The notes below the pieces were generated by a model. It was not told where the DNA came from. It did no database searches and saw nothing but the letters and a program-made list of their open reading frames with translations. From Octopus sinensis (taxonomy: Eukaryota), in contig NC_043018.1 in NCBI RefSeq assembly GCF_006345805.1, positions 12,710,001-12,774,000 of the forward strand: a DNA stretch of 64,000 bases. Direction: 5' to 3'. The translations under genes and the position numbers were made by a program. Shown here in pieces: positions 1 through 64,000 of the stretch (positions are counted from its first letter, which is position 1; each line of letters starts with the position of its first letter).

Positions 1-508
1 AAAAAATTACACTGAATCGGCCATACATACATACATACACACATACATAGATACATACACACATACATACACACACACATACATAGATACATACACATAC
101 ATATACACATACACCGAGTAAAAAATTTCAGTTATCTCTCTCTTTCACATATTACTCTCTCTGTCTCTTCGCACACACTAACAGAAGCACTCCACTTACA
201 CAACATACTGTCTGTCTCCCACACCTCATCAAACACACACACGGGGACTTCAAAAAGAAATTCCCTCATCATAAAATCGCTTCCTCTTAGTCTCTTTCGC
301 TCTCATTACTTCAAATATTCCCGCAAAGCCATATGTAAAAAAATAAAAGTTTTTTACGGAAGTCGACGGAAACGTGTGCTACGACAAACAAAACATTGCC
401 CCTCTATTTAAGTAGCACCAAGATAAGAACGGAACTAGTTGTAATCAGCTTCCCTCGTTCTGCAACATTACTGACATTGTGCCAAAATTTAGAAACAGTT
501 ATTATTAA

Positions 509-714
509 GTCGGTGAGCTTGGTCGAATCGTTAGCACTCCGGGATAATTGCTTAACGGCATTTCGGCGGTCTGAGTTCAAATTCTGCCGAGGTCGACTTT
601 GCCTTTCATCCTTTCGGTGTCGATAAAATAAGTACCAGTTACGCACTGGGGTCGATGTAATCAGCTAGCATCCTCATCCCAAATTCCAGGCCTTGTGCTT
701 TTAGTAGAAACAAT
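509..714 (+). mobile_element. tRNA-derived SINE, family A
   Basis: A/B-box-like head (GAGTTCAAATTC) and core GAGGTCGACTTTGCCTTTCATCCTTTCGG. Other copies at ~6669-6890, 18630-18795, 20352-20492(-), 26777-26981, 50114-50332 and 56905-57097(-). Confidence 0.85.
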
Positions 715-3700
715 TTTCCCCTCCTCTTCAATTAGTTTGGTGATTCGTTTCAATTTAATGTTGTTGATATTACATTTTTATTGATTTCTAACAATGGCAC
801 AAGACTTATCAATTTTAGAGGAAGGCTGTAGACAGCTAAATCAACATACAGTTTCATTTGGTAGTTTATTTTTATCTTATCGGCCTTCTTCAAGGAAGGT
901 TTGGAGGTAGAGTTAGCTTCTGCGGGGTTTTCAGTCAGAACATAAGCACAAAGCCTCAAAATTTAGCATTTAATTATATTACCTCACCGTCGCTTTCGAC
1001 ATGTCTAGTGCCCCCTTGGGGTAGTACCCCCCACGTTGAGAACCTTTGGTGTGAGCAATCAGCAGCAGTGCAATGAAATAACTTGCTTAAGGTTTTTACA
1101 AACATAAATAATTAAATTAATATTTTTTTTCCCAAGGTTAAGAGAGTTCGTTGGAGCAAACCCAAAAAATGACCTGATTCTATCAGCCCTGCAATTATAT
1201 AGAGAGAATTTACAAGGGATTGGCAAATTCTGTCATATTCAGCGTTTTTTCCCGTAAATAAACAGTGCTTGTAATTTTAGTTTTTTCATGTTGTTGGTGT
1301 TTATCTCTGGGTTAACCATGAAGTAGTAAATCTATTATCAAAGATATTCTAGCCGTGACCATCCCGTCTTTTTAGAGTATCTAGAACTGCATTATCTAAT
1401 GTTCGGTGTGATTTGTTTTAATAGGAAAGGGTGATTTGAAGGAAATTCGGCTGTTATTCCTTGCTCAGTTCTTAGAGGTAAACCCATAAAGGTTCATTAA
1501 GTTATTAAAATAAAGGCAAGCGTTTAAAAGTCAAAATTTTAGTTTGGAAAAAATAATGTCACGATTTCTAATAATGGCACATTTTAAAATATTTGATCTA
1601 TTTTAAAATAGATAGATAAAATATTTTGGAATATTGTACGTCACCTTGTAAATGACATTACATGCATATATTGACATGACATACTTTACATAATGGCATT
1701 TCACTTATGGCGAAAAAAAAGACGTTTTATTGAATAAAACAATGGATACTTTTTGGTTATCTCACCCCCATTAAAAAATTGGTGTTATCTCTGAAGCAAA
1801 ATTACATTAAATCAGTAAAAAATTTAACTAGGATTTTTTTTCCCCTGTGACTTTTTGTCCCCGAGAATCAAAATTACAATGGTATATAAAATCTCTAACG
1901 GGACAGGAAATAAAGTCGCAGGAAAAAGTATTCAGTTTTTAAATATCTAGATTTCCAAGCCTACATGTATATGGTACTGTATATTTACTGTTGTGGTTAT
2001 TTCATTTATCCTTTGACAAGCATATTGAGGGAAAAATCTATTCGCTGAGGAGGTATAATAAGGCAAAAGCATGCTTGAAGTTATCTCCTGAAAAACGAAA
2101 TTATTAAAATTAAAATAATAGTCATTCAGTTGTGTCTGGGGGGAGTTATTCTCTTTTAGTGTCTTATAATTTAACACACTCACCGGTAAAATTTCCACTT
2201 CAACACACGAACTCACACAAAGAATCTTGCAAACCGAATCCCAAAACGAAATAGTCATTCAGTTATTGTTATCTTTTTCACATTACATATTTATTACTAA
2301 TGATGTTTTTAATGTTTACTACACTGACTTAATTATTGCCAGCATTCGGGTGGTCATGTTAAATTTTCAAAATATTTTGGATGGCTCCCATGTTTTCGAC
2401 AACGGAGATTACAATTTTGAAATTTTTTTTTAAAAAAGCCCTCTCCCACCACAGCTTTTCATATTTTTAAAAATTTTCACCTGCCTGAAATTTTTGTTTT
2501 TAACTTTTTTGTGAAAACTTTGAGAATTCCACCTTCAAAAATATGAAGATTACGATTCTGAAAAAAAAAAAAATTTCGGTTCAAAATTTCAATATTTTAA
2601 TGCCAATTGCTTACAATAATTTTTCATTTTCATTTTCTGATTATTAACTGAAAGAATACCGTTAATACCATTATTGTTTTTAATGAATCATCATCATCAT
2701 CGTTTAACGTCCGTTTTCCACGCTAGCACGGGTTGGACGGTTCGACCGGGGTCTGGGAAGCCAGGGGCTGCACCAGGCTCCGGTCTGATCTGGCAGTGTT
2801 TCTACAGCTGGATGCCCTTCCTAATGCCAACCACTCCAAGAGTGTAGTGGGTGCTTTTTACGTGCTAGGGGAGTCTGGCATCGGCCACGATCGGTCGGTG
2901 CTTTTAACGTGCCACCGGCACGGAAGCCAGTCAAGGCTGCGCTGGCATCAGCCACGTTCAGATGATGCTTTTTATGTGCCACCGGCACAGAAGCCAGTCG
3001 GGGAATCATTAAATTTTTATGCCTTGTTGTGTACACAGTTGTACATCTGTTTGTCGATTCTCTCATTGCTACTTTGGGTAGTTCAGTGAAGTTTCCGTTT
3101 TGCTGAAGAGGTGTATTAAGACTGGAACATGTTTAGGATTGTCTCTCAGACTTAATGCTCACAATGTTAAATATGTGGCAATGTGGTTAGGACATTTGCT
3201 TTGTAATCTCATGGTTTTAGGGTTCAATCCCATTGTGTGGCACTTTTGGATGAATTTGGTAAATGGAAACTGAAAGAAGCCTGTCTCATACGTGTATGTG
3301 CATTTGAGTTTCCTTGTCTTGACCTTGCATAATGTCAATGAATGTTATTAATTTCCAATATTCTGTGAAAACATGTTTGGCCATGGGAAGGAAATATTAC
3401 CTTGCTTGGAAAGAGGAGAGAATTGGTAACAGGAAAGGTATCCAGCTGTAGAAAATGTCATAATGAAGTCCATCCGACACAAGCAATCATGGGAAAGTGA
3501 ATATTAAAACGATGATGAATAATGACAATGCTCTGCCTTTCCAAATGTTCTTTCCTCAAAATATGGAATCACTTGCAAAGTATATTTTGCATATCAGGTT
3601 TTATTCTTTAAGATAGCCTTGGGGAAATGGGAAGTATTCATAACCTCTCCAGACCATTCTGCAAACGTAAACTGAATGCTAACGAATCTTTGTAAGGCAT

Positions 3701-3893
3701 TGAAATCATGTCTGTTGTTTATTTTTTGGTTTTCGTTGTTGGTTTCCTTCTCTTTGTCCTGGGGGAGGTGGAAGAGAGAGAAAGCTTTATTAACAGACGA
3801 AGATTAGACAGAGAAGCAGATACATAGAGTAGCAACAGAGTGAAATGGAGAGAGAAAGAAAAACAGGCAAGCAAACAGCAACAGAGAGGGAGG

Positions 3894-4356
3894 GGTACTT
3901 TTTGGTTATTTCACCCCCATTAAAAAATTGGGTTATTTCCCCCATTTTACGAGAAATATTGGTACTTTTGGTTTTCTCCTTCAACTAAAAAAATTGTTTG
4001 ACTCTCAATAAAACAAATAGAAAAGAGAAAAAATTAATAGACATAAAAAGTGAAAAGACGAAACATCATTTTCAATTTGATAATATTTTTATAACAAATT
4101 TTTTCAAAACTGAAAAAATTCATAAACATAAAAATGGAAAAAATTAAACATTTTACTGAATCTGATGATATTTTTATAACCATTCCTACCCTGCCTATTG
4201 AGGTGGCCAAATGTCAACAATACGTTGAAGTATTGAATCAAAAGGATCTAACTCTTTTAATTCAATCTGATGTCATATCTTGATTTTTTTAGTGGGAAGA
4301 TAACCCAGTTTTTTAATGGCAATTTTTTAATGGGGGTGAGATAACCAAAAAGTACC
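3894..4356. mobile_element. MITE with ~37-bp TIRs starting GGTAC (Merlin-like)
   Basis: GGTACTTTTTGGTTATTTCACCCCCATTAAAAAATTG and its inverted copy ending at 4356. A lone copy of the TIR lies at ~1745-1790. TSD not clean. Confidence 0.75.
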
Positions 4357-4489
4357 AAGTGAGGGAAGAAAGAGATAGTATGAATAAGAGAGGAGGAAAG
4401 ATGATACAGCACTTTAAAACAGAGGGAGGCATCAGAGATGTCATGAGATGAAGTAAAAGAGAGTAAGCAAAAAGGTGCTTTTTTCCTAT

Positions 4490-4669
4490 GAAAATCCCTA
4501 TTTTTGACGATTTTTTTACTGCTGTGTCACCATTTTTCGGTGTATTTCAACCATAAAAATGTTCACTTAAAGAGAATAACAAGCTACATAATGCAAAATT
4601 TTTACTTTTCAAAAATTCCAATTCTAAAGGGTCGAAACAAACCCGAGCAACGCCCGGCTATACTGCTAG
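4490..4669 (+). mobile_element. Helitron 3' terminus
   Basis: Subterminal GC hairpin CCGAGC-AAC-GCCCGG, 8 nt before CTAG|T at 4666-4670. Confidence 0.7.
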
Positions 4670-6881
4670 TTCCAATAACAAGTGTTCCAGTTGATCCGAT
4701 CAATGGAACAGCCTGCTCATGAAATTAACACGCAGGTGGTTGAGTGCTCCACAGACAAGCATAACCTTAACTTAGTTTTCAGGGAGATTCAGTGCAACAC
4801 AGAATGTGATAAGGCTGTGATGATATTTTTAACCTCTTTTGATGTATTATTTATTATTTTATACACATTTAAAAAAGAAACTGTTTATTCTTATTTTTAA
4901 ATGATTTTTATTAAAATATTTTTTTGTTATAACCATCACTTGCTGCCGGGGTATACTCTAACATTTGGAAAGAGACTGCAGTGTGTCCTATTCCCTGGCC
5001 AGGTTAAAGCCCATAGAGGCCCTAAGCACTTAAAAGATTGTGGTGCCCTCATATATATGTATTTCAAATATAAATAATAATAATAATAAGTCATAAAATA
5101 AATTTCTGTCTTTTAAAACGAAACAAAATAATGTTTATTTTTGTATATTTCCATTTTATTCATATTTGAAAAATTTTCTCCTAATCTTTTTAGTTGCAAA
5201 GACTTTGATCTGATCCTCTCTGTGACACCATGAGCTCTTTGAAATTATATTCCTAATCATATAAATCACTTTGAATATTACTTTAGCAAGGTTAAAGTGA
5301 TTTCTCTTATGTCATAAACCATTTACCATTTCTGTAGTGGCCACCTCCCATGATACCCGAAGCACATGCTTAATGCTGACTTATATCTTTAACTATATGG
5401 TGACAATTTGCTTACAATCTTTAAGATATAGTTATTAATCAAATTAAAACTAATAATAATGAATTTATGAGAAAGTTTCTCTTTTTCTGGAAATGTTTCA
5501 CATGGATGCCACTAAAAACAGCAATAAAAAAGCCTAATTTTTGTGAAAAATCATTGGCAGATAGTTTCTGTTGTCAGTTTGACATTTACATTGATGGAAC
5601 TATTCAGAACTTATCTGATAATTAAGGCTGTAAATTAATTTGCTGGCAGCAATTTAGCTGGTTTAACGTGTGTTGTATTTAAGATGTAAATAGACCAGTA
5701 GAATTAAGTATTATTGCATAACAACCAGACAGCATTTATTAAGTAAAGATTAAAATGATTTAAGTCCTAAGCTGTCGATGTTTTTGTTTCAATTGCATTT
5801 TGTTGTTTGCCCAAACCAGATTTCACAAATTTTAATGTAAATATAAAGATGTTCTAAATATTCAGCGGGTTTAGAAGGTTCAGCCCTGGGTTACATTACA
5901 TGATATTTTTTTCTGATTACATTTTCTGGTATTCCCAACAGCTCAGGAAATGGAAGACAACAGAGAATTAAGTATATTCCTATCAAAACCGTCCTTCAGG
6001 CAATCTTTCTACTAGTCATTATAAAAAGGATATAAAATACCACACACACACTCACACACGAATATATATACACATACATACATACATATATATATATATA
6101 TGTATATATCATAAATAAAAAAAATGTATCCTTTTAAAGCCTAGCCAGGCTCATGGGCCCGGTTTTCCGGTTTCTATGGCTATATGTTCCCCAGCTGGAC
6201 GGGATGCCAGTCCATCGCAGCGTTACTCATTTTTGCCAGCTGAGTGGACAGGAGCAACATGAAATGAAGTGTTTTGCTCAAGAACACAACACGTTGCCCA
6301 GTCCAGGAATTGAAACCATAATCTTATGATCATGACGCTGACACCCTAACCACTAAGCCATGTGCCTCTACATATATATATATATATATATGACGGGCTT
6401 CTTTCAGTTTCCATCTACCAAATTCACTCATAAGGATTTGGTCAGTCCGAGGCTATAGTAGAAGACACTTTTCCAAGGTGCCATGCAGTGGGACTGAACC
6501 TGGAACCATGTGGTTGGTAAGCAAGCTAATTACCACACAGCCACTCCTAAGCCTGATCACTATAAACAAATCCTTTGTGCAGAGCATTTGTCAAAAGCTA
6601 AATACTCATGTGTCATCTTCAAAGGCGAAAGTCCATCATCATCATCATCATCATCATCATTACTATTTAAGGCAGTGGGCTGGCAGAATCGTTGGCACAC
6701 TGGGTGAAATGCTTAACAGTATTTCATCTGCCGTTATGTTCTGAGTTCAAATTCCGCTGAGATTGACTTTACCTTTCATCCTTTCGTAGTCGATAAATTA
6801 AGTATCAGTAATACGCTGGGGTTGATGTAATCGACTAGTCCCCTCCCCCAAAATTGCTGCCCTTGTGGCAAAATTTGAAAC

Positions 6882-6912
<31 letters not shown>

Positions 6913-6921
6913 TGAATTTAT

Positions 6922-7510
6922 GGATGCAGGTGTGGTTGTGCAGTAAGAAGTTTGCTTCCCAACCACATGGTTCTGAGTTCAGTTACACCATGTGGCATCT
7001 GAGTAAATGTTTCCTTCTCTAGTCCAAGGCCAACCAAAACCTTGTGAGTGGATTTGGTAGACAGATACTGAAAGATATCTGTGTGTGTCTTTGTGTCTGT
7101 GTTTGTCCCCACCACTGCTTGACAACCGGTGTTGGTGTGTTTACATCCTGATAATCAAGCAGTTCAGAAAAAGAGACCGATAGGCTAAAAAGAAATTAAT
7201 GCTGGCCTTGATTCGTTTGACTAAAATTCTCCTAAGCAGTGCCCCAACATGGTTGCAGTCTGATAACTAGAACAAGTAAAAGATAGATCTGTCTGTGTGT
7301 CTTTGTGTTTGTTCCCAACACCACTTGACAACTGGCACAGGTTGTTTATATCCCCATAACAGTTTGGCAATACAGACTGATAGAATAAGTACCAGGGTTA
7401 AAAAAAAAAAAGTAGTGAGGCTGATTCATTCAAGTAAAATCCTTCAGGGTGGTGCCCCAGTATGACCACAATTCTATGAATGAAACAAGTTGAAGACAAA
7501 TGATAAAAGA
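6922..7510 (+). mobile_element. tRNA-derived SINE, family B (CORE-like GCACCTTGGGCAAGTGTC) with duplicated 3' part
   Basis: Many copies: ~3175-3290, 6390-6550(-), 15990-16145(-), 28580-28970, 42780-42930, 47215-47560(-), 51545-51650(-), 52240-52400(-), 52690-52815(-), 53075-53405(-), 61965-62340(-). Confidence 0.8.
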
Positions 7511-9495
7511 CAATGTGAGAATATTTATTTTACTTTTAGGATTTGTTTGCATGTCCTGTTGTCAGCCAGGTAGACTGAGAAAAAGCCAAGATTACCTGAG
7601 TTATCTGACTGGCCTGTGGAAACAGAACAGCTCACATCAGTTGTAATTGATAATTATGGTTGCATTTATAATTAGCAAGTCAATGGCTTTGAGTAGCTTT
7701 CAAAGGAATTTTAATGACAGAAATACTCATTAACCTTGGTCATGTTTACCTTCAGGCTCCTTGATTCCAGATTAATCCTTAATTTTCTCTTGTAGTCCTG
7801 GTAACACTTTGGCACTGTGAGGTAAACTATCTGAATATATTAGTTTTGAATTCTGAATTCTTTCTTGAAGTAAAACATTTGTTTTCCATCAAGTCCTTCA
7901 CTTGCAGCTATTTCAGACAAAAATATGGTATTTATGAAGTTTCAAGTTAATTTTCTTAAATTTTTTTATAGCCATTGGCAAAGTAGAACAATAAATTGTT
8001 ATATTATTCTTATATTATTATTCTGTGTGTTTATAAATGTTTAAGTGCGTATGCAGGTGTGTATCAAAATAAGAGTGAGTGTATATACATATTTGTGTGT
8101 ATGTACAGGTTATTACTGTTTGGCTTTGAATTACCACTGACCAAGCAATCTTATCATCAAAGATATTCCAATTGTAAATATTCCACCTACCTTTTTAGGG
8201 TATTTAGCTCTACATTATGTAAAGTGTCCTTGCATCTTTTAAAGATGACTGGTAGGGTGTGATTTGAGGGAGATTTGGCTCCTATTTCAAGACAGGGTCA
8301 TGTATGCAAAAGTGTCATAACATATGTCTGTCATAAGAGCACCTGGTACACACTGTAAAGTAGTTGGTATTAGAAAGGGCATCTGGGTGTGGAAACCAAG
8401 CCAAAACAGACTGGAATCTGGCGCAGCTCTCCAACTTGCTGGCTCTGGTTAAACCAACCAACCCACACCAACATGGAAAACATCCTTTAACGTCTGTTTT
8501 CCATGCTGATAATCTTTTCTACTCAAGGCACCAGAACCGAAATTTTGGGGGAGGGGGGGGCAGTCGATTAGATCGACCCCAGTATGCAACTGTTTGAACT
8601 CCAGCCATAAAAACCATGCCAAAGCAGACAGTGGAGTTTGGTGCAGTTCCATGGTTTGCCAGATCTTGTCAAACTATCTGACCAAAGCCAGCAAGGAAGA
8701 CAGACATTAAATGATGATGATGATATATCTTTTACTTGTTTCAGTCATTAGATTGTGACCATATTGGAGCACCACCATGTATATGCACACACACACACAC
8801 ACATGCAGATACTCGCTAAAATGTACTGGAGGTTGTTGTGTAGCCACATGTCAGCCCCCTGATTGAGCAGCATTATGATCAAAGGTGTTTCAGCCATCTC
8901 ATCTGTTTGTGTGGGAATCGAGGGGGATTTAGTTGCTGTTTCTAATAGTTTGAGTGACTGCATAAAGATTCTCTTGCTGGCTGGGAAGTGCTGGAAGTAT
9001 AAAGGCAAAAATATAAGAAGATCAATAACTGTCTTCATTCCAGAGCAAAAAATGACAAAATATTGATTTCTTTTCATTAAGATCAGATTCCACATTTAGA
9101 GAGGGGGAAGGGGGAAGGTAGGGAGTATTGTCAATCTACACTGGTACTTAGCTGATGTGGCCCCAGGCAGATGAAACGTGAAGTTGACTCTGACGTGATT
9201 TGAGCTTAGAAATTAGTTAAGCAAAACTGGATGGTTAATGAATCTTAGCTTCTCGTTTGTCTCAGATTGATATAATATTATTCCTTTCATTAATGTATTT
9301 CTGTTGAAATACAATGCATCATCATCATCATCATCATCAACGTTTAACATCCGCTTTCCATGCTAGCATGGGTTGGATGATTTGCCTGAGGACTGGCGAA
9401 CCAGATGGCTGCACCAGGCTCCAATCTGCCTTAATTAATTTTTTTGAGAATAATTGAGAATTTAGTAAAATGACTGTCATTATTAGGTTGGTGTA

Positions 9496-10070
9496 AGGTG
9501 GTGAGCTGGCAGAAACGTTAGCACGCTGGGCAAAATGCTTAGCGGTATTTCGTCTGTCTTTACATTCTGAGTTCAAATTCCACCAAGATCGACTTTGCCT
9601 TTCATCCTTTCAGGGTTGATAAATTGAGTACCAGTTGTGTACTGGGGTCAATCTAATTGACTGGCCCCTTCTGTAAAAATTTCTGGCCATGTGCCTAGAG
9701 CAGTAAAGATAATTAGGTTAGTGCTTTTAAGATGGTAAGCTGGCAGAATTGTTAGCATGCCAGAAAAAATACTAAGCAGCATTTTATCTGTCTCTAAGTT
9801 CCGTGTTCAAATTCCACTGAGTTTGACTTTGCCTTTCAGAGTCAATAAAATAAGTACAAGTCAAATATTGGGGTCAATGTTGTTGACTTCACCCTCCCCT
9901 CAAAAACTGATGGCCTTGTGCCAAAATTTGAAATCATTATTAAGTTGATGTTTTAAGATGGTGAGTTGGCCGAATATTAGCTTGTCAGACAAAAAGCTTA
10001 GCAACATTCCTTCCGGCTTTACATTCTGAGTTTAAATTCTGCCAAGGTCAACTTTGCCTTTCGTTCTTTA
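9496..10070 (+). mobile_element. Three head-to-tail SINE family A copies
   Basis: Heads AAG(G/A)TGGT(G/A)AG(C/T)TGGC at ~9496, 9729 and 9956. Confidence 0.85.
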
Positions 10071-10612
10071 ATGGTGTCATTGAAATTGACTAGCCTCCTT
10101 TTCCTAAGTTTCAGACCTTAATAATTTTTTTCAACTATTGTTTCAGACAGTGCATGCCATCAAAGTGACATTGGGGTAAAATATACGAAGCCCAGTATAC
10201 CCATCATGACTACCCGTCTGATAAGGGTACACCAGGCACATGCATCACAACCATATGTGCGCCACATGGTGATCTCATATCAAGATAAACAGTGCATGAC
10301 CTTGCAGATGGGGCCCAGTTAGAATTTTCTTCAGGTCAAGTAGCCCATCCCGCTCAAAAGGTCTCTGAATAAGGATTGTTTAAGGATGTTGAATGAACCA
10401 TCCATGTTTCCAAAGGGGAATTATCCAAACCTCCAAGAATTCCTTTCAACACATGGCTATGATGCTCCCCCACTACTTCTGCTCATGATCAGAGATGCAC
10501 ATATCGTCAGCCACCTAGGGACGTGCTCAACTGGTTACGGTCAAACAACTGACAAGCAAATCTGTGGTATTGAGCAGAATATTTGCTGAACCCCTCTTTT
10601 ATACCAAGACTT

Positions 10613-10708
<96 letters not shown>

Positions 10709-10869
10709 TACTGTCTGTCATGCCAAGGAAAGCTGTTTGTTGTCTGCTCCTTTTCTGATTTTGTTTGGCTTTGAATGTATTTTTGCTGTTCCGTCTGATA
10801 TAATATATTAAGTTCTGTCAGTGCCTTCCTTTTTTCTATTTAAGTTTCTTCTTGTAGGATTCCTGTTGT

Positions 10870-12023
10870 GCTGTTTGGTTATTTCCTTTATGTTAATTCT
10901 TTTTGCGAGCACTGTGTTGCTTTCCCAGGGGGCTCTATGTTTCACTTTTGGCTTCAAAGGTCTATACTAATTTGTCCTCAGCCACCATTCTTTCTTTTCA
11001 TATACAGTCTGTTTACATTTGCTTTAGGGTGTAGTGCCCCATGCATCCTTCTATCCAGTCTTGATATTCCCTCCTTAGTCCATTTGAGGATGGACACCCT
11101 ATATCTGACCACTGCAACTGTCCAGATATTCATTGCAGTAATCAGATCTTTGGCATTCAGGTTGGATTTCAACACCATCTTCACCCTTTTTTGATACACC
11201 TCGCTGACCTTGACTTTCATTTCTTTGTGTAGAATGTCACCCAGCTCCAAAATCCCTAAATATCTATACTCACTACTGTCAGGTTCACCCATGGTCTCTC
11301 CTGATAGTAGCCACAATCCTCTGCAGGCTGCTTTCTTCCCTCTTTTCATATTAAGTACTGAGCATTTAGTAATTCCAAATTCCATACCGATGTCCCTACC
11401 ACACTTCTGAACTGTTTTGGTTAAGGAATCTATCTGTTTTTCAGGTTATCCATAAACAGATGATTCAATGGTGGGCCTTTCTTCCCACATCGGTAACCCA
11501 ACTTAACTTCCCTAAGTGTCATTGTTATGGGTATTAGTGTTATTACAAAGAGTAACAGAGAAAACAAGTCCCCTTGGAAGATTCCCCTTTTAATATTGAC
11601 TTCTCCAAGGAATACATTACTTGAGTACAATTTGGTTTTCCACTCTTTCATGCTATGCATCAGAAAATTTGTGATGTTGTCAGCAACACCAAACATCTGC
11701 AGGCATTCAATGGTCCAAGAATGAGGCATCATATCATTTGCCTTCTTAAAGTCAATCCAAGCCATAGACATGTTTGTATGATGTTTTCTTTCAATGCCTC
11801 AAAACTGTTTTATCGATGACCAGGTGATCCTTGGTCCCCTCTTCCTACATCCTTTTTGTTCTCTTGGTAGAATTTCTTCCTGTGCCAGGAAAGGGTATGC
11901 CTTTGCCACACATATTCCAGTGAGTATCTTCCAGATTATGTTTAGGCATACAAAGGGATGATAGTTTCCCACAATATTCCCCTTTCTTCTATCTTTCATT
12001 ACAAGTGTTGCCCTCCCAGTCAC
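10870..12023 (-). mobile_element. Decayed R4/Dong-type non-LTR retrotransposon, RT domain fragment
   Basis: Broken ORFs encode EQKGCRK, AWIDFKKA.D..PHSW, IKRGIFQGD.FS.LLF, LNHLFMD.LK, MEFGITKC, YRYLGILE and LHPKANVNRLY.KRKNGG. Adjacent to a (TTA)n tract at 10624-10708. Confidence 0.85.
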
Positions 12024-12549
12024 CTGTTGTTGTTGTTGTTGTTATTATTATTACTTTATTATTATTTTATTTGCAAGAAATATCTACATCTGTCACTCAG
12101 TAATCAGACTTCTAATATTTTTATGTCTTCCAAAATTTCAGTTAAGGGTGGGGCAGTCAGGTGCTATGGAGATTTATTTGTGTATGGTTTAAACATTACT
12201 TTATTTCTTCTTCTTCTTCTTCTTTTTCTTCTTCTCCTCCTCCTCCTCCTCCTCACCACCACCACCACCACCATCATCATTGCTATTTTGTTTAGAATTG
12301 TGGAAAACAAAATTCCTCTTCTTTCCATTCTTCAAAGATGAACAACAAAATAATTATTATTAGAAAAGAAAAAGAAAAAAATGCATTAATTTAAGTAATT
12401 TTTTTCCCTGTAAAATTACTTTTCCACTTTCAAATAATTATTTTCATGACTTAAAAAAAAACAAAAAAACAAGATACAAATGATATTTCAAAATAATTTC
12501 TGTAGTTTCATATTAAACAAGTCTTCTTTTTGCACCCAGTCTCCCTCCC

Positions 12550-12697
12550 TTTATATATATAATAATAATATATATATAATATAATATAATATATATATAT
12601 ATAATATAATATAATATAATATAATATAATATAATATAATATATATATATATACACACAAATGTATATATGTATGTATATATATAAATGTATATATG

Positions 12698-12778
<81 letters not shown>

Positions 12779-12791
12779 ATGTATATATATA

Positions 12792-12864
<73 letters not shown>

Positions 12865-12968
12865 TATATATATTTGTTTTGGTAACAATTTCCTTATATA
12901 TATATATATATATATATATGTTTATATATATATATATATATGTAATATATATATATAAATGTATATAC

Positions 12969-13017
<49 letters not shown>

Positions 13018-13121
13018 TATATATATATTTGTTTTGTTAGAATTTCCTTATATTATATACATATATATATATGTTTATATATATATATATGTATACATAT
13101 ATATATAAATGTATATACGTA

Positions 13122-13166
<45 letters not shown>

Positions 13167-13235
13167 ATATATATATTTGTTTTGTTAACAATTTCCTTAT
13201 ATTATATACATATATATATATGTTTATATATATAT

Positions 13236-13266
<31 letters not shown>

Positions 13267-13506
13267 TATATATTATATATATATATGTATGTATAAATGT
13301 ATATATGTATATATATAAATGTATATTTACATATATATATATATATTATACATATATATATATATTATATATATCTATTTATTTATGTGTCTGTGTGTGT
13401 GTATGTATGTACATATATATAAATGTATATATACACACACATATATATTATACATATATTGTATATATTATATATATATCTATTTATTTATATGTGTCTC
13501 TGTGTG

Positions 13507-13595
<89 letters not shown>
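12550..13595. repeat. Compound (TA)n tract with ~150-bp higher-order periodicity
   Basis: TTTGTTTTG(G/T)TA(A/G)(C/A)ATTTCCTTAT landmark at ~12872, 13028 and 13176. Confidence 0.9.
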
Positions 13596-14326
13596 AATAC
13601 ATTCAAATCAGACATTTTCAAAAACGTTTTAGAATATGCTGGGAGTAATTTCTCATAATGCACTTCACAGGTTCAATATACAAAACTAGGGGGGAAAAAA
13701 CTGAAGCAAACTGCATTCGTACTCCATAAGTAATATCTTCGACATATTTATTTCAGCTTTGCAGAAAGTAATCCCTCTTTAACACACACACACATAATAC
13801 ACACATACATACATATATATATTTACAAAATGATAATAAACATCTGCAAATTTTTGCAATGCAAATATAATTTTTTTTTCAAGTTATCCTGGAATGTGAT
13901 GGGATTATAATTACTTTTAGTTCCAGGGCATTTCAACATAAACCAAGTACCCAGTTTAGTATTAAAACCTACAGTAATTTCCAAAATATGATGATGAATG
14001 AAGAAATAAATGAATGAATAAAAGGATGAAAGCATTTTTGTGAGAGAACAACAACAATATTGTTACGAGGTAAAAAAAGAAAGTACAAACAAATCCAGTT
14101 TTCAGAAAAATCTAAAGATTTCAGAAGAATTAGAGAGAAATTCTTACAGGTTCAAAAATCATAGAAGAAACAAAAGACAAAAATGAATATACATGTGTGT
14201 ATATATATATATATATATATGTGTGTGGGTATATATATAATATATATATATATGTATATATATAATAGATATATATACATGTATATATATATATAATATA
14301 TATATATATATACATATATGTGTGGG

Positions 14327-14395
<69 letters not shown>

Positions 14396-14481
14396 TAAGC
14401 AATAAAGGGTTTAGCAACGAATTGCCTTACCACATACCGAATTTAGAAATAGCAGTCAAAGAGTTATAGCTATTTCTTCTA

Positions 14482-14583
<102 letters not shown>

Positions 14584-14647
14584 GAGATAAAACTTACTTG
14601 GAAAAGGATGCATACTGTTCAGTCATATGCTAATATAAATAATACAT

Positions 14648-14679
<32 letters not shown>

Positions 14680-15569
14680 GCATATGTGGGCACAGGACGT
14701 CATGAAACGTGTACAACAAAAAAGGGTGAAGCACGAGTACATGGAAGATGAACTATTTTTTTGAACAATGAAAGATATAAATGGAAAACAAGACAAACAA
14801 CATAAAGAACAACCCTTCATCAGTTGTTGGCTATTTTTCTACTCTCGTATTTCAAACATTTAACAACAATATACGCTTTCGATAAAACAGTTGCTCCTGC
14901 AAAGCAAATTAAATAAAATTTGGGATTTCGTGGAGGGTCAAAATTGGTAACACAAACAGGACAGTGAAAACAAACAGGAAGAGCTGCTAAGCCTAAATGA
15001 GGTTGTGGTGGCGAACGAATAAATCAAGCTGGGACAGGAGACAAACAAGAACACGTCTTCCTGTAATGATCCCATTATTCCTATTTATCTTTTCAAGATG
15101 GTAGGGCATCATTTGAGGAAGATTTAGCCATTGTTTATAGTTGTTGTTTTGTTTGTCCCTTCTCGAGCCATGCCCGGTTCATAAGGGCCAGTTTCCCGGT
15201 TTCCATGGCATATAGGTTCCCCACCTGGACGAGATGCTGGTCCATCGCAGGTGAGCTGCAAGATGCAGGAGGAAAGCGTGAGAGAAAGTTGTGGCGAAAG
15301 AGTCAGCAGAAGTTTGCCATTAACACACACATTGCCCGGTCTGAGATTCGAACCCACAATCTGCCGACCGCAAGTCCGCTGCTCTAACCACTAGGCCATG
15401 TACCTCCACAGTGTTTATAGTTGGTCAATTGACTCTTTCGAAGCTCTTTCATTGACTAATATTTTAGATGTTGTTGTTGTTGTTGTTGCTTAGCCCCAGA
15501 TTAATCCTGACAGAACAAACCTATCATCAAAGCCACTCAAGTCTACTCCATCAGTTACGACCATTGTTA

Positions 15570-15910
15570 TGATTGCAAATACAAGCAGATAAAATGAGGT
15601 TCCTCTGAAGGATTTCTGGAGTAACATTACTTGATAAAGTGTGCACCTCAGAGGTCAGAGTGTTTCTCCAAGTGAAGCTACTACTTCTCTGAATTAAGAG
15701 ATCACAAGTATGTGATTAGGACATCACAAGACAGAGTCTTCAAGCTGAGCCAGCTGGCAGGAAGACCTAAAGAGAGACCGAGAGTGAGATGATTGGATAA
15801 TAGCCATGGTCTTAGCTGGTCACCCTTGGGAATCCAACTGGGAAGTGTAATGACAATTGCTTCTGATAGGATCCTATGGAGAAGGTGCCTAAGGACTCTA
15901 TTCTCATGAA
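15570..15910 (+). mobile_element. Old RTE-type LINE 3' fragment
   Basis: Degenerate translation resembling IQA.EMRFLRRISGVTLLDKV...RP.GRPR.RW.D. Confidence 0.55.
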
Positions 15911-16319
15911 CAGTGGGTGGGGATGGATAATCCATATGTATGTATATCTATCTATATATATGAACACACACACACATATTTATACATAACAGGCTTCTTT
16001 CAGTTTTCGTTTACCAAATCCACTCACAAGGCTTTGATCAATCCAGACCTATAGTAGAAGACACCCAAGGTGCCATTCAGTGGGAATGAACTTGAAACAA
16101 TATGGTTGCAAAACAAGCTTTTGAACCACTCGGCCATGCCAGCACCTAAAAAATCATTTAGTAGTATTGAGGTTTTGATGAAGCTGAAAATGAGAAAAGA
16201 ACATTCGTTAAAAAATCCTCTTTAACAACATATATGATTTTAATGTGTCTAGGGAGGGTCATTATGCCAATATAATTAACACACAGACACTGGTTCAATT
16301 CCATTCATTTATTATTAGT

Positions 16320-18543
16320 CAATTTGTATCCTTGTGGTACCAGTGCCGGTGGCACACAAGAATCCATCCGAACGTGGCCGTAGTCAGTACCGCTTGTGGT
16401 ACCACTGCCGGTGGCACACAAGAATCCATCCGAACGTGGCCGCAGTCAGTACCGCTTGTGGTACCAGTGCCGGTGGCACACAAGAATCCATCCGAACGTG
16501 GCCGTAGTCAGTACCGCATCACTCGCCATCGTGCTGTGGGCACATAACAAACCACCATCCGGCGTGGCCGTTCGCCAGCCTCATCTAGCACCTGTGTCGG
16601 TGGCACATAAAAAGTAGTCAGTAACCGCTTGTGGTACCAGTGCCGGTGGCACACAAGAATCCATCCGAACATGGCCGTAGTCAGTACCCCATCATCACTG
16701 GCCTCGTGCTGTGGGCACATAACAACACCATCCGGTCGTGGCCGTTCGCCGCCAGCCTCATCTAGCACCTGTGTCGGTGGCACATAAAAAACACCTTCCG
16801 AAGACCCGGCAAGACTAGTCAGGCCATAAAACATGGCCCCTACCTGGGACGTAGTCAGTCCACCTGTGCATACCTTCCTCCTTGTGATACTTGTGAAGGC
16901 CTGTTGAGGCAAGTGAAAATCAAAATCAAAATCAAATCAAAACAAATCAAAATAGATGAACATCAATGGAATTTGTATCTTTGTGGTACCAGTGCCGGTG
17001 GTACACAAGAGAAAACCATCCGAAAGTGGCCGTAGCCAGTACCGCATCGACTGGCCTCCGTGCTGTGGGCACATGACAAACACCATCCGATTGTGGCCGT
17101 TCGCCAGCCTCATCTAGCACCTGTGTCGGTGGCACATAAAAACACCATCCGAAGACCCGGCAAGACTAGTCAGGCCATAACCCATGGCCCCTACCTGGGA
17201 CGTAGTCAGTCCACCTGTGCATACCTTCCTTCTTGTGACACTTGTGAAGACCTGTTGAGGCAAGTGAAAATCAAATCAAAACAAATCAAAATAGATGAAC
17301 ATCATGGAATCTGTATCTTTGTGGTACCAGTGCCGTGGCACACACTTTGTGGTACCAGTGCGGTGGCACACAAGAGAACCATCCGAACGTGGCCGTAGCC
17401 AGTTCCGCATCGAGCGGCCTCCGTGCTGTGGGCACATAACAAACACCATTCGATCATGGCCGTTCGCCAGCCTCATCTGGCACCTGTGTCGGTGGCACAT
17501 AAAAACACCTTCCGAAGACCCGGCAAGACTAGTCAGTCCACCTGTGCATACCTTCCTTCTTGTGACACTTGTGAAGACCGGTTGAGGCAAGTGAAAATCA
17601 AAATCAAATCAAAATAGACAAAATAGATGAACATCAATGGAATTTGGTATCTTGTGGTACCAGTGCCTGTGGCACACAAGAAATCCATCAGTGCCGTAGT
17701 CAGTGCGGTGGGCACATGACAAACACCATCCGATCGTGGCCGTTCGCCAGCCTCATCTAGCACCTGTGTCGGTGGCACATAAAAACACCATCCGAAGACC
17801 CGGCAAGACTAGCAGGCCATAACCCATGGCCCCTACCTGGGACGTAGTCAGTCCACCTGTGCATACCTTCCTTCTTGTGACACTTGTGAAGACCTGTTGA
17901 GGCAAGTGAAAATCAAAACAAATCAAAATAGATGAACATCAATGGAATTTGTATCTTTGTGGTACCAGTGCCGGTGGCACGTGGCACATAAGAAAACCAT
18001 CCGAACGTGGCCGTAGCCAGTACCGACCCGCATCAACTGGCCTCCGTGCTGTGGGCACGTAACAAGCACCATCCGATCGTGGCCGTTTGCCAGCCTCATC
18101 TGGCACCTGTGTCGGTGGCACATAAAAACACCATCCGAGCGTGGCCGTCTGCCAGCCTCGTCTGGCACCTGTGTCGGTGGCACATAAAAACAACCATCCG
18201 AGCGTGGCCGTCTGCCAGCCTCGTCTGGCACCTGTGTCGGTGGCACATAAAAACACCATCCGAGCGTTGCCGTCTGCCAGCCTCGTCTGGCACCTGTGTC
18301 GGTGGCACATAAAAACACCATCCGAGCGTGGCCGTCTGCCAGCCTCGTCTGGCACCTGTGTCGGTGGCACATAAAATCACCCACTACACTCTCGGAGTGG
18401 TTGGCGTTAGGAAGGGCATCCAGCTGTAGAAACACTGCCAGATCTGACTGGACTGTGGCACTTCGGGCTCCCAGACCCCAGTTGAACCGTCCAACCCATG
18501 CTAGCATGGAAAGCGACGTAAATGATGATGATGATGATGATGA
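16320..18543 (+). repeat. Nested tandem array derived from an RTE-LINE 3' UTR, ending in a (GAT)n tail
   Basis: Large units start GAAGACCCGGCAAGACTA at 16800, 17151, 17514 and 17794. Nested ~58-62 bp subunits contain GTGCCGGTGGCAC. The 3' end is shared with the RTE copy at 36600-37090. Confidence 0.9.
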
Positions 18544-21500
18544 ATTGGTCAAATATTCAAATGTTTGGTTTTCATTTGTCAAAGCTCTTTCATTGCTACT
18601 TGTAACCTTTCCAATGACTATTGACTTAGTGGCATTTTGTTTGTCTTTAGATTCTGAGTTCAAATTCTGCCGGGATCAGTTTTGCCTTTCATCATTTCAG
18701 GATCGATAAAATACGTACCAGTTAAACACTAGGGTCAATTCAATTGACCCTTCTCCCAAGGCTGCTGGCCTTGTGCCAAAATTTGAAACCAATATTGTGA
18801 TGTGTCCTAATGAGAACCAACTAAAAGGTAGACACTAGAATGAAATGTTGGCCAACAAAGCCTTATGGATGAATGGCAACCAAAACTTCAAACTGAAAAC
18901 CCTGAACCTAAAAAATCAGTGCCTATGGAGTCCCTGAATCTAACGATACAGCATTTAATTGCCACCGAAAGTAAAATAATAAATGACCTCACTGTCTTTG
19001 AAATTTTGAAATGTGTTCATAAGTTATTAAAACACCTAAAACTTTGGATAACAGCATACAGGTACAATAAAGACGCCACAGGTAAGCACATAAATGCAAA
19101 ACAGGTGGGAAAATATAGTACTTGAATACCTAACCAGATTTTAATATTGAGCTATGCACCATAGGTTTGTCAAGACAAGAGCTCATTGTCACTGCTTAGC
19201 AACAACAACAACAACAACGAGTACAACAAGGACAGGGACAAGAGCAACAACAACAAACATGACAATGGCAGCGAGTCAATGATCTGATAATAAAAAAACC
19301 CAGTTTTGTTGTAATTTGCACCAATAAGCTTCAGTTTTCTGATAGATATCTGATATTCTCTGTCACTTGCTTTCTATCTGATAGATGACCCACTACAAAA
19401 TAGATATTTATAGATATTTTGAACCTCATTTATTATAGACATTTTGACACAGACATACAAGTATACATATGTGTGTGTGTCTGTGTGTTTATCACAAATA
19501 ATATCCTAGCCTATAAGTTGCCCTCTGTGCAGACTTTTAAGCTTCTGTGGACGGCCAACTGGGCTTATGGCCCAAAACTAAAGAGAGCTAAATAGCACAG
19601 TTCATCTAAGAGGCTTCCACACAGTTTTCACCCACCCAGTTTCGTTCACAAGGCTTAGATTGATGTGACACACATTCGAGATGCCTTATAGAGGGATCAA
19701 ACCTGGAATTATTCAGCCTTATTACATCTACATAATGGGGGTGAGGGAGGGGAGAGAGAGAGGAGTGAAAGAGAGGGAGAAAAAAGAGAGAGGGGGGAAG
19801 AGAGTTGGAGCAGGAGGATCATATAACTCCAGTTCCTCTCTCTAATCACATACAGATCTGTTTTCTGTGTGCTGAAGTATTGTTCAGCATTTTACATCTT
19901 TCTCTCTCTCTCTTTTTCCACACATATATATATTTATCATTTATTCAACTGCGGCCATGCTGGGGCATTGTCTTGAAGGTTTTAATCGAACAAATCGACC
20001 CCAGCACCTGCTTTCTATAAAGCCTGGTGCTAACACCAGTCTCCCCCGAAGTTACGGGAACGTAAACAAACCACCACCAGTTGTCAATCGATAGTGAAGA
20101 ACAAACACAAATACACGCATAGTGTCTTCTATTTTCACTCCCGGGCTTTTGTCGGCCCTGGAGTTATAGTAGTTGGGGAGCAAACTTCTTACCATGCAGG
20201 CACGCCTGCGTCTGCGATTTCTTAGCATGTAGCCTACGATGGTTATATGTAGGACATAAGTTCCACAGTAAAAAGTCTAATGTCGGTGGTCTCATTCATA
20301 AATGCCATTTAATCCAAAGTCAACAGTTGGTGACCAAACCTATTAATCTTTTCTTCTATAGGCACAAGGCCCGAAATTTTTGAGGTTGATTAGATCGACC
20401 TCAGTACGCAACTGGTACTTAATTTATCGACCCCGAAAAGAGGAAAGGCAAAGTCGACCTCGGCGGAATTTGAACTCAAAACGTAAAGACAGCTAACTTA
20501 TTAATCAAAGGTATCCTAATCACAACCATCCCATTGTCTCTTCGATATTGCATTACGTATCTATTATGACAGCGTATCAAGACGGCGGCAGGGGTGTGGA
20601 ATACGAGGGTAACATTTGGTTGCTGAGTCTAGCAGTTCGAACAACCACGAAGAGGCTTCCTCGTCGGCTCATGTTTTTTTGATTGGCCCCTGGTCAACCT
20701 TGATCGAGCAGACAATAATCCAAGTCTTTCTTTTTTTATCTTGTCTCTCATGTTTTCTTCTTCAAGTGAGATGTGAGTTCAGAGAGATTTAGCTCCTATT
20801 TCTTGTGGGGTAACCGCGATGATATTTCCGCGTTGGTTCGAAGGCTCAAGAGATCGGCGTTATAATTAATATACCAAGCCATTAAGAATTTAATGTTGAA
20901 CCCTCTTCTATATTTTGTGCTTAAATTTCTTCGGTATCTACTTTTTTCTTCGCTCATGATTATATTTTTTGTCTTGGATTTATATTTTAATGTGGAATAT
21001 TTACGTAATTAAATAGGCTGTAACATTATCCTTACTGTTGATTAGTACCCGTAATATGCTCAGTTGATTTCCTCGACACTATCTTCTCCGCACCTACCAC
21101 GAAAAAGAGTAAATAACAGCGTTTTGTTTATGTACGAATTAATAAATTTGAACTTAAAGAAACCTATGAGAGAGAGAGAGAGAGAGAGAGAAAGAAAGAG
21201 CGAGAAGAAGAGAGAGAGAAAGAAAGAGAGAGAGAGGGAACGTGTGAGTGAAAGAAAAAAGGAAAGAAAGAATTGAGGGACGAGAAAGTATATAAATGTA
21301 TGCACATATAAATATATGTGTAAACATCGATTCTTAATTGCTTTTATCAAGCTTTTCTTATTAATCTCGAAGACCTTTTAAACACCAAAACAAATAACGA
21401 CTACTAATATAGATTTGACACAAACTGAACTGCTTTTTTTTTTTTTTTCTTTTCTTCCCGTAAGGAATAAATGTAAAGTCAGTTGAATGGGGTTCGGTGC

Positions 21501-22489
21501 ATAACTGACTAATTTAACGACCTGAGGAAAGACGAAAATCGGACTCTGACGCGTCTTGAAGCAGTCAGAAATATTTTCCTCCATTGAAAAACTTCAGGCT
21601 TTCTCCCTTTCTCTCTCTCTCTCTCTCTGTTCTATTAAGCAGACTCAACGTAATGATGAAGTCCAGCTGGTCGATCGCTCGACGATGAGAAGAGGGAGAC
21701 GCGGCAGATCAGAATGAGGGGAGAGATAGAGAGAGAGAGAGAAAAAAGAAACATGAAAAAGAAAGAGATGGTCAAACTTTCAATAAAGAGATGCAATCAA
21801 AGAAAAATATAAAGATTAACAAAATTAAATTAAAACTACTGTAAATAGCAAATCGGCGCATCTGCCCATATTTTCTAAGTAAAGGCCGAGAGATGATGAA
21901 GTGAAGAAGGAGAGAAAGTTTGTGAAAGGTCTGTGTGTGTCGTTGGAATGAGTAAGATTGGAAGAGGTTTTAAGAAAACAACAACCATGAAAGAGAGCAA
22001 AGAATAAAAATGTTTTCTCTTGGAGTTACCTCCCTTACAACAAAAAAGTCAAAATTACTCTTCGTATTTATTCCATTATTTCACAATAGAAACATTCAAA
22101 AATGCATTCGTTGCAGCTGTAAATTTATTTTCATACATATATTTGAATTTCAAATACATTTACAATATCTTATATATCTTAATTTCATTTTATTTCCCAT
22201 CTGACGTCCAGTTCCTAACATCTTTCATAAAAGTTGCCTGATCGTTGGTCGTTGTTTTCTTCCTTTTGAAAAAAATTTTTTTCGTGTTTTTTTCTTTTTC
22301 TTTCAATGAAAGACCTGTATGCTGGCTGGAAACTTCAGCTCTTGCTTCTCCGTCTTCTTTCGCCTACACCATTCGCCCAGACACTCGCTACTTTCATCAA
22401 TACAACCGTTTCTATTTCTATTTCTCTATAAAAATATTTATTTGTGTGTTTGTCGGGATTTACCTGCTGAGGATGGCAAGACGTGCGGA

Positions 22490-22546
22490 TGCGCATGCGC
22501 CGCCGTATTAGAATCTTGAGGGCCGTGCGCTCGGAAAATGGCGGAC
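22490..22546. promoter_or_regulatory. CpG-rich promoter with NRF1-type palindrome and YY1-type motif overlapping the start codon
   Basis: TGCGCATGCGC at 22490-22500 and AAAATGGCGG at 22535-22544, in a locally CpG-enriched region of an otherwise CpG-poor window. Confidence 0.6.
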
Positions 22547-22689
22547 GAGAGACGGGGGCACCACCAAGCCGTTTGTAAAGGCGAGAAATTACCTGTATTC
22601 ATCGAGGAAGCTATCGAGGATGTCCTCATCGTGTGCTTGGAGGCCGGCGCCAAGAAATACCGCGGTGTTCTGGTCGATTCCGACAAAAG
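22538..22689 (+). CDS. PWWP2A: PWWP domain-containing protein 2 (PWWP2A/B-like), coding exon 1
   Basis: ATG in aaaATGG context. Translates MADERRGHHQAVCKGEKLPVFIEEAIEDVLIVCLEAGAKKYRGVLVDSDK(R), which resembles the PWWP2 N-terminal motif (IEDALVV...GVLMDLSKR.GPHG) as I recall it. Ends AG|GTAAGC (phase 2) and joins exon 2 in frame. Confidence 0.9.
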
Positions 22690-23086
22690 GTAAGCTCAAA
22701 TATTTTAATTATTCTTTGGGCCAGAGCTATCGTATTGAAATGTTGTCAAAAAGTGTGACGACAGCTGACTTTTCCTGTCAGCGTCCGTGTCTGCTATTTT
22801 TGGCTATTTTCATATTTCCATTTCTCTCTCTTTCAATGTTTTGCCTTTCTTCAATCTTCTGCCCAACATCTTTGCACAACAACGGTGCCGTTGATAAACA
22901 TATAGAGATGCACACACATTTTAAAAAAAACCTTCTACCCATTTGTTTTAAGTAACAATGAGTCGGTCATTCGGCTCCGACCGCCGACGAATCTGTTTTT
23001 GTGTATCAGGCGAATCATTGAAACATCTTTCGAAACTGCTACTGAATCAGTAAGTTCCAACGGGAATGAAATAAATGTAATTATAT

Positions 23087-23122
<36 letters not shown>

Positions 23123-23359
23123 CTCTCTCATAGTATGTGTGTGTGTCTGTATTGTAAATATATATATATATGTATATATATATATGTATATATATATATA
23201 TGTATATAGGTGTGTGTGTGTATATAGATATTTATAGATATATCCTTATTATTACTCTTATTATATGTGAATGAATGTATATGTATGTCTGCATGGTCCC
23301 ACACCTCCCAGATTCACCTATTCAGCTTAATTAAATCCACAATTTGTTTCTTGTTGCAG

Positions 23360-25643
23360 AAGTTTGCCCCACGGTGTATGTTTCCCGTTTAAAAGGGATT
23401 CCAATGATGACTCGTCAGATAGTAAAAGTGACACGAACGTTGGGTGTACCGAGAAGGGAGATCAGAATGTTCAGATCTCTGCTGCGGCCCTTCGGCATAC
23501 GTACAATCAGGATTTTTCACAGTTCGGCGAAAAGGTTGTAGCATTGACCAAAAGGACGTACACTAGACATTTCAAAGACAAGACTGTGCGAAGTATTCGC
23601 CTTAGACCTCGTCAAACTCTGTGCTCCAAATGCAAGTCGGCATGCCATGACAGTGCGGCAGATCCGAGTTCTTCCATTGCTAAGAGCTCTCAGAACTCTT
23701 CACTGTCTTCTGTTTCACAATCTTCTTCAAACTCTCTTCACTCTCTTCCATCCCGGCTTTCAACACCCACATCTCTTAAACCACTACTTCTCCCACCGCC
23801 GCCGCCGCCGCCTCCACCACCCCCACCACAATTTCCAGCCCCTTTGCCTCTGACCACACGTAACAACCAAAACACTCGAAACAACACTCTCATGTTCAAT
23901 GCACGTAGTAGATCCCCACCAATAACCAGAAACCGGCAACAAAATACCCCGCTCTCTTCCCCCAAAACTAATCGGTATTGCCAACCGCCTCCTTCTCCAA
24001 AACCATCACGTTATAGTCAACCACCTCCTTCACCAAAAACTACAAGGTACAACCAGCCCCCGCCATCTCCAAAAACTACACGATACAGTAGCAACCAGCC
24101 ACCTCCATCGCCCCGGGCAACACGATACAATCAGCCACCCCCTTCACCTAAAAATACATATTACAATCAACCACCACCATCACCCAAGAACTCAAGGTAT
24201 GCCCAACCCCCTCCATCCCCCAAGCCCTCTCGTTACAACCAGCCTCCACCCTCACCTAAATCTTTACGTTACAACCAACCACCACCATCACCTAAGCCTC
24301 CTCATTACAATCAGCCACCACCATCTCCACGCAATTCTCGTTATAGCTTACCACCACCATCACCTAAACCCCCTCGCTTCAATCACCCTTCTCAATCTCC
24401 TAAACCTCCACGCTTTAATCAACCCCCACAATCTCCCAGACCAGTAAGTTCCCCAATAACCCTCCCCCTACCACAAGCCCAGGTTCAGCTGGAACCTCTG
24501 AAACTCACAGAACATCCAGAAACAAGGAGTGAGTCTCGAAAGAGGAAAAGCTCTCTGGCCGAGGAGTATGTGCCTACTAATGATAAACTGAACCCTAAAT
24601 CTGAAGGACTGACCATTGTGAAATCTAGTCCAATTATAAAAATATCAGTTGGTGAGGGGACTGTGCTAAAAATTCCTCCTCGCCTTCATTCTGAAGTAGT
24701 GGATACAGACCAATCTTCAGATGAAAAACTTGAAAATAAAGAATATTCAAGTCATAAAAGATTGAAAAAAGCTTTAAAGAAAGCCAAGGAGAAGCTGAAA
24801 CGGGTAGACTCTGAAAATGGTGATAAAATCTCGTCAGGTCATCACCGAAAGCACAAGCGGAAGCATAAACATAAACATGCTTGTGCGGATATAGATCGTA
24901 ATTTACCAGCTCTGGGTGTTGACAAATCAAACAGAGAGGAAAATGACTTTGAAACTGAGCCGACTGATTCTGAGATGAACGACCATCAGCGGCCTCGGTT
25001 GTTGTACACTTGGCGGCGAAACAGCGGTTTATCACGGGTAGAATCGGAGAGTTCAGCAAACACCATATCAGGAGATTTAAAAAATGAAAAATCCACAGTA
25101 AATCTTTTGCTTGATAATTCTTTAGAAACGAAATCGGAATCCTCAGGCGAATCGACGGACGGTTTTAACTCAAACTCAGCTAACGGGATATCTGATTCGG
25201 ACTCTGATTACAGGGATGAATATGAAGAGCAAGAATTCCCAGGGAGTCAGTCACCCACGTCTGATTCCCTGAAACCTCTCATGATGAAAATTCAAACTAA
25301 AACTGTTACAAAAGTTGAAACTTCTGAGGGTCGTATAATTCATGTTGGAGATATTGTCTGGGGTAAGATTCAGGGCTTTCCCTGGTGGCCAGGACGAGTC
25401 CTCTCCATTACTGTAAGTACACGAGACAATGGAGTTGTGATAGCTCAGCTGGCTCACGTCTCGTGGTTTGGGTCCTCCACTATGTCACATATGCAGTGTG
25501 TCGATTTATATCCATTTTTAGAAGACTTTAAACTCCGATACAACAAAAAGAAGCGGGGTCCTTATAAAGTGGCTATAAAACAGGCAACTGTGGCTGCCAA
25601 GAGTTTCCTTGGAAATATCAAAATGGAAGATTTTGAATTGTGA
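23360..25643 (+). CDS. PWWP2A: PWWP domain-containing protein 2 (PWWP2A/B-like), coding exon 2; spliced protein 811 aa
   Basis: Acceptor ttcttgttgcag|A completes AGA. Open to TGA at 25643. Contains LRHTYNQ and IRLRPRQTLCSKCK motifs, a basic HRKHKRKHKHKH stretch, and a C-terminal PWWP domain (VGDIVWGKIQGFPWWPGRVLSITVS...VSWFGS...KKKRGPYKVAI). Probably the single invertebrate counterpart of PWWP2A/2B. Confidence 0.93.
23976..24449 (+). repeat. Coding tandem repeat: 13 x 12-aa (Y/F)xQPPPSP(K/R)xxR
   Basis: Read directly from the translation: 36-nt period with one 6-nt insertion and heavy synonymous variation between units. Confidence 0.95.
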
Positions 25644-27001
25644 CCACTATTGGTATCTTCACAGTCCCTTTCTTTTTTTTTTAAACATAGATTTTATCAT
25701 CTGGATCCTATCTAATCTGTTGCTTTAGCTTAACATGGCTTTCATTCATTTGGTTCCATTTTATTCTACAAAATGGAACCAATCTGTTGTTTTATTTCAG
25801 AAACTTGAAAAAAAAAATGAAAAAATAACAATTATCTCTTGCTCTTGTTTATCTCTTGCTTTTATTTTTTGCTTTTATTTATTTTTTTTAAATAAGAGAT
25901 TGTTGATCAGAAAAGAAAATAAGGAAACAAAATTTCCTGCCAAGTTAATCTATATTGCTACAAATTATCGTTATGTAACTTGGGGTTTCGGAAAAGCAAA
26001 ACAGTAAATTCCTGTAACACATTTATAGATGGAATTTTCAAGTTTATAGGTTGTAAAAAGTTTTCTGTAATTGCAAAGTAAAACCGTTTTTTAAGTACAC
26101 ACATACTTACACAATATAAACTAGTTACACCCTATCTGTGAATTCACACTCTATTTGTCTTTCTCGATACTTATGCATCACATAACATGTGCTGTACATG
26201 TCTATCAAATGTTTATGTAGACATGCATGGAATTGGCTTCTGCACATTTATGCATGTTACATATTCTCATATATACAATCACATTTCATTCAATACTCTA
26301 AAATTAGGTTTGATTTCTGCTCATCCTCTGGCCCTAATGGATAAACCCTTTCCTTGTACCATTGGCCAAGTTTTCTAATCTGGTATATTTCTTATTTAGC
26401 AGGATGTAAGCATTTATTAGTCCATTCAGTGCTATTGCAAATCCTCATGTTTATAACACTTTGTAATTTTGATAAATTGCATCTCTCAAACACACACATT
26501 TTAAAATTCTTATACAAGAATTTTGTTGACAGTGACTTTGAAGTTTTGGCCATCTAAACCATTGTTGGACTGCAATGCTTTAGGATTAGTTTTGCCTCTG
26601 TTGAGTTAAAATCGTCTTTGGGTGTGTGGGGTGGTAAACGATGGCTTATCTGACCGAAAACTTCCAAGTCACTGTCAACAACATTCTTGTATAAGAATAA
26701 TAAATTAGTTCTCTCCAAGAGTATAGAGTTACCCATCAGATTAATGTAAAATTGTTTCTATCATAACTGGACATTAGGGCGGGGAGCTGGCAGAATTATT
26801 AGAACACCAGACAAAATGCTTAGCAGTATTTCGTCTGAGTTCAAATTCTGCCAAGGTCGACTTTGCCTTTCATCCCTTCGGGGTCAACAGGTTAAGTACC
26901 AGTCAAGCACTGGGGTCGACGTGGTCAACTATCCCCCTCCCCACAAATTCCAGCCTTGTTCCTATAGTAGAAAGGATTATAACTGAACATAAAGACAAAC
27001 A

Positions 27002-27047
<46 letters not shown>

Positions 27048-27065
27048 CACACACTCACACTCATG

Positions 27066-27189
27066 CAGGGTGTCTTATAATGATCAAACGTTTTAGATGT
27101 AAGTAGGACTGGAACGAGAGCACTTATTAAGGAGTGTACCCACAATCTCACTCCAAATAAACTGTATCCCATCGTTATAAGACACTTTG
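27066..27189. mobile_element. Small Tc1/mariner-like MITE
   Basis: CAGGGTGTCTTATAATGAT ... ATCGTTATAAGACACTTTG imperfect TIRs. Confidence 0.55.
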
Positions 27190-41510: not shown

Positions 41511-42069
41511 CATCATTATCATTTAATGTCCACAGTTCATGCTGGCATTGGTTGGACAGTTTGACCAGAGCTGGCAAGTTGGGGAGCTGCACCAGACCCC
41601 AGTCCTCAAGTCTGATTTGACATGGTTTTCTATAGCTGGACGAGGCCCTTCCTAATCCCAACCACTTTACAGAGTGGACTGGGTGCTTTTATGGCCACTG
41701 CCCAGGCTCTCTTATGCCATGCTGCATGGGTGCTTACATGGAGCTGCATGGGTGTTTTATGTAGTGCCACTCAGGCACTTTTCTGTAGCGCTGTGTGAGC
41801 ACTTTTCATGACACTGCTATGAGTGCTTTTTAAGTGGCACTGACCCAGGACTCTTGCAGGTCAATCCTTAACACTTCTGCCATGGAGAACAGGTCTTCTT
41901 GAGTACAGCAAGGCACCAAGTATCTTCTCCCTTTCAACTCAATATTTACATGATATTATTTATAGCTTTATGTGCTTCAAGGTCAACTGTTCCAATAAAG
42001 GTAAGTGTTTCTTGATAACTTTCATACACTGTTTCAAAATACATTCAAGCAACAGTTACTTCAAGAGGA

Positions 42070-42179
42070 AACAAGCTTTGGGTTACCCTGTGTAACACGA
42101 TTTGTGTAACAAGCTTTGGGTTACCCTGTGTAACACGATTTGTGTAACAAGCTTTGGGTTACCCTGTGTAACACGATTT
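42070..42179. repeat. Perfect 38-bp tandem repeat, ~2.9 copies
   Basis: AACAAGCTTTGGGTTACCCTGTGTAACACGATTTGTGT at 42070, 42108 and 42146. Confidence 0.95.
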
Positions 42180-43045
42180 TTGTCCTCGGGTAGCAACTGT
42201 TATTTCCTGTTTACTTCCTCCCAGAAAATATGGAAAATGACTAATATTTCTTTCAAACTTCATTTTTCTTACATTTATTCAAACTCCACAGAATCCCTCT
42301 CAGCACATGGCTTTGATGCTCCTCTACTATTCCTGCTCATGATCAAAGATGCACATATTGTCAGCCACCGAGGGACATGCTCAAGTGGTTAAGGTCAAGC
42401 AACTGACAAACAAATCTGTGGTTTTGAGCTGAATATTTGCTATTATGATATTCCTGCTTCAACAACCCAGAGCTGAATCTGTCTGAAATAGAAAATAGGT
42501 CAGTTTCTAAATATTGATATGCAGGTCACAAAAACAAAGTTTGAAGAGAGTAGTAGTCATTTTGTTTGATTTTTGAATAGGAGCAAATAGGAAATAACAT
42601 TTATTGACTAAAGACAAAAAAAAAAACCTTTTAATTTTGTTACACAGGGCTATCAGCTGAAAAAGCAGAAATGGGAAATTCAGTGTTGTGGAAATTACGA
42701 GCCTTTCAGTTATACTCTACTAAGGAATACTCCGCATTTTCCTAAGGAGTTCTATAATTTATCACATCTAAGTGAATCAATTGCCATGTGGTTAAAAAGC
42801 TTGCTTCTGAATCATGTAGTTCCATGTTCAGACCCACTGTTTGGCACTTTGGGCAAGTGTCCTCTAATATAGTCCCAGTCAAAGCCCTGCGAGTGGATAT
42901 GGTAGACTGAAACTGAAAAAAGGCCCATCATGTGTGTGAGTACAGGTGTGCATGCATGTAAGTTTGTGTTGCCTTGTCTTGACATGACAAACCAGTATCA
43001 CCATCATACAAAGGAGTTTTCTTCGACTTCAATATTTTGTGAATA

Positions 43046-44440
43046 TGTAGCAAGGGCCATCAAGGCTAAAGGGAACAGGGCAGAGTTATATTCCCTCGTT
43101 CGGTTGTCAGTAGGTGGCGCTTTGATGCTACTTCTGCTAGAGAGGTATAAAATCCCTTGTTGAACATCCAGTCTTTCTCTTTTTCTGTTTCCCCTTCTGG
43201 GCAGGCAGCTTATGACTGCCCACACAGCTATGACCGCTAGCTCTCTTTTATTCCTGGCCATGACAACTACCACGCTATGTAGCTAGTACAATGCTCACTC
43301 TCTATTCTTCCAGCATGAACCTTTAACCCTCAATGACTACTGGCTTAATTACTAGCCACACCGACTGACTAAATTCACTAATGAGGGAACAAACAGTTTG
43401 TATACCTTTGTTACACATAACCTTGTCTGAATGTTGTTTGTTACATACACATACACACAACACTAAACAAATGAACCAGACTAATGCCTGATTCTATCCT
43501 AAAATGCTGAGCCCAACATGCAAATATTCACGTGGAATATTCTCTCAAAGAGAAATTTGTGTGGAGTTGACATGTGCCTGATTCTTCTTCCTCACTGTTT
43601 CTAAGACGGCCTACTTGAAATGGCATATTTTTCTTCTTCGTGCCTATCCTTATCCAACATTTCCTGTACCCAGGAGCAACATGCAGCATTCTTCTTTTCC
43701 CATTTTTAGCGGTAATGTCTATCTCTGGTTTGCTCAGGAAGAAGCTTACTTTGTGGTGAGCAATATTCAGTCCAGCCGGCAGCAACTAAACATTTTACTC
43801 AACACCATTCCTTTTGCTTTAGCCATTCAACTCAAAGACCTGATTACTGATACACTACACAACATGACTTATTCATCTATAAAGTGCAAAGTACTTCGTA
43901 GGACGTCTCTTTCCACAGAGCACCATTTTCAGACTCTCATCAATGACGAATATTTGGGAAACAGAAGACTGACAGAATTTCATTGTCGCATCTGGGACCT
44001 ACGTGATGTAGCTCCAGAAGACAGTTCCCTGCTTAAGCAGCCCTTTTTCCTGTGCTTACCCCCACAAGTTCAGGCAATTTTGGTGCCCATTGTCAACGGA
44101 AGTTCGGTGGAACAGATTGCTAATTTGGCTGATAAGATTATGAAATTCTCAAGAAATCCGCTTGCGGCCGACAGAATCGTTGCTGTGTCTTCTCCATTGA
44201 TGGCTACATCTCCTACAGACTGCATCTCTACTCAGTCAGCAACTTTAGAAGCCATTTTAAATCTGACCAAGCAAGTCAAGAGGTTGTGTCCATCCCAAAG
44301 TTTCCAGCATCACAGTTATTCAACCAGTCATAGCCAGAGTTCTTTGTTGCACGCCTTGCCACATGATTTTTGTTGGTATCATGACTGTTTTTTTGCAAAG
44401 GCATGGAAATACCTTCCACCATGTTCGTATGTGTGCCAGG
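43046..44440 (+). mobile_element. Gypsy/Ty3 (CsRn1-like) LTR retrotransposon remnant: probable 5' LTR, degenerate tRNA-Trp PBS, gag; pol absent
   Basis: TGTAG start at 43046 and TATAAAA at ~43147. TGCTGAGCCCAACATG at 43505 resembles the tRNA-Trp PBS TGGTGACCCCGACGTG. Gag motifs LWFAQ.EA.F, LGNRR, LPPQVQAIL and ANLADKI, plus a C-x2-H-x9-(Y for C)-x3-C knuckle. Confidence 0.8.
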
Positions 44441-44508
44441 AAGATACAAAAGAAGATATAAACAGAAGATACAAATATTACAGGCATCCCCCCACATACA
44501 CACACTAA
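43615..44508 (+). CDS. Gag-like ORF of a gypsy element (first ATG 43681); the last ~20 codons read into an unrelated repeat
   Basis: 297-codon ORF in the track, carrying the gag motifs listed for the element. Confidence 0.6.
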   Translation: MKWHIFLLRAYPYPTFPVPRSNMQHSSFPIFSGNVYLWFAQEEAYFVVSNIQSSRQQLNILLNTIPFALAIQLKDLITDTLHNMTYSSIKCKVLRRTSLSTEHHFQTLINDEYLGNRRLTEFHCRIWDLRDVAPEDSSLLKQPFFLCLPPQVQAILVPIVNGSSVEQIANLADKIMKFSRNPLAADRIVAVSSPLMATSPTDCISTQSATLEAILNLTKQVKRLCPSQSFQHHSYSTSHSQSSLLHALPHDFCWYHDCFFAKAWKYLPPCSYVCQEDTKEDINRRYKYYRHPPTYTH

Positions 44509-45899
44509 ATAAACATAGACGCACATAGAGATATACGCATGCACAAATGAAGACATACAATAGAAATACAAAACGGCTGACGGTTAGTAAGGAGAGACAC
44601 AAATAAGAAAGAAGAGAAGAAAACAAAGGACCACTGATGCGGTCACAGGAGTGTGACGAAAGAACTCTGGCCGAAATAAGATTAAGATTAATGTAAAAAA
44701 TAAATAACACTGAAGCAAAATAACACCAAATATATAGTGCGTGTGTTTTTATTGGCTAAACTGGCAATATGACCATTCTGAAATATAACAATATATATAT
44801 ATGTATGTATGTATATATTATATATATATATATATATACATATACATACATATAATGAAGAAAACTGCTTATTAATTAGTTATAAGTATATAATTTTTAC
44901 TGAAAGAAGGCAATTATTAAATTCTACTTTCTCTAGAAAATTCTTTAAGATTCCAATTATGATATATCTTTATCAAAATGTGATTTGAAGTATCTTCTAT
45001 TATAGAAGATTTCAGCTACATGATTCAGTCCATAAACTAATTTTAATTCACAAGATAGCATAATTTAAAATCCTGTACTGCAAGAGAACTTTTTTTTTCA
45101 TGTGCTTTCTCTAACAGTTGCCATCTTTTTTTTCTATTCTCCTTAGTCTTTCTCTTTCTCTATCTTTATAACATTTTCCTTCTCAGTTTTATCCTTACTT
45201 TCTTTCTCTGCATCACTGTCCCTCTTTTACTCAACTCCCTCTATTCAGTTGCTTACATTTAAAATAAGGGATTACAAAGATTTTCTTTGTGACACTTTAA
45301 GAACATTTTTATACCATATCTATTTATCTTATCATTACATTCTTTGTATTTCCAGTTCTATTCTTCTATACACAAATGTATAAACCATGGTCTTTTGACT
45401 AGTTTCTGTGACTAAATCATCAACTTTGCATTTGTTGTGTAGAACTATATTGATTTCTTTTAGCATATTGATTACAATACAGGAACACAATATACATTCT
45501 TGTGCTATTTGTTTCCACATTAGAATTTCTCAACTCAACATGTATTGATAAATAACCACCCAGAGGGCAGTGTTTTACTAGTACATATATATATATGCAT
45601 AATAAGGCATATATATATAGAGAGAACTATAATCATTATACATACATATAAATACACTTACACAGATATATGCTTATATTTATACTCACATATATATTAC
45701 ACACACACACACACACATTGTCAACTTTGTCTGCTGAAATAATTGAGAAAATTATTTTCTCCTTCCACTTACAGTACAATACATAGTTATGCGTTGCATC
45801 TGGAATCATCTAAGATTTGCCCTATAAATATGCTTCTTCTTCTTCTCATTATTGTTGTTGTTATTATTATTACTACTACTACTACTACTATTATTATTA

Positions 45900-46440
45900 T
45901 TGAGTGAGAGAGCAGTGCATACCATCAAAGTGACACTGGGGTAAGCTATACGAAGCCCAGTATACCTATCATGACTACCCGTCTGATAAGGGTACACCAG
46001 GCACATGCATTAAAACCATATGTGCACCACATGGTGATCTCATATCAAGATTAACAACATCTGACCTTGCAGGTGGGGCCCAGTTAGAATTTTCTTCAGG
46101 TTAAGTAGTCTATCCTACTCAAAAGGTCCCTGAATAAGGGTTGTTAAGGATGTTTCCAGTGGTGAGTTATCCAAACCCCAAAGAATTCCTCTCAACACAT
46201 GGCTATGATGCTCCCCCACTACTTCTGCTCGTGATCAGAGATGCACATATCATCAGCCACTAAGGAACATACTCAACTGGTTAAGGTCAAACAACTGACA
46301 AGCAAATCTGTGGTATTGAGCAGAATATTTGCTGTAGCCCATCTTTTATACCAATACAAAACAATGTACCTGATAACACTTCCAATCAGTTAAGATCAGA
46401 AGCCATGAGAGCCACAGCCTGGTACTGCATCAGGGCATTT
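45900..46440 (-). mobile_element. ~540-bp non-coding interspersed element embedded in (AAT)n
   Basis: Highly similar copy at 10147-10610 and a partial copy at 42270-42445. This copy has TTA tracts on both sides. Confidence 0.8.
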
Positions 46441-46463
46441 ATTATTATTATTATTATTATTAC

Positions 46464-46496
<33 letters not shown>

Positions 46497-46880
46497 CATC
46501 TTTATTGTTTCTATTTCATTTGCCAGACTTCTAGTTTGCTCTTTCTGTTTGGTTTGATGGCAAAATAGCATCCCTTTTCAATTAATAACTCATTTTAACA
46601 GGGAGAATTTTCACTTTAGAATTATTAAAAATATTTCTTTTTTTTTCCACATTTTTTAATAAAAAAACAAAACAACTTCTAATAAAGAAAAAAGCACAAT
46701 ACAAAAGCATTAGCATTTTTATTTTTGTAAATTGTGAGAAAAAGAAGCAAAGAACATCTTCCTTTCTAAAACTTTCTTAATTGTCTTCATAGACATCTAC
46801 TTTGAGGACTACGCTAAAGCAACAGGCTTTTATCATTTGTCTTTTGTCTTTTGTCTCAAAGCAATATCAACTGAAATGAT

Positions 46881-47153
46881 CACTTGAGGAAAAGAAAAAT
46901 GGACGATGGTTGTGTGTGAGCAATGAGAGACAGAAAAAGAGAAAGAGGATGAGAGAGAGAGAGATAGAAAACAGTTAAGTGGAAGAAAAAGGGAATTAGA
47001 GAAGGATGGGGGAAGAAAACAGTATGGTTATTCAAAATGATTCATTGAGGAATCGTTCTAATACAAACACTTTGAAAGATAATGAAAGTTATTCTAAACA
47101 CACCGACATCAGTTGTCAAACAATGGTGTGTGTGTGTGTGTGGGGGGTGACAA

Positions 47154-47215
<62 letters not shown>

Positions 47216-48630
47216 GATGGGCTTTTTTCAGTTTCCGTCTACCAAATCCACTCACAAGGCTTTGGTCGGTCTGATGCTATAGAAGAAGACACTTGCCCAA
47301 GGTGCCACGCAAAAAAGAAAAATATAAACACACTAACACTGGTGGGGGGCAAACACAAACTCAAAGACACACATACACGTACACACACACACACATACAT
47401 GTACACACACACACACACACACATTTATGATTGTTTTTTTTCTTCAGCTTCAATCTACCAAATCCACTCAAAAGGCTTTGGTTGACCTGAGGCTATAGTA
47501 GAGGACTGAACCCAGAACCATGTGGTTGGGAAGCAAGCTTCTTATCCCACAGCCATGCCTAAACTTACTTATTGTTGTCAGATTTAATTTCTGTCTTTGT
47601 CAATATTACGAAACAAGAAAAAAAGTGTTTATTTAGAAAGTGAGAGCATCGACATACAACAAATATCTGGGGTACAGACATTGTAAACGAACTAAACGTA
47701 CGAGACTGAAAGGAGCTGAATTCAGAAGAACATTAACAACGATTATCAAATTACAGTTTGTTTTTTTTTCCTCTTCTTTTGGCTCAGTATTTCTCTGTTG
47801 TGTACACTGGGAGGGGAAAACATACACAGATTAGCTTAATATTGGTAATAGAACAGCAAAATGAAAACAGAATTATTACTGAGACATTAGCTTTCACTGC
47901 TGTAAGCAGGACCATTAAGAAATGAAACTCCATTTCTGTTTGCTTGGCATCGCATGCAGAAAACCATTATTCAGTTGATATTAAGCACAATGCATTAAGT
48001 AAATGTAATGAAAACTGCATCTGAGAGACTAATCAAGAAATACTCCCAACAGTTGCTGGTTCTCCATAAAGCTGTAGAGAAAACCATAATGGAACATTGC
48101 TGCTGCTATGTGCCACATGAACATCTGAGGATTATGTAGAAGAAGACTATCTGGTCAAATGACATGAGTTCATTTGCCAACACACTTCAAACTGTAGCTC
48201 CCCATACATGCTGTCTCCTTTCTCATTGAAACTAACTCACTCTGAGAAGTCTTTGTTCCTCTCAACAAATGACTTCAATACCATCTTCATCTAAGTCCAC
48301 TTGTCATCCATGTCTGCTTTCTACCTCAGGCCCTGAACAAACATGGAGGGTCGTTAGATCAGAACAAGAGGAAAATAGAATGCTGGGAGAAATATTTTCT
48401 TTGAAAAGAGAAAATATAGAAGAGGAAGAAAGAAAATGTCCAGTCCTTAGAACATTGTGCACGAAAAGAAAGATGAGCACGTGAGGAAAAGAAAAATGGA
48501 CGATGGTTGTGTGTGAGCAATGAGAGACAGAAAAAGAGAAAGAGGAGGAGAGAGAGATAGAAAACAGTTAAGGGGAAGAAAAGGGGAATTAGAGAAGGAT
48601 GGAGGAAGAAAACAGTAGGGTTATTCAAAA
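46881..48630 (+). repeat. ~155-bp purine-rich direct repeats (46881-47038 and 48478-48630), 1.6 kb apart
   Basis: TGAGGAAAAGAAAAATGGACGATGGTTGTGTGTGAGCAATGAGAGACAG...GGTTATTCAAAA in both. Confidence 0.9.
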
Positions 48631-48849
48631 AGAATGAGCCAATTTCATAACACAATGTTTTAATAAGGAAAAGCAATAGAAAACTCCAGCTAAGTCAGAA
48701 GTATTTACTCACAATCAACTTTTATTTCTTGTCTTACAAATGTTCAATGTGGCCACCACCACCTGCAGCATGGGCAACAACAATGCAATAAAAGAATTCC
48801 TCCCAGATGTGTATCAGCATATCATGATCCACTAATTTGATCATTGTTT

Positions 48850-49290
48850 CCAGAAAGGGAAATTGAAGATATCATATTTAGTGGTGTTAGATGTTGACAC
48901 AGTTATAAAAGAATTTGAGCAAGAATAATCTTGCAAATACTTCTGAATAAATGAGAGCTCTGGCATTCACTATGCAAGCATGAAAGAGAAGGTCAGGAAG
49001 GAATGTTACAGGAGAGTTCAAGCAGTCCTAAAATCTGGTGTTAGCCATAAATCCCTTTGTGGTTCCAGTTCTTATAGTTTCAAAGTGTTGAACTAGAACA
49101 TCAGCAAAATAAGGAAAATTGACCAGAAAATCCGTAAGCTGCTGACTTGCAATAAGACAGACACAGATCATCTTTACCTTCTCAGAGCTCAAGGAAGTTG
49201 AGGTTTGATCCAAGTTGAAATCTCTTACAAAACCACTACAATTGGACTGGCTAAATATCTTGAAACATCTAACAACTGGATGCTAAAACT
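48850..49290 (+). mobile_element. Decayed R4/Dong-type LINE fragment (RT thumb region)
   Basis: Degenerate translation KEKVRKECYRRVQAVLKS...IRKIDQKIRKLLT...DHLYLLRAQG. Confidence 0.7.
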
Positions 49291-49694
49291 TTGTCTCTCC
49301 AAAGACGGAATACCCAACTTTCAGAGTCTTCACTTGATATGATGCACCAACAGCTGGGATATCTCAGAAACAGGGATCAGAGACTATTTTTTACCATTCA
49401 TTATGTAGCCAAATTTAGATTGAATTAATGAAATTGAAAGTCCTTGTCATATCTTGCCTAATTGTCTGCCTTTCCTTACTACTTTAACCTACACCTACTG
49501 ACTCAAAGGGAAGCCACCTTTAGCCGTTTTGAAGAAGACAATCACAACCATAACTTCAACGGCTGCTCAAACTAGAACTTTGGTGGCACACTTATTTGAG
49601 CCCTCACAACACATACCTATAAGTTTTGAGTCACCCTGAAGAAAACTCCTCATATCCCCACCTCTCTCTCTATATATATACATATAAATATATG

Positions 49695-49945
49695 TGGAGG
49701 CGCGTGGCTTAGTGGTTAGGGTGTCAGCATCATGATCGTAAGATTGTGGTTTCGATTCCTGAACCGAGCAACGCGTTGTGTTCTTGAGCAAAACACTTCA
49801 TTTCACGTTGCTCCAGTCCACTCAGCTGGCAAAAATGAGTAACGCTGTGATGGACTGGCTTCCAGTCCAGCTGGGGAACACATACGCCATAGAAACCGGG
49901 CCCATGAGCCTGGCTAGGCTTTAAAAGGGCGCATTTATTTATTTT
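49695..49945 (+). mobile_element. tRNA-derived SINE, family C (V-domain-like GATGGACTGGC.TCC.GTCCAG)
   Basis: A box TGGCTTAGTGG and B box GGTTTCGATTCC. Inverted copy at 6125-6370, related copy at 15150-15410(-). Confidence 0.85.
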
Positions 49946-50329
49946 ATTATATATATATATATATATATACGTGTATAGTTTACTTTTCCATTAAGGTAAG
50001 ATCAACAAAAAAAGTACTCCATCTGGTGAGAGATAAATATTGTTTAATGCACCAGTATATAGTTATGTACAATAAAAAGTTTCATACTTTGAAGATATTA
50101 TCTGTGCAGGTTTAAGGCATTGAGCTGGCAGAATCGTCAGCACGCTGAACAAAATGCTTTGCAGTGTTTCACCTCCAGGAATATTGTGAGTTCAAATTCC
50201 GCTGAGGTTGACTTTGCCTTTCATCCTTTTGGAGGTTGATAAATCAAGTACCAGTAAAACAACAGGGTCAATGTAATTGATTATCCCCCTCCTGCAAATT
50301 TCAGGCCTTGACCCTATTGTAGAAAGGAT

Positions 50330-50459
50330 TATCTAAGTAGGTATTTAAAACATACCTGGTGTCTCCGAGTAATCTTCAGGCTCTGGGCATATGGCCATGT
50401 ACCCAGAGCCTGAAGATTACTTGGAGACACTAGGTGTGGTTTAAAATCTGCATAGATAT
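50330..50459. repeat. Spacerless ~130-bp imperfect palindrome centred on GGCC (50393-50396)
   Basis: GTGTCTCCGAGTAATCTTCAGGCTCTGGG versus CCCAGAGCCTGAAGATTACTTGGAGACAC. Confidence 0.9.
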
Positions 50460-50884
50460 CTTCAATGTTTTTGCTCAGTGTGCTAACGATTCTGACAGTC
50501 CCCCCCCCTTCACAGATTCTAAATTTTGGTTTGTTGACAGTGTCAAACAAGGTTGCTTGCAGCTCACTACAAAAACAAGCTTGGACTTCTTGACATGTCT
50601 TAATTTGTTTCACAATCTTTGTACACAAAAGGCTCGTTCAGACAGCAACATTTATTTCCAGTTCTCCAGGCTGTTTGTTGATCAATTGACAAGAAGATTT
50701 ATTACTTTACTTGGACACGAAGCAGGACTGACATCAGGGAAAGCATCCAGCTGTAGAAAACTCTACCGCAACATACTCTTGTCTGATCCATAAGGTCAGA
50801 AAATTGACCGGTTCTTACTTTATGGACTCTGGAAGGTTGAAAAACAAAGGTGACCTAAAGAGGAATTTGAATCCAGAAAACAAA

Positions 50885-50917
50885 TATCAAAACCAATAAA
50901 CAAAACAAGACTTTAAT
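50885..50917 (-). terminator. Candidate proximal poly(A) signal of RCCD1 (ATTAAA plus GU/U-rich downstream element)
   Basis: ATTAAA at 50917-50912, just after the stop, followed by gtcttgttttgtttattggttttg. An alternative AATAAA lies at 50656-50651. Confidence 0.35.
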
Positions 50918-50925
50918 TTAAAGAA

Positions 50926-51128
50926 TTAGGTTTCAGTTTTGGTTTCTGTTTTCTGTAGAACTAAGATGGTGTTCCAGCTTCCGCAGTAAATATCAAGCTG
51001 CTCTGGCTGGCATTTTAAGGAAGGAAGATGTTGATCTTGTACATAAGTGAGACGGTCTCTGTTATAACAATCTCCCAGACCCAATTGACCATAACCATTC
51101 CAACCACAAGTAAATAATTTACAGCAAT
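50926..51128 (-). CDS. RCCD1: RCCD1-like final coding exon 6; spliced CDS 1122 nt, 373 aa
   Basis: Acceptor ctcttctttcag. Encodes (N)CCKLFTCGWNGYGQLGLGD...DIYCGSWNTILVLQKTETKTET*. Not in the supplied ORF track; translated by hand. Confidence 0.9.
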
Positions 51129-51377
51129 CTGAAAGAAGAGAATGGACGATGTAGATGGCATCTCACAAGAAATAATGATGACTTATATGACATGTCGTAA
51201 TAAACACTTATATGTCATAAGTATATATGACATGTCATAATAAGTGTCATAAATATATGATAATATATAACATGTCATAATAAGTATCATAGACATATGG
51301 CGATATATGACAAGTTATAATAGAAACTTAATATCACAAATCATATATCACAGGTATATAATAATAATATATATAAA

Positions 51378-51437
<60 letters not shown>

Positions 51438-53412
51438 CAGCCCAGAGATAATAACCAGTCTGGGACCAGCATCACAGAGAGCGTCACCGAAGACCCTGGT
51501 ACCACCACCATGATAATGAACAAACCATACATACAGATAGGGTGATCAGGCCTGCAATGTAAGACACTTACCCAAGGTTCTATGCAGTGGAAATGAACCC
51601 GGAGCCATGTGGTTGGGAAGCAAGCTACTTACCACACAGCCACACCTGCACCTGTAGGTATGGATGGGTGTGATTTTACTTAGTTTGACATATCTTCTCA
51701 AGTACAGCAAATCACAAGCCCTGGTCCACACACACACACATCATCATCATCATCCTCATCATTTAATGTCCATTTTTCCATGCTGGCATGAGTTGGACGG
51801 TTTGTCTGAAAACTGGTAAGCTAGGGAGCTCCACCATGTTCCAATCTGATTTGGCATGGTTTCCATGGCTGGATGCCCTTCCTAATGTCAACCACTCCAA
51901 GAACGTAGTGGGTGTTTTTTATAATCCACTGGCATGGGTGCCAATTATGAAACACTAGCACCAGCCACAACTACGATCTCACTTGGCTTAGCAGGTCTTC
52001 TCAAGCATCGTATATTGCCAAAGGTCTCGGTCACTTGTCACTACCTCTGTGAGGCCCAAAGTTCAAAGGGTGCTTTTTACGTGCCACCAGCATGGGTGCC
52101 AGCCCTGTACACTGGCATCAGCCACAACTACAATTTCATGAGACCTGATGGGTCTTCTCAAGCATGGCATATCACCCAATGTTTGAAGGGAGCTTTTTAC
52201 ATGCCAGTTACACAACACTGGCAATATACATAAATACAAAAAGCTTCTTTCAGTTTCCATTTATCAAATCCACTCACAAGGCTTTGGTTTGCCTAAGGCT
52301 CTAATAGAAGACATTTTCCAAAGGTACCACACAGTGGGACTGAACCCAGAACCATGTGGCTGGGAAGCAAGCTTCTTTCCACACAGCCATGTCTGCACCT
52401 ATCTAAGAATTTTAATTTGCATCCTTATGATTCAGAGTTCAATCCTTCTGTGCAGCCTTTTCTTTGACCAAACATCAACAATTCCCAAGCAACATGATAT
52501 TTCCTCATAGCTAGACATAGGTAGACACAGAAGATTAAAAATGAAGGACACCACTTGCTTGATGATGATGATGTCTGCTTGCAACTGTCATGTGATGTCA
52601 AGACAAGAAGACACAAATGCATGCACACACACACACACACACATGCATGCACACACACATACACACACACACACACACTCATATACAAACAGGCTTCTTT
52701 CCGTTTCCATCGACCAAATTTACTCTCAAGGCTTTGCTTGACTCAGTACTATGGCAGAAGACACTTGTCCAAAGTGTCACACAGTGGAATTGAACCTGGT
52801 ACCATGTGGTTAAGTTCCACGGAGACGCTTTTGGGTGTTTTTCTATGATAGCAACATGAATACCTTACAAAGTGTTCACATCACTAAAAGGGAGATAAAT
52901 TACCATCTCAAAAAAACCCCAAAAAGCATTAATCCAATCATTTGATTAAGATAAAATATATACTTGATTAATTACAAAAGTTGATGTAATAATTGACAAT
53001 TATGACAGACACCAGTGAACTAATAAAAGAATATTCCAGGTTCTAGCAACTTTATATCTTTTATATTTTATACTTTACTTGTTTCAGTCCTCAGACTGTG
53101 GCCATGCTGGGGTACACCTTGAAGGATTTAATTGTACAAATTAACCCCAAGACTTATTTCTTTTAAGACTAATACTTATTCTAACAGTCTTTTTTGATGA
53201 ATCACTAAGTTATGTAGATGTAAACAAAATGCACACACACACATATTTGCAAGCTTCTTTCAGTTTCTGCCAACCAAATACACTCACATGGCTTTGGTTG
53301 GCTCAGGGCTACAGTAGAAGACACTTGTCCAAGGTTCCATGCAGGGGAACTAAACCCAATCTGTGTTTGGGAAGCAAACTTCTTACCCCACAGTCACACC
53401 TGTGCCTATATA

Positions 53413-53923
53413 CCGTAAATCCTCGAGTATAGTCCGCCCTTGAGTATAATATGCAGGGGATTTTTAAGGGGCTGTGCCTCTGGAAACCTAGACCTTATGT
53501 ATAATATGCACCCCTTCTCTAACTTGAGTCAAGGAGGTCTATATCCTGTCCTTGGTTTGTAAAACTGTATACGGTAACGTCCTTTATTATTTTGGCATAT
53601 ATAACATAATGCAAACGTGTAGCTTTTTTGTGCATTTTGTTTGCAGAAAATAAAGAAATAACAGTAATAACGTTTAATAAATGTTGCTTACTGCAAGTTA
53701 TGGATGATTCTTTTATGACTTCATTGCTTTCAGGCTTAGCTTAAGGTATTTTCGCACCCGACATCACAAAATGCGTCTGAATAAACATTGCCGGACAACA
53801 AATAGAGACTCGGACATTGCTTAGAAAATGATTTTCATTTTTAACCTTGTATATAGTACACACTAGGGATTCTGACCTTTAAATTTTGGGGAAAAAATGC
53901 GGATTATACTTGAAGATTTACGG
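53413..53923. mobile_element. Tc1/mariner-superfamily (pogo/Tc2-like) MITE with TA TSD, in RCCD1 intron 5
   Basis: TA|CCGTAAATCCTCGAGTATAGTCCGC ... GCGGATTATACTTGAAGATTTACGG|TA. Confidence 0.85.
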
Positions 53924-53956
53924 TATGTAAAATCATATGTAGAAGTTTATACTTAC

Positions 53957-54184
53957 TTGTAAGAACAGCAGTATGGCGTGCACCACATGCGACTTTGGCT
54001 ACAACAATATCCTCTTCCTTGTCATCAGGTGGCAGCACTAAATATGGCAGAGCTTGAATTGTTACGGCATCGTTCTTTTCACTGCAATCGTCAGTAATTT
54101 TAAACTCATGATCCAAATTTTTCCTACACAGGATGCCAAGTTGTCCACATTCATTCCATCCCCACATGTACAAATCTCCAAACT
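53957..54184 (-). CDS. RCCD1: RCCD1-like coding exon 5
   Basis: Strong pyrimidine tract ending ttggcag. Encodes (E)FGDLYMWGWNECGQLG...VAKVACGARHTAVLT. Donor A|GTAAGT. Phase 1 to 1. Confidence 0.93.
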
Positions 54185-54319
54185 CTGCCAAATACAAAAA
54201 AGAAAAATAAGAGTTGAAACAGATTATCATCCTTTTATGTATGCTTTTCAGGCTGGCATGGGTCGGATGGGTTGTCTAAGTTTGAGTCAGTTCATATTTG
54301 AAGTCACTTCTCTTCTAGA

Positions 54320-55462
54320 TAGCTCAGGAAGTGCATCCAGAAAAGCTAGACAGAAGAACTAAGAAGGAATTCAATATGAATGGAGGACTCCACCCAAAGG
54401 CAGGATTAGCAAGATTATACTTACCTAGAAAGGAGGGTGGAGGAGTGTTAATATCAGTAGAAGACTATGTGGAGTTAGCTAGAGTAGATATAGACTCATG
54501 CGTAGGTAATAGGGAAAAAAGTTTATTAAAAGCAAGACATAGGGAAACCAAAAACCTAAACAAAGTTAAAAACCAGAAAAAAAGAACAGAAATAATCTGA
54601 TTGGCAGGAGAAGGCATTCCCAAAGATATTTGCAACAAATAGTAGTAGTGAGACATGGTTATGGTTGCAGAAAGGAAGGCTGGAAAGGGAGACAGAAAGT
54701 CTGTTAGTAGCAGCACAAGATCAAGCATTAAAGACTATTCGGATAAAAGACAAGACAGGCAAAAACTAAGTAGATTCCCAATGTAGGTTATGTAAATCAA
54801 AAGAGGAAAGCATTACTCATATAGTAAATGAATATAGCATTCTGGCACAGAAACAATACAAGAAAAGACATGCTAACCTAGTGGGAGCAATCCACTGGGA
54901 ACTATGTAGAAAGCTAGGATTTGAGCATACTGATAAATGGTATGAACATGAACCTAGTAAAGTATTAGAAAGAAAGAAATACAAAATGTTGTGGGACTTT
55001 AACATTCAGACTGACAGAGCAATAGAAACTAGAAGGCCTGATTTGGTAACAGTAGATAAAGCGAATAGAAAATGCCATTTAATTGACTTTACAGTCCCAA
55101 ATGATGAAAACATTAATGTGAAAAGTATGGAGAAAATAGCAAAGTACCAGGACCCAGCCATTGAATTATAGAGGCTATGGGAAGTACAGGTAAAATGTAT
55201 CCCAGTAGTTACAGGTACATTAGGAACTATCCCTAAAGATCTGAACAGATGGATAGAGGAAACAGGCATAAAACCCAGTTTAATACAGCTCCAGAAAACA
55301 GTGTTATTAGGGACAGTTAAGATACTTAGGAGGGTTTTGGCATCTAAGGTTACTTGTTGTAGCCCAATAGGAGGGTTCTTGGCATCTAAAGATGTTAGGG
55401 TTCTTTTCTTTTCCAACAGTCTAATCTGTTGAGTGTATATGAAAATAATAATAATAATAATA
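54320..55462 (+). mobile_element. R4/Dong-type LINE 3' part with CCHC knuckle, restriction-like endonuclease and (AAT)n tail, in RCCD1 intron 4
   Basis: LHPKA..ARLYLPRKEGG, AAQDQAL, CRLC...E...H...(Y), LWDFNIQTDR.IETRRPDLV and LIDF.VPND, with stops and frameshifts. Confidence 0.9.
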
Positions 55463-56115
55463 ATTTTTCTATAACAGGCACAAGGTCAACAGTTTTGAGG
55501 GGAGGGGGCATCAATTACATTGAGCCCAGTACTTGATTAGTACATATTTTATTGATACCAAAAGACCACAGCAGATTTGAATAATGATGATAATGATGAT
55601 GATGATGATGAGTGTATTGTACAGAATGTTGATGTACATTTTAACAAAGACTGAAGGCTGCAGCATCTTCAATAAGCTGACAAAAGAGGCAACGAAATAC
55701 AACAATGCAGCATCTACAGAAAATATGAGGTAAGTTGTGGAAGATGGAGATGCAGGAAGACATGGGATGAAGTATTGTACTTTGATCTCAAAACGCTGAA
55801 CCTTACAAAGGAGATGAGAGAGGACCATGATGTGGGGTGCATTGCCTTATTTGAAAAGAACTGCCCACCACAACAGAATTGAGATCCTAAAACCAAGGTT
55901 CCACATAAAATAGCACTGGTGCTGCTGCCAAATAAAAAGCACCCACTACACTCTGTAAAGTGGCTGGAGTTGTGGTGGGCATCCAGCTGTAGAAACCAGG
56001 CCAAAACAGACTATGGAACCTGGTGTGGTTCCTGTCCTTGCCAGTTCCTGCCTAGCTGTCAAACCCATGCCAGCATGGAAAACGGACATTAACTTAGTGT
56101 TGAAGATGATGTTAC

Positions 56116-56240
56116 CTGACACTGCAGCTGAATGCCAATTTCCTGAAGCTATTAGTACCATTCTGACACCTTCCAATGCTTCAATAACTTTGGGTTGCCC
56201 ACAAATGTCTTCTGTGGTGCCATGACCAGTTTGTCCTCGG
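56116..56240 (-). CDS. RCCD1: RCCD1-like coding exon 4
   Basis: Acceptor tcttattttgacag. Encodes (S)RGQTGHGTTEDICGQPKVIEALEGVRMVLIASGNWHSAAVS. Donor G|GTAACA. Phase 2 to 1. Confidence 0.92.
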
Positions 56241-56321
56241 CTGTCAAAATAAGAATTAGAAAAATTCTAACTTTCATGTAATAAATATGAGTACGTTAGA
56301 CATAATTTTATTTTCTTTGTA

Positions 56322-56637
56322 TTGACGAGTAATATTCATAGCTACTTTAACAACATTGCTGTCCATTCGAGTGGACTGTGATTTTTTTAACCCCAAGAGG
56401 ATATCTCTAGCTATCACCACTAGTAGACGAGGTACCCAGGACTGAGGAGTAGCAAAAGTAGTCTGAAACCAGGATTGGTCTACTGGTCCTGTCGCTAGCA
56501 GTTCACTCCCTTGCTTGCAATTTTATCAGATGCAGCTGTACACCATTAACCAAGATGTCCTCTCGGGGTTAAAAAACTGCAGTCGAGTCCATTCGAATGG
56601 ACAGCCATGTTAAAGTGGCTACGAATATTACTTGTCA
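56322..56637. repeat. Foldback element with ~85-bp imperfect inverted arms, in RCCD1 intron 3
   Basis: TGACGAGTAATATTCATAGCTACTTTAAC...TTTTTTAACCCCAAGAGGATATC versus GATGTCCTCTCGGGGTTAAAAAA...GTTAAAGTGGCTACGAATATTACTTGTCA. Confidence 0.8.
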
Positions 56638-57676
56638 GTGCAACTACAGTATTGATCTCTTAGATTTTAGAACTGGCATTTTTGCTTATTTCTTTGAAAT
56701 TGCTTTAGTTTAATGTTGAACCTGAGTATAACTGGATGTGGAGACAGAATAGGAGAACTTTTCTGATATCAACCTGTCTGGGATTGCCTCTAATTCTATG
56801 ATGAAAAAAAAAAACTATCCATTTTGCAGTGTTTGTATTTAAATTAAAATCATAATTTCATACGAGAGTGTCTTCAAGATGTGTTTCAAACAGACCAGAT
56901 TAGTAATAATAATAATAATAATAATAATCCTTTCTACTGGAAGCATAAGGCCTCAAATTTGGGGAAGGGATTAAGTCGATTACATCGACCTCAGTACGTA
57001 ACTGGTACTAATTTATCGACCCCGAAAGGATGAAAGGCAAAGTTGGCTGCAGCGGAATTTAAACTCAGAACATAACGGCAGATAAAATACCGCTAAGTGA
57101 CCAGGACCTCTGGAAATATGCTGTGCTTGAGAAGACTCGGCAAGTGCAAGTGAGACCATAACTTTGTGGCCTATGCCAGGGGTGTAACCAGTCCACTTAT
57201 GCGTGCCTTTCTTTCATTGGACACTAAACTCTGCTTGCAAAGACCTGTTGAGGTAAGTGAAATCGAAATCGAAATCAAATGCAGTGACTGGCATCTGTGC
57301 TAGTGGAGCGCTAAGAGTACCATACGAGTGAGATCGTTGCCAGAGCAACAAGCTGGACTCCGTGCTGATGGCACGTTAAACACACCATTTGAGCATAATT
57401 GTTACTTGTGTCACCTTACTGGCACTTGTGCTGGTGGCACATAAAAAAAACATTCGAGCGAGGTCGTTGCCAGTGCAGCTGGACTGGCTCCTGTGCAGGT
57501 GGCACATAAAAAGCATCATTTGAGCGTGGCTGTTGCCAGTGCCGCCTGACTGGTCCTCGTTCCGGTGGCACGTAAAAGCATCCACTACACTCTCACAGTG
57601 GTTGGCATTAGGAAAAGGGCATCCAGCTGTAGAAACTCTGCCAGATCAGATTGGAGTCTGGTGCAGCCATCTGGTT

Positions 57677-57736
<60 letters not shown>

Positions 57737-57815
57737 AATACATACATATATATATATATATATATACATAATACATACATATATATATATATATATATAC
57801 ATAAATACATACATA

Positions 57816-57849
<34 letters not shown>

Positions 57850-57903
57850 CATGTATGTATGTATGTATGTATGTATGTATGTATGTATGTATGTATGTAT
57901 GTA

Positions 57904-58287
<384 letters not shown>

Positions 58288-58367
58288 ATATTTTACTATA
58301 AAATTGGATTCAATCCTAAATCTGATTTTTCCCTGTAAATTTGGATTTATTCCCTAATATTTATTAT

Positions 58368-58403
<36 letters not shown>

Positions 58404-58543
58404 ATATATATACATACATACATATATAATATATATTTATATGTGCAGATATACGTGTGTGTACTCTAAGTACAAACGATGTAATTAGCAGACCACATAG
58501 AACACAGTAAGAATGACAGGAATGAACTATAGAATCAACAAAC

Positions 58544-58709
58544 CTTCCTGATCCATAGGAAAAAACAGAACCAAAGTCAGATAGCATTAATACATGATCT
58601 ACACCACATGCCACAGATCTGATGGCACACCCCAGTGGGAGAGGTTTGCATATGTATTCTATAGATGACTGATGGTAAACCGGACTAATTTCAACCGGAA
58701 CATTCTCTT
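58544..58709 (-). CDS. RCCD1: RCCD1-like coding exon 3
   Basis: Acceptor tctttattttgcag. Encodes ...CKPLPLGCAIRSVACGVDHVLMLSDFGSVFSYGSG (RCC1 repeat). Donor AG|GTTTGT. Phase 1 to 2. Confidence 0.9.
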
Positions 58710-58788
58710 CTGCAAAATAAAGAATAACCTTTCACTTTTAAAAAAACAACAGAGAAGGAGATGGTGAGGCACCTCAATAATAAAAATG

Positions 58789-58840
<52 letters not shown>

Positions 58841-58939
58841 TAATAATCAACACTGGATAGAAGGACGAGAAAGTTGATGACGTTGCATGGTGCACGACAC
58901 TAAAGCAAACGTAAACAGACCGTAAATGAAAAGAAAGCC

Positions 58940-60170
58940 GAGGGCTAATTAGTATAGAGCATTGTATAAGGACTAATTAGTATAGACCATTGTATAAGGA
59001 GTGAAAGGAGAATGCTTGCTGAGTATTTGATAAATAGTGATGAAGACCTGCTGGAATATGCCGTGAAAGTTATGGGTGTAAATGCAGATGAAATGATGGG
59101 CAAAGAAGAGTTTAACCAAAGAGCTGAGGAGAAGAGAAAAGAATACCTTCTTGAAATGAGAATGCATGGACAGTTTGAAAAGAATACACAAGATGTTAAG
59201 GTTATTACAACATCGTGGGTATGGCTTGAGCGAGGTGATTTGAGGCATACCACTGAAAGCCTGATCATTGCTGCACAAGACCAGGCTCTCACTACCAATT
59301 CCGTGAAGTGACTTCTGACACCCAGAAAGGCAGAAATCTGTGGAAAGAGTGTGGAAAATATGACCCACTTGGTAGACGTGAAAGCCTTACACAAAAAGAA
59401 TACAGGCGACGCCACGATAAAGTTTGTGTATCTTCATTGGTTCTTATGTCGTAAATACCAATATGAAGTAACAGAGAACTGGTATGAGCATGTACCAAGT
59501 AAAGGTATGCAGGAGGATGGAAAAGTAACGATACTCTGGGACTATGATTTTCAGACAGATCGTTTAATCGAACACCGTTGGCCGGATATTGTCATATTGA
59601 ATAAGAGAGATAAATACTGTCACATCATTGATGTAGCCATACCAAATGATGTGAATGTTGTGAGTAAAGAGGTTGAAAAAAATCACCAAGTACTCTGAGT
59701 TGAAAGTGGAAATGGCAAGACTGTATGGAATGCGAGAGGGTAATGTAAAAGTGATACCAGTGGTGATCAGAGTGTTGGGCTCATTCCCATTGAAACTTCA
59801 AGACATCTTAAGGCAACTGGAAATCCCATGCAAGATTAATGTCTTGCAAAAAGCAGCCTTATTGGGTACAGCACACATCATAAGGAAAGTAGTATCTGTC
59901 TGAGGTCCTTGTTGCAACTTGACAGATGACCAAAGTCTCTGGTGCATTTTTACCTACACTGTATTACAAAGGAATAATAACGATAATGATGATGATAATA
60001 AGTGGGAAATACAAAGGTTGTGATCAATGAGGAGAGTAGATGTGATACCAATAGTAATTGGTGCACATGGAAGTATCAGCACTCAACTACCAACATGGCT
60101 AAAAAAGATTGGTACAAATGTAAAAATAGAACGCCTACAAAAATCAGCATTGCTTGGAACTGCAAGAAAT
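58940..60170 (+). mobile_element. R4/Dong-type LINE 3' fragments (two adjacent pieces) in RCCD1 intron 2
   Basis: MHGQFE, ESLIIAAQDQAL, ILWDYDFQTDR.IEHRWPDIV, IIDVAIPND and LQKAALLGTA. The second piece encodes VIPIVIGA.GS...LQKSALLGTAR. AAT tracts lie nearby. Confidence 0.88.
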
Positions 60171-60201
60171 TTTCACAATAGCATCATACCCAGCAAAATA
60201 A

Positions 60202-61250
60202 TCTTCTATACTATAAGAGCCACACCCGTCCGTCCGTCCAAAGCCATCAGCAATTAGATCATAGCTTCCCAAAGTGGGCAATATCGCCCACCAGTGGGTG
60301 ATTTCAACTTACAGGTGGGTGATGGGCGAATTTGTAGAAAATGGTGGGAGATTTGAGATTTTGGTGGGTGATATGAACATTTTGTGGGTGACAATGAATT
60401 TTTAGAAATTGAGTCTGCATTTACTGATATCTAGGTATGCCTAGAATAAGGATGCACTTTTATCGATTTGACTACTCACACGAGACGTCGCTTTGTATTA
60501 AAAAAAAGCAGACTTGCTAATCGATTGAACATTTTTGTCACCGTCATTGAGATGGTTGTCATGTGTGCTGAAAATAGCAGCCAAGTAGGCCTAAGCTTTA
60601 AATCACACTCCACCACAAATTTTTTTTAGTGTTTAGCACAATCATATGAAGTCCCGTGTATAGAATTCAAATTTGCAAAAATTTTCTGTAAACTCCGAAA
60701 ACTAAAAAGTTATGAGGAGTTATATATCGTGCATAATTCTGTGACTTCATATCAAAAGTACAAGAGCCTCATGGAAATGTATTGCCATCACTGCAATGCT
60801 TTGGTGTTTATTGGAGAGTGTACAGGAGGAAGAATGAACAATCCCAGTTTTGGTATTTGCTGTAAATCAGGAATGATAAAAACTGAAAATATCCCAGAGT
60901 TACCGAACACACTTACTGATCTCTTTCTTTCTGATACTCCCAAAGCAAAATATTTCAAATGTAGTATTCGAAGGTTCAACAACATAATGGTAATGTGTTC
61001 TATGAAAGCAGATGACACTTCAATACTGAGAGGAATTACAAATTACAGAATACATCGAATTCTTTATAGATTTATTGGAGTTCCTAGAAACCAAATAGGA
61101 ACAGTCCTGTCTAGCTTACAAATGTATTTCTATGATCATGAAGAACAAATAAGATGACGAACGGAAAGAATGCCTCTTAATACAAAGCAAACCTTTGAAG
61201 TAAACTATTTTGAAAGATTCATTCTGCTATGAGATCTGCTGGAAATACTG
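60202..61250 (+). mobile_element. Helitron 5' portion with RepHel N-terminal fragment, in RCCD1 intron 2
   Basis: A|TCTTCTATACTATAA 5' terminus followed by (CGTC)n. ORF 60729-61157 encodes CHHCNAL...CCKSGMI...P..L..LF...IRRFNN...YRI...IG...QMYFYD, typical of the region before the Rep domain. Confidence 0.8.
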
Positions 61251-61357
61251 ACAATCTTTTCTATCTGTGCAGAATAATAAGTGAACTTGGTTCAATAAAG
61301 CAACATAGTCTAGAAACAAAATATGGTATATTTTTAGAAAGAATATTTGGCACATAC

Positions 61358-61594
61358 CACTGATTGCAACACAATTCATTTCTTTACTATGGATTTGCTT
61401 AGGTTTGAAGTTTTCCACACCTTTCAATGAAACGTGCATAAAGTGGCCATGCCGCCATTCTTGTAGAGTTGAATTGGAGTCCATTACGATGAGATGTGAT
61501 GACAACACAGAAATGGTTGTGGCTTGTAAAGCAGGCTTAACACTGGCATCAAGCTTATCAGGACTGAAGCCACATGTGATCAATCGGTGCTGGT
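61358..61594 (-). CDS. RCCD1: RCCD1-like coding exon 2
   Basis: Acceptor cctatatttctag|AC gives (D)QHRLITCGFSPDK...NCVAIS. Donor G|GTATGT. Phase 1 to 1, 237 nt, no stops. Confidence 0.75.
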
Positions 61595-63459
61595 CTAGAA
61601 ATATAGGAATATATCTTCATTTAGTAGGGACCAAAATGGCCAGTTAACCAATTTGTTACCAAAATTCTGTTGATATACACAGCTTTTATGTGAATTAATT
61701 TTGAAAATAAAGAATTAGTAAAATAAGCGATTATTAAGCTGGTGTTTGAAAAATAAATTAACCTGTTATTTGGAGGAAAGCTTTAATTTAATCACCTTAA
61801 AACAACATGTTTGTATTATAGGACTAGGGAAGGTCATGGGCAGGTTGGTGTCAAAAGGGTTAAATATGGTATTGAACAGATTTAAGTCTTTTCATGTTAC
61901 TTTTTGGCAGAGTAAAAAAATCTACACAATTTCAGTTCACAAATATATTTCTCTTATCTTTTATCTCTTGCTTGTTTCAGTTGTGAGACTGTGGCCATGC
62001 TGGGGCACCACCTTGAAGAGTTTTTAGTTGAATGAATTGACTCTAGAACTTGTTACTTTTTGTAAAGCCTGGTACTTATTATATTGGTCTCTTTTTGCTG
62101 AACCACTAGATTACGGGGAAGTAAACAAACCCACACCAGTTGTCAATTTGTGGTGGTGGGGGACAAGTACAGACATACACATACGACAAGCTTCTTTCAG
62201 TTTCCATCTACCAAATCCACTCACAAGGCTTTGGTTGGCCTGAAACTATTGTAGAAGATACTTGCCCAAAGTGCCACGCAGTGGGACTGAACCTGGAACC
62301 ATGTGGTTGGGAAGCGAGCTTCTTGCCACACAGCCATACCTGTTAAGATAAATACTAAATATTTTGGGAAACATTACCTGTGATAGACTGGCAGGAAATG
62401 TATATCTCATTCACTTACATTATGAAACCACAGCTTAGCATCAACTCTCGGAGGTTCCTCAAAGCTTAAAATATGTCTATTATGATTGGTCATGAGACAG
62501 AAAATGAAAACATCAGCTTTCTCTTCTCCGCAGTTAGAAGAAATAATTTTGTCATGTACAACCATGTAGAAATAAATGTTCTGAGCAGTGATATAACAAC
62601 CTACATGTAATAAATTAATAGATATTAATCTAAAATCATCTACGAACACACAACACAACACCCTCATCAACTGAGCCTTTGCAACACACCATGTCATATG
62701 TATGTATGTATGTATGTATGCGTGTGTGCGCGTGTGTGTGCGTGCGTGCGTACATGTGTGCATGCGTGTGTGTTCATGTGTGTGTTTGTCTTCCACCACC
62801 ACTTGACAAGCCAGTGTTGGCTTGTTTACATCACTGTAGCTTAGCAGTTCAGCTAAAAGAGACCAATAGAATAAGTACCAGACTTCAAAGAAAAAATAAG
62901 TATTAGGGGTCAATTCATTCAACTAACATTCTTCAAGGTGGTGCCCCAGCATGGCCGCAGCCTAATGACTGAGACAGATAAAAAAAAGATGGAAAAAGAT
63001 AGATGCCTATATTGTCTAGATGAGTCTTGATTAAGCAAACCTATAAGCAAAGGTGTTCAGATCTTCTTTGTATATGAGGGACTATGCAGTACAATACATT
63101 CTTCCTTTTTCAACCCCTTTACTGTAGAAATCCAATGTAGCCACTCCAAATTTCATTACCCTAAACTATGGAAAGCAGTTTTAATATACCAATCTATCTT
63201 TTGTTGAGGAATGTCACGTTTGAAACCATTTTTTGTTGAGCTATGTCAAGTTTATCATGAGGCAACATGACTCGCAGAACTTACCAATTCTAGTTTTTGA
63301 GAGACATTTAACATCATTACTGGAATAATCATACAATTTAATTTCACAGTCAAAGGATTAAAACAGTATGGTGTGATTTGCTGGAAATTAGGTTGCTATT
63401 TCTAGTAGGTCAAGGTTTATGAGAACCATTGACTAAAGTAAATAGGATGAGATGCTTAC

Positions 63460-63622
63460 CTGTGAGCCAAGCAATAAAAGACCATGATATTTCACATTCA
63501 GTAAGTTTTTCTTTATCTTCAAGACCTAAATGAATTGCTTGAAGAGTTTTTATCTTTGATTCTATGGAATCAGCAGTCAGTTGCGAAAATCCATTAAAAC
63601 CACAAGCCCAAACTTCAGACAT
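63460..63622 (-). CDS. RCCD1: RCC1 domain-containing protein 1 (RCCD1-like), coding exon 1
   Basis: MSEVWACGFNGFSQL...EISWSFIAWLT. Donor CAG|GTAAGC, phase 1. The GF.GF.QL and SWS motifs match the RCCD1 N-terminus as I recall it. Confidence 0.85.
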
Positions 63623-63715
63623 CCTTATATTTATATATTTAGTTTTACACTTAAAAAAATAGAAAGCAAATATGTTAAATATATAAAGTTAACAAGCACA
63701 AATTTAAGGTTTACT

Positions 63716-64000
63716 TATTATTATTTTCATATACACTCAACAGATTAGACTGTTGGAAAAGAAAAGAACCCTAACATCTTTAGATGCCAAGAACCCTCCT
63801 ATTGGGCTACAACAAGTAACCTTAGATGCCAAAAACCCTCCTAAGTATCTTAACTGTCCCTAATAACACTGTTTTCTGGAGCTGTATTAAACTGGGTTTT
63901 ATGCCTGTTTCCTCTATCCATCTGTTCAGATCTTTAGGGATAGTTCCTAATGTACCTGTAACTACTGGGATACATTTTACCTGTACTTCCCATAGCCTCT
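63716..64000 (-). mobile_element. R4/Dong-type LINE 3' end, near-identical inverted copy of 55170-55455 (runs off the window)
   Basis: By eye the reverse complement matches 55170-55455 base for base except a 1-nt homopolymer indel. Confidence 0.92.

What the first reader, a model, noticed from the sequence alone, without database searches (positions are those of the whole stretch)
23976..24449. PWWP2 carries a 13-copy Y-x-Q-P-P-P-S-P-K/R repeat, a CTD/SPKK-like phospho-array in a chromatin reader
Seen: 13 consecutive 12-aa units (e.g. YNQPPPSPKTTR, YAQPPPSPKPSR) with invariant S-P-[K/R] and a regularly spaced aromatic residue. Third codon positions are scrambled between units, so the periodicity appears maintained at the protein level rather than being a recent DNA slippage. 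The array sits between the conserved RLRPRQ.LC..C motif and the PWWP domain. Known: P-x-S-P is the MAPK consensus and S-P with downstream basic residues is favoured by CDKs. SPKK-type motifs bind AT-rich minor grooves. Tyr-spaced low-complexity repeats such as the Pol II CTD drive phospho-regulated condensates. Vertebrate PWWP2A links H2A.Z/H3K36me3 nucleosomes to an MTA1-HDAC module, and I do not recall such a repeat there. Inference: a lineage-specific, phosphorylation-switchable DNA-binding or condensate module, notable in a genome full of (TA)n tracts.
Basis: partly seen in the sequence, partly recalled or inferred. Interest (0 to 1): 0.75.

Follow-up and report, generated by a model that had tools for sequence, protein, structure and literature searches.

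The report
Ancient cephalopod phospho-array in chromatin reader
The octopus version of the chromatin protein PWWP2 carries an expressed 13-unit proline-rich, positively charged repeat that is kept unit by unit in cuttlefish but is missing from the other animals checked, and it likely acts as a phosphorylation-controlled charge switch that would loosen the protein's grip on chromatin.

Summary
The repeat is real: 13 units (consensus R-Y-N-Q-P-P-P-S-P-K-x-x; twelve of 12 aa, one of 14) inside the large exon of a single-copy PWWP2 gene. Spliced transcript contigs from three studies span it. Synonymous sites between units are saturated. Cuttlefish has 14 units in the same order, irregular ones included, after roughly 300 million years; the array is 86% identical against 73% for other disordered parts. 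None of 169 other PWWP2 proteins with the MTA1-binding motif has it; squid and Nautilus were not sampled. The SPKK and CTD labels fail their definitions (0 of 13 each), so the (TA)n link has no support. The sites fit ERK2, CDK8 and CDK1 matrices (98th percentile or better), not CDK9/12 (86th). The array holds 24 K/R and no acidic residue, which 13 phosphates would about cancel. Best reading, inferred: a coleoid-specific multisite charge switch beside the HDAC-complex docking motif. Closest analogues: human BUD13's 12-aa repeat and LRP6 PPPSP motifs. A new variant of a known kind; no function measured.

The parts
22538..22689 (+). PWWP2 coding exon 1 (ATG to GT donor)
   Evidence: splice joint GT..AG in three transcript contigs; 92% identical to the cuttlefish N-terminus
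22690..23359 (+). 670-nt intron with a (TA)n tract
23360..25643 (+). PWWP2 coding exon 2 to the stop codon
23598..23633 (+). RLRPRQTLCSKC motif, matching the R/QPRQV/L motif proposed to dock on MTA1:HDAC1 in vertebrate PWWP2A
   Evidence: aa 93-147 are 55 of 55 identical in cuttlefish
23793..23828 (+). 12-proline run ahead of the array
23937..23972 (+). degenerate unit 0 (SSPK in register; not kept in cuttlefish)
23973..24446 (+). 13-unit R-Y/F-x-Q-P-P-P-S-P-K/R-x-x array, 158 aa, 24 K/R, no D/E, predicted disordered
24636..24674 (+). conserved PIIKISVGEGTVLKIP segment, predicted beta-hairpin; downstream boundary of the variable linker that holds the array
24741..24806 (+). basic predicted helix (KKALKKAKEK)
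25347..25595 (+). PWWP domain
   Evidence: PF00855 E 1.6e-12; best solved match for the cuttlefish orthologue is the PWWP2B domain 4ld6, E 7e-28

Best explanation
This is an ancient repeat of 13 Ser-Pro sites, shared by octopus and cuttlefish PWWP2, that likely works as a multisite phosphorylation charge switch: unphosphorylated, its 24 positive charges would add non-specific DNA/nucleosome binding next to the likely MTA1-HDAC docking motif, and phosphorylation by proline-directed kinases (predicted MAPK, CDK8 or CDK1 type) would cancel that charge and loosen or move the complex. Shown: the repeat, its expression, its age and conservation, its restriction within the sample, its charge and motif content. 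Inferred: that the serines are phosphorylated, by which kinase, that the array touches DNA, and that the HDAC link of vertebrate PWWP2A holds here.
For: Core columns 1-10 differ at 11 of 130 positions between orthologous octopus and cuttlefish units, the two spacer columns at 13 of 26; Ser, the +1 Pro and the -3 Pro never change. Array identity 136/158 against 228/312 in other disordered parts, p 0.0015. Sites rank at median percentile 99.9 (ERK2), 99.4 (CDK8), 98.1 (CDK1), 12 of 13 at 95 or more, against 1437 S/T-P sites from other PWWP-domain hits; 14 of 14 in cuttlefish. Net charge +24 with 13 sites here, +24 with 14 in cuttlefish: about two basic residues per site. AlphaFold pLDDT 40-55, no secondary structure. 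The array sits in the linker that corresponds roughly to the internal region of human PWWP2A, whose parts bind linker DNA and H2A.Z nucleosomes, and PWWP binding to DNA is described as charge-mediated (PMC6191444, passages). Reiterated PPPSP motifs are real MAPK/GSK3/CDK substrates in LRP6 (PMC8134664, passages). Small SP[K/R] clusters occur at other places in scallop, insect and gastropod PWWP2.
Against: No phosphorylation or binding data. Only 5 of 303 kinase matrices were scored, they are human, and the background is my own set, not the paper's phosphoproteome. No +3 basic residue in any unit (0 of 13). The whole protein evolves slowly (PWWP 97%, another disordered part 75%), so the excess conservation is moderate. 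Copy number moves (13 vs 14), and one contig of an unnamed relative at depth 4.3 has an in-frame 18-nt deletion in unit 11. A pure charge switch does not explain why the Tyr/Phe, the Gln and unit-specific quirks are kept.
Confidence: 0.45

Rival explanations
1. The array is a repeated docking platform, working like the Pol II CTD or the LRP6 tail: each phosphorylated unit binds a reader (for example a Pin1-type WW domain, recalled) or a kinase, and 13 copies amplify recruitment.
For: Residues far from the Ser (Arg -7, Tyr/Phe -6, Gln -4) are kept, although the matrices give -4 Gln and -5 Asn no advantage for CDK1/8/9/12. PPPSP in 11 of 13 units; one PPxY is kept in both species. 16 of 33 non-consensus residues are shared with cuttlefish.
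Against: CTD heptad absent; CDK9/CDK12 fit only 86th percentile. LRP6-type PPPSPx[S/T] in 3 of 13. No partner identified; no structural match.
Confidence: 0.22
2. The array is a sticker-and-spacer condensate module (Tyr/Arg stickers at fixed spacing) whose self-association is switched on when phosphorylation neutralises it.
For: Regular Arg-Tyr pairs, disorder; CDK multisite phosphorylation can switch condensation of disordered proteins either way (PMC10562473, abstract).
Against: Only 14 aromatics in 158 aa, 37% proline; phosphorylation would give an evenly mixed charge pattern, not the charge blocks that drive Ki-67 condensation (PMC9106583, abstract; my inference).
Confidence: 0.15
3. The array is mainly a stiff proline-rich spacer, or an old expansion kept by weak compositional constraint, with the Ser-Pro sites incidental.
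For: This linker varies freely in length among orthologues (median 131, maximum 271 aa in 115 others; 332 here); slow overall rate of the coleoid protein; unit gain/loss and a possible half-unit deletion.
Against: Ser invariant in 27 of 27 units of two species while neighbouring spacer columns turn over; synonymous sites saturated while residues are kept; substitutions in relatives almost all synonymous (4 of 4, 25 of 28, 10 of 11 codons over exon 2).
Confidence: 0.12
4. The units are SPKK-type minor-groove binders that target the complex to (TA)n tracts.
For: S-P-basic in every unit; the window is rich in (TA)n; SPKK binding is blocked by Ser phosphorylation (PMC9903204, passage).
Against: The motif is defined as SP(K/R)(K/R); 0 of 13 octopus and 0 of 14 cuttlefish units match, and the +3 position is mostly Pro, Asn or Thr.
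Confidence: 0.05

Closest known systems
Vertebrate PWWP2A/PWWP2B (PMC6191444, PMC6143588; passages)
   Same: C-terminal PWWP domain, RPRQ motif with CxxC, long disordered proline- and serine-rich middle.
   Different: No SP[K/R] array in the vertebrate proteins checked; their proline-rich stretches lie upstream of the RPRQ motif, the cephalopod array downstream.
Human BUD13 N-terminal repeat (PDB 5z56 chain Z)
   Same: Only PDB sequence hit of the array (E 3e-4, strongly composition-biased): 12-aa period with Arg, His/Tyr, then P-S-P-basic in the same register; a nuclear protein.
   Different: BUD13 units carry acidic residues and an extra T-P; a splicing factor; homology not shown, convergence is my inference.
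LRP5/6 reiterated PPPSPxS motifs (PMC8134664, passages)
   Same: Reiterated PPPSP core (11 of 13), phosphorylated in LRP6 by proline-directed kinases including MAPKs.
   Different: Second S/T at +3 in only 3 of 13; strict tandem 12-aa period; basic, nuclear protein instead of a membrane receptor tail.
SPKK motifs of sperm H2B/H1 (PMC9903204, passages)
   Same: Repeated S-P-basic; phosphorylation as an off-switch is the same idea.
   Different: Second basic residue absent in all units; units three times longer and proline-rich.
RNA polymerase II CTD (YSPTSPS)
   Same: Tandem low-complexity repeat with a regularly spaced Tyr and Ser-Pro sites, disordered.
   Different: Period 12, one Ser-Pro per unit, no YSP, strongly basic, poor fit to CDK9/CDK12.
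Ki-67 repeat domain (PMC9106583, PMC10562473; abstracts)
   Same: Disordered repeats in a chromatin protein regulated in bulk by multisite phosphorylation.
   Different: No sequence likeness tested or claimed; Ki-67 works through charge blocks, which this evenly spaced array would not form.

Membership tests
PWWP2 (PWWP2A/B orthologues) | C-terminal PWWP domain closest to PWWP2A/B | tested here: met
   PF00855; best PDB match PWWP2B 4ld6; named hits are PWWP2A/B-like
PWWP2 (PWWP2A/B orthologues) | R/QPRQV/L motif proposed to bind MTA1:HDAC1 | tested here: met
   RLRPRQTLCSKC against KLRPRQVLCDKC in vertebrates; Thr replaces Val
PWWP2 (PWWP2A/B orthologues) | Aromatic cage for H3K36me3 | tested here: inconclusive
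   PWWP-core aromatics are invariant across 33 orthologues including two vertebrates; cage positions were not mapped one by one
PWWP2 (PWWP2A/B orthologues) | Binding to MTA1-HDAC and H2A.Z nucleosomes | not testable with these tools
   known only for vertebrate proteins
SPKK motif | SP(K/R)(K/R) | tested here: not met
   0 of 13 and 0 of 14
SPKK motif | AT-rich minor-groove binding | not testable with these tools
   needs binding assays
Pol II CTD | YSPTSPS heptads | tested here: not met
   no YSP; period 12
Pol II CTD | Substrate of CTD kinases | tested here: inconclusive
   CDK9 and CDK12 median 86th percentile, 0 of 13 at 95 or more; CDK8 99th; CDK7 and CDK13 not scored
Canonical CDK site | S/T-P-x-K/R | tested here: not met
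   0 of 13; yet CDK1 matrix median 98th percentile because Pro at -3/-2 and Lys at +2 rank first
MAPK site | P-x-S/T-P | tested here: met
   12 of 13; ERK2 median 99.9th percentile
MAPK site | Docking motif for the kinase | not tested
   no docking-motif library at hand
LRP6 PPPSPxS motif | PPP[S/T]P core | tested here: met
   11 of 13
LRP6 PPPSPxS motif | Second S/T at +3 | tested here: not met
   3 of 13

The most novel reading that the evidence does not exclude
On the coleoid stem, PWWP2 gained a CTD-like phospho-tail that couples MAPK or Mediator-kinase (CDK8) signalling directly to the placement of an HDAC complex on active chromatin, a cephalopod-only signal-to-chromatin switch in which both the charge and the unit-specific sequence are read, possibly serving activity-dependent gene control in large brains.
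Probability: 0.15. Interest if true: 0.8.

Novelty: new variant of a known kind. Interest (0 to 1): 0.5.

Why it matters
How PWWP2A switches between chromatin states is stated as unclear in the vertebrate literature (PMC6191444, discussion passage). Coleoids supply a natural, amplified version of a candidate switch: 13-14 near-identical sites in one piece that is easy to express, phosphorylate and mutate. It is also a clean case of a low-complexity repeat that froze after expansion and has been held unit by unit for about 285-340 million years (PMC10925132, passage), and a concrete protein-level novelty in coleoid chromatin machinery. It does not define a new class of system: multisite Ser-Pro arrays in disordered nuclear proteins are well known.

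Tried and rejected
Recent DNA slippage: rejected, synonymous sites are at chance level and TRF scores only 68-77% matches. Splicing out: rejected for the main transcript, three contigs span the array without gaps; rare isoforms are invisible in contigs. Mobile or genome-wide motif: the degenerate 27-nt unit pattern matched 5 places in the genome, all inside this array. First unit-order test was misregistered because the script cut cuttlefish at 13 of 14 units (p 0.17); redone after dropping cuttlefish unit 4, the best of 14 possible drops (units 1-4 score 130-132), and trimming the 14-aa units to 12, so its p (0 of 200,000) is somewhat optimistic. Search for short array-bearing fragments: none among 7988 scored. 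Search with the cuttlefish array: only the two cephalopod clusters among 7987 scored. No squid, vampire squid or Nautilus sequence with a name was found. ESM Atlas: no usable feature hit, structure TM 0.26 at best. Runs X23 and X24 gave no contig, which shows nothing. X19 and X20 cover parts of the exon only; their organisms are unknown. Unnamed P0024 lacks the array and shares some motifs with coleoids; grouping it with them is neither rejected nor shown (p-AU 0.35). The IQ-TREE run did not finish; FastTree was used. No complex prediction was sent, as no partner is named and phosphates cannot be modelled. Earlier scan notes gave nothing relevant.

Full report
What is there. The finding lies in a two-exon gene: ATG at 22538, exon 1 to 22689, a 670-nt GT-AG intron, exon 2 from 23360 to the stop at 25643, 811 aa. 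[quoted passage not shown] The host is an octopod by inference from its cuttlefish sister sequence and from the wording of other notes on this genome.

Thirteen units run from 23973 to 24446; twelve are 12 aa and unit 4 is 14 aa. S-P-[K/R] is in 13 of 13, Tyr/Phe at -6 in 12 of 13. Periodicity is far above shuffles (0.68 vs 0.18). Between units, codon positions 1 and 2 are 77-79% identical, position 3 39%; synonymous codon choice is no more alike than in shuffles (0.363 vs 0.362); pS 0.73, pN 0.21, a rough dN/dS of 0.09 that saturation makes imprecise. The expansion is old and no longer homogenised. The unit pattern occurs at 5 places in the genome, all in this array.

It is expressed. Three of three RNA-type runs laid, from three studies and two organism labels, each give one contig that joins the two exons at the predicted GT-AG intron and spans the array without a gap; the DNA run shows no such joint. 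The four exon-2 differences of the second organism are all synonymous, two of them in the array. Contigs cannot show rare isoforms or expression level.

It is ancient. The second-best protein cluster contains PWWP2A of the cuttlefish Acanthosepion (Sepia) pharaonis, CAE1250289.1. It has 14 units. With one early cuttlefish unit set aside (the best of 14 choices) and long units trimmed, matched units share 10.2 of 12 residues against 8.2 for unmatched ones (0 of 200,000 permutations); the long SPRAT unit and the YY, HY, RYSL and RF units come in the same order. Columns 1-10 differ at 11 of 130 positions, columns 11-12 at 13 of 26. The array is 136/158 identical, other disordered parts 228/312 (p 0.0015), folded parts 97-100%. 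The octopus-decapodiform split is given as 285-340 million years (PMC10925132, passage). Against rigidity: copy number differs, and one contig of an unnamed relative (depth 4.3, may be an error) has an in-frame 18-nt deletion that by its position removes the core of unit 11. A further near-identical protein, P0001, keeps 13 units with one change.

It is restricted. Of 239 sequences surveyed, 174 carry the LRPR..C..C motif; five are the window and the cuttlefish cluster, and none of the other 169 has more than five [S/T]P[K/R] in 80 aa. The linker that holds the array is 332-349 aa in the cephalopods against a median of 131 and a maximum of 271 in 115 others. Named outgroups include bivalves, gastropods, a brachiopod, a nemertean, arthropods, hemichordates, amphioxus and vertebrates; many rows are unnamed. 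In a tree of 84 rows the array-bearing proteins form one clade on a long stem. Squid and Nautilus were not found by name, so 'coleoid-specific' rests on octopods and one cuttlefish cluster. Small SP[K/R] clusters of three to five occur elsewhere in scallop, insect and gastropod orthologues.

What the motif is and is not. SPKK is defined as SP(K/R)(K/R) (PMC9903204, passage): 0 of 13. Canonical CDK S/T-P-x-K/R: 0 of 13. CTD YSP: 0. P-x-S-P: 12 of 13. PPPSP: 11 of 13, but the LRP6 second site in 3 of 13. I scored the sites with five matrices from Supplementary Table 2 of PMC9876800 (parts read; passages) against 1437 S/T-P sites from the non-cephalopod hits: median percentiles ERK2 99.9, CDK8 99.4, CDK1 98.1, CDK12 86.4, CDK9 86.2; cuttlefish is alike. 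The other 298 kinases were not scored and the background is not the paper's. The conserved columns are not a by-product of composition. The array is predicted disordered (pLDDT 40-55) and holds 24 K/R and no D/E; the cuttlefish one 25 K/R and one Glu. One phosphate per unit would about cancel this charge (inference).

How it most likely works. Vertebrate PWWP2A binds linker DNA and H2A.Z nucleosomes through its internal region and DNA and H3K36me3 through the PWWP part (PMC6191444, passages), and binds MTA1:HDAC1 through a region with the R/QPRQV/L motif (PMC6143588, passages). That motif is intact here and the array follows it. A docking platform (0.22) explains the kept Arg-Tyr and Gln better; a condensate module (0.15), a spacer (0.12) and AT-groove reading (0.05) follow. 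These are not exclusive, and none was measured.

Known relatives and novelty. The only PDB sequence hit of the array is human BUD13, with a 12-aa repeat in the same register but acidic (E 3e-4, biased). LRP6 shows that reiterated PPPSP motifs are kinase substrates (PMC8134664, passages); Ki-67 and CDK substrates show bulk phospho-control of disordered repeats (PMC9106583 and PMC10562473, abstracts only). A search for 'PWWP2' with 'octopus' found no paper, and the listings showed none on this repeat; the library lacks most subscription journals, and supplements of genome papers were not searched. Verdict: a real, expressed, deeply conserved, apparently undescribed lineage-specific array; a new variant of a known kind; interest 0.5.

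Noticed in passing
P0003, P0025 (scallop PWWP2), P0098, P0148, P0158, P0167 (insect-type), P0041, P0049, P0051 (gastropod-type): Separate small SP[K/R] repeats at other positions of the PWWP2 disordered region (GLSPRRD three times in scallops; SPRY/SPRH clusters in a louse and related hits), suggesting repeated gain of such sites.
   Followed up: partly
PWWP2 family: Papers call PWWP2A vertebrate-specific or conserved in chordates, yet orthologues with both the RPRQ-CxxC motif and the PWWP domain occur across bilaterians.
   Followed up: partly
window 24297-24308: A single PPxY (PPHY) at the unit 9/10 junction is kept in octopus and cuttlefish; PPxY as a WW-domain ligand is recalled, not tested.
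   Followed up: no
window 24636-24674: Conserved PIIKIS...VLKIP segment is predicted as a beta-hairpin with pLDDT 73-79 inside otherwise disordered sequence; no Pfam family covers it.
   Followed up: no
P0024: Unnamed 695-aa orthologue without the array that shares some motifs with the coleoid proteins; organism unknown, placement unresolved.
   Followed up: partly
window 53907-54275 and 58357-58731, minus strand: Exons of an RCC1-repeat gene.
   Followed up: no
window 18054-18381 and 31664-31783: 62-63-bp tandem repeats of one family; similar sequence appears in other frames of the window.
   Followed up: no
window 39896-40399, 43582-44505, 54770-55168, 60630-61154: Transposon-like fragments: reverse transcriptase (PF00078), DUF7041, and two frames without a firm Pfam match.
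   Followed up: no
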